Shown one piece after another: positions 1 to 62,759 of a stretch of DNA of 62,759 nucleotides (position 1 is the first letter of the stretch; every line of letters starts with the position of its first letter). Source of the DNA: Bradyrhizobium sp. (GTDB lineage Bacteria > Pseudomonadota > Alphaproteobacteria > Rhizobiales > Xanthobacteraceae); NCBI GenBank assembly GCA_035490095.1, contig DATHHQ010000325.1, forward strand, positions 1 through 62,759, written 5' to 3'. The translations under genes were made by a program, and so were the position numbers. The notes under the pieces were generated by a model. It searched no databases, had not been told where the DNA came from, and saw nothing but the letters and a program-made list of their open reading frames with translations.

Positions 1-1170
1 GCCGCGCGCGTGCCAGGCGCCGTCGAGGCTCGCCGGCAACCGGATCGTCTCGGCAATCTCGGTGGCCGTGAGCCCGTGATTCATCAGGCGGATGGTCTGG
101 TCGTGCGCGAATTTGTAGAGATCGCGCTGCTGGCGGATCATGGTGTCGATGGGCTCAACGCCCCAGACCGGCCAATGGTGCTGGCCGCACATCGCCTGCG
201 CCTTGCCGCCCCACATCTGCAGCGCCTCGCCGAGATATTTCGACCAGGCCAGCGCGTCGCGCACGTCGGCGCCGCGGAACGGCAGCAGATTGTGGAAATT
301 ATGCGTGCAGTTTTCGGCCAGGTTCAGCAGCTGGTAGTGGGGAATGAAGAAATGCATTTCCGCCGGCGCCTCGGAGTTCGGCGCCATCTGGAATTCGAAT
401 TCGAGCCCATCGATGGTGCGCTTGTCTCCTGTCGCCATGATGAGATCTGAGGGACGCAATAGCGCAATCGAGCCGGCCGCCATCGACTTGCCAAGTCCGC
501 AATCGACCTGCCCGCGCGGGCCCTTTGCCAGGAACGGCCCGAACTGATATTGCGCGCGCCGCAGCATCGCAGGCCCGGCGATGATGTTTTCCGAGACGGC
601 ATGCTCCATGAAAAGGTTGGGCGCGATGATCGGGACGCGGCCGCTCGCCAGCATGTCTTCTTCAAGCACGCCACGCGCGCCGCCCCAATGGTCGGTATGG
701 GTGTGGGTAAAGATGACAGCGGCCACCGGCCGTGGTCCGCGGTGCTTGAAATAGAGCTCCATCGCCGCGCGCGCGCCTTCGATCGAGGTCAGGGTATCCA
801 CCACGATCACACCGCGCTCGCCCTCGATCAGCGTCATGTTGGCAATATCGAGCCCTCGGACTTGATAGACGCCGGGCACCACCTCGAAAAGTCCGTGGTT
901 CATGTTGAGGCGCGACTGCCGCCACAGGCTTGGATCGACCGTCGCGGGAGCCTCCGCGTCGGCAAGAAAGCCGTAAGCCTCGAGGCTCCAGACCACCCTG
1001 CCCTGCGCCGAGGTGATCCGCGCATTTTCCAGGGTGCCGATAAAGCCGCGCGACGCATCGTCGAAATCGTTTGTATCCGAGAACGGCAGCGCTTTCAGCG
1101 TCGCCGCATGCTGGGCGACAACCGACACCGATGCTTCCTTGGGTGCTTCGCTGGTGCCTGTTTGGGTCAT
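1..1170 (-). CDS. Alkyl/aryl sulfatase (SdsA1-like metallo-beta-lactamase fold), 3' end runs off the window
   Basis: Not in the ORF track because there is no stop in the window. Manual minus-strand translation from ATG at 1170 gives MTQTGTSEAPKEAS...LWRQSRLN...FTHTHTDHWGG...QHHWPVWG...QRDLYKFAHDQTIRLMNHG, which are SdsA1-type motifs. Confidence 0.92.
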   Translation of the reverse strand, partial: MTQTGTSEAPKEASVSVVAQHAATLKALPFSDTNDFDDASRGFIGTLENARITSAQGRVVWSLEAYGFLADAEAPATVDPSLWRQSRLNMNHGLFEVVPGVYQVRGLDIANMTLIEGERGVIVVDTLTSIEGARAAMELYFKHRGPRPVAAVIFTHTHTDHWGGARGVLEEDMLASGRVPIIAPNLFMEHAVSENIIAGPAMLRRAQYQFGPFLAKGPRGQVDCGLGKSMAAGSIALLRPSDLIMATGDKRTIDGLEFEFQMAPNSEAPAEMHFFIPHYQLLNLAENCTHNFHNLLPFRGADVRDALAWSKYLGEALQMWGGKAQAMCGQHHWPVWGVEPIDTMIRQQRDLYKFAHDQTIRLMNHGLTATEIAETIRLPASLDGAWHARG

Positions 1171-1241
1171 GTCGTTGTTCTCCCTCAAAAGCTGACGTCT
1201 GTCGTCAAAAGCCTCCGGCATGACCGGCACAGTAATCGGTC

Positions 1242-1340
1242 GTCATCGCCCGCGAAAGCGGGCGATCCAGTATTCCGAGACGTCAGTGATGAGACAGAAA
1301 AATCGCGGCGTACTGGATACCCGCCTGCGCGGGGTATGAC
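1242..1340. repeat. REP-like palindromic intergenic element
   Basis: GTCAT...ATGAC termini, internal hairpin CGCCCGCGAAAGCGGGCG and paired TCCAGTA/TACTGGA. Confidence 0.8.
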
Positions 1341-1377
1341 GAATCCCTTGGAGAGGTGGAGCCGGGAACGTCGACGC

Positions 1378-1495
1378 GTCATTTGCGAGGAGCAAAGCGA
1401 CGAAGCAATCCAGCACTTACTTTCTCAAAGCGTGGATTGTCTCGCGGAGCCTGTCATCGGGCGCGCAGTCGCGCGACCCGTTGGCTCGCAATGAC
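1378..1495. repeat. Second REP/RPE-like palindromic element
   Basis: GTCATTTGCGAG...CTCGCAATGAC termini with internal CAATCCA/TGGATTG pairing. Confidence 0.8.
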
Positions 1496-1522
1496 GACCC
1501 AAATGATCCCGCCGTCGTCGTC

Positions 1523-2527
1523 TCACTTCTTGACCTTGCTCGCATCCATCTTGATCGACGGGTCGAGCAGCCTGGTCGTAAACGCGGTTTCCACCGCGAA
1601 CGGCTTTTCCATGCCGAGATAGTTCTGCACCAGCTCGTAGTCCTTTTTCATCCGCTCGGCGTCGATCCAGCCTAGCGCCTTGGTGGTGGTGAACTCGTCG
1701 GTCATCAGGAATTTGATGCGCTCCCACTGCCGTTCCTGGTTCTCCTTGTCGTGACCGGACACCTGATCGAGCAGCGCCTTCAGGCACGGGGTGACGTCGG
1801 CGACGCAGGCGGCAAACGCCTTCTGGCTGATCTTGACGAAGTCCTCGGCCAGCTTCGGATTTTTTTCCAGGAACTCGCCGTTGACGACCAGTGAATTGCC
1901 GTACGGATTGAGGCCGATATCCTTCCAGTTCATGAAGCCGAGGTCGCTGCCGAACTCGATGACCTTCAAATCATGCTCGTTGTAGAAATCGCTGATGATA
2001 TCGACGGTATGGCTCTTCAGCGCCGCGATCTTGGCGGTCGGGCCGACATTGACGAAACTTACCGCGTCGGCCGCGATGCCCGCTGCCTTGGCGAACGCCG
2101 GCCACATCACCCGCGAGGCATCGCCCGGCGGATTGCCGATCTTGTGGCCGGGAAAGTCCTTGGCGCCGTTAACGCCATAGCTCTTCAGCCAATAGAAGGT
2201 TTGCCCGGTATTGGCGTAGATGCTCATCAGCGCCACGACATCGGCGCCCTTGCTGCGCGCCACCAGCATGGTGGCGAGATCCGCGATACCGAACGGCGAG
2301 CCGCCGGAGCCTACTTTCAGCGACGAAACGCCGGACCCCTTGCCGACCTCGATATTGAGATCGATGCCGGCCTTTGCGTACCAGCCTTGCGCCTTGGCGT
2401 AGTAAAATGGCGAATGATCCGCGGTCGGCGTCCAGTTCAATATCAAATTGATGGACTCGGCTGCGTACGAGGGAGCAGCCGGCGCAACAAGCGCGAGCGC
2501 CAGTCCTGCAACCCTTAAGCCTTTCAT
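1523..2527 (-). CDS. ABC transporter substrate-binding protein, NMT1/THI5-like
   Basis: Signal peptide MKGLRVAGLALAL, LNWTPTADHSPFYYAKAQGWY motif, RBS GAGGAG upstream. Confidence 0.9.
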   Translation of the reverse strand: MKGLRVAGLALALVAPAAPSYAAESINLILNWTPTADHSPFYYAKAQGWYAKAGIDLNIEVGKGSGVSSLKVGSGGSPFGIADLATMLVARSKGADVVALMSIYANTGQTFYWLKSYGVNGAKDFPGHKIGNPPGDASRVMWPAFAKAAGIAADAVSFVNVGPTAKIAALKSHTVDIISDFYNEHDLKVIEFGSDLGFMNWKDIGLNPYGNSLVVNGEFLEKNPKLAEDFVKISQKAFAACVADVTPCLKALLDQVSGHDKENQERQWERIKFLMTDEFTTTKALGWIDAERMKKDYELVQNYLGMEKPFAVETAFTTRLLDPSIKMDASKVKK

Positions 2528-2628
2528 GGCAGCTCTCCTCGTTTGTACAGGCCCCGATCGAATTAGCCGGCGGCCTTGTCGTTGCGCGTCCGCCGGTCTA
2601 CCAATGCAACAAGGGACGGACCCAATTG

Positions 2629-2644
2629 TCAACTGTCTGGTTGG
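2629..2644. promoter_or_regulatory. Putative TetR operator, degenerate copy (TCAACTG-TC-TGGTTGG)
   Basis: Matches the perfect palindrome at 3303-3318 and sits directly before the tetR start in the divergent region. Confidence 0.6.
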
Positions 2645-2646
2645 AA

Positions 2647-3294
2647 ATGCCTAAACCACGATCAAATGGGACCAAGCCGGTGCGGCGCGATCCGGTCGCC
2701 ACACGGCAGAAACTGCTGGTTGCGGCGCGGCGCGAATTTGCGCAAAGCGGCCTTGCCGGCGCCAGGGTCGACGAAATCGCGGCCCGCGCCGGCGTCAACA
2801 AGCAGCTGGTCTATCATTATTTCGGCGACAAGGACGCGCTCTACCTTGCGGTGCTGGAATGGGTTTACGAGGAGATCCGGACCCAGGAGCGCAAGCTGAA
2901 CCTCGAGGGCCTGCCGCCGGAACAGGCCATCAAGAAGCTGATCGAGAGTTCGTTCGACCACCTCGCCACGCATCCCGATTTCATCGTGCTGCTCAACGAT
3001 GAAAATCGCGGCGGCGCCCGACATGTGCGCGGCTCCACAAAGATCGAGGCCATGCATTCACCTTTGGTCAGCATGGTCTCGAAAATTCTCAAACAGGGCG
3101 TGCGGGCCGGAACCTTTCGCAAGGGCATCAACCCGGTGCATCTCTACATCTCCATTGCGGGCCTCAGCTATTTCTTCTTTTCCAATACGCCCACGCTGTC
3201 GGCGATCTTCGGCAGCGACCTGGCCAGCGCAGCCGCCAAGCGGGCTCGCCGCAAGCACGTGGTCGACCTGGTCCTGCAGGCATTGCGGCCCTGA
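2647..3294 (+). CDS. TetR-family regulator, RutR/NicS-like
   Basis: HTH GARVDEIAARAGVNKQLVYHYFGDK; C-terminal LYISIAGLSYFFFSN. Confidence 0.92.
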   Translation: MPKPRSNGTKPVRRDPVATRQKLLVAARREFAQSGLAGARVDEIAARAGVNKQLVYHYFGDKDALYLAVLEWVYEEIRTQERKLNLEGLPPEQAIKKLIESSFDHLATHPDFIVLLNDENRGGARHVRGSTKIEAMHSPLVSMVSKILKQGVRAGTFRKGINPVHLYISIAGLSYFFFSNTPTLSAIFGSDLASAAAKRARRKHVVDLVLQALRP

Positions 3295-3302
3295 CCGATT
3301 AA

Positions 3303-3318
3303 TCAACCAACTGGTTGA
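3303..3318. promoter_or_regulatory. Putative TetR operator TCAACCA-AC-TGGTTGA
   Basis: Perfect 7-2-7 palindrome upstream of the permease operon; same architecture as the RutR box TTGACCAnnTGGTCAA. Confidence 0.7.
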
Positions 3319-3398
3319 AACCTGGCGGGATGCGCGATAGGCTGGCCGGGTCCGCTTGCGATAGGGCAAAACGCAAGAGCGCCAAGAAGGAGCACATA

Positions 3399-4169
3399 GT
3401 GTCCAGTGACGGAATGCGCTCGGTGCGGTCTGTTGCGATCATCCTGATCGTGCACCTCGCCGTGATCGTGCTGTGGCAGGTCCTGGTCGACGCTTTCCAC
3501 GTGCCGAAATTCGTACTGCCGTCGCCGTTGGCAACGGTCGCGACGCTGACATCGGCAAAATACGCATGGCTTTCCAACCTTGCGGTGACCGCGGTGGAAA
3601 TCCTCGGCGGCTTCGCGCTCGGCGCCTTTGTCGGCGTGGCGCTGGCGGTGCTGTTCTGCTGGTCGCCGCTGGTAAGCCTGCTGTTGCTGCCGCTGTTCGT
3701 CACGCTGAACATGATCCCGAAAGTGGCGCTGGGCCCGCTGTTCATCGTCTGGTTCAGCTACGGCATATTTCCGAATATCCTGATTGCCTTCAGCATCTGC
3801 TTTTTTCCGATCCTGCTGACGACCGCGCGCGGACTGAACGAGGTCGAGCCCGATCTCCTGGACCTTGTGAAATCGCTGCGCGGCTCGCGCTGGACGTTGT
3901 TCCGCAAGATCCAGCTGCCCGGCGCGTTGCCATATGTATTCTCCGGCATGAAGGTCGGCGCCATTTTGGCCGTCGCCGGCGCGATCGTCGGCGAGTTCAT
4001 CGCCTCAGAACGCGGGCTCGGCTATCTCATGATTCAGGTGCAGTCCTCGCTCGACACGCCGGCCATGGTGATGGCGGTCGTGCTCCTGACGTTGCTTGGG
4101 GTCGCGCTCTACGGCCTGGTGCTTGGCCTCGAACGGCTGTTCGTGGTCAGGGACGTCCGGCTGCAATAA
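3399..4169 (+). CDS. ABC transporter permease, NitT/TauT family
   Basis: Hydrophobic; QLPGALPYVFSGMK, GAIVGEFIASERGLG. GTG start after AAGGAG. Confidence 0.9.
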   Translation: MSSDGMRSVRSVAIILIVHLAVIVLWQVLVDAFHVPKFVLPSPLATVATLTSAKYAWLSNLAVTAVEILGGFALGAFVGVALAVLFCWSPLVSLLLLPLFVTLNMIPKVALGPLFIVWFSYGIFPNILIAFSICFFPILLTTARGLNEVEPDLLDLVKSLRGSRWTLFRKIQLPGALPYVFSGMKVGAILAVAGAIVGEFIASERGLGYLMIQVQSSLDTPAMVMAVVLLTLLGVALYGLVLGLERLFVVRDVRLQ

Positions 4170-4188
4170 AATAGATCAGGGAAGAAAT

Positions 4189-5226
4189 ATGCTGCTGACG
4201 CGCGCCAATCTGCCGGACACCATTGCTGACATCGCAGTGCTTGACGAGCTGTTGTGCCGGCCGAGCCAGGCGCTGATCGACGATCTGGCGAAAGTCGACG
4301 GCGACATCATGATCCTCGGCGTCGCCGGGAAAATGGGGCCAACGCTCGCCGGCCTCGCCAAGGCCGCCCTGCCTGATCGCCGCGTCATCGGCGTCGCACG
4401 CTTCAGCGACGAGGGTGTGAAGACGTGGCTCGAAGCCCGTGGCATTGAAACACTCAATTGCGACCTGCTCGATGACGCCGCCATCAGGGCGTTGCCAAAA
4501 GTCAAAAACATCATCTTCATGGCCGGACGCAAGTTTGGCGCGGAGGGCGACCTGTCGCTGACCTGGGCGATGAACGCCCACGTCCCCGCTTTGGTCGCGC
4601 AGGCCTTTTGTCGTCAGCGGATCGTGGCATTCTCGACCGGCTGCGTCTACCCGTTCGTGCCGGTGGATGGAACGGGTGCCGATGAAGATCTTGCGCCCAA
4701 TCCGCCCGGCGAATATGCGCAATCCTGCGTTGGACGCGAGCGCATGTTCGAATATTTCTCGCGCCAGTTTGCAACACCCGGCCGCTTGTTCCGGCTGAAC
4801 TACGCGATCGACATGCGCTACGGCGTGCTGCACGACATCGCGACCAAGATACTACAAAGCAAGCCGATCGACGTCAGCCTTGGGCATGTCAACTTCATCT
4901 GGCAAGGCGATGCCGCCGCGCAGGCGCTGCGCTGCCTCGCACATTGCGACACGCCGACCTCGCCGATCAATGTCAGCGGCCATGAAATCCTCGCCGTGCG
5001 CGATCTCGCGGCAAAGCTCGGCGCGCGGCTCGGCCGCGATCCCGTCATCGTCGGTACCGAACAGCCGACGGCCTGGCTCACCGACACCTCGCAGGCGGTC
5101 AGATTGTTCGGCCTGCCGATGGTCGACACCGCGCAATTGATCGCCTGGACCGCGGACTGGGTCGCGCGCGCGATGCCCAGCCTCGGCAAGCCCACCAAAT
5201 ACGAGGTGCGCGATGGCCGATACTGA
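4189..5226 (+). CDS. NAD-dependent epimerase/dehydratase family protein
   Basis: ILGVAGKMG Rossmann motif, FSTGCVYP, RLNYA. Confidence 0.85.
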   Translation: MLLTRANLPDTIADIAVLDELLCRPSQALIDDLAKVDGDIMILGVAGKMGPTLAGLAKAALPDRRVIGVARFSDEGVKTWLEARGIETLNCDLLDDAAIRALPKVKNIIFMAGRKFGAEGDLSLTWAMNAHVPALVAQAFCRQRIVAFSTGCVYPFVPVDGTGADEDLAPNPPGEYAQSCVGRERMFEYFSRQFATPGRLFRLNYAIDMRYGVLHDIATKILQSKPIDVSLGHVNFIWQGDAAAQALRCLAHCDTPTSPINVSGHEILAVRDLAAKLGARLGRDPVIVGTEQPTAWLTDTSQAVRLFGLPMVDTAQLIAWTADWVARAMPSLGKPTKYEVRDGRY

Positions 5227-6046
5227 TCCCATCGCCATCGTAGAGCTCGGTCCCGGCGACGCGCGCGCCGGACTTGAACTATCGGCCGAGGCACACTGGA
5301 ATCAGAACGAGGCCGATTGGCGTTTTTTCCTGAGCCAGGGAACCGTGTTCGGCGTGCGCGATGGCGGCGGTCACCTGATCGCTACCGCAGCACTGCTGCC
5401 CTACACCTCCGGCAACGCCTGGATCAGCATGGTGTTGGTGACCGCGAACTGGCGCCGCCGCGGTCTTGCAACCAAATTGGTGGATGCGTGTCTTGAGGCC
5501 GCAGCGGCGCAAGGCCTCACCACCTGGCTCGATGCGACACCGGCGGGCGCCACGGTCTATGGTCCGCTGGGATTTGCGCCGACGCTGCAGCTGCGGAGAC
5601 TGCGCCTTGAGAATGCGATGTCGACCAAGGCCGAAGCGCCACCATCGCTGGTGCCCTGCGGTATTGAGAGATTCACGGTGCAGGACCGCCTCGCCATGGG
5701 TTTTGACCGCGGCACGCTGCTGATGGAGCTCAGCGGGCGTTCCGGCTCGCGGCTGTTGTCGAGCAATGATGCGCTTGCGCTCGTCCGCGGCGGAAGGAAA
5801 GCGCGGCATATCGGCCCCTTGTTTGCAGATCGTCCGGATCAGGCGCTTGCGATGGTCAACGAGATCGTTTGGTCCGAGACCGGACCGCTGCTGATCGATG
5901 CCGTCAGCGAGCAGGACGAATTCTTGAAGGGCCTGACCAACTCCGGCTGGCGGATCGAGCGGCCGTTCCAGCGGATGCGATTTGGCCACGCCGCCGCCCA
6001 ACTTGCAAAGCTGCCGTTCGCCGTCGCCGGCCCGGAATATGGATAA
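5213..6046 (+). CDS. GNAT-family N-acetyltransferase
   Basis: Acetyl-CoA motif VLVTANWRRRGLAT and LDATPAGATVYGPLGF. Confidence 0.85.
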   Translation: MADTDPIAIVELGPGDARAGLELSAEAHWNQNEADWRFFLSQGTVFGVRDGGGHLIATAALLPYTSGNAWISMVLVTANWRRRGLATKLVDACLEAAAAQGLTTWLDATPAGATVYGPLGFAPTLQLRRLRLENAMSTKAEAPPSLVPCGIERFTVQDRLAMGFDRGTLLMELSGRSGSRLLSSNDALALVRGGRKARHIGPLFADRPDQALAMVNEIVWSETGPLLIDAVSEQDEFLKGLTNSGWRIERPFQRMRFGHAAAQLAKLPFAVAGPEYG

Positions 6047-6057
6047 GGATACGCACG

Positions 6058-7113
6058 ATGCACCATAGCGCGATGAAATCCGAGGTGCGGCGTTTGATCG
6101 CCGATGGCACGGTTATTCCGGCGCACCCGCTGGCGCTCGACGCCGGCCGCGCGCTCGACATCACCCACCAGCGCGCGCTGACGCGCTATTATATCGACGC
6201 CGGCGCCGGCGGTCTTGCGGTCGGCGTCCACACCACGCAGTTCGCGATCCGCGATGTCGGGCTGTACCGGCCGGTGCTGGAACTGGCCGCGGAGACCGCG
6301 GCGGCCTGGACCAGGAAGCCGCTGGCGCTGGTCGCCGGGCTGGCCGGCCCGACACGGCAGGCCGCAGCTGAAGCGGAGGTCGCGCGCGGCATCGGCTATC
6401 ACGCTGGGCTGCTCAGTCTCGCCGCGATGAAATCCGCATCCGAACACGAGATCATCGCCCATTGCGAGACGGTGGCGCGCGAAATTCCGCTGGTCGGCTT
6501 CTATCTGCAGCCGGCAGTCGGCGGCGTCATCCTCAGCGCGGATTTCTGGCGGCGTTTTGCAGCAATCGACAATGTCATCGCCATCAAGATCGCGCCGTTC
6601 AATCGTTACCGCACGCTCGACGTCCTGCGCGGTGTAGCCGCCGCGGGCGCGCTCGATCGTGTCGCGCTTTATACCGGCAATGACGACCATATCCTGCTCG
6701 ACCTCACGCTGCCGTTCGATCTGCGCGACAAGGGCGTCACCACGCGCACCTATTTCCGCGGCGGTCTGCTCGGCCACTGGTCGGTATGGACCGCGAGCGC
6801 CATCCAGCAATTCGAGATGTGCCGGGCCGCCCGTCACAAGGACACGGTGCCATCAGATCTGTTGGCACTCGATGCCCGCGTCACCGACTGCAACAGCGCG
6901 TTTTTCGACGTCGCCAACAATTTCCACGGCTGCATCGCCGGCTGTCACGAAATTCTGCGGCGGCAGGGACTGCTGGAGGGAATCTGGTGTCTCGATCCGG
7001 CCGAGGGTCTCAGCCCCGGCCAGATGCAGGAGATCGACCGCGTTTGCACCGAGCATGCCGACCTCGCCGACGACGATTTCGTTGCCGCCCGCTTGCAGAA
7101 ATGGCTTGCATGA
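6058..7113 (+). CDS. Dihydrodipicolinate synthase/NAL-family aldolase-like protein
   Basis: GVHTTQF, GFYLQP, Schiff-base Lys in AIKIAPF, YTGNDD. Confidence 0.85.
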   Translation: MHHSAMKSEVRRLIADGTVIPAHPLALDAGRALDITHQRALTRYYIDAGAGGLAVGVHTTQFAIRDVGLYRPVLELAAETAAAWTRKPLALVAGLAGPTRQAAAEAEVARGIGYHAGLLSLAAMKSASEHEIIAHCETVAREIPLVGFYLQPAVGGVILSADFWRRFAAIDNVIAIKIAPFNRYRTLDVLRGVAAAGALDRVALYTGNDDHILLDLTLPFDLRDKGVTTRTYFRGGLLGHWSVWTASAIQQFEMCRAARHKDTVPSDLLALDARVTDCNSAFFDVANNFHGCIAGCHEILRRQGLLEGIWCLDPAEGLSPGQMQEIDRVCTEHADLADDDFVAARLQKWLA

Positions 7114-7883
7114 CGGCAGAGCCCTTCATCCGCCTGCGCAACGTCCGCAAGGTCTATCGTTCGCAAGGCACGGAATTTCTGGCGGTCTCCGACGTCACCA
7201 TGGATGTAAGCGAAGGCGAATTGATCTCGCTGGTCGGCCCGTCCGGCTGCGGCAAGACCACGGTGCTGAAGATACTGGCCGGACTTCACGACGCCGACGG
7301 CGGCACCATCGAGATCGGCAACGCGCGCACGCCGTTCGATCCGGCGCGCGACATCGGCATGGTGTTTCAGCAGGCGCTGCTGTTGAAATGGCGAACCGTG
7401 CTCGACAACGTCCTGCTGCCGGCGGAGATCGTCGGGCTGCCGATGAAGGCATCGCGCTCGCGGGCGCGCGATCTGCTCAATCTGGTCGGGCTTGCCGGCT
7501 ATGAGGACAAATATCCGCAGCAACTGTCCGGCGGCATGCAGCAGCGCACCGCGATCGCGCGCGCCTTCATCCACGATCCAAAGCTGATCCTGATGGATGA
7601 GCCGTTTGGCGCGCTCGATGCGCTGACCCGGGAGCAGATGAATCTTGAAATGCTGCGGATCTGGCGCGAAAGTGGCAAGACCATCATCTTTGTGACGCAC
7701 AGCATCCAGGAAGCAGTGTTCCTCGCCTCGCACTGCGCCGTTCTCACCGCGAGCCCCGCGCGGATGGCGGAATATTTCCCGATCGATCTGCCGTTCCCGC
7801 GCGCGCTGCCGATCAAGACCACGGATGAATTCGGCGCCTATGCCCGCCGGATTTATGCGAGCCTTGGGCTTGGCGCCAATTGA
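7110..7883 (+). CDS. ABC transporter ATP-binding protein, NitT/TauT family
   Basis: [22 protein letters not shown]; ATGA overlap with the previous gene. Confidence 0.93.
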
Positions 7884-7982
7884 CTAACCCATCAAGGGCG
7901 ACGAATCTGAGCAGACCTGCGCGGGCTGATTTGTCGTGCCATCATCTAACGCCCCCTACTTCCATTCGCCGGGCCTCATCAC

Positions 7983-8690
7983 ATGGGATATTTCGTCACC
8001 GCACATGTCACCCGGACCGCGCCGGACGTGGCGCGGCTGAAGATGCTTCCTCCCGGTCTCGCGTGGGCGGTATATCAGGACCAAGACGTGCCGGCCTGGT
8101 ACCTCGACACGTTCAAGGCGGGCCTGAAGCAAAAATGGCCTTTTACGTCGACGCCTCTGACCAAGGACTTTCAGCTTGATCTTCCGGACGACCTCGGGGC
8201 TTTGACCAGAGTCCATGCGGCCCTGCAGAGCGCGCGTCTGTCGAATGGCTTCAAGCGAGTCTTCCTTAACGCCAACCTTTTCATCAGCAAAATACTACAA
8301 CGACCGGTTTGCAGCTTTTACTGCGATGATGACAGCCTTGACTTTGCGTGTGTATCGGACAATGGCGTGCTGCAACGCTTGCGGTGCGAATGCGGCGATC
8401 TGGAGATCGTGTACCAAAACGGCAGGGTGACCATACAGCCGTTTCAGCCTGAAGTTGAAGATGACGAAGGAGATTTAACCGACTTCCGTCAACTGCACGA
8501 TCCGGAAGCTGCTGTTGCAGTCTTGGAGCGGAACAAGGAACAGTCAACGCTCCTGCATTTCGTGGCTGGCTCGGAATTGGCCGCCTTTCTCGACATGCCA
8601 ACCGCTCCGCTCGGTTTGGGAAGCTTTGACGGCATCGAGAAAATGCCGCTCAAAATCGCATCAAGCGACGGCGGCGCCGCGACCGGCTAG
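7983..8690 (+). CDS. Hypothetical protein, 235 aa
   Basis: Long ORF filling the gap, protein-like composition, more AT-rich codons than neighbours; no motif recognised. Confidence 0.7.
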   Translation: MGYFVTAHVTRTAPDVARLKMLPPGLAWAVYQDQDVPAWYLDTFKAGLKQKWPFTSTPLTKDFQLDLPDDLGALTRVHAALQSARLSNGFKRVFLNANLFISKILQRPVCSFYCDDDSLDFACVSDNGVLQRLRCECGDLEIVYQNGRVTIQPFQPEVEDDEGDLTDFRQLHDPEAAVAVLERNKEQSTLLHFVAGSELAAFLDMPTAPLGLGSFDGIEKMPLKIASSDGGAATG

Positions 8691-9772
8691 ACCGGCGTGC
8701 GAAACTTCTTGTACAGCTCCTGAACCGCGGAGAGCGCCTGGTTGTTGAGCGGAAGCTTGATCGGCTCGCCGGATTCCGCGGAGAGATCCGCGGCGAGATA
8801 GGTCTCCATCACCCGGCGCGCGCTTTCCGGCGACACCATCGGCGGCTGGTCCCGCAATACGCATTCGAGGAAGTGCATGGTCTCGGGTCCCATCTGTCCG
8901 GCGTAGACGTGATCGACCCACTCGCCCGGCATGGTCGACATCGGATATTGCGTCCCCTCCTTCATCGTATTGAGCCAGTTGGAACGCTGCGTATCGTCGA
9001 GAAATAGGGAGCCTTCGGTTCCGGTGATCTCGATGGTGGTGGCGCAGTAGTTCGGATAGCTTGGCGGCAGGTTCCAGCCGCCGCCGATCGAAACCAGCAC
9101 GCCATTGTCCATGGTCACGGTGCTCCACATGATGTCATAGGAGCCGTTGACCGCTTGCATGTAGCCGTAGGCGCCCTGCGAATAGACGCGGATGGGCTTG
9201 GCCGGCTCGAGCAGCCAGAACACGAAATCGAGATCGTGGGTCGATTCCATCGTCGCCGGCGACAGCCGGCCGCGGCTTGCGATCTTCTGGCCGAGGCTGC
9301 GCGAGAGATGCCGGCTCACCATCACCGACACCGGCTTGCCCAGCGTGCCGTCGGTGATCTTCTTCCTGGCGTAGGCGAGCTTTGGGTTGAAGCGCTGCGA
9401 GTAGCCGATGGTGAATTTGAGATTGCCGCGCCTGGCGATCTCGATCAGCTCGTCGGCCTCGAACAGTTCGAGCGCGATCGGCTTTTCCAGCAGCACGTGC
9501 TTGCCGGCCTTGAGGCAATCGCGCGCGATCGGGTAGTGGTTGGATTCTGGCGTCGTCGAGATGTAGACCACCTTGATGCGGTCGTTCTTGAGGATGTCGC
9601 GATAGTCTGATGTCGCGGTTGCCGCGTTTGTCAGCTTCTTGACCTCGGCTAGGCGGTCGGGCCTGATTTCACAGATGTGAAGCTTGTCGACGATCGAGGA
9701 GCGCGACAGCGTTTCCGCCCGTATGCCCCCGCACCAGCCGGTTCCGATCACCGCGACTTCGACCTGTTGCAC
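8687..9772 (-). CDS. Gfo/Idh/MocA-family oxidoreductase
   Basis: VAVIGTGWCG, GKHVLLEKP, HDLD; GTG start after CAGGAG. Confidence 0.9.
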   Translation of the reverse strand: MQQVEVAVIGTGWCGGIRAETLSRSSIVDKLHICEIRPDRLAEVKKLTNAATATSDYRDILKNDRIKVVYISTTPESNHYPIARDCLKAGKHVLLEKPIALELFEADELIEIARRGNLKFTIGYSQRFNPKLAYARKKITDGTLGKPVSVMVSRHLSRSLGQKIASRGRLSPATMESTHDLDFVFWLLEPAKPIRVYSQGAYGYMQAVNGSYDIMWSTVTMDNGVLVSIGGGWNLPPSYPNYCATTIEITGTEGSLFLDDTQRSNWLNTMKEGTQYPMSTMPGEWVDHVYAGQMGPETMHFLECVLRDQPPMVSPESARRVMETYLAADLSAESGEPIKLPLNNQALSAVQELYKKFRTPV

Positions 9773-9804
9773 GCTCGTCTCCTGTTTCCATGTCTCGCGG
9801 CTGC

Positions 9805-10806
9805 TCACTCTGCACGCACGCCGCTCTCTTCGATCACCTTGGTCCACTTGACGGTTTCGGCGTCCATATAGGTCTTGAAGTCCTCCGGCGACTTGCTGCT
9901 GACGGCGATCGCGCCACCCTTGCGCAAGCGCGCCTGAATCTCCGGATCGGCGAGCACCTTGAGGATCGCGGCGTGCAGCCTGTCGACGATCGGCCGCGGC
10001 GTGCCGGTGGGCACCAGCACGCCCTGCCAGGACGACGTCACGAGGTTTTTCCATCCGAGTTCGTACATGGTCGGGATGTCCGGCAGATCGGCCATCCGCT
10101 CCCTGGTGGTGACGGCAAGCGCCTTGACCTTGTTCTCCTTCACGAACCCCATCGCCGACGAGATGGTGGTGAACATCAGGTCCACGTGTCCGCCGAGAAC
10201 ATCCGTCACCGCCGGGCCGGCGCCGCCCTTGTAGGGCACATGCACCATGTCGAGCCCCGCGTCCTTCTTGAAAACCTCCATTTCCAACCGATTGAGCGTG
10301 CTGCTGCCGGGCGTGGCGAAGGTGACCTTGCCCTGGTTCGCCTTCACATAGGCGATCAGCTCGCTGACGGTGTTGGCCGGGAAGTCCAGCCGGGTGATCA
10401 GGATGCTTGGCGTGTCGGCGCAAATCGTAACCGGGGCCAGATCCTGGTCCGGCTTGATGCGCATGTTGGAAGCGTAGACGCCGGGGTTGATCGAGAGGGT
10501 GCCAATATTGCCGAGAAAGGTCGTATAGCCGTCCGGCGCGGCGCGAGCTGCGCTCTCGGTGCCGATCATGCCCCCCGCGCCCGGCCGATTGTCGACCACG
10601 ATCTGCTGGCCGAGGATCTGGCCGACGCCGTGTTGGATGATGCGGGCGACGAAATCGGAAGCGCCGCCGGGCGCGAACGGCACGATCATCATGACGGGTC
10701 TATTGGGATAGTTGCCGGCATCCTGGGCCGAGACTCCCGCACCGAAGACGAGCAACAGCGCGCTGCCGAGCGCCGCCGTGATTCCGATTCGCTGCCGCGA
10801 TGCCAT
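9805..10806 (-). CDS. Tripartite tricarboxylate transporter substrate-binding protein (Bug/TctC)
   Basis: YPNRPVMMIVPFAPGGASD, NRPGAGG, HVPYKGG. Confidence 0.92.
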   Translation of the reverse strand: MASRQRIGITAALGSALLLVFGAGVSAQDAGNYPNRPVMMIVPFAPGGASDFVARIIQHGVGQILGQQIVVDNRPGAGGMIGTESAARAAPDGYTTFLGNIGTLSINPGVYASNMRIKPDQDLAPVTICADTPSILITRLDFPANTVSELIAYVKANQGKVTFATPGSSTLNRLEMEVFKKDAGLDMVHVPYKGGAGPAVTDVLGGHVDLMFTTISSAMGFVKENKVKALAVTTRERMADLPDIPTMYELGWKNLVTSSWQGVLVPTGTPRPIVDRLHAAILKVLADPEIQARLRKGGAIAVSSKSPEDFKTYMDAETVKWTKVIEESGVRAE

Positions 10807-10919
10807 GGTTCGTTCTTTCGCTGAATCACGGTGGTGGTCTGGATAGGCCCTATCCAATGCGATTCATAGGCCCATCCCGGGATCGTGGAAAATGCTAAAG
10901 CGTGTTCGCGGTTGTCCCT

Positions 10920-10992
10920 CGTCTGCCTTGGGTCCGATAGCCGCCGAAATTTTGCAACGCAACGAAACGACGCGGTGTGCCATCAGCCGACA
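10920..10992 (+). repeat. GGGTC/GTGCC hairpin element, solo copy
   Basis: GTCTGCCTT-GGGTC-CGATAGCCGCC...GACGCGGT-GTGCC-ATCAGCCGAC; same layout as the copies at 53-62 kb. Confidence 0.65.
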
Positions 10993-11321
10993 ACGCGGTT
11001 GAGTATGAGGATGAAGCTGGGCAGAAGCCACAACAGCATGAGGTCACCTCGGGTGTCCACGTTCGAAAAAGCGGGTACACCAAGTCGGTCCGCAAAAGTG
11101 ATCGGAACTGTCTGGACGCGAACGCGCTTAATGTGCATGACGGAGGTCAGCGGCCTTCCCAATCCGGTTGCAGGATGCCGGCGGCTTCCCTGGCTTTGGG
11201 ATGTTGCGGCGCAACGCTTTTGGTATGGGCCTCGAGAAAAGCCACAGCGCGCCGAACGAAAGAGAACTTGTTCAAAGTTACCGAAGTGCCAAACAACAAG
11301 AAATAACGGGAGGCTACGCCC

Positions 11322-12647
11322 ATGCATGAGCTGGAAAGGCGTGTAATCGGCAAGGTGATGCGGCGGCTGATACCGTTTTTGATCTTATGTTATTTCGTTG
11401 CGTATCTCGATCGCGTCAATGTCAGCTTCGCAAAGCTTCATATGAACCAGGCGCTTGGTTTCAGCGAGGCGGCCTTTGGATTGGGTGCCGGGCTGTTTTT
11501 CATCGCTTATTTCCTGTTTGAGGTGCCTTCCAACATCTTTCTCGAGCGAGTTGGCGCGCGGCTTTGGATCGCCCGCATCATGATCTCCTGGGGGATCGTC
11601 TCGGCTGCGTTCGCCTTTATTCCATCGATATCCGGAGCAACTGGAATTTCGAACGAAGGGGTTTTCTATACGCTTCGTTTGTTGCTCGGCGCCTGCGAGG
11701 CCGGTTTCTTCCCCGGCATCATCTTTTATCTGACCTTGTGGTTTCCGGTGGTGTACCGTGCGCGGGTAATCAGCTTCTTCATGCTGGCGATCCCGATTTC
11801 ATCCATCGTCGGAGCACCGATCTCCGGGTTGTTGCTGAACGTGACCGGCTGGGGCCTGGAAGGCTGGCAATGGCTGTTCATTCTCGAGGCGCTGCCATCG
11901 ATCCTGGTGGGAATAGGTGTGCTGTTTTATCTGACCGATTTTCCGCGCCAGGCCCGCTGGCTGCAGAAGGATGAAATCGCGTGGCTGGAGAACGTGCAAG
12001 CGACCGAGAAAAGGAACAAGGAGAGGATCGAACATCTCTCCCTGTTTCAGTCCCTCACGGATACCCGCATTTTGCTGTGCGCTCTGGTATATTTCTGCCT
12101 CAATGCGGCGAGCTACGGCGTTGCCTTCTTCTTGCCAACCATCATCAAGGACTTCGGCGTGAGTGACACTCAGACCGGATTGCTGGCTGCTCTGCCTTTT
12201 ATCTTCGGCGGCATAGGCATGGTGTTGCTCGGTCAGCACTCCGACCGCACCATGGAGCGAAAAGGTCACGTCGCGGTGGCGCTGCTGATGGCCGCGATCG
12301 GGATCGGGTTGTCCGGGCTTGTGTCCAATCCCATCATCGTCATGGCGCTGCTCTGCTTTGCGCAGATCGGCGTCTCGTCGGTACCGGCGATGTTCTGGCC
12401 GCTGCCGGCGAGCTTCCTGACCGGAGCGTCGGCCGCTGCCGGGATTGCGGCGATCAATTCACTGGGCAATCTGTCCGGGTTCGCCGGTCCTTTTGCGATG
12501 GGCTATCTAAAGGATCTCACCGGCAACTTCACGGTCGGGCTGCTCCTGCTCGCCGGGTGCGCTATCATCGGCGCAGCCGTCGTCGTGAGCCTGCGTATCG
12601 ATGCGAAGCGAGAGCAGTCATCGGGCGAAGTGGTGCTGGCACATTAG
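11322..12647 (+). CDS. MFS transporter, anion:cation symporter (TtuB-like) family
   Basis: YLDRVNVSFA, FEVPSN, RLLLGACEAGFFPG, AINSLGNLSGF. Confidence 0.93.
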   Translation: MHELERRVIGKVMRRLIPFLILCYFVAYLDRVNVSFAKLHMNQALGFSEAAFGLGAGLFFIAYFLFEVPSNIFLERVGARLWIARIMISWGIVSAAFAFIPSISGATGISNEGVFYTLRLLLGACEAGFFPGIIFYLTLWFPVVYRARVISFFMLAIPISSIVGAPISGLLLNVTGWGLEGWQWLFILEALPSILVGIGVLFYLTDFPRQARWLQKDEIAWLENVQATEKRNKERIEHLSLFQSLTDTRILLCALVYFCLNAASYGVAFFLPTIIKDFGVSDTQTGLLAALPFIFGGIGMVLLGQHSDRTMERKGHVAVALLMAAIGIGLSGLVSNPIIVMALLCFAQIGVSSVPAMFWPLPASFLTGASAAAGIAAINSLGNLSGFAGPFAMGYLKDLTGNFTVGLLLLAGCAIIGAAVVVSLRIDAKREQSSGEVVLAH

Positions 12648-12795
12648 CGCGGGATGACGATTCGAAGAAAAGTCATCCCGCTCTATCTTTTTGTTTGAGC
12701 ATGATCTCCGGGCAAACGCTTCGCGTTTGTCCCGAGGGAAAACCGGTACCCACCCTCGGGTCGAGCCCGAGGGCATGCTTTTCCGGATCATGCTC
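12645..12795. repeat. Composite CIR-like/MITE-like palindromic repeat
   Basis: TAGCGCGGGATGAC...GTCATCCCGCTCTA (12645-12685), then GAGCATGATC...GATCATGCTC (12697-12795) with an internal CCCTCGGG/CCCGAGGG hairpin. Confidence 0.8.
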
Positions 12796-12808
12796 GAGGT
12801 CCGAGGGC

Positions 12809-13864
12809 CTACTTCGCCAGATACTTGTCGAAGAACGCCGTCAGCTCGCCGAAGTGCTCCTTCGTCTCGGGCGCGCCGGGATCGCCGGCATATTGCGCAT
12901 GCGACTGGCCCTCGAACACGTGGAGATCAGCAACAACGCCGGCCTGACGCAGCTTGCGATGCACGCGTACCGTATTGGACAGGAACAGGTCACGGGTGCC
13001 CGATGTGAGAATGGTCGGCGGGAAACCGGACAGGTCGCCATAAACAGGCGAAAGTTGCGGATCCTTCAGGTCATGGCCGTTGGCATAGAGCTTCGCGGCA
13101 TCGCCGAGCCAGCCGTCGTTGCTCACCAGGATGTTGTCGACCTTCTCGTTGGTGAAGAAGGTGTCGCCAGTCTTGGTCATGTCCGACCATGGGGTGCCGG
13201 GCGCCGTGGCGGCAGGCAGCGGCAGTGCTTCCGTCCTGGCGCGGAGCACCATCGCCAGCGTCATCCCGCCGCCGGTCGAGGTGCCGAAGATCGCCATCTT
13301 CTTCGGATCATTCGTCTTTACGACCTCCTTCCACACCGCCATCGCGTCATCCATTGCAGCCGGATACGGAAAATCCGGCGGCATGCGATAGTCGATCGAG
13401 ATCACCTTGAACTTGCCGAAGCCCGCCATCAGGATTGCCTCGCGCGTTGCAGACTCTGCCGGGGCGAAGACGTAGCCGCCTCCATGCACGTGAACCAAGA
13501 GGCGATTGCGGTTCTGTTCGGGAATGTTGTCGGGCGTGAGGATGTAGCAATTCACGCCCGCGATCGTCACCTGCTCGGACTTGACGCCGAACTTCTCGCG
13601 CATGCCCGGCAACGTCTTGACGATCTGGTCAGCGCGCGTCTTGATCAGCAGCTTCCATGCGGCGGCATCCTTGGGATGATCGTTCCAGAACGGTGGAAGC
13701 GGTGCTCCGATCAGGGATTGCTCCTGCAGGCTAACGTCGGCAGTCGGTACCGCGATTTCCTTGGCTGGGACCTCGCGAGTGCCGCCTTCGAGCGAGAAAG
13801 CCGCACTCGGCACGGCAAGGCCGACGGCCAGAACCGCGAGATGCCATTTGAAGCTTGTTTTCAT
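12809..13864 (-). CDS. Secreted alpha/beta-hydrolase, family IV (HSL-like) esterase
   Basis: Signal peptide, HGGGY oxyanion motif, GTSTGG nucleophile elbow, D and H in GTRD and GQSH. Confidence 0.9.
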   Translation of the reverse strand: MKTSFKWHLAVLAVGLAVPSAAFSLEGGTREVPAKEIAVPTADVSLQEQSLIGAPLPPFWNDHPKDAAAWKLLIKTRADQIVKTLPGMREKFGVKSEQVTIAGVNCYILTPDNIPEQNRNRLLVHVHGGGYVFAPAESATREAILMAGFGKFKVISIDYRMPPDFPYPAAMDDAMAVWKEVVKTNDPKKMAIFGTSTGGGMTLAMVLRARTEALPLPAATAPGTPWSDMTKTGDTFFTNEKVDNILVSNDGWLGDAAKLYANGHDLKDPQLSPVYGDLSGFPPTILTSGTRDLFLSNTVRVHRKLRQAGVVADLHVFEGQSHAQYAGDPGAPETKEHFGELTAFFDKYLAK

Positions 13865-13970
13865 TGGTCGCCTCCTGCTGATTGAGCGGGAATTCCCCCC
13901 GATGGACCTTAAGTTGAGCCCGATAGTGGCAATTTTCCGGGCCTTCCGAAACGCAGGACCGGGTTTGTGG

Positions 13971-15029
13971 CTAGCGCGGCAGCAGCCCTGCCTCGCGATA
14001 TTGGTTGAGCTGATCGCGCAGCATGGCGATCGTATCGACGCAGGCATTGAAGCCTGCTCGCCTCAGACGGCCGGTATCGGTCAGAAGGTCCCATTCCTTC
14101 GCGAACACGAAATCGGCAAACTCCCATGACGCGAGGCTTTCAAGCGGGCGCTGCTGCAGGCCATGCCGCGCCACGATCCGGTCCCAGACGGGGCCCTTGT
14201 CGGCCATCCAGGTTGCGAGCTTCATATGGCGCGGCACGCCGCAGGGGATGCCGAACCATTGCGCCAGCAGCGGCCAGACCTGGCACCAGCGAAAACTATC
14301 GCCGTTGGTGACGTTGAACGCCGCATTCTTCCCTGAATCATGCGTGGAGATAAACACGATGGCTTCGGCAAGACAGGTCGCGTCCGACAATTCGGACAGC
14401 ACGGAATAACCGGCGGCGCTTCCGGGAAAGTCCAGGGGCACGTCGAGTTCCCGGCAAATCGCCGCGTAGGTGCCGAGCACCGTGATGAGATTTCTGGCGC
14501 GGTCGGGCGCGAAGTCGCAGATGTAGGACGGCCGCGATGCCGACCAGCTCCAGCGCGAATTAGCCGCCCGCGCGCTCAGAAGATCCTGCTGATCGTAATA
14601 GAAGTTTGGCGGCAAATGCCGGGGATCGTCTTCGCGCGATGGGGTTGGATACGGGCCGAGGTGCATGCCGTACCACTTGATGCCTTCCAGCAGGTGAATG
14701 TGCTCAAGCGTATCGGAACGCGTCGCAAGGGCGTCCAGCGTCGCGGCCAGCATGGCGACATTACCCTCGACGTCCTCGACGCCGCCCTCCCGAAACGGCG
14801 CGCGGGCGGCGAAGAAGGCGTGCGTCACCGGTTCGATGGTTGCCAGCGCGCGCCGGCAAGACGCCGGATCAGTCAGATCGGCGACGAGATGGGTGAAGGG
14901 TACCTCATGAAGCGGAGCGGTGCGCGACATGCCGTAGACACGCCATCCGGAACGACGCGCGAGCGCGGCAGCGATGGGACCGCCGGTCGCGCCGGTCGGC
15001 CCGATGACAAGTCCAACCTGATCAGGCAT
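13971..15029 (-). CDS. PRISE-like (progesterone 5-beta-reductase/iridoid synthase-like) SDR
   Basis: GPTGATG, GIKWYG, PPNFYYDQQD, WSWSASRP, FNVTNGD. Confidence 0.85.
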   Translation of the reverse strand: MPDQVGLVIGPTGATGGPIAAALARRSGWRVYGMSRTAPLHEVPFTHLVADLTDPASCRRALATIEPVTHAFFAARAPFREGGVEDVEGNVAMLAATLDALATRSDTLEHIHLLEGIKWYGMHLGPYPTPSREDDPRHLPPNFYYDQQDLLSARAANSRWSWSASRPSYICDFAPDRARNLITVLGTYAAICRELDVPLDFPGSAAGYSVLSELSDATCLAEAIVFISTHDSGKNAAFNVTNGDSFRWCQVWPLLAQWFGIPCGVPRHMKLATWMADKGPVWDRIVARHGLQQRPLESLASWEFADFVFAKEWDLLTDTGRLRRAGFNACVDTIAMLRDQLNQYREAGLLPR

Positions 15030-15846
15030 TGCCGAACCCCGCTTCATGGAGACGCCTGCAGCTATCGGCAATATCAGGATCCGGGTTAAGCGAAATGACT
15101 TCCAGCATCGGCAGCTCGGTGTATCCGATCTCTTTCATGGCAGATGGAATGCCTGCGAGCGGAACATCTCCGCACCCCATGGGATCGTGCTTGTAACTCT
15201 GCCGGGTCGTATCGGAAAAATGAACCAGGCTGAGCCGGTCGCGGACACGCCGTAATCCGTCCGTGGGGACTTCGCCAATGTAGTGAGCGTTGGCCACGTC
15301 GTAGATAACACGAATGCTTTCGTCGCCATAACCATCGACAACGTTCATCAGCGACTCCGCGTCCGGCAGAAAGGCGAACGGCATGTTCTCGATCAAAAGC
15401 CTTGTGCCGGCCTGCCGCGCCAGCGGCGCAAGCGTATCAAGCGCGCGATAGAAATGGGAGATCATGCGGTCGCGAGGCATCGGAAACAGCGGATTGGCCT
15501 TGCCGGGACCGACAATGATCCCCCCTGCTCCCAGTTCGCCGGCACAGCGAACGAACTGCACCAGCAAATCGAGGGTGTAGCGGCGCATTTCCTCCGCCGC
15601 CGCGGCGATATTCATGTCGACATTGGGCATGTTGACGGCCACCAGCCGCAGCCGGGCTTCGCAGAGTTTGCGCAATGCCCTGAGCGCGGAGGCGTCAAGC
15701 TCGGCCGGCCAGAGATGGCCGGGAAAGAACATCAGTTCGACCCCGCCATAGCCCTGGTCCGCGAGCCGCGCGACGGTATCGGCGGCACCGCCGTCGAAAA
15801 TGTAGGAATATGTATTGACGCCAAAACCGGCGGCAGCGCGCTTCAT
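15022..15846 (-). CDS. Sugar phosphate isomerase/epimerase (xylose isomerase-like TIM barrel)
   Basis: LIENMP, YDVAN, VHFSD, HDPMGCGD, MLEV metal ligands. Confidence 0.88.
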   Translation of the reverse strand: MKRAAAGFGVNTYSYIFDGGAADTVARLADQGYGGVELMFFPGHLWPAELDASALRALRKLCEARLRLVAVNMPNVDMNIAAAAEEMRRYTLDLLVQFVRCAGELGAGGIIVGPGKANPLFPMPRDRMISHFYRALDTLAPLARQAGTRLLIENMPFAFLPDAESLMNVVDGYGDESIRVIYDVANAHYIGEVPTDGLRRVRDRLSLVHFSDTTRQSYKHDPMGCGDVPLAGIPSAMKEIGYTELPMLEVISLNPDPDIADSCRRLHEAGFGNA

Positions 15847-17588
15847 GCTTGTCCCCTCTGGTGTCCCTGCTCGCGTCCCTTCCCTTGGGCACGAGCCTCC
15901 GGAGCCGTCTGCGCAAGGTGCCGGCCGGCAATGTAGCCGAATGCCAGCGCCGGCCCGAGCGTGATGCCCGGCCCCGGATAATTTCCGTTCATGATCGAAC
16001 CCATATCGTTGCCGCAGGCATACAGGCCCGCAATGGCGGTGCCGTTGTTTCGGAGAACTCTTGCATGGCGATCCGTCCGCAGGCCGATCGCGGTGCCGAG
16101 GTCGGCCGGATAGATCCGAAGCGCGTAAAACGGTGCCCGCTCAATCGGTGCCACGCATGGATTCGGCGAGTGGCCGGCGTCGCCGAGGTGACGCTGATAG
16201 ATTGACGTGCCGCGTCCGAATTCCGGGTCGATCCCCACCCGCGCATGCGCGTTGTATTTGTCGACGGTGGTCGAGAGCGCCGATGTTTCGACACCGATCA
16301 AATCGGCGAGCGCATCGATGCTGGGCGCCTCGATCAATTCGCCGCTTTTGATGTACCGCCCAAGACGCAGCGTGAACGGCCGAATTCGGCCAAGCCCGTA
16401 GGTCCAGAGAAAACGGCGATCGCAGACCAGGTGAAATGATCGACCCGCCGCGTCGTTGCCGTCGCGCAGCATGGCGAGAACAAACTCATGGTACGACAGC
16501 GCTTCGTTGACGAAACGCCTTCCCGACGCATTGACTGCAATGACGCCGGGCTTGGCCCGGTCGGTTACCGTATGCGGGAAAACGCCCTGGCTGCCGTCCG
16601 CGCGCCGAAAAAGTGACGCCGGCACCCAATAAGCGGGGCTCGCGACGCGCGTATTCATGCTCGCGCCTGCGGCAATCGCGACATGCAAGCCATCGCCGCT
16701 TCCCCCGGGAGCCGCGGCGGACACCGCGCCCGCCCCGCCGGGAAAGAACTGCGCGCGAAGGCCTGCATCGTGAGAGAAGCCACCGGTCGCCAGCACCACG
16801 CCTTTGCACGCGACGATCGGCCGGCTCCCGGATCTATCCACGACCCGCACACCTGTGATGGCATTGCCTTCGATCAGCAAGTGCTCAACGGTCGTCCCGA
16901 ACCGAATGTCGACATTTCGCGCCAGCAGCGACGCGTACAGGCGCGCCGCCAGCGCATTGCCCAGATGCAGCGTCATGCCCCTGGGCGCGCGAAGACGCTG
17001 CAGCGCATATTCAAAGACAAGACTCATCGAGCGCAGGGTCGAGCGAAACGAGCGCCCGAACTTGCGAAGGTGCGGGATGTCGAGCCGGTTGACCATCATG
17101 CCGCCGAACAGCGTGAATTCCGGCAGCGGCGGGCGCAGCCGCCCGAAGTTCGCTCCCAGACTGGCGCCATCGAAGGTGACGGGCTCGAGCACGCGGCCAC
17201 CGGCCGTGGCTCCCCGCATCTGCGGATAATAGTCGGGATATGTTTTCACCGGCTGAAGCCGGACCTCGGTATTCGCTTCGAGATATTCAACCGCCTCCGG
17301 ACCATGTGCGAGAAATGCAGCTCGCAAGTCAGCGTTTTCAGTTTCGGGAACGGTGCTGGCGAGATAGTCAGCGGCGTTGGACGGGCTGTCGTCGATGCCT
17401 GCATGCTTCATCCTGGCGTTGACGGGAATCCAGACCATCCCGCCCGACCACGCGGTCGTTCCTCCGATGAATTCCGTCTTTTCGATCAGCAGGACGCTCA
17501 GTCCCTCGGCGGCGGCGACCGCGGCAGCCGTCATGCCACCGGCGCCTGCGCCAATGACGACGACATCGTAAGCTTCGGAAGCCAACAT
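15843..17588 (-). CDS. FAD-dependent oxidoreductase, 3-ketosteroid delta1-dehydrogenase-like
   Basis: GAGAGG, GGTTAWSGGMVWIP, RRFVNE, GLYACGND, YPGPGITLG. Confidence 0.87.
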   Translation of the reverse strand: MLASEAYDVVVIGAGAGGMTAAAVAAAEGLSVLLIEKTEFIGGTTAWSGGMVWIPVNARMKHAGIDDSPSNAADYLASTVPETENADLRAAFLAHGPEAVEYLEANTEVRLQPVKTYPDYYPQMRGATAGGRVLEPVTFDGASLGANFGRLRPPLPEFTLFGGMMVNRLDIPHLRKFGRSFRSTLRSMSLVFEYALQRLRAPRGMTLHLGNALAARLYASLLARNVDIRFGTTVEHLLIEGNAITGVRVVDRSGSRPIVACKGVVLATGGFSHDAGLRAQFFPGGAGAVSAAAPGGSGDGLHVAIAAGASMNTRVASPAYWVPASLFRRADGSQGVFPHTVTDRAKPGVIAVNASGRRFVNEALSYHEFVLAMLRDGNDAAGRSFHLVCDRRFLWTYGLGRIRPFTLRLGRYIKSGELIEAPSIDALADLIGVETSALSTTVDKYNAHARVGIDPEFGRGTSIYQRHLGDAGHSPNPCVAPIERAPFYALRIYPADLGTAIGLRTDRHARVLRNNGTAIAGLYACGNDMGSIMNGNYPGPGITLGPALAFGYIAGRHLAQTAPEARAQGKGREQGHQRGQA

Positions 17589-17616
17589 GTCTCGGGGCCC
17601 GCGGTTGCAGCCGGGG

Positions 17617-18000
17617 TCAGACAGCTTTGCCGTCGTCTGACACCGGCGAGGTGATCACCAGGAACACGAGATCGACCAGACCTGAATTCGAGATCGCGTG
17701 TTCCACGCCGGGCGGCAGAAAGATGAAGTCGTGCTTGCGCACGACGTGATCCTTGCCGGCAATCTCCATCAGCCCCTCGCCTTCGAGCACGTGATAGATC
17801 TGTTCCTGAACCTGATGCTTGTGCCGGGCAACACGCGCCATCGGCTGATACATCGAAATCCGGTAATCGAGGTGCCGCGAACCCGCCGTCTCCGGCATCA
17901 CCAGCGGCTTCGACAACGCACCGCCGAAGTGATTGGGAAATTCGCGCCAGGGCACTTCGGCGATGTTGCGGATGAAGGCGCCGTTATCTTCTGAGGCCAT
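17617..18000 (-). CDS. Cupin-domain protein
   Basis: HKHQVQEQIYHVLEGEG and PPGVEH cupin motifs. Confidence 0.9.
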   Translation of the reverse strand: MASEDNGAFIRNIAEVPWREFPNHFGGALSKPLVMPETAGSRHLDYRISMYQPMARVARHKHQVQEQIYHVLEGEGLMEIAGKDHVVRKHDFIFLPPGVEHAISNSGLVDLVFLVITSPVSDDGKAV

Positions 18001-18026
18001 GGTGGTTTCTCCCTGTCTGTTTGGTC

Positions 18027-19439
18027 CTAACCCGCACGGGTGCTCATGAAGTCGACAGCCTCCCGGCCTGCAATTCTTCCAAAAACCAAGGCGCGAAGCA
18101 CCGAAACCGCATTCGGCGCAGTTCCGTAAAAATGCCCGGTGATCTCTCCCGCGGCGTAGAGGCCGGGCATCGGTCCACGCTCGCCCAGCACTTCCGCCTT
18201 CTCGTTGGTGGCGAGACCGCCAAATGTGTAGGCGATGGCGCCGACCAGGGGGTATGCGAGATATGGCGGCTTCGTGATGGCTCGCGCCCAGTTCGATTTC
18301 GGCGGGTTCAACGCCTCGGCCGCCGCCAATCCATCGCAGCGGGTCGCATCGAACCGCGCGACGTCGCCAGTCGCGGCAGCGTTGAACATATCGACCGTCT
18401 CTTTCAGATGGCGACCGGAAATTCCGATCTGCGCCGCAAGCCCTTCGAGAGTATCGGATTGATACGGCGGCACTTCCGACCTGATCGCGCGCTGATAGCC
18501 TTCGATATCAAACAGGCGGGAGTCGAGGATCGCATAGGCGATGCTGTTCTTCCGCGTGAAGTGGATATCCCGGGCGAACACTTCCCATGTCTCGTGCACG
18601 AGGCCGCCGCCTTCGTCGAAGAACCGGCGCCCATCCTGATCGACGACGATCCCGTAAGGATACACCAGCACGACCGGAGCGGAGTTTTGGCTGCGCGGAT
18701 CGACCGGCTCGGTGTGCATGCCGTTCCAGTCACCTGATGCGCTTGCGCCCTGGTCCAAGGCCATGCGGATGCCGTCGCCGGTGTCGAAACGCGTGCCCGG
18801 AGAAATAAGTTTCAGGTTTTCGGCTCCCGGCCCGAAATGCGTTCCCATCATCGCGGCGTTACCCTGAAATCCGCCGGCGGCGAGAATAACGGCGTCGGCC
18901 TTGAGCGCTGTCGTGACGCCATGACTGGATTGCGTCTCCACGGCACAGACGCGATGCCCCTCCGCCATCACCAGATCAGTCACCGCCGTTTCATAGAGAA
19001 TCTTCACCCCTGCCCTTTTTGCAGCATCCGCAAGTTTTGCGAGGATGGCGCTGCCGCCGCCGACCGGCTGGATACGGGCCGGGCCGGCGCTGAGATAATA
19101 GACCGGAATGACGAATTCGACGTCGTGCGTCCCGAGCCATCCAATGGTCTGAACCGCGTTCTCCGCGAGCGTCCGGAAATAGCCTGCATCGGCCAATCCG
19201 CCGGACGACTGCTGCATATCGTCCTCAAAACCGGGTGCCAGCCGATCCGGTGCATCGAGCCGCATGTAGGAAGGACTCCAGCGGGTATTTCCGCCGGCTT
19301 CGGCTTCGCGCGATTTTTCAAGCAAGGTAATCTCGATCCGCAAGCCGCGGCTGCGCGCCTGCTCGGCGGCTGCAAGTGCCGCTGCGAGACCGGCCGCTCC
19401 GTGTCCGACGACCACCAACCTTTGAAGATCTTGCGTCAT
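18027..19439 (-). CDS. FAD-binding dehydrogenase, TcuA/flavocytochrome c-like
   Basis: GHGAAG, GGNTRWS, AAGGFQGN, YTFGGL, GLYAAGE. Confidence 0.85.
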   Translation of the reverse strand: MTQDLQRLVVVGHGAAGLAAALAAAEQARSRGLRIEITLLEKSREAEAGGNTRWSPSYMRLDAPDRLAPGFEDDMQQSSGGLADAGYFRTLAENAVQTIGWLGTHDVEFVIPVYYLSAGPARIQPVGGGSAILAKLADAAKRAGVKILYETAVTDLVMAEGHRVCAVETQSSHGVTTALKADAVILAAGGFQGNAAMMGTHFGPGAENLKLISPGTRFDTGDGIRMALDQGASASGDWNGMHTEPVDPRSQNSAPVVLVYPYGIVVDQDGRRFFDEGGGLVHETWEVFARDIHFTRKNSIAYAILDSRLFDIEGYQRAIRSEVPPYQSDTLEGLAAQIGISGRHLKETVDMFNAAATGDVARFDATRCDGLAAAEALNPPKSNWARAITKPPYLAYPLVGAIAYTFGGLATNEKAEVLGERGPMPGLYAAGEITGHFYGTAPNAVSVLRALVFGRIAGREAVDFMSTRAG

Positions 19440-19467
19440 TCAAGGCAATCACGGTTCGACCTGAAGC

Positions 19468-20169
19468 TCAGGTGATCAGGGCGCCCCCATCGATATAGAC
19501 GATCGATCCCGTCGCAAAGCCGATCGTCATGAAGGCGAGGATTTGCCGCGCGATATCTTCCCCTGCGCCGACGCGGCCGACCGGCAAGGAAGCTGCCGTC
19601 TTGGCGAGCATGTCGCGCCGTGCCTCTTCCGGCATGGCGGCGCGGATCGGGGTGTCGATGATCCCAGGCGAGACGGCGTTGACGCGCACCGGCGCAAGTT
19701 CGAGCGCCAAACTACGCGCCAGCGACTCCAGCGCGCCGTTGGCGGCGCCGACAATGGCGGAGTTGGGCCGCGGACGAACGCTCAAATAGCCGGAGACCAG
19801 CGTCAGCGATCCACCCGGACGGATGTCTGCCGCGCGCGCAACGCGCCAGGCGCCCCAAAACTTGCTTTCCATCGTGGCGTGCACGTCCTCCATGGAAACG
19901 GTTTTGAAAGGCCCGGTGCGGAGTTGCGCCGCGGTGACCACGACATGATCGACCGGGCCGCAGCGATGGAAAAGACTGGCGATGCTTTCATCACTGGTGA
20001 CATCGGCCGGGATCGCGATGGCGTTCAACCTGGCTGCGACGGCATCCAGGCGGTCGACGTTGCGGGATGCGACAATAACATCGGCCCCTTCCCGCTTGGC
20101 GAGTTCGGCGGTCGCAAGGCCGATTCCGGAAGAGCCTCCGACGACGACGACTTTCTTACCTGCGAGCAT
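19468..20169 (-). CDS. SDR-family oxidoreductase
   Basis: GGSSGIG and VRVNAVSPG; the canonical YxxxK is replaced by VGAAN (atypical SDR). Confidence 0.88.
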   Translation of the reverse strand: MLAGKKVVVVGGSSGIGLATAELAKREGADVIVASRNVDRLDAVAARLNAIAIPADVTSDESIASLFHRCGPVDHVVVTAAQLRTGPFKTVSMEDVHATMESKFWGAWRVARAADIRPGGSLTLVSGYLSVRPRPNSAIVGAANGALESLARSLALELAPVRVNAVSPGIIDTPIRAAMPEEARRDMLAKTAASLPVGRVGAGEDIARQILAFMTIGFATGSIVYIDGGALIT

Positions 20170-20232
20170 AATGCGGTCTCCCTGATTTCATGGCTTTGGC
20201 GGCGAGAAATGTCGTGTCGGCGCGAATGACGG

Positions 20233-22035
20233 TCAGGTCGGATCGAATCGGGTTCCAATGCCCGGCTTGCTCTGCCCGAGTCCCGGAAGCTCCCAAACGC
20301 CGGCGCCGCTGGGATTAATATCGGCGGCGATATCGACATCGATCAGATAGGGCTTGTTGGCGGCGATGCCTTTGCGAATGGCTTCGCCGAGATCGCCGGC
20401 GCGATCGACGCGCACACCTTCGACGCCGCAGGAGCGCGCCATGGCGGCGAAGTCCGGATTGTAACGCGCGCCGGTGGTCGGATCGTGGAAGTCGGTGGCG
20501 AGTTCGCGGCCCCCGAGGTAGCCGCGCTGCAGCCCGCGGATCGAGGCGTAAGCGTAGTTGTTCCAGACCACCCAAACCACGGGCAGGTTATATTCGACCG
20601 CCGTTCCCAGCACATTGGCATGCATGAAGAACGCGCCGTCGCCGCATACCGATACGCAGGGACGGTCGGGGGCTGCGAACTTCGCGCCCATCACGCCGGC
20701 AACGCCAAAACCCATCGGGCCGAAGCCCATCGAGCCGATCAGCGAGTCCGGCCGCTTCGGCTTGCAGAAACTCAAAAGCCAATTGTGGTGCACGCCGATG
20801 TCGCTGACCAGGATCGCATTCTCCGGCAGCGCCTTGTCGATTTCGAGTGCCGCGCGCTGCGGATTGATCGGCGTGGTGTCGTCGGAAAAACCGGGGGCGA
20901 CGAACTTGTCCCATTCCTTGCGATAGGTGTCGATCTGCGCCAGCCATTTTTTGCGGGCATCGGCCTGCCTGGTGAGGTCGGCGCGGCGATCGAGTTCGGC
21001 ATGAATCTGCCGCAGGAAGGTACGCACATCGGCCATCAGGCCGAGCGCGACCGGATAATTGCGGCCGATTTCCTCCGGATCGATGTCGACGTGAATGAGC
21101 CGGGTCGGCGGAATCGTGAAGGAATAACCCGGGATCCATGAGCTCGAGGTCCGATCGTCAAACCGCATGCCCATCGCCAGCAGCACGTCGGCCTGACGCG
21201 TCGCATGATTGGCCTGGTAGTGGCCGGCGCGCGCAACGAGACCGAGCGCGAGCGGATGATTGGTGTCGATGGCGCCAAGGCCGCTGGCGGAAGCCGCCAC
21301 CGGAATTTGCAGCCGCTCCGCGAGCTTGCGCAACTCGTCGGCGGCGCCGCCATAGCGCACGCCCTGGCCAACGATCATCACCGGCCGCTCGGCACCGAGC
21401 AGCATGTCGACCGCCTTGACGACGCCTTCCGGATCGGCGCCGCAGCGGCTTGAGATATTGCCGTTCCACGCTTGCGCGTTCGGGGCTTCCTCGGCGGCCG
21501 ATTCCAGAAACACATCGAAGGGAACGTCGAGCACCACCGGACCCGGACGGCCTGACGTCATGGTCTTCCAGGCTTGCCGGACCGCGAGCGGCACCATCTC
21601 GCCACGCGTCGGCTGGAACACCTTCTTGCAATAGGACCGCACCGTGGAGGGGAAGTCCGCCTGATAATGCCGGTACAATTCCTGGAACGCGCCGCGATTG
21701 AACTGACTGGTCGGCACGTTGCCGGTTACCGCCAGGAACGGCACCGAGTCGAGAAACGCATTGCCAAGCGAGATCGGCAGGTTCGCCGAGCCCGGTCCGC
21801 AGGATGTGAAGGTCGCGGTTGGCCGCCCCGAAACGCGGTAATAGACGTCCGCCATGAAGCCGGCGACGCTCTCATGATGCACCGAAATCGTCTTGAGCTC
21901 GTCGGAACGCTCATACAGCGCGTCGATGAACTGGATATTGCCGTGACCGCACAGGCCGAACACCTGCGGTACCTTCTCCTGGATCAGGTAGTCGACGATA
22001 ACCTGAGCCCCATTAAGCGCATTGCGCGGCGACAT
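20233..22035 (-). CDS. Thiamine diphosphate-dependent enzyme (ALS/IolD-like)
   Basis: GLCGHGN, HHE catalytic Glu, GRPGPV, GDGAF...WNN ThDP motif. Confidence 0.92.
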   Translation of the reverse strand: MSPRNALNGAQVIVDYLIQEKVPQVFGLCGHGNIQFIDALYERSDELKTISVHHESVAGFMADVYYRVSGRPTATFTSCGPGSANLPISLGNAFLDSVPFLAVTGNVPTSQFNRGAFQELYRHYQADFPSTVRSYCKKVFQPTRGEMVPLAVRQAWKTMTSGRPGPVVLDVPFDVFLESAAEEAPNAQAWNGNISSRCGADPEGVVKAVDMLLGAERPVMIVGQGVRYGGAADELRKLAERLQIPVAASASGLGAIDTNHPLALGLVARAGHYQANHATRQADVLLAMGMRFDDRTSSSWIPGYSFTIPPTRLIHVDIDPEEIGRNYPVALGLMADVRTFLRQIHAELDRRADLTRQADARKKWLAQIDTYRKEWDKFVAPGFSDDTTPINPQRAALEIDKALPENAILVSDIGVHHNWLLSFCKPKRPDSLIGSMGFGPMGFGVAGVMGAKFAAPDRPCVSVCGDGAFFMHANVLGTAVEYNLPVVWVVWNNYAYASIRGLQRGYLGGRELATDFHDPTTGARYNPDFAAMARSCGVEGVRVDRAGDLGEAIRKGIAANKPYLIDVDIAADINPSGAGVWELPGLGQSKPGIGTRFDPT

Positions 22036-22281
22036 CGGATCTCTCCCTCCCAGTTTGACGATTCAAGGAGATCGCGCAGCCACCTTCGCTGCCCGACTGC
22101 CCAAGCGCGCCGCACCCTATTTCCCATAATACTGTACGTCAATTTATATTGTGGTAGGCTACCGCCGAGAGGCCGGTGGGCCGGCGGCGCCGCTCGATCG
22201 CGGCATCGCGCGACGCATCGCTTGTTTAGTTGTTGGGAAGGCCTGATACAGTTCGTCAGCCTCCCGTGGAGACTTGATCCT

Positions 22282-23178
22282 GTGAATCCGCGTACCAAGC
22301 AAAAGACCAGTGAGAAACCGGCAGGCCCGCGCAAGGCTGCCGCCGTCGCCAAGCTGGTGCCGCCGCCGCAAGGCGATATCGACGACGACGCCGATGATCG
22401 GCAGCGGGTCGGCGTCCAGTCACTCGGCCGCGCCTTTGCAATCCTCGAAGAGGTCGCGCGGCACCGCGAAGGTATTGGACTGGCGGACCTGAGCAAGCTG
22501 GTCGACTTGCACAATTCCACCACGTTCCATCTGGCGAAGACCATGGTGTCGCTGGGCTATCTGCGTCAGGAGAAAGATTCCAAACGCTACCGCGTCGGCC
22601 GGCCGCTGTTTGCGCTTGCGGCCAGCGCGCTCGACGAAATCGAGATGGTCAATGTCGCGACACCGGTGCTGGAGGAGTTGTCGCGAGAAACCAGCGAAAG
22701 CGGCCATTTCGCGGTGCGTATGGGCGACGCCGTCGTCGTGATCGCGCGCACCAGCGGCCCCGGCGCATTTCAGCTGACCGACCGGGTCGGCGTGGTCCGC
22801 CCGGCCCATTGTACCGCGCTCGGCAAGATCATCCTGGCCTCGCTGCGGCCGGATCAACTGAAGCGGTTCCTTGAACGCGCCGACCTGAAACCATCGACCT
22901 CGAAGTCGATCACCGACGTTTCGGTGCTGCTGCGCGAGATTGCCGAGATCAAACGCAGCGGCATTGCCTTTGACGACGGCGAATTCAATCCGGAAGTACG
23001 TTGCGTCGCGGTGCCGGTAACCGATTTTACCGGGCAGATTATCGGGGCGCTCGGTATTTCCGGTCCGATCTGGCGGCTGTCCAACCAGGCGCTGCACAGC
23101 AGCGCTCAAATCGTTCAGGCGGCGGCCAATCGCCTGTCCGCTGAATTTGGCGCCAAACGCCCAACCAAATCTTCTTGA
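22282..23178 (+). CDS. IclR-family transcriptional regulator
   Basis: VQSLGRAFAILE HTH, HCTALGK, CVAVPV; exact start uncertain. Confidence 0.9.
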   Translation: MNPRTKQKTSEKPAGPRKAAAVAKLVPPPQGDIDDDADDRQRVGVQSLGRAFAILEEVARHREGIGLADLSKLVDLHNSTTFHLAKTMVSLGYLRQEKDSKRYRVGRPLFALAASALDEIEMVNVATPVLEELSRETSESGHFAVRMGDAVVVIARTSGPGAFQLTDRVGVVRPAHCTALGKIILASLRPDQLKRFLERADLKPSTSKSITDVSVLLREIAEIKRSGIAFDDGEFNPEVRCVAVPVTDFTGQIIGALGISGPIWRLSNQALHSSAQIVQAAANRLSAEFGAKRPTKSS

Positions 23179-23204
23179 ACCAGGCCCCGACGGCGCTTTT
23201 GGCG

Positions 23205-23236
23205 TTGACAGCGGGCCTCGCCTCCGAAAATATCAT
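23205..23236 (+). promoter_or_regulatory. Putative sigma70 promoter of the Liv-type ABC operon
   Basis: TTGACA at 23205, then 17 bp, then AAATAT(CAT). Confidence 0.45.
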
Positions 23237-23336
23237 CCAACAATAAAAAACTGCCTCTCACATTCTCGCATAGGCCGGAATTGATGGAGGACATCGCGTG
23301 CGCACCCGGTGTGCGGCCCCTGGGAGGAGACCAACG

Positions 23337-24578
23337 ATGACCCACTACAACCGACGAACGCTGTTGAAAGCGAGCGCCGCAATTGCCGGCGCATCCGCGA
23401 TCGGATTTCCGGCGATCAGCTATGGCCAGACTGAAAAGATCAGAATCGGCCATCTCACGCCGCTGACCGGCTTTCTCGGCGCGCTCGGCGCCTATGCGAC
23501 CCTCGGCATGAGAATGGCGGAGGAAGAAATCAACAAGGCTGGCGGCGTGATGGGACGCCCGATTGAAGTGATGTCGGAAGACTCGGTCAATCCCGCCACC
23601 GCCGCGACCAAGGCCCAGCGCATGCTCGAGCAGGACGGTGCGACCGTTTTGATGGGTGAAATCAGTTCGGCGTCCGCGATCACCATCATGCAGGTGGCGG
23701 CGCGCAACAAGCGGCTGTTCATGCAGATCGGCGCGCGGTCGGATACGTTACGCGGCAAGAACTGCAACAAGTACACGTTCCATGTCGACATTCCCAACAC
23801 CGTCATGGTCAACGCGGTCGGCAAGGCGCTGTTGCGCGACAACCTTGTCAAGGATAAGAAGTTCTTCACGCTCACGGCCGACTATGTGTTCGGGCACGAT
23901 CTGCTCGGCGCCGCCAAACGTTTTTTCGCGGCCAACCATGGCAACCTGATCGGCGACGAGCTGATCGCAACCGACGTCACCGACTTCAGCCCCTATCTGC
24001 TGAAGCTGCGGCAAGCCAAGCCCGACGTGGTCTGTTGCAACCTTGCCGGCAATCAGGTCACGAACCTGATCAAGCAATATGCCGAATTCGGGCTGCCCTA
24101 TCCGATCGTCGGCTTCAATCTCAACACCGCGGACGCCTGGGCGGCCGGCGACGGCAATCTGAGCGGCACCTGGCCAACGGTCTGGCACCACGACCTCGAC
24201 ACCCCGGCTTCCAAGGCCTTTGTCGCGGCCTTCACCAAGAAGCATGAGAAGCCGCCGGAGAACCATGCCTGGATCGAATACATCTCGTTCAAGATCATGG
24301 CGCAGGCCATGAACGAAACCAAATCGACCGACACCGAAAAGTTGATCCAATATTTCGAGAAAGAGACCCAGTTCGACATCCTGAAGAGCCGCAAGGGTTA
24401 TTTCCGTGCGTGGGATCACCAACTGGTGCAGGAAGCCTATCCGTTCACGGTCAAAGCCAAGGGTAAGGCCAAGGACAAGTGGGACTTCCTCGCGCTCGGG
24501 CCGGCGATCCCCGCGGCGAACGAGCCGCTTGACGTCATCAACCCGACCAAGGAGCAGAACCCCTGCACGTTGACATAG
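23337..24578 (+). CDS. Branched-chain amino acid-type ABC substrate-binding protein with Tat signal
   Basis: NRRTLLK twin-arginine motif; IRIGHLTPLTG, INKAGGVMGRPIE. Confidence 0.9.
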   Translation: MTHYNRRTLLKASAAIAGASAIGFPAISYGQTEKIRIGHLTPLTGFLGALGAYATLGMRMAEEEINKAGGVMGRPIEVMSEDSVNPATAATKAQRMLEQDGATVLMGEISSASAITIMQVAARNKRLFMQIGARSDTLRGKNCNKYTFHVDIPNTVMVNAVGKALLRDNLVKDKKFFTLTADYVFGHDLLGAAKRFFAANHGNLIGDELIATDVTDFSPYLLKLRQAKPDVVCCNLAGNQVTNLIKQYAEFGLPYPIVGFNLNTADAWAAGDGNLSGTWPTVWHHDLDTPASKAFVAAFTKKHEKPPENHAWIEYISFKIMAQAMNETKSTDTEKLIQYFEKETQFDILKSRKGYFRAWDHQLVQEAYPFTVKAKGKAKDKWDFLALGPAIPAANEPLDVINPTKEQNPCTLT

Positions 24579-24583
24579 CAGAG

Positions 24584-24615
24584 GGACGCGGGGCGCCGCA
24601 CTGGCGCCCGCGTCC
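24584..24615 (+). terminator. GC-rich hairpin after the SBP gene (attenuator or mRNA stabiliser)
   Basis: GGACGCGGGGCGCC-GCACT-GGCGCCCGCGTCC; no U-tract. Confidence 0.45.
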
Positions 24616-24717
24616 GCTGATCGTGCGGCGGCGGCAGGCGCGACATCGCCGACACCTTTTCCGCGCCCGTCTTTCGCGTCCAGTTCTTCCGTATCCTAGT
24701 CCTGAGAACTTCGTTTC

Positions 24718-25584
24718 ATGTTCTTGCTCGAACAGGTGGTCAACGGCCTTGTGCTCGGAGGTTACTACCTGCTGATCGCGCTGGGCCTGTCGCTGATCTT
24801 CAGCGTCGGCGGCGTCGTCAATCTGGCGCACGGCGCATTCTACGCTTTGGGCGCCTATGTATCGGTCGAAATCACAAAATATCTCGGCTTCGGTGCCGCG
24901 GTCGTGCTCTCGCCGATCGCCGTCGGCCTGCTCGGCATACTCTTTGAGAGATTCATCCTGCGCCGGTTCTACACCGCAGATCCGATCCTGAGCCTGCTGG
25001 TCACCTTCGGCCTTGCCATGGTTGCCGAGCAGCTGATCCGCATCGTCTGGGGCTCCGCGCCGCTTTCCCAGACCATGCCGGCCAACCTGAAAGGTGCCGT
25101 GATCGTCGGCGATTTCCTGTTCTCGCGCTATCGGCTGATGCTGCTGGTGGTGGTCGCCGCGGTTCTAGTGGGCGTCTGGCTGCTGCTGCACAAGACCTCG
25201 TTCGGCCGCGTGGTGCGCGCCGGCATCCAGCGGCCGGATATGGTCGCCGCACTTGGCATCCGGCTGCAGCCCTACATGACCACCATTGTGATGCTCGGCG
25301 TCGGTATGGCCGCGATGGGTGGCGCGTTCTTTGCCCCGATCACGATCGTGCACCCGGCGATGGGCGCGGAGATCATCACCGTCGCCTTTGTCGTGGTGGT
25401 GATCGGCGGACTGGGCAGCTTCTGGGGCGTGGTGCTTGCGGCGCTGCTGGTGGGCGTGGTGCGCGGCATCACCATTCATTTTCTGCCGGCTGCCGGTGAA
25501 GCGTCGATTTACGTCCTGATGTTTCTGGTGCTGCTGTTCCGGCCGCGCGGCCTGCTCGGCGAGCGCATCGAGAAATTCGAATGA
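24718..25584 (+). CDS. Branched-chain ABC permease (LivH-like)
   Basis: ALGLSLIF, VNLAHGAFY, VVIGGLGS, RPRGLLG. Confidence 0.92.
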   Translation: MFLLEQVVNGLVLGGYYLLIALGLSLIFSVGGVVNLAHGAFYALGAYVSVEITKYLGFGAAVVLSPIAVGLLGILFERFILRRFYTADPILSLLVTFGLAMVAEQLIRIVWGSAPLSQTMPANLKGAVIVGDFLFSRYRLMLLVVVAAVLVGVWLLLHKTSFGRVVRAGIQRPDMVAALGIRLQPYMTTIVMLGVGMAAMGGAFFAPITIVHPAMGAEIITVAFVVVVIGGLGSFWGVVLAALLVGVVRGITIHFLPAAGEASIYVLMFLVLLFRPRGLLGERIEKFE

Positions 25585-28124
25585 AGAGAACCAGGCTTTA
25601 TTCGAAGTTTCAGCCGCTGCTGATCGCGGCGCTGGCGCTCGTTGCGCTGCCGTTCGTGATGCGGCTATTCGGCCTGACCGTGAATACCGCTTCCATGGTG
25701 GTGATCCTGACGATCGCGACCATGGGGCTCAATCTGTGCGTGGGCTACACCGGTCTGGTGTCGTTCGGGCATGGCGCCTGGTTCGGTATCGGCGCTTATG
25801 CCGCCGGGATCATCCAGAAACACTGGCTGCACGATGCGATCGTGATTCCCCTGCTGTTGTCGATGCTGGTGGTCGCCATGCTGTCGACCTTCGTGGGCAT
25901 CGTCATCCTGCGCCGGCGTGGGGTCTATTTCTCGTTGCTGACGCTGGCGCTGGCGGCGCTGACCTACACCGTCGCGTTCCGCTGGACCGAAGTGACCGGC
26001 GGCGAGGACGGACTGAGTGGCCTGACGCGCGGCGGCAATATCGGACCGTTCAACCTCGACAATGGGCTTACCTTCTACGCCGCGGTGGCGCTGATTGGGC
26101 TCGTGGTGCTCTACGTGCTGCTGCGCGTCGTGCGCTCGCCGTTCGGTCATGTGCTGGTGGCGATCCGCGAGAACCAGTTGCGCGCCACGTTTCAGGGCTA
26201 TTCGGTCGAACGCTACAAGCTTGGCGTGTTCGTTATTTCGGCCGTGGTGACGGGACTGGCCGGCGCGCTGCTCGGCTTCCAGACCTACCTGGTATCGGCG
26301 GAAGCGGTCTCGGTGCCGTTTTCCGGCGAGCTGCTGGCAATGGTCGTAATCGGCGGCATGCACAACATGCTGGGCCCGGCGCTCGGCGCGCTGTTCTTCG
26401 TCCTGTTCCGCGAATTGTTTTCGATCTGGAGTTCGAACTGGCTGCTCTATTTCGGCATGATCTTCGTCGCCTTCGTACTTTATTCGCCCGGCGGACTGGT
26501 CGGCATTTGGGAGAGGTTTACCCGGCGCTGGCGTCCGCTGCCGGAAGAAGCCGCCGCGATGAGCAAACGCAGGATCTACCAAGGCTTGCCCCTGCCCGGC
26601 TTCCTGCTGCCGGAGAGCCTGAAGGGAACGGTGCTGCGGGTCGAGAACGTCGCGAAACAGTTCGGCGGAATTCGCGCGGTCGCCGGCGCCGGCCTGACCA
26701 TCGAAGCCGGTGAAATTCATGCCCTGATCGGACCGAACGGCGCCGGCAAGACCACCTTGTTCAACCTGGTTTCCGGCCTGTACACCCCGGACACCGGCAT
26801 CGTGCAGCTCAATGGCCGCGAGATCCAAGGCCTGCCCTCGCATCTTATCTGTCATCGCGGCCTCGCCCGCTCGTTCCAGATCACCAACCTGTTCGGCGGC
26901 CTGTCGATCTACGAGAACTTGCGGCTTTCGCTGCAGGCGCGGCATGCGATGCGCTTCAACATCTGGCGCGATATCGACAGCTATCCGCAGGTTCACGCCG
27001 AAACCGCCGAACTGATAAAATTCCTCGGTCTCGAAGGCATCGAAGAGATCGAAGGCGGCGAACTGTCCTATGGCGGGCAACGGCTGGTGGACCTGGGGAT
27101 CGCGCTCGGCTCCAAACCACAGGTGCTGTTGCTCGATGAGCCGCTGGCTGGCCTCGCCGCCGCGGAGCGCGAGCGCGTCTCAAACCTGATCAAGAACGTG
27201 GCCGCCAACATTCCGGTATTGATCGTCGAGCACGACATCGACCGCGTGCTCGGTTTTTCGCAAACCGTCACCGTGATGAACCAGGGCCAGGTGCTGATGA
27301 CGGGTACGCCCGAGGCGGTGCGAGCCGACCGGCGCGTGCAGGAAATCTATACCGGCACCGGCATCCCCGAGGTCGAGCACAGCCGCATCGACGAGGCCCG
27401 GCAGGACGCCGCGCAGGTCCTGCGCTTTGAAGGCGTCAACACATTCTACGGCAAAAGCCACATTCTTCATGACGCGACGCTGGATGTGCGCGAGGGCGAG
27501 ATCGTGGCACTGCTCGGCCGCAACGGCGCCGGCAAGTCGACGCTCCTGAAAACACTGGCCGGGCTGGTGCCGCTGGCGTCCGGCACCATCGAATATGACG
27601 GCCGCAATATCGCGGGGCTGCCGGCACCCGATATCTCGCGCATGGGCATCGGCTACGTGCCTCAGGGTCGCGGCCTGTTCGCCGGTATGACGGTGCGGGA
27701 AAATCTCTCGCTCGGCCGCCTGGCGCGCAAGACCGACGGCAGTAACGGCGTGGTGTGGAGCGAGGAGCGGATCCTCGAATATTTTCCACGCCTGAAAGAG
27801 CGCATGGACGTCGCGGCGGACTACCTGTCCGGCGGCGAACAGCAGATGGTGGCGGTGGCGCGCGCCATGTCGGGCAACGTAAAACTGTTGCTGCTGGACG
27901 AGCCGTTCGAGGGGCTGGCACCGACCGTGATCCTCGAACTGTTCAAAGTGTTCGACCTCTTGCGGCGGCACACCTCCATCGTGATCGTCGAGCACAATCT
28001 CGATCTGGTGCTGGCGCTGGCCGACCGCGTCTTCGCGCTGGAACGCGGCGCGGTATTCCACCAGGGGCCCGCGGCGCCATTATTGACCGACCTCGAATAC
28101 CGCAAACGGATCCTGTGGCTGTGA
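25581..28124 (+). CDS. Fused permease plus two ATPase domains (LivM-LivG-LivF-like)
   Basis: GYTGLVSFGH permease; GPNGAGKT/LSYG/LLLDEP; GRNGAGKS/LSGGEQQ/LLLDEP, all in one 847-aa ORF. Confidence 0.92.
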   Translation: MKRTRLYSKFQPLLIAALALVALPFVMRLFGLTVNTASMVVILTIATMGLNLCVGYTGLVSFGHGAWFGIGAYAAGIIQKHWLHDAIVIPLLLSMLVVAMLSTFVGIVILRRRGVYFSLLTLALAALTYTVAFRWTEVTGGEDGLSGLTRGGNIGPFNLDNGLTFYAAVALIGLVVLYVLLRVVRSPFGHVLVAIRENQLRATFQGYSVERYKLGVFVISAVVTGLAGALLGFQTYLVSAEAVSVPFSGELLAMVVIGGMHNMLGPALGALFFVLFRELFSIWSSNWLLYFGMIFVAFVLYSPGGLVGIWERFTRRWRPLPEEAAAMSKRRIYQGLPLPGFLLPESLKGTVLRVENVAKQFGGIRAVAGAGLTIEAGEIHALIGPNGAGKTTLFNLVSGLYTPDTGIVQLNGREIQGLPSHLICHRGLARSFQITNLFGGLSIYENLRLSLQARHAMRFNIWRDIDSYPQVHAETAELIKFLGLEGIEEIEGGELSYGGQRLVDLGIALGSKPQVLLLDEPLAGLAAAERERVSNLIKNVAANIPVLIVEHDIDRVLGFSQTVTVMNQGQVLMTGTPEAVRADRRVQEIYTGTGIPEVEHSRIDEARQDAAQVLRFEGVNTFYGKSHILHDATLDVREGEIVALLGRNGAGKSTLLKTLAGLVPLASGTIEYDGRNIAGLPAPDISRMGIGYVPQGRGLFAGMTVRENLSLGRLARKTDGSNGVVWSEERILEYFPRLKERMDVAADYLSGGEQQMVAVARAMSGNVKLLLLDEPFEGLAPTVILELFKVFDLLRRHTSIVIVEHNLDLVLALADRVFALERGAVFHQGPAAPLLTDLEYRKRILWL

Positions 28125-28140
28125 CCTGACGGAGGCGACG

Positions 28141-29097
28141 ATGCAATACCTGGTAGCGGCGGTGCTGGCTGGTTCGATGGCCTTGTTCGCAGGCAGTGCC
28201 AAGGCGACGGGTGAAATGACCATCGCCGTATTCACCAAGAACTCGACCAACCCCGCTTACGAAGCGTTCCGCATCGCCGCCGACCAGATTGCGCGCTCAG
28301 CGGGGGCGCGGGTGCTGCACTTCGTTCCGAAGCTGCCCGACAATGTCGACGAACAGAAGGCGATGGTGGAGCAGGTCCTGAAGGACAGGCCGGACGCCGT
28401 CATCTTCATTCCCGTCGATGACGTCGCCATGGTCGATTCGGTCAAGAAGCTCAACGAAGCGAAAATTCCGGTGGTGCTGGTTTCCAATCCCCTGCCCGGC
28501 AGCTTCGTTACCTATGTCGGCGCCGACGACTTCGAGATCGGATACCGGGAAGCGCGCTATCTGTTCGAACATCTCGGGGCTAAAGGAAAGATCGTCGTCA
28601 TCGAAGGCACCCCGGCGGCGCCCACCAACCGCGAGCGCGTGCGCGGATACCAGCGCGCCTTCGCCGAGTTTCCGGGGATTGAGGTGCTCGGCTCCGGGAT
28701 CGGCAACTACCAGCAACCCGACGCCAAACGGGTGATGGAGAAATTCCTGGGCGAGCACCCGCAGATCGACGCCGTGCTCTCCGCCAATGACGGGATGGCG
28801 CTCGGCGTACTGGAAGCGCTGAAGGAAGCGAACCGGACATCTGTTGTTATCGGCATCAACGGCATTCTGCCGGCGGTGAAGCAGATCGAGACCGGCGCGA
28901 TCCTCGCGTCAGTCGATTTCAACATGTTCAAGATCGGCTGCGTCGCGACCCGCGCGGCGGTGCGCCATCTCAAGCGCGAGCCGCTGCCGGAAAAGGTCAT
29001 CCTGCCGGCCGAGATCATCGACAAGACCAACTACAAGGCCTGGCTTGTCCCGGTGGACCAGCGTAGCTGCCCGGAATGGACCGACGTCGTCAGGTGA
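28141..29097 (+). CDS. Sugar-type (RbsB-like) ABC substrate-binding protein
   Basis: Signal peptide, YVGADDFEIG, SANDGMALG. Confidence 0.88.
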   Translation: MQYLVAAVLAGSMALFAGSAKATGEMTIAVFTKNSTNPAYEAFRIAADQIARSAGARVLHFVPKLPDNVDEQKAMVEQVLKDRPDAVIFIPVDDVAMVDSVKKLNEAKIPVVLVSNPLPGSFVTYVGADDFEIGYREARYLFEHLGAKGKIVVIEGTPAAPTNRERVRGYQRAFAEFPGIEVLGSGIGNYQQPDAKRVMEKFLGEHPQIDAVLSANDGMALGVLEALKEANRTSVVIGINGILPAVKQIETGAILASVDFNMFKIGCVATRAAVRHLKREPLPEKVILPAEIIDKTNYKAWLVPVDQRSCPEWTDVVR

Positions 29098-29103
29098 AGT
29101 GAT

Positions 29104-30909
29104 TTACCTTCGCACCCGCCATACGGAAATTTTGTGCGTGGGGTCGAGGTCGAGCCGCTCAAGGAAGTCAGGCGTTTCGCCGCGGCCAAGCCGCGCCGCT
29201 AATCCGTCTGCAGCGAATTCGACAAGATCCTGCTCGGGAGCTGTCGAACAAATCACAACGTAGTCGACGCGACGATCCGATAGTATTTGACGCGCGGTCG
29301 GTACTGGCGCCAGCATCAGCTTGATCATCGCGAGGTTGCCGTCGTTATTGCGATGGTATGGCCCTGCAAAAACCGCGTGATCGGTGTCGGCAAGAATCAA
29401 CGGTCCAAGATCGATCGGCGCCATCACACGTCCCTTCGGAAGTTGTGTCATGGAAGCGACATCGGACACGGTCCGGCACGTTGACGCGCCTCGTTCGGCT
29501 ATTGTCATCTGCGGCTTGAAGATCAGGTCGATCAGCGGCTTCGCCGAGAGGCCCAAGGCTGCAAAGCTCGCCGGTGACAGCGCGAGTGCCAACAGGACCA
29601 GGTTTCGTCCAGCGGCAAGCGTTGGCCACAGAACGGCCAGGCTCGCGGCAAAAATCGGCGCTGCCACCATCGATGCCGCCGCAGAGACCCGCATTTCCCA
29701 AACGCTAAGCCCGATCAGCGCGGCCAGCGTCGTGATGCCAAGGATCCAGCGGAACCGCACAAGCGGATTGGACCGCATCAGCGCCGCCGACGCAAAGCCC
29801 ATCGTCATCAATGGAAATCCGTAGAAGCCGAGGACTTTTTGCGGCATGAGCTGCAGCATCGTGGCGAGTGACATCGATTCGACGACCTTGTCGACCCAAA
29901 ATGATGTCACAAGCGGATCGAGCTGTGCGTAAGGCGACGCAATGCATCCCGCAAACTGGGAAAGGAACGCGCTGACCATGACGATTGCTGACGCTGCCCC
30001 CGTAGCCAGCCGCAGGCGCAGCGTGGAGTGATAGCGATCAATTCCGACCATGATCATCAGACTGATGCCGCCGCCGGCGACCAGCAGCAGCACCGGCCCA
30101 CCGAAGGCGTCGCAGACTGGCAACGCCAGCGAGGGCAGTGGAAGCAATGCCGATGCGAGCAGCAGCGATGATGCCGCCAGGCCCGCTCCGAAGGCGCCGA
30201 CCTGTCGCGAGACGGATGCACCGCGCCAGATAAGAAGGCCAGCTACGGCGAGACCTATCGCTGCGATGGCGGGCAGCATTTCAATGCCGATCGCCAGTGA
30301 TAGCGATGCCGCCAGGCCGCCCAGCGCGGCCTTGACCGCACTCCGCTCGATCTGTGACGTCAGCAAGACCAGGGCGAGCAACAAGACGATCTGCGCGTTG
30401 TGGTGATCAATCGCACCCGGCCGGAAATGGATCAGCGCCGGCGCGGCCAGCACTGCCAGCACCACTGCCGTGATCTGCGCGTTAACGACGCCGTTACTCA
30501 TTTGCCTGGCAATCGCCGCGACCAGCGCAAGCGCGGCCGCAAGCATTAGCGCCGGCCAAACAAACAGCGTCACGGTTTCCGCGCCGTGCGTTCCAATCAG
30601 CGGCCTCAGCAACAGGATCAACGCGGCTAGGGGTACGTCGACGACGCGCGACCAGTGCATCGACGTGCCAGGCGGATCCAATCGATATTGGAACAGGTCG
30701 AACCAGCCTTGCCCACCGATCCAGTCGCGAACCTGGACCAGCCGCATGGCGTCATCCGTAGACATGGCATCGAAGACACCGCCGCGGATCGCGGGCAACC
30801 CGATGGCGACCGCAGCCGTCAGCCACAGCACCGGCAGCAAGACATTTGGATTGGCGCCGGGTCGCTGTTTCAGCGCGGCCTGGCCCGAGGTCGAACTGAG
30901 GTCGGACAT
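29104..30909 (-). CDS. Polytopic membrane protein, probable GT-C-fold glycosyltransferase (STT3/AglB-like architecture)
   Basis: Many TM segments, TDDAMR acidic first loop, IDHH motif, soluble C-terminal domain with APIDLG. Confidence 0.6.
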   Translation of the reverse strand: MSDLSSTSGQAALKQRPGANPNVLLPVLWLTAAVAIGLPAIRGGVFDAMSTDDAMRLVQVRDWIGGQGWFDLFQYRLDPPGTSMHWSRVVDVPLAALILLLRPLIGTHGAETVTLFVWPALMLAAALALVAAIARQMSNGVVNAQITAVVLAVLAAPALIHFRPGAIDHHNAQIVLLLALVLLTSQIERSAVKAALGGLAASLSLAIGIEMLPAIAAIGLAVAGLLIWRGASVSRQVGAFGAGLAASSLLLASALLPLPSLALPVCDAFGGPVLLLVAGGGISLMIMVGIDRYHSTLRLRLATGAASAIVMVSAFLSQFAGCIASPYAQLDPLVTSFWVDKVVESMSLATMLQLMPQKVLGFYGFPLMTMGFASAALMRSNPLVRFRWILGITTLAALIGLSVWEMRVSAAASMVAAPIFAASLAVLWPTLAAGRNLVLLALALSPASFAALGLSAKPLIDLIFKPQMTIAERGASTCRTVSDVASMTQLPKGRVMAPIDLGPLILADTDHAVFAGPYHRNNDGNLAMIKLMLAPVPTARQILSDRRVDYVVICSTAPEQDLVEFAADGLAARLGRGETPDFLERLDLDPTHKISVWRVRR

Positions 30910-30936
30910 GGCTCCTCAAGCGCTTCTAAATCAGGC

Positions 30937-30951
30937 GCAAACGTCGTGCCA
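30937..30951 (-). promoter_or_regulatory. sigma54 (-24/-12) promoter
   Basis: Minus strand reads TGGCAC-GACGT-TTGC, ending 28 bp before the ATG at 30909 and leaving room for the GAGGAG RBS. Confidence 0.7.
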
Positions 30952-31170
30952 ATGTGCACCGGCACCCGTTAAGCAATCCCTATGCAATCATCGCCGCGCC
31001 TGCCCGAGGCACCGGAGAAACCGGCGCTGGGACGCCAAATGCGGTCTTTATTTACGTAGACCGGAGCAGAAAGTGGAAACGATTCGAGGCCATAATCCAC
31101 TTGAACCAAGCCACCAGACGGCCCCGAAATCGGGTACGACTTCTATCCGGGGGCATTGCTGGAGTTGGAT

Positions 31171-31902
31171 ATGGCGCGCATAGGTACTCGAGCTGAGGTC
31201 TGGTTTTCCAATGTGGTCGCTTCTTTTGCGCGCTACGTCGCGGAAAGAACGCTATCCGAATCCGTTCCAATGCTGATGCGCCATGATGCTGTGGTGGACT
31301 CCTTCAATTACGCCAAAGAAAACATGAAAGGTGCGTACTCGTTTCTGGATCGATTTGACGGTTTGGGTCTTTCGATCAAGGAGGCAAAGCGAAGATTTCC
31401 TTCCCGCAAACTCGTACTGGAGTTTGGGGTCTACAAGGGTGGAATGATTAACTACCAGGCCAGGAAATTTCCCGGACTGGATTTTGTCGGATTTGATAGT
31501 TTTGAAGGTTTGCGGGAACAATGGAGCGGTATGGCTCCGGAAAAAACGTTTGATCTCGGCGGCAGGCTGCCAAGGGTTCGGCGCAATGTCGGCTTGGTGA
31601 AAGGATGGTTCGCGGAGTCAGGACCGCGCTGGAAAATGGCAAATCCCGCCTCCGGCATCCCGCTGCTGGTACACGTTGACTGCGACACTTACGCCGCAAC
31701 GGTCGACGTGCTGGAATTCTGTTCTGACTACGTCGAACATGGTCTGGTTATTCATTTTGACGACTACTTTGGATTTCCCGATTGGAGAACCGGCGGATTC
31801 AAGGCGCTGAAGGAAATCTCGGAAAAACGGCGATGGCGCCTGACCTATTTGTCGTACGGAACAAAAGAGGTGGCGGTTCTGGCGGAAATGAATGTTGGCT
31901 GA
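31171..31902 (+). CDS. TylF/MycF/NovP-like SAM-dependent O-methyltransferase
   Basis: LEFGVYKG, GFDSFEGL, LVKGWF, HVDCDTY, FDDY. Confidence 0.88.
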   Translation: MARIGTRAEVWFSNVVASFARYVAERTLSESVPMLMRHDAVVDSFNYAKENMKGAYSFLDRFDGLGLSIKEAKRRFPSRKLVLEFGVYKGGMINYQARKFPGLDFVGFDSFEGLREQWSGMAPEKTFDLGGRLPRVRRNVGLVKGWFAESGPRWKMANPASGIPLLVHVDCDTYAATVDVLEFCSDYVEHGLVIHFDDYFGFPDWRTGGFKALKEISEKRRWRLTYLSYGTKEVAVLAEMNVG

Positions 31903-32042
31903 CGTGGTTGCGCGATAAATTGGCGCACGCGCATTGACCTTTCATTAAGCCTTCAAGCGACGCTTCCGCGAGCGGCGATAAGCCGAACCTTAACGAAGTT
32001 CTGCGCAAATGCGACCCGAAACCCCGAGGGATCGCGCCGCGC

Positions 32043-33554
32043 ATGACCACAGATGCAGACATTTTCGTAATCGGCGCCGGGCCCGCCGGCCTCACCACCG
32101 CTTACTGCCTGACCAAGGAAACATCGTCGGTCATCGTGATCGAGAAAGATCCGGTCTATGTCGGCGGCATTAGCCGCACCGTGCGGCACGGGAATTTCCT
32201 GTTCGACATCGGTGGCCATCGGTTTTTCTCCAAGGCCAAGGAAGTCGTCGACCTCTGGCACGAGATCCTGCCTGACGACTTCATCACGCGGCCGCGGCTA
32301 TCGCGCATCTATTATGGCGGCAAATTCTATTCCTATCCGTTGAGCGCGTTCCAGGCGCTGCGCAATCTCGGGATCGTCACCAGCGCCGCCTGCATGCTGT
32401 CCTATGCCCATGCCAAGCTATTCCCGATCGCGTCGCCTCGCAGCTTCCACGATTGGGTGCGCAATCAGTTCGGCGAGCGCCTGTTTCAGATTTTCTTCAA
32501 AACCTACACCGAGAAAGTGTGGGGCATGTCCTGCGACGACATCTCCGCCGACTGGGCGGCGCAGCGTATCAAGGGACTGGATCTTCGCGTCGCCGTCATG
32601 AGCGCGCTGAAACACTCGTTCGGGCTCAAACCAAAAGCCGTTGCGGGCGGCGATGTCGTCAAGACGTTGATCGAGACCTTTCAATATCCGCGCAGGGGTC
32701 CCGGCATGATGTGGGAAGCCGCGGCCGCCAAGATTACGGAGCGCGGCGGCCAAATTCTGATGGGGCGCGAGCTGGTCGAACTCGCTTACGATGAAGCCCA
32801 CAAGCTCTGGCGCATCGGAGTCGCGACGTCACACGGAAAACGCGAGAGTTATACGGCCCGCCACGTCGTGAGCTCTGCGCCGGTACGCGAGCTGGTGAAC
32901 AAATTGTCGCCGAAACCGATCTCGCTGCTGCACGCGCGCGCGCTGCGCTACCGTGATTTCCTCACCGTTGCGCTGATGATCGACAAAACCGATGTTTTTG
33001 CCGACAACTGGATCTATATCCATGATCCGTCGGTGAAGGTCGGCCGTGTGCAGAATTTCGGCTCGTGGTCGCCCGAGATGGCGCCGGTCGGCATGACCTG
33101 CCTTGGCCTCGAGTATTTCTGCTTTGAGGACGACGGCCTGTGGACGATGTCCGACGAGGAACTGATCGCGCTCGCCACGCGCGAGGTCGTCAAGGTCGGT
33201 TTGGCCGCCGCCACCGATGTGGTCGACGGCTGCGTGGTGCGCCAGCAAAAGGCCTATCCCGTCTATGACGACGCCTATCGCGACCATATGGCGGTGATCC
33301 GGCGCGACCTCGAGCAAAGCTATCCGAGCCTGCATCTGATCGGCCGAAACGGAATGCACAAATACAATAATCAGGATCACGCCATGATGACGGCGATGCT
33401 GACGGCGCGGAACATTCTGGCCGGCGAACGCATCTACGACATATGGCAGGTCAACGAGGACGCAGAATATCACGAAGCGGGAACGTCGAGCGCGCAGGCA
33501 GCGCTTTCGAGCGAGCGCCTGGTGCCGCTCAAGGCGACCACCCGGGCGGCCTGA
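32043..33554 (+). CDS. NAD(P)/FAD-dependent oxidoreductase (UDP-galactopyranose mutase/HemY-like superfamily)
   Basis: GAGPAG, DIGGHRFFSK, YTEKVWG, GRNGMHKYNNQDH. Confidence 0.88.
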   Translation: MTTDADIFVIGAGPAGLTTAYCLTKETSSVIVIEKDPVYVGGISRTVRHGNFLFDIGGHRFFSKAKEVVDLWHEILPDDFITRPRLSRIYYGGKFYSYPLSAFQALRNLGIVTSAACMLSYAHAKLFPIASPRSFHDWVRNQFGERLFQIFFKTYTEKVWGMSCDDISADWAAQRIKGLDLRVAVMSALKHSFGLKPKAVAGGDVVKTLIETFQYPRRGPGMMWEAAAAKITERGGQILMGRELVELAYDEAHKLWRIGVATSHGKRESYTARHVVSSAPVRELVNKLSPKPISLLHARALRYRDFLTVALMIDKTDVFADNWIYIHDPSVKVGRVQNFGSWSPEMAPVGMTCLGLEYFCFEDDGLWTMSDEELIALATREVVKVGLAAATDVVDGCVVRQQKAYPVYDDAYRDHMAVIRRDLEQSYPSLHLIGRNGMHKYNNQDHAMMTAMLTARNILAGERIYDIWQVNEDAEYHEAGTSSAQAALSSERLVPLKATTRAA

Positions 33555-33576
33555 AGCTCTGCGCCTGCACGGCCAG

Positions 33577-33658
33577 TTGATGCAGTATCGAACGCACGAT
33601 CTGCTGATTCGCCGACTGGCCCAAATTGATCAATGCATTGCGGGCGCATTTCGACGAA
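33577..33658 (+). pseudogene. IS110-family transposase relic
   Basis: LMQYRTHDLLIRRLAQ, one extra A at 33625, then LINALRAHFDE; resembles the IS110 segment LMLHRTRDLLIRQRTQLINALRAHLAE. Confidence 0.65.
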
Positions 33659-33840
33659 GAACGCATGCTCGCCAATCTGAAAAAAGCCGAACGTCGATCC
33701 CGCAATCGCCGCGATCCCGATGCAAGGTTCTCCTGGGGTCCGAGAAATGACCGGACCCTGGCAAGATCCGTGCATCGTGATGATTTCAAGTGGGCCCAAG
33801 GCCGATCTACGTGAACCATTCGAACCGAACGGGTGCTCTC

Positions 33841-34794
33841 ATGATTCGACTCATGATCATTTGCTTGCTCGGACTTCTCTCAATCTCATTGAGTAGTTTT
33901 GGCGCCTCTGCACAAAGCTGCAGCGCGGACCCGGTAGCCGTGCAAATCCTTGGTTCCGGCGGTCCCCGACTTAATCCATTTCGTTCCTCGTCGAGCTACC
34001 TTCTTTGGCTCAATGGTCAGGCAAGAATACTTGTCGATATGGGTGGTGGGGCTCACCATCGCTTCGGCCAGTCACAAGCGAAACTTGAAGATTTGTGGAT
34101 GGTCGGCATAAGCCACCTTCATCCCGACCACGTTTCCGACCTACCTGCATTCCTGTGGCAGAGCCATGAGCTTCGCAAGGAGCCGTTGATTATCTTCGGT
34201 CCCTCCGGCAATGACGCCGCGCCAGATTTTTCCACGTTCCTCAGCCGGCTTTTCGATGAGAAGACTGGCGCATTTCCGGTACTCGGCTCCACGTTGGGCG
34301 CTTCGCAGCGAGCCGGTGCTGGAGGCGTGCGGCTCGATATCGGAAGAGTTGTGCCCGGAGGCGTTCGTCTCGATGTCGGCGTGGTCGATGTCGCGAAAGC
34401 AGATCCGTCGACGGTGTTCCATCGCGAGGGGACAACAGTGACTGCGCTGGGAATACCGCATGGAAATATGCCGACTTTGGCGTACCGCGTGCAAACCGGG
34501 AATGTATCGGTCGTCTTCAGCTCCGATCAGAACGGAACCGATCCAAAATTCGCTCAGTTCGCGAAAGGCGCCAACGTCTTGATTATGCATCTTGCCATCG
34601 CGCCGGGTGTAGAAACTCCTCTACATGCGACACCTGCAGTCGTGGGCCGCATCGCGCAGGAGGCGGGTGTTGGACAACTCATCGTTAGCCATATCGGCCT
34701 GTTCAAACTCGATGCGGCCATCGCTGACCTACGAAAATTCTACACCGGCCCGCTCACCGTCGGGGCCGATATGCAATGCACGGCAGTGCAGTAA
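33841..34794 (+). CDS. Secreted MBL-fold hydrolase (RNase Z/arylsulfatase-like)
   Basis: Signal peptide, ILGSGGP, SHLHPDH, FSSD, LIVSH. Confidence 0.88.
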   Translation: MIRLMIICLLGLLSISLSSFGASAQSCSADPVAVQILGSGGPRLNPFRSSSSYLLWLNGQARILVDMGGGAHHRFGQSQAKLEDLWMVGISHLHPDHVSDLPAFLWQSHELRKEPLIIFGPSGNDAAPDFSTFLSRLFDEKTGAFPVLGSTLGASQRAGAGGVRLDIGRVVPGGVRLDVGVVDVAKADPSTVFHREGTTVTALGIPHGNMPTLAYRVQTGNVSVVFSSDQNGTDPKFAQFAKGANVLIMHLAIAPGVETPLHATPAVVGRIAQEAGVGQLIVSHIGLFKLDAAIADLRKFYTGPLTVGADMQCTAVQ

Positions 34795-34811
34795 AGCCCG
34801 ATCGCTACCAC

Positions 34812-34856
34812 GAGGTCGGCTTATGGCAATACCTTTCGGACCTCGCGCGATGCCCG
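34812..34856 (-). repeat. Inverted copy of the GTGCC-type hairpin element
   Basis: GGTCGGCTTATGGCAATACCTTTCGGACCTCGCGCGATGCCCG aligns to the reverse complement of 53131-53172. Confidence 0.55.
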
Positions 34857-34878
34857 ATGGCTTAACGCCAGCATCAAC

Positions 34879-35649
34879 TTAAACCGCGAGCACGTCACCG
34901 ATGCGGCTTCGAATAAGCTCGCGTTCTTCCTGACCGGTGCCGCCGTCGAAGCTGACGTCGTAGGCGATCTTCGCGGGACGTTTCAGCACCACGATCCGGT
35001 CGCCGATTTCCAGCGCTTCGCTGATCGAATGGGTGATGAATACCGCCGTCTTGCCGTTTTCCTTGACCAGCTGGACGAATTCCGCGCGCAGCCTTCCGGC
35101 GGTCGATTCATCGAGCGCCGAGAACGGCTCGTCGCAGAGCAGAATATTGGCATTGGTTGCGAACGCGCGCGCGATCGAGACGCGCTGCCGCATGCCGCCC
35201 GACAGCGCGTGCGGATAGTCGTTCTCGTGCCCGCCGAGTCCAAGTTTTGTCAGCCAGAGCTGCGCCGTCGTTCGCCGCTCCGCGGCCGGCGTGTCGAGCA
35301 TCTCGAGCCCCAGTTCGACGTTCTGGATGGCGGTGCGCCACGGCAGCAGCCGGTCGTTCTGGAACACGATCGCGATTCCGCCGCGAAACGAGTCGAAATC
35401 GGCGAACGGATCGCGCCCGCTGACACGCACGGTGCCGCTGGTCGGCTCGGTCAGCCCGGCAATCATGTTGAAGATGGTCGACTTGCCGCAGCCGGTCTTG
35501 CCCAGTAACGCCAGCATCTGGCCGGGGCGAACGTCGAGATTGAGATCGTCCACCGCGCGGTACGACGCCTCGGCGCCTTCCTTGCCAAATATTTTTGAAA
35601 CCTTGTCGAGGTGAATGGCCGCGTCAGCCGACGTCACGATATCTCTCAT
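34879..35649 (-). CDS. ABC ATP-binding protein, NitT/TauT family
   Basis: GKTGCGKS, LSGGMRQR, LCDEPF. Confidence 0.92.
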   Translation of the reverse strand: MRDIVTSADAAIHLDKVSKIFGKEGAEASYRAVDDLNLDVRPGQMLALLGKTGCGKSTIFNMIAGLTEPTSGTVRVSGRDPFADFDSFRGGIAIVFQNDRLLPWRTAIQNVELGLEMLDTPAAERRTTAQLWLTKLGLGGHENDYPHALSGGMRQRVSIARAFATNANILLCDEPFSALDESTAGRLRAEFVQLVKENGKTAVFITHSISEALEIGDRIVVLKRPAKIAYDVSFDGGTGQEERELIRSRIGDVLAV

Positions 35650-36461
35650 ATCGCGCGCTCCGACACGGCGCGATAACGAAACGCGGTGTTTTCGATCAGC
35701 GTCAACGCGCCCTGCACGATCAGCACGAAGAACACCAGCTGCAGCGTCCAGGCCAGCGCGCCGGCCATGTCGAACAGCTGCTGTTGCTGCAGCAATTGGT
35801 AGCCGACACCGCCGGTAGCGCCGACCAGTTCGGCGACGACGACCACGCGCGAGGCGTTGCCGAGATTGACTTTCCACGCCGTCAGAATGTCCGGCAGGAT
35901 CGCCGGCGCGATCATGACCCGAAACAGCTTGATCCGGGTGGGGCGGAAGCTGAACACCATCTCCATGAGATCCTTGGACATCGCGCGCAAGGCGCCCAGC
36001 ACCTGAAACGTGAACGCCGGGAGCGTCGTCATCACCATGATGAAGAAGATACGAAACTCAACGCCATGAAACCAGATGATGGCGAACACCACCCAGGACA
36101 AAGCGGGAATGCCCTGGAACAGCGTCAGGATCGGAGCAAGGAACTTATCGACGGCGCGCGAGCGCACCATCAATAACGCGAGCAGGCCGCCGATCAAGAA
36201 AGCGCCGGCAAGCCCCGCCAGGATGCGAAGGATCGTCGACAGCACATCGGCGAACATCGTCCCGCTGGAGAAGATTTCGAGGCAGCGCCAGAACACATCG
36301 ATCAGCGATGGAAACAGAAAGCGCGGGAAAAACAGCGAAGCGAATTGCCAGATCAGGATCACCACGACGAAAGGCAGTACCGACGACCCCAGCCGCTTCA
36401 TCGCTTCAAGCAGCATGGTGGCCGGCGCCGGCGCTCCGGCTTGAGGCGCGGTCGCGCTCAT
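35646..36461 (-). CDS. ABC permease, NitT/TauT family
   Basis: Hydrophobic; VVAELVGATGGVG. Confidence 0.9.
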   Translation of the reverse strand: MSATAPQAGAPAPATMLLEAMKRLGSSVLPFVVVILIWQFASLFFPRFLFPSLIDVFWRCLEIFSSGTMFADVLSTILRILAGLAGAFLIGGLLALLMVRSRAVDKFLAPILTLFQGIPALSWVVFAIIWFHGVEFRIFFIMVMTTLPAFTFQVLGALRAMSKDLMEMVFSFRPTRIKLFRVMIAPAILPDILTAWKVNLGNASRVVVVAELVGATGGVGYQLLQQQQLFDMAGALAWTLQLVFFVLIVQGALTLIENTAFRYRAVSERAI

Positions 36462-37429
36462 TTGCCCGGCGCCTGATAGATCGTGGCGGCGGCGGGATCG
36501 GATGGGAGGAAGGCGATCGATTTTCCGGCTGAATAGACCGAGTTGATTTCCTTTCGCACGTCGGAAGCCCATTGTACGTTCATGCCAAGCCGGTCATTGG
36601 CGCGAATGAGTTCCGCGATCGCCTTCTGGTCGTCAGGCGTTCCCTTCGGCGCAATCAGTTTCGACGCATCATCGGGATGTGCTGTGACCCATTCGGAGGC
36701 TTCTTTGTAGGCCGCGTAAAGTTTTGGGATCAGCTTCGGGTTTTTTTCCACCCAATCGATATGGGCGGCGACGCCGAGATAGGGAATGTTGCGGCTGCCG
36801 GTGAATTTCTTCCAGCTCTCGGCAATGGCGATGTCGATGGTTCGCATGTCGCTCTTCTTCGACAGCAGGGTGGTATAGGCCGGCTCCCAGATCTGGACGG
36901 CCGCCGCGCGATCGGCGACGGCATAACCGATCAGACCGGGGGTCGCGGTGTTGATGACCGCAAACTTCGCGGTATCGGCGCCGAGCTGCCGCGCGAACCA
37001 ATCGAACATCACCCAGTTGGTGGTACCCTTTGCCGCGGCGACTTCCTTGCCTTCGAGATCCCGCAGCGTCTTGATCTCGGGCCGGGAGGTGACCACCGCG
37101 CCCCAGTAATCGAACAGGTTGAAGAGATAGGTCACTTTGACGCCGCGCGTGTCGGCAAGGCCGACCGTCAGCAAGGACGCGCTGCCGCCAAGCTTGAATT
37201 CGCCGGAGTTGAATTGCGCGGTATAGGCGTCGGGCGTGCGTTCCTCGAACTTGATCGCAAGACCGTTCTTCTCGTCGAGCTTTCGCGTTTTGATCACCGG
37301 GGGCAAAAACGCACCGAGCGACGGCGGGCCGAATACGACGATCGAAATCGGTTCCGGCGCCTGAGCGAATGCAGGCACCGCCCACGACAGCGCCAGGGCG
37401 CAGGCAAGGCTGATGCGAATTTTACTCAT
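36458..37429 (-). CDS. ABC substrate-binding protein, TauA/SsuA-like
   Basis: Signal peptide, IKTLRDLEGKEV, WEP motif. Confidence 0.88.
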   Translation of the reverse strand: MSKIRISLACALALSWAVPAFAQAPEPISIVVFGPPSLGAFLPPVIKTRKLDEKNGLAIKFEERTPDAYTAQFNSGEFKLGGSASLLTVGLADTRGVKVTYLFNLFDYWGAVVTSRPEIKTLRDLEGKEVAAAKGTTNWVMFDWFARQLGADTAKFAVINTATPGLIGYAVADRAAAVQIWEPAYTTLLSKKSDMRTIDIAIAESWKKFTGSRNIPYLGVAAHIDWVEKNPKLIPKLYAAYKEASEWVTAHPDDASKLIAPKGTPDDQKAIAELIRANDRLGMNVQWASDVRKEINSVYSAGKSIAFLPSDPAAATIYQAPGK

Positions 37430-37458
37430 GGCCGTCCTCCCGAAATTTCTCGTCAAAG

Positions 37459-37926
37459 CTATTCCGCCGCACCCTCGACCGGCGTCTCGAATTCCTTGCG
37501 CAGCGCCGTAAAAAACCGTCCGACAAGATGCTTCGAGACGCTGCTCAATATCCTCTGGCCGACGCCCGCGACCAGCCCGCCGATTTCACCGGCGCCCTGA
37601 AACGTCAGGCGCGACGCGGCCGGTCCCTCCGGTTCGATCTGGAAGCGCGCGCTGCCGTTGCCGTGGCCCAGCGTGCCGGCGCCGGAGACCTTGATGCTGC
37701 AGGCTTTCGGCGGCTCCTTGTCCGACAGCGCGATCTCGCCCTCGAACGAGCCGCCCACCGCCGCGACGCGCAGCTGCATCTCGACCTTGTAGGCGTCGGG
37801 CGCGATCTCGGTCATGGTCTTGCAGCCCGGGATACAGCGCGTCAACACCGTGGGATCGTTGAGCGCTTTCCAGAGCACGTCAACCGGAGCCTGAATGGTT
37901 TCGACACCGCCGATATCGAGTTTCAT
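37459..37926 (-). CDS. coxG: CoxG/SRPBCC-family protein
   Basis: LWKALNDPTVLTRCIPGC, GGLVAGVGQR. Confidence 0.88.
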   Translation of the reverse strand: MKLDIGGVETIQAPVDVLWKALNDPTVLTRCIPGCKTMTEIAPDAYKVEMQLRVAAVGGSFEGEIALSDKEPPKACSIKVSGAGTLGHGNGSARFQIEPEGPAASRLTFQGAGEIGGLVAGVGQRILSSVSKHLVGRFFTALRKEFETPVEGAAE

Positions 37927-37936
37927 GGATACGTCC

Positions 37937-38914
37937 TCACAACCCGAACAGCCGCTGCGCCAAACCGCCATTGATGGCGGCGCGCTCGGCGTCCGAGAAT
38001 TTGGTCTCGGCTACAATCTTCAGCGGCGCGAGATCGCCGATCGGGAACGGCATATCCGAACCCATCATGATCCTCTCGGCGCCGACGATGTCGGCGAGGT
38101 AGCGCAGTGCGCGGGGATCCTGGACAATGGTGTCGTAATACATCGCGGCGAGTGCGGCGTCGGGATCGCCGAGCTTGTCCTTGTCGAGCGAATAATTCCG
38201 GCGCAGGCGGCCGATCACATAAGGCAGCGCCGCGCCGCCGATACCGGCGACGATCTTGGCGTTGGCATAGCGGGTGACATGACCGGCATAGATCAGCCGC
38301 GACATCGCGATCAGCGTATCGGTGATCCGCCCCACCGCATTCGCCATCCCGTAATCATGGACGCGGTCATCGCCGCTTTCGAACACCGGATGGATGAAAA
38401 CCACCGATCCGAGTTCGTTGGCGGCTTCCCAGAACGGCACCAGCGAGGGATCGTCGAGCACGCCGCCCTTGCCCTTGGGCTGGGTCCCAATCATCGTCCC
38501 CTTGAAACCGGCGGCGTGGGCTTCACGCAACACCTCGGCGGCACGCGCGCCGTCCTGCAAGGGAACGGTGGCCAGCGGCACAAACCGGGGCTCACGCATC
38601 GCGGTTTGCGCCAGGTGGGTGTTGATCAGCCGCGACCAGTTCACGCCCTCCTCCACGGGCACTTCATAGGCAAACATGTCGAGCCAGCCGCCAATCACCT
38701 GACGCTCGATCTGCTGTTCGTCCATCCATTTCAGGCGGGCGGGCAGATCGCTCAGCGGCTTTGAAACCGGCCGCGTCGGCTTGCCGCCGGCAAACGAGAA
38801 ACCGAGGCTTCCGCCGTCCTCGATCAGGCGGATCGAGGGAAAGTGAGAGGCCTGGGTGCGGATCGCGTCCAGCAGACTTGGCGGCACCAGATGGGCGTGG
38901 CAGTCGATGATCAT
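37937..38914 (-). CDS. Amidohydrolase-2 family protein (ACMSD-like decarboxylase/hydratase)
   Basis: IDCHAH, VFIHP, YYDT, MGSDMPF. Confidence 0.88.
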   Translation of the reverse strand: MIIDCHAHLVPPSLLDAIRTQASHFPSIRLIEDGGSLGFSFAGGKPTRPVSKPLSDLPARLKWMDEQQIERQVIGGWLDMFAYEVPVEEGVNWSRLINTHLAQTAMREPRFVPLATVPLQDGARAAEVLREAHAAGFKGTMIGTQPKGKGGVLDDPSLVPFWEAANELGSVVFIHPVFESGDDRVHDYGMANAVGRITDTLIAMSRLIYAGHVTRYANAKIVAGIGGAALPYVIGRLRRNYSLDKDKLGDPDAALAAMYYDTIVQDPRALRYLADIVGAERIMMGSDMPFPIGDLAPLKIVAETKFSDAERAAINGGLAQRLFGL

Positions 38915-41322
38915 TTGGCTTGCTCTTGAGGTTTGCCTTGTTGCGCATCCGCGATGGCATCGCCAATGGCGGAAATACGGATCGGAAGCTTGTTGAAGGA
39001 GATGCCCAGCGGCGCGACGCAATCGTTGATCGCGGCCGATATCGCAGCGGGGGCGCCGAGATAGCCGCTTTCGCCGGAGCCCTTCTGCCCGAACACGGTG
39101 TAGGGCGACGGCGTGCAGTGATGCACGATCTCGACCTCCGGCACCTCGTGGGAAGATGGCAGCAGATAGTCCATGAAACTCTGGGTGATCAGATGGCCTT
39201 CATCATCGTAGACGAACTCCTCCAGCAGCGCGGCGCCGAGGCCGTGCGCGACGCCACCCAGCGTCATGCCCTTGACGATATGCGGGTTGATGACCGTGCC
39301 GCAATCATGCCCGATGACGTAGCGCCTGATTTCCGGCTTGCCGAGCGCCGGATCGATTGCCATCAGCACCACATGAAACTCAAAGGAGTGGCACGGATAC
39401 ATCTGGACCCGGCCGTCTTTCGGCAAGCTGCCGCCGGTCGGCACCTGCATCACATGCGTGCTCTCAAGGCCCGGCTCCATGCCCTCGGGCAGCAGATGGT
39501 AATTGCGATGGGCGATATTGACGAGTTCGGCCCAGCCAAGCTGCTTGTCGCCGGTTGAGACCGCGACGCCGCCGCCCGCGTAGACAACCTTGTCCTCGCC
39601 GAGGCCAAACTGATGCGCGCCGATCCGCATCAGCTTCGCCTTCAGCTTTTGCGCGGCATGAAACGCCGCGCCGCCGAGCATGATCGCCATCCGGCTGCCG
39701 ACCGGCGAATTGGAGGGCAGGCACGCCAGCGAATCCGGACGGATCACGCGGATCAGATCCGGCTCGATCTGCAGCACTTCGCCGATCACGGTGGCAACCA
39801 GGGTTTCGTGCCCCTGCCCCGACGAGGTGTTGTGGATGGTGACGGTGACGAAGCCGAGCCCGTCGATGACAATGCGGCAGGAATCCATCCAGGTGGTGGT
39901 GGTGTTCTTTTCGTTGAGCAGCGGCTCGAATGCGGAATTGGCGCCGCTCGGCTCGAGACACGCCGCAAGGCCGATACCGGCCAGCAAACCAGAGGCGCGC
40001 AGCCGATCGCGCTCCTGTTCCATCGCGGCAAAATCGATATGCGCGAACACCTTGTCGACGACGGTGTGATAGTCGCCGCTGTCATAGGTGCTGCCGCTTG
40101 GGATCAGATAGGGGAACTCTTCCTTAGCGATGAAGTTGCGGCGGCGGACGTCGATGCGCGCGAGGCCTGTGGCCGCGGCGACCTTGTCGATCGCGGTTTC
40201 GATCGCATAATTGGTCGGCGCCTGGCCGAAGCCGCGCACCGCCTCCTGCACGGCCTTGTTCGATGTGACCGATTGCGCGCGATACTGCACGCTTTCGATC
40301 TTGTAGGGGCCGACGATGGCGCCGATCGGCTTGCCCAGTTGAAACGGCGCCCGGCCGGCATAGGCGCCGGCATTATCCAGCGCGCGGATCTTCATCGACT
40401 TGACGATGCCGTCGTCGTTGAAGGCGACATCGACGTCGAAAATGCGTTCCGGGCCGTGGGCGTCGCCGCCGCGCATGTTCTCCAGCCGGTCTTCGATCAA
40501 GCGCACCGGCCGGCCGAGCCGCCGCGCCAGATGCGCCACCAGCACGGTCTGCTTGATGCCGCGCTTGACGCCGTAGCTGCCGCCGACATCGACATCCTGG
40601 TGCACGCGCACGCCATTGGCGGGAATCCGCAAGGCCCGCGCGATCTGATCGGGATATTTCGGCATCTGGATCGACGCCCACACATCCAGCATCTCGCGCC
40701 ACGGGTCCCACGATGCGGCGACGCCAAAGGTCTCGATCGGAACGGTGGAATTGCGTCCCCAGGTCACACGAAACGACAGATGGCGTGGACTCTCGGCGAA
40801 ATGCTTGTCGACCTCGCCCCAGACGAAGGTCCGGTCGAGCAGCACGTTGGAGCCGTGCGCCGGATGGACCGGTGGGCTATCCGGCCGCAATGCTTCTTCC
40901 GCATTCATCACGAAAGGCAATGGTTCATAGCTGACGCGGACCTTTTCGGTGGCGTCTTCGGCCAGCGCGCGGCTATCGGCAACCACCGCAACCACCCATT
41001 CGCCGGCATAGCGGGTCTGCCCGACCGCGAGCGGGTGGCGCTGAACCTTTGGCGTATCAAGGCCATTCATCAGCGGATCGGTCGCCGCGGCAAGTTCATC
41101 GCCCGACAGCACATAATGGACGCCCGGCATCGCCAGCGCCGCCGACGCATCGATCGAAACGATGCGCGCGGCCGGATGCTGCGACGGCAGGATCGCCACA
41201 TGCAGCATGCCTTCGAGCGCGACGTCGGCCACGAAATGGCCATGGCCCGCCACGAAACGGCGATCCTCGCGAACGCGGCGATTGGTCGAAACAAAGCGGA
41301 AGGCTGCGGGATCCGCGCTCAT
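38911..41322 (-). CDS. Xanthine dehydrogenase-family molybdopterin-binding large subunit
   Basis: VGGSYGVK, AVRGFG, GQGHET, DCGTVINP, KGSGESG. Confidence 0.93.
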   Translation of the reverse strand: MSADPAAFRFVSTNRRVREDRRFVAGHGHFVADVALEGMLHVAILPSQHPAARIVSIDASAALAMPGVHYVLSGDELAAATDPLMNGLDTPKVQRHPLAVGQTRYAGEWVVAVVADSRALAEDATEKVRVSYEPLPFVMNAEEALRPDSPPVHPAHGSNVLLDRTFVWGEVDKHFAESPRHLSFRVTWGRNSTVPIETFGVAASWDPWREMLDVWASIQMPKYPDQIARALRIPANGVRVHQDVDVGGSYGVKRGIKQTVLVAHLARRLGRPVRLIEDRLENMRGGDAHGPERIFDVDVAFNDDGIVKSMKIRALDNAGAYAGRAPFQLGKPIGAIVGPYKIESVQYRAQSVTSNKAVQEAVRGFGQAPTNYAIETAIDKVAAATGLARIDVRRRNFIAKEEFPYLIPSGSTYDSGDYHTVVDKVFAHIDFAAMEQERDRLRASGLLAGIGLAACLEPSGANSAFEPLLNEKNTTTTWMDSCRIVIDGLGFVTVTIHNTSSGQGHETLVATVIGEVLQIEPDLIRVIRPDSLACLPSNSPVGSRMAIMLGGAAFHAAQKLKAKLMRIGAHQFGLGEDKVVYAGGGVAVSTGDKQLGWAELVNIAHRNYHLLPEGMEPGLESTHVMQVPTGGSLPKDGRVQMYPCHSFEFHVVLMAIDPALGKPEIRRYVIGHDCGTVINPHIVKGMTLGGVAHGLGAALLEEFVYDDEGHLITQSFMDYLLPSSHEVPEVEIVHHCTPSPYTVFGQKGSGESGYLGAPAAISAAINDCVAPLGISFNKLPIRISAIGDAIADAQQGKPQEQAK

Positions 41323-41858
41323 TTCGCCTCCACAACGGGCTTGCCCTCGGCATGCGCATGCGGCCCATCATGGTGTGGCTGCGGCGTATTGGCGATCCGC
41401 AATCGATCGGCCGCGAACTGCACCGCCTCAATGATCTGCCCGTAACCGGTGCAGCGGCAGATATTGCCCGAGATCGCTTCGACAATATCCTCGCGCGTCG
41501 GCGTTACCGTGTGCTGCAACAGCGCATGCGCTGACAGAATCATGCCGGGCGTGCAATATCCGCATTGCAGGCCGTGGGTTTCGCAGAACGCGTCCTGGAT
41601 GACACTGAGTTCGCCCGGTGCCGGCGCGAGGCCCTCGATGGTCGTGATCTCGTAGCCGTCCGCCTGTACCGCGAACATCAGGCAGGATCGAACCGGCTCG
41701 CCATCGACCAGCACGGTGCAGGCGCCGCACACACCGTGCTCGCAACCGGCATGCGTGCCGTTCAGCAAGAAATTCTCGCGCAGCGCGTCGAGCAGCGTCT
41801 TGCGCGGCTCGATATCGGCGGAACGGTTGGCGCCGTTGATGCGCAAATCGACCTTCAT
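41319..41858 (-). CDS. 2Fe-2S small subunit (CoxS-like)
   Basis: GCEHGVCGACTV, QCGYCTPG, NICRCTGY. Confidence 0.94.
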   Translation of the reverse strand: MKVDLRINGANRSADIEPRKTLLDALRENFLLNGTHAGCEHGVCGACTVLVDGEPVRSCLMFAVQADGYEITTIEGLAPAPGELSVIQDAFCETHGLQCGYCTPGMILSAHALLQHTVTPTREDIVEAISGNICRCTGYGQIIEAVQFAADRLRIANTPQPHHDGPHAHAEGKPVVEAK

Positions 41859-42739
41859 CGCGCGCCTTCCCTGGATTTGACCGACGCATCGACGCGCGCT
41901 TGTTCGAGGGCGCGAATGCAAAGCACGCTGGCGACGCGGCGGCGGTAGGCGGCGCTGGCATGCAGATCGCTGGTGGCATCGAGTTCGCCTGCAGCGGCGC
42001 TGACCGCTTCAGCGACCGACGTTGCATCGAGCTCCATGCCGACGAGCGAGGACACATCCAGCCGCAATGGCCGATCGCCGACGCCGCCGACCCCAAGCGC
42101 GACCTCGATGCAGCGGCCCTCGTCGTCGAGCGCGACCTGGGCCGCGGCCGCAACGAAGGCGAAATCCGAGCGCCGCGCGCTGATTTCGAAGAAGCCGACG
42201 CCGATGCGCCGGTGCGGCCAGACCGGGAAGCGGATCGCGCTGACGCACTCGCCTTGACCGATTGTGGTCAGCATCGGTCCGATGAAAAAATCATCCGCCG
42301 GCATCGATGTCGGGCCGTCCGTGGTCGCGAGCATGATGTCGGCGCCGAGCGTCACCGCGACAAGCGGGATTTCGGCCGACGGATCGGCGTTCGCGATCGA
42401 GCCCCCGACGGTGCCGCGGTTGCGGGTCGGCGGATGTCCGACCCACGGCAGCACCCGCGCCAGCATCGGCACCGATGCCCTGATGACAGGATCGCGTTCG
42501 GCCTGCGCCTGGCGCGTCGTCGCGCCGACAATCACAGCGCCGGCTTCTTCGCGGATCCCGGCGAGCTCCGGTAATCGCAAGATATCGATCAGCTTCGCCG
42601 GACGTGCGAGCCGCATCGCCAGCATCGGCACCAGCGTTTGTCCGCCTGCGATCAGGCGTGCATCCTCGTCGCCGGCCAACAGGCGGCACGCTTCGCCGAG
42701 CGAATCCGGCCTGACATAATCGAAGGGTGCGGGTTTCAT
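41855..42739 (-). CDS. FAD-binding medium subunit (CoxM-like)
   Basis: MKPAPFDY, AGGQTL, RNRGTVGGSIANADP. Confidence 0.94.
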   Translation of the reverse strand: MKPAPFDYVRPDSLGEACRLLAGDEDARLIAGGQTLVPMLAMRLARPAKLIDILRLPELAGIREEAGAVIVGATTRQAQAERDPVIRASVPMLARVLPWVGHPPTRNRGTVGGSIANADPSAEIPLVAVTLGADIMLATTDGPTSMPADDFFIGPMLTTIGQGECVSAIRFPVWPHRRIGVGFFEISARRSDFAFVAAAAQVALDDEGRCIEVALGVGGVGDRPLRLDVSSLVGMELDATSVAEAVSAAAGELDATSDLHASAAYRRRVASVLCIRALEQARVDASVKSREGAR

Positions 42740-42747
42740 ATCTGCCG

Positions 42748-43077
42748 CTAGCCCAGCGGCAGACCGGCAATCGCCGGCGACAGCACCGAGACAATCTGAT
42801 TTCTCAAGAGCGGCCCGTCGGTTTCACTTGCCGCCTTCACCGCCGCCCACTCCGGATCGGTCGCGAATGAAGCCCAGGCTTTCTTGCGCGCGTCCTCGTC
42901 GGCAAAGCGCGTCATATAAGTCAGGCGCCCGTCGTCAACCGATGCCGTGAATGCGCCGAGCAGTTCGATGCCGTGACGGGGAAAAAATCGGATCGCAACG
43001 TTATCGTAGAACCGGCGGCGCATCGCGTCCGCCCGGCCTTCTGCGGCTTCATAGACCCGGATTTCGTAAATCAACAC
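42748..43077 (-). CDS. NIPSNAP-family protein
   Basis: IYEIRVY, RKKAWASFATDPEW. Confidence 0.85.
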   Translation of the reverse strand: MLIYEIRVYEAAEGRADAMRRRFYDNVAIRFFPRHGIELLGAFTASVDDGRLTYMTRFADEDARKKAWASFATDPEWAAVKAASETDGPLLRNQIVSVLSPAIAGLPLG

Positions 43078-43185
43078 GCGCTCCCATCTTTACCGACAGC
43101 TTGTAAGGACCCACCGCCTTGCTCGGAACGATAGAAGGCCGGGCCGGAAATTGTCAAACACAAACTGAGGCAATTAGCGGAATTC

Positions 43186-43213
43186 TGTACGATTGAGTTG
43201 GTTCAATCGAACA
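43186..43213. promoter_or_regulatory. Inverted repeat in the divergent promoter region, candidate MocR operator
   Basis: TGTACGATTGA-N6-TCAATCGAACA; arms match at 10 of 11 positions. Confidence 0.5.
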
Positions 43214-43403
43214 AATGAATAATCACTACCGGCTTGGAAATATCATTGCGAACAGTCTGTTGTGGGCCTCTCACTTTCGATCCACAGGATGATACCTCGA
43301 CGCGAGGGTCATATCTGTATCAAATCTTGCAACAATCCAATAATTGTACTACTCAGCAAAATGCCGATCAGCGACTGCTCAAACAGGCCTCGCGGGTAGA
43401 GAA

Positions 43404-44774
43404 ATGACTGACTGGATACCCGCTCTCGCTTCGATCGAGGGGCCACGCTATCTCGCCTTCGTTCTCGCGCTGGAGGCCGATATCGCGTCGGGCCGCGTCA
43501 AGCCCGGCATGCGATTATTGCCTCAGCGCGATATGGCGCAGCGGCTGGAACTCAGCGTCGGAACGATTTCAAAAGCCTACGCCGAGGCCGAGCAGCGCGG
43601 CCTGATCTCGGGCGAAGTCGGGCGCGGCACGTTCGTGCAACGGCGGCGGCCGGAGCCGCGCGGCCTCGGCTCGTCGGAGGCAACGATCAATCTGGCGCTG
43701 AATGTCCCGCCCTATACCGGCGAGGACGACGTCATTTCATCTGTTCTGGCGGAGATCGTCGCCGACGGCGAGATGTCGAACCTGCTCGGATATTTGCCGC
43801 ATCAGGGCCTGCCCCGGCATCGCGAGGCGATGGCGACGTGGCTCGCCTCGCTCGGCGTCACCGCGGACGCCGACCATCTTTTCATCACCCACGGCGGACA
43901 GCACGCCCTGTCGATCGCGCTCGGCATGGTCGCAGCGTCAGACGATACCGTCCTCACCGAAAGCTACACATATTCGGGCATGCTGGCGCTGTCGGCGCAA
44001 TGCGGCTATCGCCTTCACGGGGTTGCTACCGATGCATCCGGGCTGATCCCGGAAAGTCTCGATCGCGCGTTTACCGAAACCCAGGCGCGCGTTCTCTATT
44101 GCATGCCGACGCTGCAAACGCCGACGGGAACGGTGATGCCGCCGCAGCGGCGGCAAGCCATCGCCGAGATCGTTCGCAAGCATGACGCCTTTCTGCTGGA
44201 AGATGACGCCTACGGATATTTGTTGTCGCCGTCGCTGCCGCCGGTCTCCCAGCTCATCCCCGAGCGCAGCTTCTACATCGTGAGTTTCGCGAAATGCCTG
44301 GCGCCGGGCCTTCGCATTGCCGCGATGATCGCGCCGGAGGCGTTTCGCGATCGTTCGATCAACGCGTTGCGCGCCACCGGGTGGATGGCGGTCCCGGTCA
44401 TGGCCGAAGTGGTGGCGAGGTTGATCTACAATGGCGGCCTTGCCCGGCAAGCCAGGCTCAAGCGCGACAAGGCCGCGCTGCGCGACGCGATCGTGCGGCG
44501 CATCCTGAAAGCCTGGCTGCCGGCCGCGTCCGCAGCACCAGGTTTTCACATCTGGCTGCCGCTGCCGGCTGGCCGCACGCTGACAGCCCTGATCGCCCAG
44601 GCAGCCCAGGCGGGCATCACGCTCGCGCCTCCCGGCGCATTGCGGCGAATGGAAAGCGAAAGCCTCGGCGTCCGGCTTTGTCTGGGCGCGCCCGCAACCG
44701 AGGCGGACCTCGAGCGCGCCCTGATCGAAATCCGGCGAATCCTTGAGATGGCCGAGGCGATCTCGTTCGTCTGA
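43404..44774 (+). CDS. GntR/MocR-family regulator with PLP aminotransferase domain (EhuR/EnuR-like)
   Basis: wHTH GMRLLPQR...GEVGRGTFV; EDDAYG; SFAK PLP lysine. Confidence 0.92.
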   Translation: MTDWIPALASIEGPRYLAFVLALEADIASGRVKPGMRLLPQRDMAQRLELSVGTISKAYAEAEQRGLISGEVGRGTFVQRRRPEPRGLGSSEATINLALNVPPYTGEDDVISSVLAEIVADGEMSNLLGYLPHQGLPRHREAMATWLASLGVTADADHLFITHGGQHALSIALGMVAASDDTVLTESYTYSGMLALSAQCGYRLHGVATDASGLIPESLDRAFTETQARVLYCMPTLQTPTGTVMPPQRRQAIAEIVRKHDAFLLEDDAYGYLLSPSLPPVSQLIPERSFYIVSFAKCLAPGLRIAAMIAPEAFRDRSINALRATGWMAVPVMAEVVARLIYNGGLARQARLKRDKAALRDAIVRRILKAWLPAASAAPGFHIWLPLPAGRTLTALIAQAAQAGITLAPPGALRRMESESLGVRLCLGAPATEADLERALIEIRRILEMAEAISFV

Positions 44775-44806
44775 AGCAAACCTCACAAAACAGTTCGGAG
44801 AAAACC

Positions 44807-45781
44807 ATGTGGAAGACCGTCACCGCGCTTGTTGCCGTTGCCTCGTTGGCTGTGGCGACCGGCGTCAAGGCCGAGGAATGGCCGACCCGCCCCGTTACCA
44901 TGATCAATCCGTTCGCCGCCGGCGGACCGAACGACGTGCTGGCGCGGTTGTTCGCGCAACGCATGGGTGAGATTCTGGGACAGCCGATCGTGCTCGAAAA
45001 CATCGGCGGCGCCGGCGGAATGAACGGCGCCGACCGCGTCGCGAAAGCCGCACCCGACGGTTATACATTCCTGCTGGGAACGGTTGGAACGCAGGCGCAG
45101 AACCAGACGCTGTTCAAGAAGCCCGCCTACAATTCAACCACCGATTTCAAGCCGGTGGCGCTGATGGTCGAAGCGCCGCTGGTGCTGGTTGCGCGCAAAG
45201 ATCTCCCCGTCAAGGACATGAAGGAATTCGTCGCCTACGCCAGGGCCAACAAGGACAAGATGCAATTCGCTTCCGCCGGCACCGGCTCGGCGATCCATCT
45301 CGGCTGCGCACTGATGAACATGGTGACCGGGCTCGACATCGTCCACGTTCCCTACCGCGGCGCCAACCCTGCGATGCAGGATCTGATGAGCGGTCGCGTC
45401 GACTACCTCTGCGATATCGTCACCACCGCAAAGCCGCAGATCGACGGAGGTGCGGTGAAAGCGATCGCCATCCTGACCAAAGAGCGATCGCCGGTACTGC
45501 CCAATGTTCCCACTGCCATCGAGCAGGGTTTTGAGGTGGAAGCCTACACCTGGAACGCGTTCTTCCTGCCGAAGGCCACGCCGGACGCGATCGTTCAAAA
45601 GCTCAATCATGCCACCGTCGAGGCCATGAAAACGCCGGCGGTGCGGGAGAAGCTTGAAAGCGCCGGCCTCAAATTTGTTTCCGACGATCGCACCACGCCG
45701 GAGTATCTGGCGAAATTCGTGCAAAGCGAAATCGCCAAATGGGCGGTGCCGATCAAGGCCAGCGGTGTCAGCGTGGATTGA
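44807..45781 (+). CDS. Tripartite tricarboxylate transporter substrate-binding protein (Bug/TctC)
   Basis: WPTRPVTMINPFAAGGPND, HVPYRG. Confidence 0.92.
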   Translation: MWKTVTALVAVASLAVATGVKAEEWPTRPVTMINPFAAGGPNDVLARLFAQRMGEILGQPIVLENIGGAGGMNGADRVAKAAPDGYTFLLGTVGTQAQNQTLFKKPAYNSTTDFKPVALMVEAPLVLVARKDLPVKDMKEFVAYARANKDKMQFASAGTGSAIHLGCALMNMVTGLDIVHVPYRGANPAMQDLMSGRVDYLCDIVTTAKPQIDGGAVKAIAILTKERSPVLPNVPTAIEQGFEVEAYTWNAFFLPKATPDAIVQKLNHATVEAMKTPAVREKLESAGLKFVSDDRTTPEYLAKFVQSEIAKWAVPIKASGVSVD

Positions 45782-45820
45782 CGCGCAACGTTGCGCCAAC
45801 GGCAGCGGCCGGCTTTACAG

Positions 45821-47143
45821 CTATTTCAGCATTTCGGGAACGATCAGGCGCGGCAGGAACAAAGAAACGCTCGGCCAGATGATTAAAGCCGCCAGCACGA
45901 CGAGCATCGGCACCAGCATGATCATGGTATCCTTGAGCGCGTAGCGCAGCCGCACACCGGCGATCGAACACGCGATCATGAGACACAGTCCATATGGCGG
46001 CGTCACCAGCCCGAATGCCAGCGAGACGATCGAGATGATCGCGAATTGCACGGGATGCAGATCGACCGACCTGGCCAGCGGCTCAAGCACGGTCCCGACG
46101 ATCACGATGGCCGGAATGGCGTCGAGGAAGCAGCCGACGACCAGAAAACAGAACGCGATGAAGAAGCCCGCCGCAATCGGCCCCATGCCCCAGGTCGAGA
46201 CGTTGGCCAGCAGCGCCTCGGGAATCTTGTAGTAGGCCAGCAACCAGCCGAAGGCGCTTGCCGTGCCGACACAGAACAGTGCGACCCCGGCCAGGCGCCC
46301 GGTATCGAGCAAGGCCTTGTAGAGTTCTTTCGCGCCCGTTTCGCGATAAAAGAACGTCGACAGCGCCACGGAATACAGCACCGCGACGCAAGCCGACTCC
46401 GTCGCCGTAAACCAGCCGAGCAGGATACCGCCGACGATAATGAACGGCGTCATCAGCGCCGGGATCGAGCGCCAGATCGCGCAGCGCATCTCCACCCAGT
46501 TCGATTTTGGATAGGTCGGATAACCGCGGCGGACCGCATAGACATGCACCGTCAGCATCTGCGCGCCCGCGATCAGCAATCCCGGCACAATGCCCGCCAG
46601 ATACATGGCCGCGATCGATGTCGAGATCAGCCCGCCCCACACGATCATCAGGATCGACGGCGGGATAATGACCGCAAGCACCGCGGACACCGCCGTAATG
46701 GCGATGGAGAACGAAAGGTCGTAACCCTCCTTGGTCTGGGCATCGATGAAGATTTTCGACTGGCTCGCCGCGTCCGCGGTCGAGGAACCGGAGATGCCGG
46801 CGAAGAACACCGACAGCACGACATTGATCTGCGCCAGTGAGCCGGGCCAATGCCCGACCATCGAGCGCGAAAGCGCGACCAGTCGATCGGTGATGCCGCC
46901 GATGCTCATCAGGTTCGCCGTCAGCAGAAAGAACGGCACCGACAGCAGGATGAAGGAATTGTAGGCGTTGAAGGTTTCCTGAGCGAGCATCATCATCGAC
47001 AGGCGCGGCTCGATCAGCAGGATCGGCAGGCATGCAAGGCCGAGCGCGAAAGCGACCGGCACGCGCACGATCAGCAGTCCGATGAAAACACCAAACAACA
47101 CGAGCGCGGCCTGTCCGGCGGAAAGAACATTACCACCGCTCAT
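45821..47143 (-). CDS. dctM: TRAP transporter large permease
   Basis: VPFFLL, FAGISGSSTAD, IIPPSI, TPPYG. Confidence 0.93.
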   Translation of the reverse strand: MSGGNVLSAGQAALVLFGVFIGLLIVRVPVAFALGLACLPILLIEPRLSMMMLAQETFNAYNSFILLSVPFFLLTANLMSIGGITDRLVALSRSMVGHWPGSLAQINVVLSVFFAGISGSSTADAASQSKIFIDAQTKEGYDLSFSIAITAVSAVLAVIIPPSILMIVWGGLISTSIAAMYLAGIVPGLLIAGAQMLTVHVYAVRRGYPTYPKSNWVEMRCAIWRSIPALMTPFIIVGGILLGWFTATESACVAVLYSVALSTFFYRETGAKELYKALLDTGRLAGVALFCVGTASAFGWLLAYYKIPEALLANVSTWGMGPIAAGFFIAFCFLVVGCFLDAIPAIVIVGTVLEPLARSVDLHPVQFAIISIVSLAFGLVTPPYGLCLMIACSIAGVRLRYALKDTMIMLVPMLVVLAALIIWPSVSLFLPRLIVPEMLK

Positions 47144-47655
47144 CGCTTGATCCCGAACAGGATCCGCGCCTCATCGACAATCTGTTCGCCTGCGAACACG
47201 ATCCAGGTAAAGGCTGCCACCGGCCATGCGACGTGAATGAGCCAGAGCGGCAAGTCGGCCAGCTCCGAGGTTCGATTCCAGGCAAACCGCGTGAACTCGA
47301 TGCCCGCCGACAAGAACACCAGCGCCATCGCCAATATACCAAGGCGCGCCACGATCCGCACCGCGGCTTCGCTCCGCCGCGACAGGTCCGGCCACACATC
47401 GACCTCAAAATGCTGCGCCTCCCTGACGCCGACCATCGCCCCGATCATGATGGTCCATACAAACAGGAACCGCGCCATCTCCTCGGTCCAGATGTAAGAC
47501 GGGATGAAGGGGGTGTAGCGCGAGATCACCTGCAGCGTGACCGGAATGACCAGGATGCCGACGCAGGCCGCCAGCATGATTTCCAGCAGCTTGGCATAGC
47601 CTGCCGTCACTCGCCGCCACAGCGACGGGTTGGATGGAAGCGGTATTTCGGTCAT
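47140..47655 (-). CDS. dctQ: TRAP transporter small permease
   Basis: QVISRY, WTEEMAR, HFEVD. Confidence 0.92.
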   Translation of the reverse strand: MTEIPLPSNPSLWRRVTAGYAKLLEIMLAACVGILVIPVTLQVISRYTPFIPSYIWTEEMARFLFVWTIMIGAMVGVREAQHFEVDVWPDLSRRSEAAVRIVARLGILAMALVFLSAGIEFTRFAWNRTSELADLPLWLIHVAWPVAAFTWIVFAGEQIVDEARILFGIKR

Positions 47656-47685
47656 TGGCCCCCCGGCGTCATAGTAGTCATCAAA

Positions 47686-47711
47686 CGGGGCAAGCGGTCA
47701 GGCTTGCCCCG
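47686..47711 (-). terminator. Hairpin between dctP and dctQ
   Basis: CGGGGCAAGC-N6-GCTTGCCCCG perfect 10-bp stem followed by TTT on the minus strand. Confidence 0.55.
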
Positions 47712-47736
47712 GGATCTCGTTCAGCGGTCTGCTGGT

Positions 47737-48735
47737 CTAGGCGACGTTGATCTTTTCAAAGATGCCTTCGGCGCCGATTTCCTTGGCGTAGGTAGCCATC
47801 ACAGGATCGGCGAGCTTCTTCATGGCGTCACGTTCCTCGAACGGTACGCGCTTGAGCTTGCCGGCCTTTTCCAGTGCATCGAGCTTGGTGACTTCCTCAC
47901 TCGACTCGAGCTGCCGGCCGAAATCGCCGGCCTCCTTGCCCGCCTTCATGATTGCGTCCTGCAAGTCCTTGGGCAACGTCTTGAGCGTTTTCACCGAGAA
48001 GCAAATCGGGCGGATCGACACCGCATGCTGCGTCAAGTTGAGGTGCGGCGCGACTTCGTAAAACTTCATCGCCTCGACCCCGGCGGCTTCGTTTTCACCG
48101 GCAGCGATCACGCCATTCTGGATGGCGTTGTAGACCTCGTTATAGGCAATGACCGTCGGGCTCATGCCGGCAGCGGCGAACGTCTTCGACCAGATCGGCG
48201 CGCCCTGCACGCGCACCTTGAGGCCCTTGAGGTCGGCCAGGTTTCGCAGCGGCTTGTTGGCGAATATGTTGCGGATGCCGCCACCGGCGTAGCCGATCAG
48301 GACGACCTCGGCTTTGGCCGCGACTTCATCGGCGATCGGCGCCAGGATGTTCGCTTCGACGACCTTGTTCATGTGCTCGATGCCCTTGAACACAAACGGG
48401 GCATCGATAAACGGCGCCGCCTTGGCGAAGGTCGACATGTGGGCTGGCGAGACGATGCCGTAGTCGACGGCCTTGCCCTGCGACATGTACTCGAAATACT
48501 GCTTCTCGAGACCGAGCGACGAGTTCTTGTGCAGCGTGAAAGCGACGGGCTTGCCGTAATACTTCTGGACCAGCTCTTCGAACCTGACCAATGCCTTGGT
48601 AAAGGCGTGGTCGTCGTTGAACTGCACGGCGCCGTTGAGCGTTATGGTCGTCTGCGCCCTGAGGATCGATGGCATACCGAGCACGCCGGCGGCCGCAGTT
48701 GCACCAAGCCCGGCGAGTACTGATCTTCGCTTCAT
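47737..48735 (-). CDS. dctP: TRAP substrate-binding protein with Tat-like signal
   Basis: MKRRSVL; LADLKGLKVRV; EVYNAIQNGVIAAGEN. Confidence 0.92.
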   Translation of the reverse strand: MKRRSVLAGLGATAAAGVLGMPSILRAQTTITLNGAVQFNDDHAFTKALVRFEELVQKYYGKPVAFTLHKNSSLGLEKQYFEYMSQGKAVDYGIVSPAHMSTFAKAAPFIDAPFVFKGIEHMNKVVEANILAPIADEVAAKAEVVLIGYAGGGIRNIFANKPLRNLADLKGLKVRVQGAPIWSKTFAAAGMSPTVIAYNEVYNAIQNGVIAAGENEAAGVEAMKFYEVAPHLNLTQHAVSIRPICFSVKTLKTLPKDLQDAIMKAGKEAGDFGRQLESSEEVTKLDALEKAGKLKRVPFEERDAMKKLADPVMATYAKEIGAEGIFEKINVA

Positions 48736-48970
48736 GGCGTTCCCTCCTGTGATACCCATCCCTTGTGGCCGGGCTTTCGGGCGTTCGCGACTGATGGCAG
48801 TCGCCCCTGCAGTGCTGCAATCTCCAAGCGTATGCAAAACCGGCTCTCGATGGAAGCCAATTTTGGAAGCGCGACCGAGCAGCGACGATTTGACTACACG
48901 GATTGACTACACGCGGAGCCTCGCGGCAGGCGACTGTCACAGTTCAAAATTATCGGAGCCATGATTGCGG

Positions 48971-50074
48971 CTAATCGTACGACGATGATCCCGTATCACG
49001 GTAGGCCCAGCAACCTTCCCGCGGCAAGGAAACCGGGGTTTCGACCCCGACCTGATGGCGGGCCGCCGTGCCGAGTTCAAGCACTTCCAGCCGGTGCCCA
49101 AACAGATCGATATCGTAAACCGTCTGGGTGCCCTGATAGCGGCGACCGAGGACGCGGGCGTTGAAGGTGTTGCTGCCGTTGCGCTGGCCGAGCGCAATAT
49201 TTTCCGGTCGCAGGGCGATGCGGATTTTTTCTCCCGCTGCGATCGACTGCAACAGCGCCACCTCGACGCGCTGGCCGCTGCCGACGTCGACCAGTCCCGT
49301 CGCTCCGTTGCGCTCGATCAACGTGCCGGCGATCTCATTGGTGGCGCCGGTGAAATTGGCGACGAACAGATCGGCCGGCCGGTTGTAGATCTCGTCCGGG
49401 CTGCCCATCTGCAACAGCTTGCCATCGCGCATCACGCCGATGCGGTCACCAAGCACGACCGCCTCGGCCTGGTCGTGGGTGACGTAAAGCGCGGTCATGC
49501 CGGTCTGCTTGAGGATGACGCGCAGATCGTCGCGCAGCCGCAGACGCAGTTTGGCGTCGAGATTGGACAGGGGTTCGTCGAGCAGCAACAGTTGCGGCCG
49601 GTAGACGATGCTGCGCGCCAGCGCCACGCGCTGCATCTGCCCGCCCGACAACGCCACCACCGGCCGGTCGGCATATTCCGACAGGCCGACCAGCTCCAGC
49701 ACCTCGTCAACTTTGCGGCCGGCGTCGGCGCGCGTGATCTTGCGGTGCTTGAGCGGATAGATCACGTTCTGCCGCACCGTCATATGCGGCCAGACCGCGT
49801 AGGACTGAAACACCATGCCGAGATCGCGCGAGCGCGGCGGCACCAGAATGCCGCGTGCGGGCGACGATACCACGCGGCCGGCGATGCTGATCTCACCTGA
49901 TGTCGGGTGCTCAAGCCCCGCAACGCAGCGCAAGGTCGTGGTCTTGCCGCAGCCCGAAGGCCCCAGCAGGACCACGATCTCTCCGGCCGGCACGGCGAAG
50001 CTTACGCCGTCGATGGCCGGCCGGCCGATCGCAAACTGCTTGCGCAGGTCGGTGACGTCGAGCGGCGCCGTCAT
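48971..50074 (-). CDS. ABC ATP-binding protein, Fe3+/polyamine family
   Basis: [31 protein letters not shown]. Confidence 0.93.
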   Translation of the reverse strand: MTAPLDVTDLRKQFAIGRPAIDGVSFAVPAGEIVVLLGPSGCGKTTTLRCVAGLEHPTSGEISIAGRVVSSPARGILVPPRSRDLGMVFQSYAVWPHMTVRQNVIYPLKHRKITRADAGRKVDEVLELVGLSEYADRPVVALSGGQMQRVALARSIVYRPQLLLLDEPLSNLDAKLRLRLRDDLRVILKQTGMTALYVTHDQAEAVVLGDRIGVMRDGKLLQMGSPDEIYNRPADLFVANFTGATNEIAGTLIERNGATGLVDVGSGQRVEVALLQSIAAGEKIRIALRPENIALGQRNGSNTFNARVLGRRYQGTQTVYDIDLFGHRLEVLELGTAARHQVGVETPVSLPREGCWAYRDTGSSSYD

Positions 50075-50102
50075 GATTTCAAGTGCTTCATGAACGGGTC
50101 GA

Positions 50103-51143
50103 TCACTGCCGGTAGCCGAAGATCTTGTCCCAATCGGCGACCCAGGGCGTGTGCAGCTTCACATAGTCGTCGAACTTGGGCAGCCAGACCTTGACCACCT
50201 TGGGATCGAAGCCTTCCGGATAGACCGGCGCTTCTTTCAACGAGGTGAGGTTGCCAAGCTCCTTGATCATGAAGGTCTGCCCTTCTTTCGACAGGCACCA
50301 GTTGAGGAACAGTTTCGCGGCATTGGGGTGTGCCGCGGTTTTCGGAATTCCCGTTGCATAGGGATTGACCGGCGCGCCCTCGGGCGGGAAGAAAATCTTG
50401 ATCGGCGCGCCGTCTTTCTGTTTCGGATAAATCGCATTGTAGAGCAAGGGGCCCATCGCGATTTCGCCACGCACCAACGAATCCGCCATCGGCGCACCCG
50501 ACGGATAGAGCACCGGATGGGTGGTCGCCTGTTTCGCCCAGTAATCCTCGCCGAGCACCAGGCGCTCGAACATGATCCTGGTCCAGGTGGTGCCGCCGGA
50601 CTGGGCGAACACCTGCCCGGTCATCCGGTCGTATTCGGGCTTGGTCAGATCCATCCAGGTCTTCGGCGGGTCTTTTACCAACTCTGTGTTGTAGGCAATC
50701 GACCAGACCAGGGTGGCGCGCGGCCACAGGTTCGGCGAAATCTGCGCATCGGGATTGTAGTCGGCGGCATTCGGCGGCGCATAATCCTGGAACATGTCGG
50801 CCAGCGGCTGCATCAGCGCGCGGTCGGAATGATCGACCACGTCGGCGATCAGCTTGCCGGCCGCGGCCTCGGTCTTCACGCGGGTGATGAGCTGGCCACC
50901 CGGCGCGCGCACCATCTCGATCTTGATCTCCGGAAAACGCTTGTTGAACGCCTTGATCACCTGCTGTTCGACCTCGGCGAAATTCGCCGTGTAGTAGACC
51001 AGCTTGCCTTCCGCCTTGGCCGCCGCAATCAGTTCGGGTGAGCCGAACTCCTGCTGCGCCAACGCCGGCGTACCGTTCAACGCGATGCCGAGACCGGCGA
51101 TTCCTGCCATGGTGGCTATCCTGGCGAAAACTCTGTTGTTCAT
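50103..51143 (-). CDS. Extracellular solute-binding protein (AfuA-like)
   Basis: AAKAEGKLVYY, AHPNAAKLFLNW. Confidence 0.9.
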   Translation of the reverse strand: MNNRVFARIATMAGIAGLGIALNGTPALAQQEFGSPELIAAAKAEGKLVYYTANFAEVEQQVIKAFNKRFPEIKIEMVRAPGGQLITRVKTEAAAGKLIADVVDHSDRALMQPLADMFQDYAPPNAADYNPDAQISPNLWPRATLVWSIAYNTELVKDPPKTWMDLTKPEYDRMTGQVFAQSGGTTWTRIMFERLVLGEDYWAKQATTHPVLYPSGAPMADSLVRGEIAMGPLLYNAIYPKQKDGAPIKIFFPPEGAPVNPYATGIPKTAAHPNAAKLFLNWCLSKEGQTFMIKELGNLTSLKEAPVYPEGFDPKVVKVWLPKFDDYVKLHTPWVADWDKIFGYRQ

Positions 51144-51167
51144 GGCCAATCCTCCCTTGGTTTTGTT

Positions 51168-52883
51168 TTATCCGGCGCGGGCAACGCTGCCCTGGGCCGC
51201 CCCCCTCGACAGCCAGTTCGCGCCGCCGATCAGGACCCCGAGCAAAACCGTCTGCACCAGACTGAATGCGGCGGTCTTGCCGAGATTTCCGCCTTCGTAG
51301 TAATCGAGCAGCAGCACCGACATCACCATGGTGTTGCTGGTGTAGAGAAACAGCGACGAGCCCAGTTCGCGGATCGCCAGCACGAACAACAGCGTCATCG
51401 AGGCGATCACGCCCGGCCGCGCCAGCGGCAGCACGACGGTTCTGATGGTGCCGAGCATGCCCTTGCCGCAAACCCAGGCCGCCTCCTCAAGCTCGCGATG
51501 GATTTGCAGGAACGAGGTCGACAGCGCCTTGACGGTGTCCGGCATGAAGCGGGCGATGAAGGCGAGCGCGAGAATCCAGATGGTGCCGTAGAGCCCGCCG
51601 GGAATGCCGATCCAGGCCCACAAATAGGCGACGCCCACCACGAGGCCGGGAATCGCCACCGGCAAGGTCGACACCAGATCGATGCTGCGCCGGCCGCCGA
51701 CATTGGTGCGGTGAATGGTGTAGCCGATCGCAAAGGCGAGCGTACCACCGACCACGGCGGTGATGATACCGACCTCGACCGCGTTGTAGATCGATCGCAG
51801 CGTCAGCGGATTGTCGAAGATGCTGTAAAAATGCATCAGCGAATATTGCCGCATGTCGAACAGGCTGGCGGCATCGCGGATGAACATGAATTTCCGGAAC
51901 GCGGCCACGATCAAGGCGAGGCTCGGCAGGATCACGACCACCAGCAGATAAACAATGCCGAGCCCGAAGGTGAACCAGCGCCAATGTCCGAGATCGAGGT
52001 TGCGCGGCCGATACGCCTTGCCGGCGACGGTGGTGTAGCTGCGCCCGCTCAGCACTTTCTGCTGCAGGAACACCAGCGCGCCGGTGACCACCATCAGGAT
52101 GATGGCGACGGCGGCGGCGGTATTGTAGAGCGGCGGCGACCAGTTGGTGAGCTTGAAAATGTAAGTCGTCAGCACGCTGATATTGGTCGGTGCGCCCAAT
52201 ACCGCCGGAATGCCGTAGATGCCGAGCATCACGATGAACGAGAGCAGCATGCCGGAAACGATCGCCGGCATGATCAGCGGGAACGTCACCGAGAACAGCG
52301 TCGCAAACGCGCTGGCGCCGGAAATTTCGGCGGCCTCTTCCAGGCTCGGATCCATATTGCGCAGCGCCGAGGAGGTGAACATGTAAACGTAGGGCGCGTA
52401 ATAGATGCCGAACACGAACACCAATCCCCACAGCGAATAGAAGTCCACGCGCCAGTCGAGACCGGCCCATTTGAATAGGGTGTTGATCAGGCCCGTTTTT
52501 GGCGAACCGAGGATGGTCCATGCCACGCCCGCGACCAGTGGCGGCGCGAACAGCGGCAGGATGCTGGCCGCGGCGATGAAGCCCTTGAACGGCGTGTTGG
52601 TGCGCACCACGATCCACGAAAACGCGAGCCCGATCACGACCGCGATCAAGGTTCCGCCACCGCAGGCGATCAGGGTATTGAACAGCGCCTCGGCGACGTT
52701 CGGGTTGGCCAGCACGACGAGGAAATTGGCGATCGAGAGGTGGCTGAGGCTGAAGCCGTCGACCACCGGATTGGTGTCGGTCAGGGCGCCCAACAGCAGG
52801 GTGAGAAGCGGATAGATGACCAGAAAGGCCAGGATCGCCAGCAACAGCGCAACCCACAAGTGCGCCAATAAGCGCCGACGCAT
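51168..52883 (-). CDS. Fe3+-type ABC permease with two TM modules
   Basis: Two EAA loops: MDPSLEEAAEISGA and IHRELEEAAWVCG. Confidence 0.92.
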   Translation of the reverse strand: MRRRLLAHLWVALLLAILAFLVIYPLLTLLLGALTDTNPVVDGFSLSHLSIANFLVVLANPNVAEALFNTLIACGGGTLIAVVIGLAFSWIVVRTNTPFKGFIAAASILPLFAPPLVAGVAWTILGSPKTGLINTLFKWAGLDWRVDFYSLWGLVFVFGIYYAPYVYMFTSSALRNMDPSLEEAAEISGASAFATLFSVTFPLIMPAIVSGMLLSFIVMLGIYGIPAVLGAPTNISVLTTYIFKLTNWSPPLYNTAAAVAIILMVVTGALVFLQQKVLSGRSYTTVAGKAYRPRNLDLGHWRWFTFGLGIVYLLVVVILPSLALIVAAFRKFMFIRDAASLFDMRQYSLMHFYSIFDNPLTLRSIYNAVEVGIITAVVGGTLAFAIGYTIHRTNVGGRRSIDLVSTLPVAIPGLVVGVAYLWAWIGIPGGLYGTIWILALAFIARFMPDTVKALSTSFLQIHRELEEAAWVCGKGMLGTIRTVVLPLARPGVIASMTLLFVLAIRELGSSLFLYTSNTMVMSVLLLDYYEGGNLGKTAAFSLVQTVLLGVLIGGANWLSRGAAQGSVARAG

Positions 52884-53099
52884 GCCCTCACCGCCGCTGC
52901 GCCTGACCTCGATGCGCCGGCCCACCTGTCCGTCCAAATCGTTCTTCCCCTTGGCCGGCGAGCGGCTATCTTTATTCTTATGCAGCCAAGCCTAGTCGAT
53001 GGCGCGGGCGGCGGGAAGTGGCAGAAAGTCGCTCTCCGGGCGGTAGTCGTCGAGCGCTTGGATGGATTAGCCGGGAAATTGATGGACCGTGAAGTTGAA

Positions 53100-53172
53100 G
53101 GGTCCGCTTTTCGGTGCGTCACGGACTCAGGCCGGACATCGCGGCATGTTCGAAAAGTGCCAGGAACGGAAG
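53100..53172 (+). repeat. GGGTC/GTGCC hairpin element
   Basis: GGGTC at 53100, GTCCG...CGGAC stem, GTGCC at 53157; 53115-53172 matches 53865-53922 at 49 of 58 positions. Confidence 0.8.
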
Positions 53173-53223
53173 CGATCAGCTCGTCGGCGTTTGCAGCGGG
53201 ATGACGCCCAACGATACTGAGCA

Positions 53224-53255
53224 GATCAGGCCGCGCCGCGCGGCGCGCCCTGATC
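53224..53255. terminator. 32-bp near-perfect palindrome downstream of the 53265-53699 gene
   Basis: GATCAGGCCGCGCCGC/GCGGCGCGCCCTGATC with one mismatch. Confidence 0.45.
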
Positions 53256-53264
53256 GCATCACAC

Positions 53265-53699
53265 CTATTTCAAACGTACCGTTACCCCGCCCACTGCAGC
53301 CGACACTTCAGCACCGACCTTTGGGCCGCTGAGCTGCAAGACCACGCCATTGGCATTTTGCAATTGAACGCCTCCAGCCCCAGCCGCAACCGCACCGCCG
53401 GCTCCGATCGCGCTGTAAGTGCCTTCAATCGAAGCCGGCCCTTTCAGATTGAGGGCCCGTCCGACCAGCTTGGTTGTCGAGGCTCCGATCGTGAAGCCGA
53501 CGCTCATGCCCGATGCGGTGAATGGATAGTGTTTGCCTCGTATGGTCAGCACGCCCTCGCCGCCGCCGACCCCGACGATGAACCCGCCTTTCGTGAATAC
53601 GACGGTGACCTGACCGGTTTCGGCCCGCGATGGCGTGCTAAAACCAGCTACGCCTGCGAGCAAGGCAACCAGGGCGACGCTTATGCCAAACTTTTTCAT
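53265..53699 (-). CDS. Secreted Gly-rich beta protein (DUF1134/EipA-like)
   Basis: Signal peptide; GFIVGVGGGEGVL, LQNANGVVLQL. Confidence 0.75.
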   Translation of the reverse strand: MKKFGISVALVALLAGVAGFSTPSRAETGQVTVVFTKGGFIVGVGGGEGVLTIRGKHYPFTASGMSVGFTIGASTTKLVGRALNLKGPASIEGTYSAIGAGGAVAAGAGGVQLQNANGVVLQLSGPKVGAEVSAAVGGVTVRLK

Positions 53700-53838
53700 G
53701 GCTTTCTCCCTCTGAAGAGACGCAATGCGACGTCGACTGTTAGGCAAGGAGCATGGCGAAATACCCAATCACGGCGATCAGAATGCAGGACACGTTGCGT
53801 GTCGGCAAGATGGTTGGCCTTCGCGTTCCCAAAAGAAG

Positions 53839-53922
53839 GGGCCAAAACACCACTGACTCCGCGATGCGTTACGGACTCAGGCCGGACAACGCGATATGTC
53901 CGAAAAGTGCCAAACTCGGAAG
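53839..53922 (+). repeat. GGGTC/GTGCC hairpin element
   Basis: GGGCCAAAA variant at 53839, GTGCC at 53907; paralogous to 53100-53172. Confidence 0.8.
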
Positions 53923-53932
53923 TCGCGACGTT

Positions 53933-54922
53933 TCATTCTATCACCTCGTCGGCGCGGGCGAGCATTATCGGTGGCACGGAGATACCAAGCGCCTTTGCGG
54001 TCTTCAAATTGATCACAAGCTCGTACTTGGTCGGTTGTTCGACCGGCAGGTCGGCAGGCTTGGCACCCTTGAAGATCTTGTCGACGAAAGCGGCGGACCG
54101 ACGATAAAGATCTCGAATGTCGGCCCCGTAGGTCAGAAAGAAGCCCGCCTCCGCCAACTCTCGCTGGAGAGAGGCGGCTGGCAGACGATTTCTTAAAGCC
54201 ATTTCTGCAATCTGGCCGCGATAATTGAACAGCACATTATCTCCCTGCATGACGAACGCCTGCGCGCGCTCCCTCACCATTAATTCAAACGCTTGCTCAA
54301 GTGCGTCCAACCCACGTGCTTCGACGGGAATAGTGGTCAACCCCAGTGCCCGGGCGGTCTCTGTCATCGCCGTCAGCCGGGTTCGATTGTACGCAAAGTC
54401 AGGATTGAACATAATGCCCAGACGCGAGAGGTTCGGCAGCGCTTCCTTTAGCAACTCAAACCGCTTGCCCAAAATCTCGCCGCCCGCATCCGCGGCGAGC
54501 CCGGTAACGTTCCCGCCGGGGCGCGCCAGACTGGCGACAAGCCCGGCGCTGACCGGATCGATACCGGTAGTCATGACGATCGGGATGGTTGTGGTCGCAT
54601 TCATGGCCGCAACCGTGGTCGGATTGCCCCCGGTGGCGAGGATGACGTCCACACCGAGCCGGACCAGGTCTGCGGCAAGCGCGGGCAGCCGTTCCCTCTC
54701 GGCGTTGGCGAAGCGGTACTCGATGACGACATTCTCGCCAACGCGGTAGCCGAGGCTCCGCAGGCCTTCTTCGACGTTAATGACATAGAGCGCGTGCTCC
54801 CGGAACGAGATCGAGAGGAACCCCACCCGGTAGATCCGCCCTGCCGATTGCTGCGCACGCGCGGCCAACGGCCACGTCGCTGCCGTGCCACCAAAAAGCG
54901 TGATGAACTCGCGCCGTTGCAT
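53933..54922 (-). CDS. Orphan ABC substrate-binding protein (ABC_sub_bind, MxRREFI...RADEVIE type)
   Basis: MQRREFIT, GLVASLARPGGNVTG, GAKPADLPVEQPTKYELVINLKTAKALG, RADEVIE. Confidence 0.92.
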   Translation of the reverse strand: MQRREFITLFGGTAATWPLAARAQQSAGRIYRVGFLSISFREHALYVINVEEGLRSLGYRVGENVVIEYRFANAERERLPALAADLVRLGVDVILATGGNPTTVAAMNATTTIPIVMTTGIDPVSAGLVASLARPGGNVTGLAADAGGEILGKRFELLKEALPNLSRLGIMFNPDFAYNRTRLTAMTETARALGLTTIPVEARGLDALEQAFELMVRERAQAFVMQGDNVLFNYRGQIAEMALRNRLPAASLQRELAEAGFFLTYGADIRDLYRRSAAFVDKIFKGAKPADLPVEQPTKYELVINLKTAKALGISVPPIMLARADEVIE

Positions 54923-55029
54923 GTGTCCCTCAAGACCACGTCTCGTCCTGGGCCTAAAGCCTAGCACTTTGCCAATGGGCCGCGAGTGAGAAATGGCACT
55001 CAGCCGGCCTCAGACATTGATCAGGCTCG

Positions 55030-55072
55030 ATGTCTCAGTTGGGTCCATGAGCGGACTCATGGAGTGCAGCAA
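55030..55072 (+). repeat. Single-hairpin GGGTC element
   Basis: ATGTCTCAGTT-GGGTC-CATGAGCGGACTCATGGAGTGCAGCAA; arms resemble 60642-60682, which has a GTGCC loop. Confidence 0.7.
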
Positions 55073-55250
55073 CGTCCAACCACAAAAAATTTGGTCGTGT
55101 CTTTCTTTGGATGTTTCCTGCAAGGCTTCTCTGGCGTTAAAGAGATCATCGAGCCTGAACTCGCTGGCTTCTCCACCTCCTGCGCTCGGGTATTGAGCGT
55201 CCATCAAGGCGCCCGCCGCGCCGCTGCTTCTATGAGATTTGGACAGAAAA

Positions 55251-56327
55251 ATGAGCCGTTTCTGGAGCAGCTTGACGCACGACCTGAGGCCCTACGTACC
55301 AGGCGAACAGCCCCGCATGGTGGAGCTGGTCAAGCTCAACACCAATGAAAGTCCACTTGGTCCTTCCCCACGCGTGTTGGAAGCGATTCGTGGCGAGGCG
55401 ACTGATACGCTGCGTCTATATCCGGACGCACAAGCCACCGCGCTGCGGGCTGCTTTGGCCACCTACCACCAGGTGCGACCCGAACAAGTGTTCGTCGGCA
55501 ACGGCTCGGACGAGGTGCTGGCCCACGTCTTCACCGCTCTGCTGAAGCATGATGCGCCGTTGCTCTTCCCGGACATCACCTACAGTTTCTACCCGGTCTA
55601 CTGCCGCCTGTTCGGCATCGCCTACGAGGCCGTGCCGCTCGATCAGGCCATGCAAATCCGCGTTGCCGACTATCGCCGGCCGGCCGGCGCGCTCATCGTA
55701 CCCAATCCGAATGCGCCAACAGGGGTTGCGCTGTCACGGGCTGAGATCGTTACCCTGCTGGAGGAACATCCTGACGCTCCCGTGGTGATCGACGAGGCCT
55801 ATGTTGATTTCGGCGCCGAGACCGCGATTCCGCTGGTCGCCTCCCACCCGAACCTTTTGGTCGTTCAAACAATGTCCAAGTCCCGGGCCTTGGCCGGGCT
55901 GCGGGTTGGCTATGCGATCGGCGACGCCGACCTGATCGAAGCGCTCACCCGGGTGAAGGACAGCTTCAACTCCTATCCTCTTGGCCGGCCCGCCCAGGCC
56001 GGCGCCATCGCCTCCCTGGCGGACGAAGCCTATTTTCAGCAGAGCCGAACTCGCGTGATCGAAGGCCGGGAGCGGCTAAACCGCGGACTGGTCCGGCTTG
56101 GCTTCGAAGTGCTGCCGTCCTCCGCTAACTTCGTCTTCGCGCGTCATCCGGCTCATGAGGGCGCGGCGCTGACCGCAGCGCTGCGCCAACGGGCGGTGAT
56201 CGTCCGCCATTTTCCCGCTCCTCGCATCTGCGACTATCTGCGGATAACCGTGGGCACAGACGGGCAAATTGACCGGCTATTGTCGGCCCTGTCGGACATC
56301 TTGAGCAGCGAGCCTGCATCTGCCTGA
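55251..56327 (+). CDS. hisC: Histidinol-phosphate aminotransferase
   Basis: [53 protein letters not shown]. Confidence 0.9.
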
Positions 56328-56492
56328 TTGCTCATCGCCTCGCGTTCCACGCGTGGAACGGCTCCTTCCGGAGACCAAGATGAGGCATTAGTGCAACAAC
56401 TATCGTCCTAAATTCCGGGAGGCACATCGTTAACAAGCTACAGCCTGCTTGTGGAGATATGATCGCATCGATGATTCGAGAAGGAATTTTCG

Positions 56493-56684
56493 ATGTCGAA
56501 GTTTGCGTTTGGCGGGCAAGTCGAAAACGTCGCTGACGATCACGAATCGGGTACGATTATTGCCGTGTTTCCGACCGTTGACGGAGGCTTTAGGGGCGCT
56601 GTCGATACGGACGGTTACGGCGCACTCCAGTTTTTCACCGGGGAGAAACTGGCTTTCACCCTTACGAGACGGAGTGCCGCATGA
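56493..56684 (+). CDS. Small hypothetical protein, 63 aa
   Basis: AGAAGGA RBS, beta-rich sequence, ATGA overlap with the next ORF. Confidence 0.6.
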   Translation: MSKFAFGGQVENVADDHESGTIIAVFPTVDGGFRGAVDTDGYGALQFFTGEKLAFTLTRRSAA

Positions 56685-57727
56685 CCGGCCGCCCAACCAC
56701 GCAAGGGACCTCCGCGATCGAACTGACGGAGGGCGACGGTAGTCCTGTGCGCAGTGGCCATCCGTTTGACGGCTTGGCTAATGCCTCAAATCGCACCCCT
56801 AGATTGGTGGCGACAACCGCCGAAAACATAGGTGTTGAACCATCAGGCAAGGCACCCTTGCCTGCAACGAAACGCAGCCGCGCCTCTCCGGCGCCCAAGC
56901 GCACCAAGGCAACCAAGGCCAATGGCAAGCAAGAAGCGCCCAGCGCGCCGCCGCTGACGGTTTCCGCCGCACCCACCGTGCCGGAGGCCGTTCCGGCCGC
57001 CCCGGAACGCGCCAGCGGCGCCATTGCCCTTGTTGCAGCTCTCGCACTAGCGACGGTTGCGGCCTACTTTTCAGTCACGGGCATGGCTGAAATATTTCCC
57101 GGGGCTCCGGTTGCGGTCATGGTGCTCGCCTCCACGATGGAGGCCGGCAAACTCGTTATAGCCGGATGGCTGGCCGCGCATTGGCGCCGGGTTGGATGGA
57201 AAATGCGCTCGGTCATGGTCGCCCTTGTTGCCGGCCTTGCCCTCATCAATGCCGCCGGTGTGTTCGGCAAGCTGGTCGAGGCGCATGTCAGCGTGGCGGC
57301 CTCGGCGCATTCCAGCGTCGCCGAACGCACTGAAACGCTCGACGCCCGTGTCAGGGCGCAATCGGCGACCATTGCCGACCTGGACAGTCGCGTTGCGCAA
57401 ATCGATCGGGCCGTGGACGAATCGACACGGCGCGGTTGGATGACCAGGGCCATCAGCATAGCAACGCAGCAGCGTGTGACGCGGGATGGACTCGATGCGC
57501 AGCGGCAGGCGGCAACGGCAACGCTGGTTGGATTGCAGGCGCAACGCGCGGCGCTGGTCGGTGAACGTTCCCGCATCGAAGCATCCGCGGGCCCGATCCA
57601 ATATCTCGCGATGATGGTCGGTGCCGCGCCCGAAGCCGCGGTTCGATGGCTGATACTTTTGATGGTGCTCTGCTGCGATCCCGCGGCAATCGCTTTGACC
57701 GTAGCGGCGACTGGTTCGCGGCGCTAA
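56681..57727 (+). CDS. Membrane protein with coiled coil, resembling a phage-associated family
   Basis: 3 TM (VAAYFSVTGM, MEAGKLV, GVFGKL), coiled coil, then GPIQY...AVRW...DP and a final TM; start uncertain. Confidence 0.75.
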   Translation: MTGRPTTQGTSAIELTEGDGSPVRSGHPFDGLANASNRTPRLVATTAENIGVEPSGKAPLPATKRSRASPAPKRTKATKANGKQEAPSAPPLTVSAAPTVPEAVPAAPERASGAIALVAALALATVAAYFSVTGMAEIFPGAPVAVMVLASTMEAGKLVIAGWLAAHWRRVGWKMRSVMVALVAGLALINAAGVFGKLVEAHVSVAASAHSSVAERTETLDARVRAQSATIADLDSRVAQIDRAVDESTRRGWMTRAISIATQQRVTRDGLDAQRQAATATLVGLQAQRAALVGERSRIEASAGPIQYLAMMVGAAPEAAVRWLILLMVLCCDPAAIALTVAATGSRR

Positions 57728-57740
57728 CGAACCCGAGTAA

Positions 57741-57776
57741 GGGCCAACGCAATAGCCAATTCCCAGGAAGCGACAT
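57741..57776 (+). repeat. Degenerate element remnant
   Basis: GGGCCAA...TCCCAGGAAGCGACAT directly abutting the SBP stop, at the position where other copies have GTGCCA plus a right arm. Confidence 0.4.
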
Positions 57777-58777
57777 CACTCGACCACCTCATCGGCGCGG
57801 CCGAGCAGCATCGCTGGCATTTCGAGGCCAAGCGCTTTCGCAGTCTTGAGATTGATGACCAGCTCGAATTTGGTCGGCTGATAAAAAGGAATGTCTCCCG
57901 GATTGGCACCTCTAAGAATCTTGTCGATGAGGTTGGCGACGCGGCGATAGATGTCCGCTAGGTCGCTCCCATAAGCCATCAGTCCGCCAACTTCGACGAA
58001 TTCGCGGAACGGACTTATTGTGGGAATTCGATCTTTCGCGGCCAATTCGGCAATCGTCGCACGATAGGTGACGTGCTCGGGTTCTTCAGATACCATGAGC
58101 GCATCCGCTCGATCTTGTTCCATTGACCTGAAGACGCGCTGGTACTCCGCCTCGTTAAAGGCGCTGCCCAGCAGAGCAGCCTTCAACGAAATGCCTGCCT
58201 GTTTGGCCGCCTCTCGGGCTGCCTCACCTCTTGCATCTTCCCAGAATCGTTGCGATGCAAGGTAGCCGACGGTGGACAGTTTTGGCACCGCCTCGACCAG
58301 CAGCCCCATACGTTTTCCAATGATTTCCAATCCCCCAGCGATAGTAACGCCTGTGATGTTGCCGCCCGGCCGCGCGATGCTTGCCACAAGTCCTTGGGCA
58401 ATCGGATCGATGATTATCGTCACAATCGGGATTGTCGTCGTCGCCATTTTGAAGTCTAGCGATAGATGAGCGCCCGACGTTAAAATCAAGTCAGGATGCC
58501 TGTTGACGACATCGCGGGCCAGTTCGGCATAGCGTTCGGGTCGCCCTTCTCCGGAGTAGCGTTCTACTCCGAGGTTTTGGCCCTCGACGTAGCCAAGGCG
58601 ACTTAGCTCCTCGAAAAAAGCGCGGTAATACGGTCTACCGCTCACGCTTATTTCGCTGACTTTGGCCGAAGAGGTAACAAGAGCGATCCGCTTCATCTTC
58701 GCCGGTTGCTGCGCTCCGGCCGCGAGTGGCCACGTAGCCGCAGTACCAAGTGCCGTGATGAAATCGCGCCGCCGCAT
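57776..58777 (-). CDS. Second orphan ABC_sub_bind substrate-binding protein
   Basis: MRRRDFIT, GLVASIARPGGNITG, QPTKFELVINLKTAKALG, RADEVVE. Confidence 0.92.
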   Translation of the reverse strand: MRRRDFITALGTAATWPLAAGAQQPAKMKRIALVTSSAKVSEISVSGRPYYRAFFEELSRLGYVEGQNLGVERYSGEGRPERYAELARDVVNRHPDLILTSGAHLSLDFKMATTTIPIVTIIIDPIAQGLVASIARPGGNITGVTIAGGLEIIGKRMGLLVEAVPKLSTVGYLASQRFWEDARGEAAREAAKQAGISLKAALLGSAFNEAEYQRVFRSMEQDRADALMVSEEPEHVTYRATIAELAAKDRIPTISPFREFVEVGGLMAYGSDLADIYRRVANLIDKILRGANPGDIPFYQPTKFELVINLKTAKALGLEMPAMLLGRADEVVE

Positions 58778-58906
58778 CTGACTCGCCTGAAGAAGGTGCC
58801 CTACGCATCGTCCAAACTACAGCAACCTCGAACGTTCAGCGAGGGACAAATGGCATCTGCCAGTTCAGCCGCGCGGATCGCCGTATTTCTCCTTGCTTCG
58901 GAAGGG

Positions 58907-60202
58907 TCATTTGGCGAATGCTTGATAGACCATATTTCGGATGAGAGAGCGGTAATACGCTCCCTGGTTTATTGGCACCTGCACCATCATGACAGCGATT
59001 AGGCTCTCTTTCGGATCTACCCAAAAGGTCGTCCCTGACGCGCCGGTCCAGTAGAATTCTCCAACCGAGCCTGGCATCGGATTGCGACCGACGTCCGTAC
59101 GAACCGCGAAGCCAAGGCCAAAGCCCTGCCCCAGTGCTGGGCTTGGAATTAGTGAGCCGAACCCCTGTACGGCTTGGCTTATGGCCGTTCCAGGAGGCAA
59201 GTGATCGGACGTCATGTAGGCCACAGTCCGAGGGGAGAGGAAATGGGCACCGTCGAATTCCCCGCCATTGAGGAGCATTAGGCAAAAGCGCGCATAATCG
59301 GGTGCAGTCGAAACCATACCGCCACCTCCAGACATCCAACTGGGACGCACACTCACATCGCGCATGGGTGGTCGCTTGCCAGTTGCTGCGTCTACCTGCG
59401 GTTCAGCAGCGCGGCTGATTTGCTCCGCCGACAAATAAAAGCCGGTGTCGGACATGCCCAGCGGCTTTGTTATACGCTCGGCGATAAACCGATCTAGCTC
59501 CATACCAGACACGACTTCGACAACGCGGCCGAGAACGTCCGTCGACATACTGTATTCAAACGTCGTGCCTGGCTGATAGGCGAGCGGCAACTGCGATAAT
59601 TTGCTTATGACAACCGCAAGGTTTTCACCGGGTGCCCCAATGTTCGCGCTGCGATATTCCTGCTTGACTAATGAATCTCCGAATTGTCCGTAAGTCAGTC
59701 CAGAGGTATGACGCAATAAATCATGGATTGTCATTTCGCGCCGAGGAGGCTCCAACACGAGTTCCGGCTTTCCGGCACCGTCGTTGACCTTCTCCACGCC
59801 GACTTTGACTCCCTTGAACTCCGGCAAAAAGGCCGACACCGGCGATACAAGCTGGAGCTTGCCCTCCTCGACCAACATCATGACGGCGACGGAAACAAGC
59901 GGCTTTGTCATGGAGGCGATCCGGAAGATTGCATCCCCCTTCATAAGGACCTGCTTCTCGCGATCTTGATACCCAAATGCGCCCGAGTAAGCGACTTTGC
60001 CATTGCGTAAGACAAGAACTACAGCCCCAGGAATCTTTTCACTGTCCACCTCGGACTGGAAAGCGGCATCGAGTATTTTCAAGCGCTGCGTCGATAGGCC
60101 CACCTCCTCTGGCTGTCGAGCTTTTGGGAGTGGCTCGGCAACTGCAGGAAAAGCGATGCAGACGGCGACAATCGTCGCAGACAAAAACCCACGGAGCATC
60201 AT
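58907..60202 (-). CDS. Serine hydrolase, beta-lactamase class C/family VIII esterase-like
   Basis: Signal peptide, FRIASMTK (SxxK), LLRHTSG, FEYS, WTGASGT. Confidence 0.92.
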   Translation of the reverse strand: MMLRGFLSATIVAVCIAFPAVAEPLPKARQPEEVGLSTQRLKILDAAFQSEVDSEKIPGAVVLVLRNGKVAYSGAFGYQDREKQVLMKGDAIFRIASMTKPLVSVAVMMLVEEGKLQLVSPVSAFLPEFKGVKVGVEKVNDGAGKPELVLEPPRREMTIHDLLRHTSGLTYGQFGDSLVKQEYRSANIGAPGENLAVVISKLSQLPLAYQPGTTFEYSMSTDVLGRVVEVVSGMELDRFIAERITKPLGMSDTGFYLSAEQISRAAEPQVDAATGKRPPMRDVSVRPSWMSGGGGMVSTAPDYARFCLMLLNGGEFDGAHFLSPRTVAYMTSDHLPPGTAISQAVQGFGSLIPSPALGQGFGLGFAVRTDVGRNPMPGSVGEFYWTGASGTTFWVDPKESLIAVMMVQVPINQGAYYRSLIRNMVYQAFAK

Positions 60203-60348
60203 CAGAAGCCCCCAATCGTCGGAAACAGAAACGTCAAAAAATGATCATCAGCATAACCGCCCCCGTGGTCAGATTTCAAGTTGTGATAGAGGCGAGGGAG
60301 AAATGCTACCCTTCAGCTTCAAACGCTGATGAAATTCAATGTGCGAAA

Positions 60349-60593
60349 TGGGTCCACTAGCGGACATCGCGCCTCGATCGTCTGATGTCCGCTCTTCCCT
60401 TGCACCGGACATTGCTGCGTCCGCTTGCGCATTCGAAACGTACCAAAAGCGGGGTCGCCGCCTCATTCGATCACCGCACCGGGAGTCACGGAAAGCTCCG
60501 CAATCGCGTCACGACCTGGTCGTACAGGCCGACTGATTTGCCCGGCGGGCTCGATCCGGGCATCCGGCGGCGTCAGGCGCAAAAATTTTCGTC
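60349..60593 (+). repeat. Long direct repeat, copy 1 (triple-hairpin element, VIE-stop tail and further sequence)
   Basis: First 81 bp identical to 62081-62161; high similarity continues to AAAAATTTTCGTC. Confidence 0.95.
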
Positions 60594-60682
60594 TGTTTTC
60601 CGCTTTGCCCTCAAACTCAGACATCGCGCGATGCATTCAGTATGTCTCAAAGGTGCCAAGAGCGGACTCATGCGCTGCAACA
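60594..60682 (+). repeat. GTGCC-type hairpin element
   Basis: TTCCGCTTTGCCCTCAAACTCAGACAT...ATGTCTCAAAG-GTGCC-AAGAGCGGACTCATGCGCTGCAACA. Confidence 0.75.
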
Positions 60683-60804
60683 TGATACGACTGTGAAGTC
60701 CGGCACAGACCTGCCGACACCCCGATTGTCGCCGACGCAATCGTGATTTATTTTCCTGTTTATCCAACTGACCCGCCAGATCGGCAAGTATTATTCCAAG
60801 CGTC

Positions 60805-60954
60805 ATGCTAGCAGCGCGAGTCCACAAGCCGGGGGCACCGGACGTTATCGTCGCCGAGAGCACCGACGTGCCGGAGCCAGGAAGACAAGAGGTTCTCATC
60901 CGCGTTCAGGCGGCAGGTGTGGGCCCTTGGAACGCCTTGGTCAGAACGGGCAAG
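60805..60954 (+). pseudogene. 5' fragment of an MDR-family NADP-dependent (quinone) oxidoreductase
   Basis: MLAARVHKPGAPDV...VPEPGRQEVLIRVQAAGVGPWNALVRTGK, then similarity is lost at about 50 codons. Confidence 0.8.
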
Positions 60955-60992
60955 CCCACCAACTCTTTGAGAATACTTGATCCCACGAATCC

Positions 60993-61979
60993 TCACTGTG
61001 CAGTTGCGGCCCTGTGTGGCGGTCCCACATAGGGAAACTCGGTGAGCAGATCGCTGTGGGCTCCCACCCCGTCCGTCGTGACTTTTCCATTTGTGAGGAT
61101 CGAGATGAAGCCGTCGAGGACGTCGTCGGTCAACGCCCTGCCATTGCTCGGATAGGACGCCGCGCGCGCGGGGTCGAAGCGCATGATGTCCGGCAGTAGC
61201 GTCCCTGCTACCCGCTGTGCTTCCTCGGAAGAATATCCTCCTATGTGCTCCAGCGAGTGCGCAAAGACGGCGATGAAACCGGCGTCGTCCGCCGGTCCCG
61301 CGGTTAGATAAGCGTCTCTCTCGTCGCCGGGAAGGAAGACAGATTGCGAAGGCCTCGCGCCGCGATCTGCCTGAACCCAGCTGCCGCTTGCGCCGTCTAC
61401 AGTTCGAGCCCAAAGGCCAAGCGCTTTGGTTCCGAGAGTGGAGTTGGGTACTTCCAGCACAATGCTGCACACGTCTTTGTCGGTGAAGAGATCGTTGCCG
61501 GAGAACTGAAAGTTGTTCAAGGCGCCCATCACGTCGAAGAAGAAGGGATCACTACGCCAGCCTGCGAAGAAGCGGTGGTTGCCAGCTTCGGTTATCCGTG
61601 CCTCCCGGTCCATAGAGACCGGCGCTCCTTCGACGATTATCTGCCCACCGTCGTAGGTTCCGGCGGCTTGCGCGCCCTCGACGCGGCGCAGCGTTGCGGT
61701 CTGCGCCCCGTCTGTGAATGGAGAGAAGCGTACGCTGTATGCAATATCGGCAACATTGTCGCCGTTCGTGTCAATCTTGATCTCGTATAACGCATCGGCC
61801 GCGAATGGATCCTGACGGGTCGGTCCCGGCGGATTGAAGCCGGAGGACGGATGCACGTTCATGATCAGGATCGACTTGCCTGCGCTGCCCGGCTTCGGGA
61901 AGGCATACAGGTCGGTTAAGTCAAGACGGGCATCGCCGTGGGGAAAACTAGTGTCAGGGCCGGAATAATGGTGTGACAT
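60993..61979 (-). CDS. DUF4331-family protein
   Basis: MSHH...DLTDLYAF, FAGWRSDPFFFD, NGRALTDDV, FPYVGPPH. Confidence 0.85.
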   Translation of the reverse strand: MSHHYSGPDTSFPHGDARLDLTDLYAFPKPGSAGKSILIMNVHPSSGFNPPGPTRQDPFAADALYEIKIDTNGDNVADIAYSVRFSPFTDGAQTATLRRVEGAQAAGTYDGGQIIVEGAPVSMDREARITEAGNHRFFAGWRSDPFFFDVMGALNNFQFSGNDLFTDKDVCSIVLEVPNSTLGTKALGLWARTVDGASGSWVQADRGARPSQSVFLPGDERDAYLTAGPADDAGFIAVFAHSLEHIGGYSSEEAQRVAGTLLPDIMRFDPARAASYPSNGRALTDDVLDGFISILTNGKVTTDGVGAHSDLLTEFPYVGPPHRAATAQ

Positions 61980-62080
61980 GGATCAGTCTCCGCGCAGGCC
62001 ACTCGTTACAGAAGCATGAAGATGAATGCATTATACGATGGTGTTGTCGATCCGAATCTGTCGGCGCTCAACGTCCGCTT

Positions 62081-62335
62081 TGGGTCCACTAGCGGACATC
62101 GCGCCTCGATCGTCTGATGTCCGCTCTTCCCTTGCACCGGACATTGCTGCGTCCGCTTGCGATATTCGAAAAGTGCCGAAAGCGGAGGTTGCCGCCTCAT
62201 TCGATCACCGCACGGCACACCGGGAGTCACGGAAAGCACCGCAATCGCGTCACGACATGGTCGTACAAGCCGACTGGTTTGCCCGGACGGGCTCGATCCG
62301 GGCATCCGGCGGCTTCAGGCGCAAAAATTTTCGTC
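62081..62335 (+). repeat. Long direct repeat, copy 2
   Basis: See 60349-60593. This copy has an intact first hairpin GTCCGCT-TTGGGTCCACT-AGCGGAC starting at 62073. Confidence 0.95.
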
Positions 62336-62387
62336 ACACAGACTTGGCGCGCACAGCCTGATTTCTTGAGCCGATTCAACAAATCGA

Positions 62388-62759
62388 CCCGACGGGCAAA
62401 TCACCCAAAAGTCTGTAAAGCCCCCGTTGCAAAAATATTCTGATTTTCCGAAGTCGCAAATCAGTCTATATCCATTGCATCCCGTTCCACTCGGAGGGGC
62501 GTTTCGCGAACGTCACGGACGTAGGGATGGGCTGCGGTGGACGCGGCGGCGCGCGAGACGGGCGATGCCGATGCGGACGGTGAAGTCGTGTGGTCCTGAC
62601 ATCTCGACGCTGGTGTCAAGCCGGTGGAAGCAATTCCGCAGGTGACGGTGGCAAAAGAGCCCGATCGCCGGGGAGAGCACGAAGGAAACCGTAAAACCAT
62701 TGCGCGGGGAATGCCGGGTGATTCCGGTGTACTCGTTGTTACTCGTGTGCGTTCTACCA
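62388..62759 (+). repeat. Large non-coding Bradyrhizobium-type dispersed element, cut by the window end
   Basis: CCCGACGGGCAAATCAC...GCAAAAATATTC...GCGGACGGTGAAGTCGTGTGGTCCTGAC...GGGGAGAGCACGAAGGAAACCGTAAAACCATTGCG. Recalled as a multicopy intergenic sequence; no credible ORF. Confidence 0.7.

Follow-up and report, generated by a model that had tools for sequence, protein, structure and literature searches.

Genes and sites at the locus

An array of short co-oriented sites with unrelated genes between them occupies positions 53100 to 62189 of the window, the whole 62,759-nucleotide stretch of Bradyrhizobium sp. DNA analysed here (Table 1). The initial annotation had described such a cassette-type array, and its gene labels are borne out by Pfam, with EipA/DUF1134 below the cut-off. 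Nine sites of at least 18 bits are found within 53001–62400, whereas all 30 dinucleotide shuffles give 0. Positions 1–53000 contain zero sites scoring at least 15, the site models being partly trained on the sites of this array.

Table 1. Sites and gene modules of the array, with positions in the window.
Feature	Positions	Strand	Remarks
Decayed A-type site	53100..53128	+	Left arm GGGTCCGCTTT, score 8.8; left edge of array; 46 bp before B2
B2 site	53146..53173	+	11-6-11, core GTGCCA, score 30.6
EipA/DUF1134-like gene module	53265..53699	-	Pfam, below cut-off
GGGCCA motif and decayed A-type site	53839..53878	+	A assigned from the 46-bp spacing to B2
B2 site	53896..53923	+	Core GTGCCA, score 33.7
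SBP1, ABC substrate-binding protein (PF04392) module	53933..54922	-	Pfam
Hybrid site	55030..55058	+	Left arm of B1, core GGGTCCA, right arm of B2 type; no linker
hisC-like aminotransferase	55251..56327	+	Pfam
63-aa ORF and 348-aa ORF	56493..57727	+	No Pfam family
Decayed element	57741..57776	+	GGGCCA, then TTCCCA and B2 right arm
SBP2, ABC substrate-binding protein (PF04392) module	57776..58777	-	Pfam
Decayed B1 site	58893..58920	+	Core GGGTCA overlaps stop codon of hydrolase; no linker or B2
Serine hydrolase (PF00144) module	58907..60202	-	Pfam; 55% GC
Full element	60339..60456	+	B1 (GGGTCCA) 60339-60367, A 60385-60412, weak B2 (GTACCA) 60429-60456
A site and B2 site	60596..60669	+	A 60596-60624, score 29.9; B2 60642-60669, score 32.8; B1 missing
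DUF4331 module	60993..61979	-	Pfam
Full element, right edge of array	62071..62189	+	B1 (GGGTCCA) 62071-62099, A 62117-62144, B2 (GTGCCG) 62162-62189

Both SBP genes end close to a site arm, as had been noticed from the sequence: the stop codon of SBP1 is 10 bp away from a B2 arm, and that of SBP2 falls within a decayed arm. Distances of 119, 127, 148 and 103 bp from GGGTC to gene starts are also correct; a fifth, of 140 bp, runs from GGGCC at 53839 and not from GGGTC. The shuffling of arms reported at 55030 is real, the right arm of this hybrid resembling that at 60642. The elements at 57741 and 58893 fall below the score threshold and are counted as decayed sites because the SBP2 module of a relative, G016, displays an intact GTGCCA and an intact B1 (GGGTCA) at the equivalent places; the intact GTGCCA is found in G012 and in soil contigs as well. 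A linker related to the one at 53100 is also present in G016. The element at 60339 is near-identical to the sequence from 62081 onward, and the identity begins at the B1 core. A second, distant hisC-like copy is found on contig C406 of the source genome, hisC-like homologues in 6 relatives have no adjoining sites, and one set of soil contigs carries site sequences between hisC and the block of the 63-aa and 348-aa open reading frames.

Structure and distribution of the sites

A full element consists of three palindromic sites of 28–29 bp, situated 45–47 bp apart in the order B1, A, B2. B1 has an 11-6-11 layout with core GGGTCA, A an 11-7-11 layout with a CCC core, and B2 an 11-6-11 layout with core GTGCCA. 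A spacing of 46 bp from A to B2 is found 97 times and one of 45 bp from B1 to A 81 times, and one arm consensus, AAAGCGGACAT, is common to both arms of the sites. Motifs that had been read as loops of one hairpin are the cores of three separate palindromic sites, and the GGGTC assigned as a loop at 53100 is the left arm of the decayed A site, which precedes the B2 at 53146 by 46 bp. A detectable A is missing at 80 of 268 B1 and 111 of 371 B2 sites.

The source genome (G000, 82% complete) contains 168 strong sites, compared with 1 in the reversed-genome control: 79 B2, 64 A and 25 B1, on 81 of 853 contigs. The sites are mutually co-oriented, in direct orientation, with the order gene-B1-A-B2-gene. 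Distribution in the genus is patchy, sites being found in 42 of 121 genomes. Gene modules carry 92–236 bp of upstream sequence, so that the proposal that modules bring their own upstream regions holds, and the predicted bias in gene orientation is present genome-wide. The plus-strand hisC block is no true exception to it; of the 99 genes beside B1, 43 have the opposite orientation. A full-length PF04392 binding protein follows 36 of 302 B2 sites. Rfam gives nothing above the gathering score (two sub-threshold matches, neither on a site), and a search of plasmid DNA with one triplet as query gives a single weak Bradyrhizobium match only.

Exchange points

Comparison of 77 triplets locates the changes of sequence. 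Among pairs that share spacer 1, the sequence upstream of B1 is common in 0 of 126 and spacer 2 in 121 of 126; among pairs that share spacer 2, the sequence downstream of B2 is common in 4 of 146. Identity falls to background at the first base past the core in 4/4 comparisons (13, 145, 489 and 17 pairs; not independent). This resolves exchange to the core only, the variable second base being uninformative on the position of crossover. These sequence comparisons put the exchange points at both B cores; A is rejected as one. Of the motifs in which exchange had been proposed, GGGTCA and GTGCCA therefore stand, since identity between related copies stops at them, and CCC does not. Because breakpoints lie at the B cores but not at A, the arrays are read as alternating gene modules (B2..B1) and linker modules of about 90 bp (B1-A-B2). 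A model in which GGGCCA is a hybrid core marking an empty junction is also ruled out, as GGGCCA serves as a normal core of B2 sites that follow A sites and recombinase genes.

Breakpoints between genomes are likewise at the GGGTCA and GTGCCA cores. The EipA and SBP2 modules of the window recur in G013 and G016 with their boundaries kept and different neighbours; the G013 homologue of the EipA module starts at a GTGCCC core, and the linker to its left differs. An array at the equivalent locus was not seen in 15 relatives. Soil contigs of at least 97% identity switch sequence at the cores at 55041, within the hybrid site at 55030, and 62082, and one soil contig parts from the window exactly after GGGTC at 62086; joints in soil contigs at 90% likeness may stem from other organisms. 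Circular cassettes, suggested earlier, were sought in 8 of 24 soil runs, and among the loose ends listed (24 of 58) there is neither a circle junction nor a precise deletion joint.

A small tyrosine recombinase

A trans-acting enzyme had been postulated, and a candidate is found. It is a tyrosine recombinase of about 210 aa (195–220 aa in 68 loci) that consists of the catalytic domain only. In many relatives and across Proteobacteria its gene sits in an expanded linker, GGGTCA-A'-gene-A-GTGCCA, and this module is conserved from GGGTCA through to GTGCCA. Alphaproteobacterial loci of the gene show B1 upstream together with B2 downstream in 27 of 73 and the reverse in 0, and the gene is found as cargo in 1 of 144 gene slots. 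Sites within 10 kb of it are co-oriented in 187 instances and opposite in 41. Beta- and gammaproteobacterial copies accompany variant cores on the same arms.

In 65 sequences, five residues do not vary: R63, K91, H160, H186 and Y195. The structure model predicts a tyrosine recombinase catalytic fold with an unstructured N-terminus (pLDDT 83.6; best match XerA, E-value = 2e-9); a single-sequence prediction with pLDDT 46 was discarded. The integron integrase model TIGR02249, whose cut-off is 265 bits, gives 19.7 bits, over residues 152–195 only, and an NCBIfam FimB/FimE-type model of length 198 matches weakly (E-value = 5e-4). The family matches 395 plasmid records, including those of E. coli, Klebsiella, Vibrio and rhizobia.

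By a hand tally, the recombinase or a fragment is present in 17 of 20 genus genomes with at least three strict site matches versus 28 of 101 others. Fragments of tyrosine recombinases that adjoin sites in G000 and G012 all come from this one family. The copy in G000 (82% complete) is broken and divergent, with 55% identity and an internal stop, and remnants only are found in G012, G063 and G220. Six site-rich genomes lack the small recombinase gene (G058, which is closed and has 12 strict matches, G004, G155, G182, G228 and G277), and a further one, G145, yields no match at an E-value of 1e-40 or better. The gene in G258 and G222 has no clear flanking sites, and G226 has sites that the strict pattern misses. 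In a class-wide draw of 150 genomes the gene is found in 5, the strict pattern in 18 and both in 1.

Twelve PF00589 matches occur in G000, none on the contig of the array, and the 130 proteins neighbouring sites include no serine recombinase, no HUH protein and no typical DDE partner. A 370-aa tyrosine recombinase on contig C301 and the phage-type tyrosine recombinases of G000 were rejected as the enzyme, having no site arrays beside them. The small recombinase is thus the likely enzyme of the sites, acting in trans, as judged from gene position and co-occurrence.

Proposed mechanism and alternatives

The most probable reading, held with reasonable though not high confidence, is an array of gene modules and linkers that are exchanged at two kinds of 28-bp site by the recombinase of about 210 aa, which likely acts on double-stranded DNA and in trans. 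Each site would be bound by a recombinase dimer, and the site lying 46 bp off towards the linker would serve as an accessory that replaces the missing core-binding domain. Like cores would recombine (B1 with B1, B2 with B2), so that one gene module plus one linker would be excised or inserted together, while exchange of a gene module on its own would take a double crossover. Because the two cores differ, the linker would be guarded against deletion, and occasional slips between B1 and B2 may give hybrids such as that at 55030. The enzyme module is frequently broken or absent, and arrays like the one in the window would then be frozen.

The system is most like the dif (pdif) modules of Acinetobacter and is not a member of those, of integrons or of IS/MITEs. 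As described in the part of PMC13141974 covered, dif modules on Acinetobacter plasmids likewise have sites of 28 bp, in which two arms of 11 bp flank a 6-bp spacer where crossover takes place, two module types alternate, pairs are added or excised together while single modules are replaced by double crossover, IS elements target the sites, and recombination is by XerC/XerD. Dif modules, however, are bounded by inversely oriented sites; the present sites are direct and told apart by two fixed cores. The arms here also appear unlike those of dif in being symmetric. One module type is a linker of 46–92 bp, in which the third site is optional and which houses a dedicated recombinase gene; most arrays are chromosomal, and a genome has many of them.

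The likeness of the 11-6-11, 28-bp geometry and alternating module types to pdif (PMC13141974, in part) is also the starting point of an alternative that we consider unlikely, namely that host XerC/XerD exchange the modules, with the small recombinase merely riding along in the linker slot or assisting them. It is consistent with the several site-rich genomes that have no small gene and with site-rich G012, in which XerC and XerD are the only full-length tyrosine recombinases found. Yet XerCD is near-universal and the sites are patchy (42/121 genus genomes), the sites are oriented directly and not inversely, and the fixed place of the small gene inside the linker is left unexplained. Some left arms, e.g. 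ATTTCGCATTT, resemble XerC arms, but both arms follow the single consensus in place of asymmetric C and D arms, and they do not carry TTATG, the motif of the XerD arm. A host dif was sought in incomplete G000 with the known motifs, and nothing convincing was found. If XerCD is the enzyme, the finding shrinks to a variant of dif modules.

Also unlikely is a mobile unit running from B1 to B2, with an integrative element of about 815 bp carrying only the recombinase, and non-autonomous derivatives of about 90 bp, entering simple B sites. The limits of conservation of the recombinase module, which coincide exactly with the two cores, fit this, as do single B sites and near-identical linkers at many places of one genome (G044, G063, G108). 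Against it, the junction cores consistently differ (left GGGTCA, right NNGCCA), when an integrated element normally has matching cores, and duplex DNA of 46–92 bp, the length of the linkers, is too short to circularise. Gene modules retain half-sites of their own from one genome to another and thus are units also.

Action on folded single-stranded DNA, which the initial annotation had put forward, is not supported by the sequences, although its shuffling system distinct from attC, dif, REP and IS ends is. That the sites are folded substrates cut by an integron-like or HUH enzyme is now quite improbable. The element at 62060–62200 folds clearly better than shuffles (z = −4.4, −3.3), a weak base-pairing signal extends across the linker (z about −2 to −3.1), and an IS91-type element (tyrosine recombinase plus Y2 transposase) inserts at B cores, as judged from all 8 right ends examined. 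However, most elements fold no better than shuffles (z from −2.1 to +0.8 for those other than 62060–62200), no such IS91-type element is recognised in G000, and the arms show no covariation in 10 pairings (|z| ≤ 1.7; 47 triplets, 68 gene modules). attC sites vary in length and the spacing here is fixed. With no arm covariation and the 11-6-11 layout of tyrosine recombinase sites, the sites are read as double-stranded and lox- or dif-like.

That the elements are ends or remnants of IS/MITEs, or regulatory repeats, without site-specific exchange is extremely unlikely, and already largely refuted by core switching and the triplet comparison: IS5-family genes adjoin two A-type sites, but 47 triplets show no target-site duplication of at least 4 bp, switching at the cores is base-precise from both sides, orientation bias is strong, and the gene between the ends encodes a tyrosine recombinase and not a DDE enzyme, IS5 genes being 3 of 130 neighbours.

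Relation to other recombination systems

The favoured system of duplex exchange by the small recombinase resembles integrons and CALINs in its co-oriented arrays of unrelated accessory genes, stops near the site and arrays without a neighbouring integrase (PMC4889954, in part). It differs in that RYYYAAC/GTTRRRY ends, whose lack had been noted from the outset, are present in 0 of 47 triplets, in the want of covariation, in fixed length and in two alternating site types. Integron cassettes are mostly promoterless and expressed from Pc at attI; the present modules have upstream regions, and no attI/Pc platform is apparent.

FimB/FimE-type invertases are likewise short tyrosine recombinases, of about 200 aa, without a core-binding domain. 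At fimS/ipuS the recombinases need accessory binding, and the recombinase gene may run at its end into a site (PMC6083910, in part). FimB/FimE, however, invert one promoter segment between inverted repeats, and in the present system exchangeable gene modules are delimited by direct-repeat sites that number in the hundreds. In engineered recombinase-mediated cassette exchange, cargo is placed between heterospecific lox or FRT sites with different spacers; the present system is natural, forms chained arrays and has a third site in the linker, and its exchange mechanism is inferred only. The res sites of Tn3-family serine resolvases consist of three dimer-binding palindromes at fixed spacing, but here two of the three sites exchange and the linked enzyme is a tyrosine, not a serine, recombinase.

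Significance

No description of these sites or of the recombinase family is found in the full-text literature covered, which takes in few subscription papers and no supplements, nor in the part of PMC8138268 covered, and the small recombinase is apparently unstudied. It is slightly more likely than not that this is a third natural cassette system besides integrons and dif modules. In it, minimal tyrosine recombinases of alpha-, beta- and gammaproteobacteria would exchange cassettes between two non-interchangeable sites, with the neighbouring site 46 bp away replacing a DNA-binding domain, and would travel as one of their own modules, so that in a class reportedly without integrons each genome would build up tens to hundreds of modules open to swapping. 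A recombinase of about 210 aa (630-bp gene) that comes with a natural pair of orthogonal sites would also make a compact tool. With 395 plasmid records matching the family, genes may be moving by a route that annotation has missed.

In the portion of PMC4889954 covered, 243 alphaproteobacterial genomes had no integron, In0 or CALIN, an absence termed "extremely puzzling". If the reading given here is true, alphaproteobacteria have a gene-capture system distinct from integrons, which is a candidate for the role of integrons in this class. In these soil bacteria it would account for hypervariable islands and, in part, for the expanded set of PF04392 binding proteins.

Sites and their arrangement

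Palindromic sites, all in one orientation, are interspersed with functionally unrelated genes at 53100–62189 of the window. The initial annotation described a series of co-oriented elements separating unrelated genes. Nine sites of at least 18 bits are found in this region; neither 30 shuffled versions nor the window's first 53 kb contain any. An iterated profile search of the genome that holds the window (G000; a 6.6 Mb assembly, 82% complete, present in soil runs and, judged by named look-alikes, probably a Bradyrhizobium relative) gave 58 elements at E<0.01. When the arms alone were scanned, spacers of 6 and 7 bp gave 184 and 185 matches and other spacers 106–120, the leading cores being GTGCCA, GCGCCA and GGGTCA. 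Three site types, B1, A and B2, share one arm consensus, AAAGCGGACAT plus its complement.

Site types: arm-core-arm layout and core
Site	Layout (bp)	Core
B1	11-6-11	GGGTCA
A	11-7-11	CCC core
B2	11-6-11	mostly GTGCCA

The site order is B1-A-B2, with 45–46 bp from B1 to A in 113 cases and 45–47 bp from A to B2 in 130. This unit is termed the linker module, and the stretch from B2 to B1 the gene module. Among 254 long-gap steps B2 to B1 is the commonest (75) and B1 to B2 the rarest (5). Strong sites in G000 number 79 B2, 64 A and 25 B1 on 81 contigs, with one in a reversed-genome control, and 11 of 164 sites lie inside predicted genes though the coding share of the DNA is about 80%. A subfamily of A-type sites with a right arm ending in GGAAGT has IS5-family transposase genes directly behind it (L005:1462–2346 and L014:4850–5734, from G000 contigs C667 and C8).

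The hybrid site at 55030 and the decayed sites at 53850, 57760 and 58893 suggest that the array in the window is ageing. A duplication of ~245 bp, about 94% identical (60349–60593 and 62081–62335), begins at a B1 core; its end lies within a host repeat and does not coincide with a core. The array is bordered at 62378–62759 by a long multicopy host repeat, unrelated to the sites, which has many copies in relatives and is very deep in soil contigs. In the comparison genome G012, a 200-kb stretch (C1:1.09–1.29 Mb; L062–L064, L074–L082) carries dozens of elements in oppositely oriented blocks.

Exchange points

Related copies agree as far as a B core and are at background from the next base on, on either side and with either core. 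Linkage is broken across B1 (kept in 0 of 126 pairs) and B2 (4 of 146) and retained across A (121 of 126), the pairs being drawn from few linker families and not independent. Crossover in the loop motifs, as initially proposed, is supported for the GGGTCA and GTGCCA cores and not for A with its CCC. The same B cores limit the conservation of the small-recombinase module described below. Two modules of the window, the EipA-like one and SBP2, recur in G013 and G016 respectively with unchanged core boundaries but other neighbours. Sequence comparison demonstrates that gene modules alternate with linker modules and that both B cores are points of exchange.

In none of 15 relatives was the array seen to follow the ABC operon; in G016 about 250 bp lie between the operon and the host repeat downstream of it. 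Of the 24 loose ends listed for soil contigs at ≥97% likeness, 4 are at most 10 bp from a B core (55045, 55050, 57768, 62086), and at 2 (56333, 56334) site sequences separate hisC from the block that follows. A sister strain or a paralogous locus may be the source of such ends. Circular cassettes had also been envisaged, and among the joints listed from the soil reads' contigs there is neither a circle junction nor a precise deletion.

Action of the sites on folded single-stranded DNA, also in the initial annotation, is not borne out. Arm complementarity does not exceed that of permuted pairs (|z| ≤ 1.7) within one site, between neighbouring sites or within one gene module, and pairing across the linker shows a weak excess (z −1.9 to −3.1). 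By analogy with loxP and dif, which are established duplex sites, the fixed spacing, the 11-6-11 layout and the A/T-rich inner arms are consistent with duplex tyrosine-recombinase sites.

Cargo genes and orientation

Of the genes to the right of B2, 36 of 47 in G000 (17/17 when within 40 bp) and 115 of 143 at other loci (69/70 when within 60 bp) are oriented so as to converge on it. The orientation bias noticed in the window is therefore found beyond it, being weaker to the left of B1 in other loci (56/99). The cargo is varied and includes enzymes, regulators, transporters and many PF04392 binding proteins. The last are the commonest: over all loci, with 53170, 60457 and 62190 of the window among them, a full gene follows 36 of 302 B2 sites, and the stop-codon motif alone follows 10 more. 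Replacement of the interior of a PF04392 module may be an origin of new modules. The hisC homologues in six relatives have no adjoining sites. A short frame on the plus strand at 60805–60990, which by eye we take to resemble the N-terminus of a quinone oxidoreductase or alcohol dehydrogenase, is truncated by the DUF4331 module.

A candidate recombinase

Tyrosine recombinases in the site-rich G012 consist of XerC, XerD and one fragment, and nothing further. This fragment and one on G000 contig C803 belong to one family, and a site follows each. Full-length members are about 210 aa with invariant catalytic residues; the predicted fold is a tyrosine recombinase catalytic domain without the core-binding domain, and no NCBIfam model's cut-off is passed. 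This small-recombinase family is a candidate for the trans-encoded enzyme that had been postulated. In the genus the gene or a fragment is found in 17 of 20 genomes with at least three strict site matches vs 28 of 101 others, by a hand tally in which kin are not independent. Plasmid records matching the family number 395.

An expanded linker houses the gene: some 775 bp ahead of the stop is GGGTCA, followed 52 bp later by an A-like site and then by the gene, whose stop codon is covered by an A site; B2 comes 40 bp past the stop. Among 73 alphaproteobacterial loci, B1 is upstream and B2 downstream of the gene in 27 and the reverse is found in none. Sites near the gene are co-oriented with it in 187 cases vs 41 opposite (79 GTDB loci), and it occupies 1 of 144 cargo slots. 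As far as its flanking sequences tell, the place of the recombinase gene in the linker is established. The G000 copy (C803:16077–16621; L017, L249) is divergent, with an internal stop, and is followed by a GCGCCA site. In G108, a clade similar to this copy lies among GCGCCA sites and may represent a sub-system that uses a separate core.

Many linkers of distant alphaproteobacteria lack A and consist of GGGTCA-17 bp-TAGCCA alone, which makes NNGCCA the general form of the B2 core. Every exchange site thus has a neighbour 45–47 bp away on the linker side, A being an optional extra period. Core pairs on the same arms are lineage-specific: GGGTCA/TAGCCA in G220 (L263–L269) and, both in the same alternation, TCGCTC and GTGCCA in the E. 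coli plasmid pWA8 (L123) and GGGTCG and CGGCCA at the Massilia locus L187. In Massilia the arrays on either side of the recombinase gene are oppositely directed.

A recombinase dimer would bind each palindrome, and like cores would recombine with like, so that a gene plus linker would move as one unit; double crossovers would replace single modules. The site 46 bp away would have an accessory role, since A-less linkers in distant alphaproteobacteria still leave a neighbour at 45–47 bp.

It is possible that a host enzyme or an unrecognised enzyme, instead of the small recombinase, recombines the sites. The window's own genome has only the divergent copy with its internal stop. The closed genome G058 has 12 strict matches and near-identical repeated linkers and lacks the gene, G155, G182, G228 and G277 have sites without it, and G220 has a remnant only, behind a GGGTCA-A pair. 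In a class-wide draw of 150 genomes the gene is found in 5, the strict pattern in 18 and both in 1. On inspection, the gene has sites next to it in G213 and G226, with no clear ones in G222 and G258. This pattern would be accounted for if the enzyme module is often lost, just as half of CALINs are in genomes that lack IntI (PMC4889954).

Relation to known systems

An IS-like element is found in B sites (L217:4324–6900, L223, L254–L259; G058, G063). It encodes a tyrosine recombinase of 292 aa together with a transposase of 400 aa, the latter presumably of IS91 type, Y2-like by motif. Insertion is precise, the order being core, element, then CA plus right arm, which fits 8/8 right ends and the 4/4 left ends found. 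The element would be a site-hunting IS belonging to this system, comparable to IS that target pdif or attC.

The sites themselves are unlike IS or MITEs on the tests that define these. Integrons have a similar array layout but differ from the array here in their defining properties. Nearest in working are the Acinetobacter dif modules, from which, as these are defined in PMC13141974, the array also departs. The parts seen of the main text of the tyrosine recombinase classification in PMC8138268 name no catalytic-domain-only group linked to cassettes, and no published description of these sites or of the small-recombinase family was found in the full-text literature searched. With the small recombinase as the enzyme, the system would form a category of its own; if XerCD is the enzyme, it would be a variant of dif modules.
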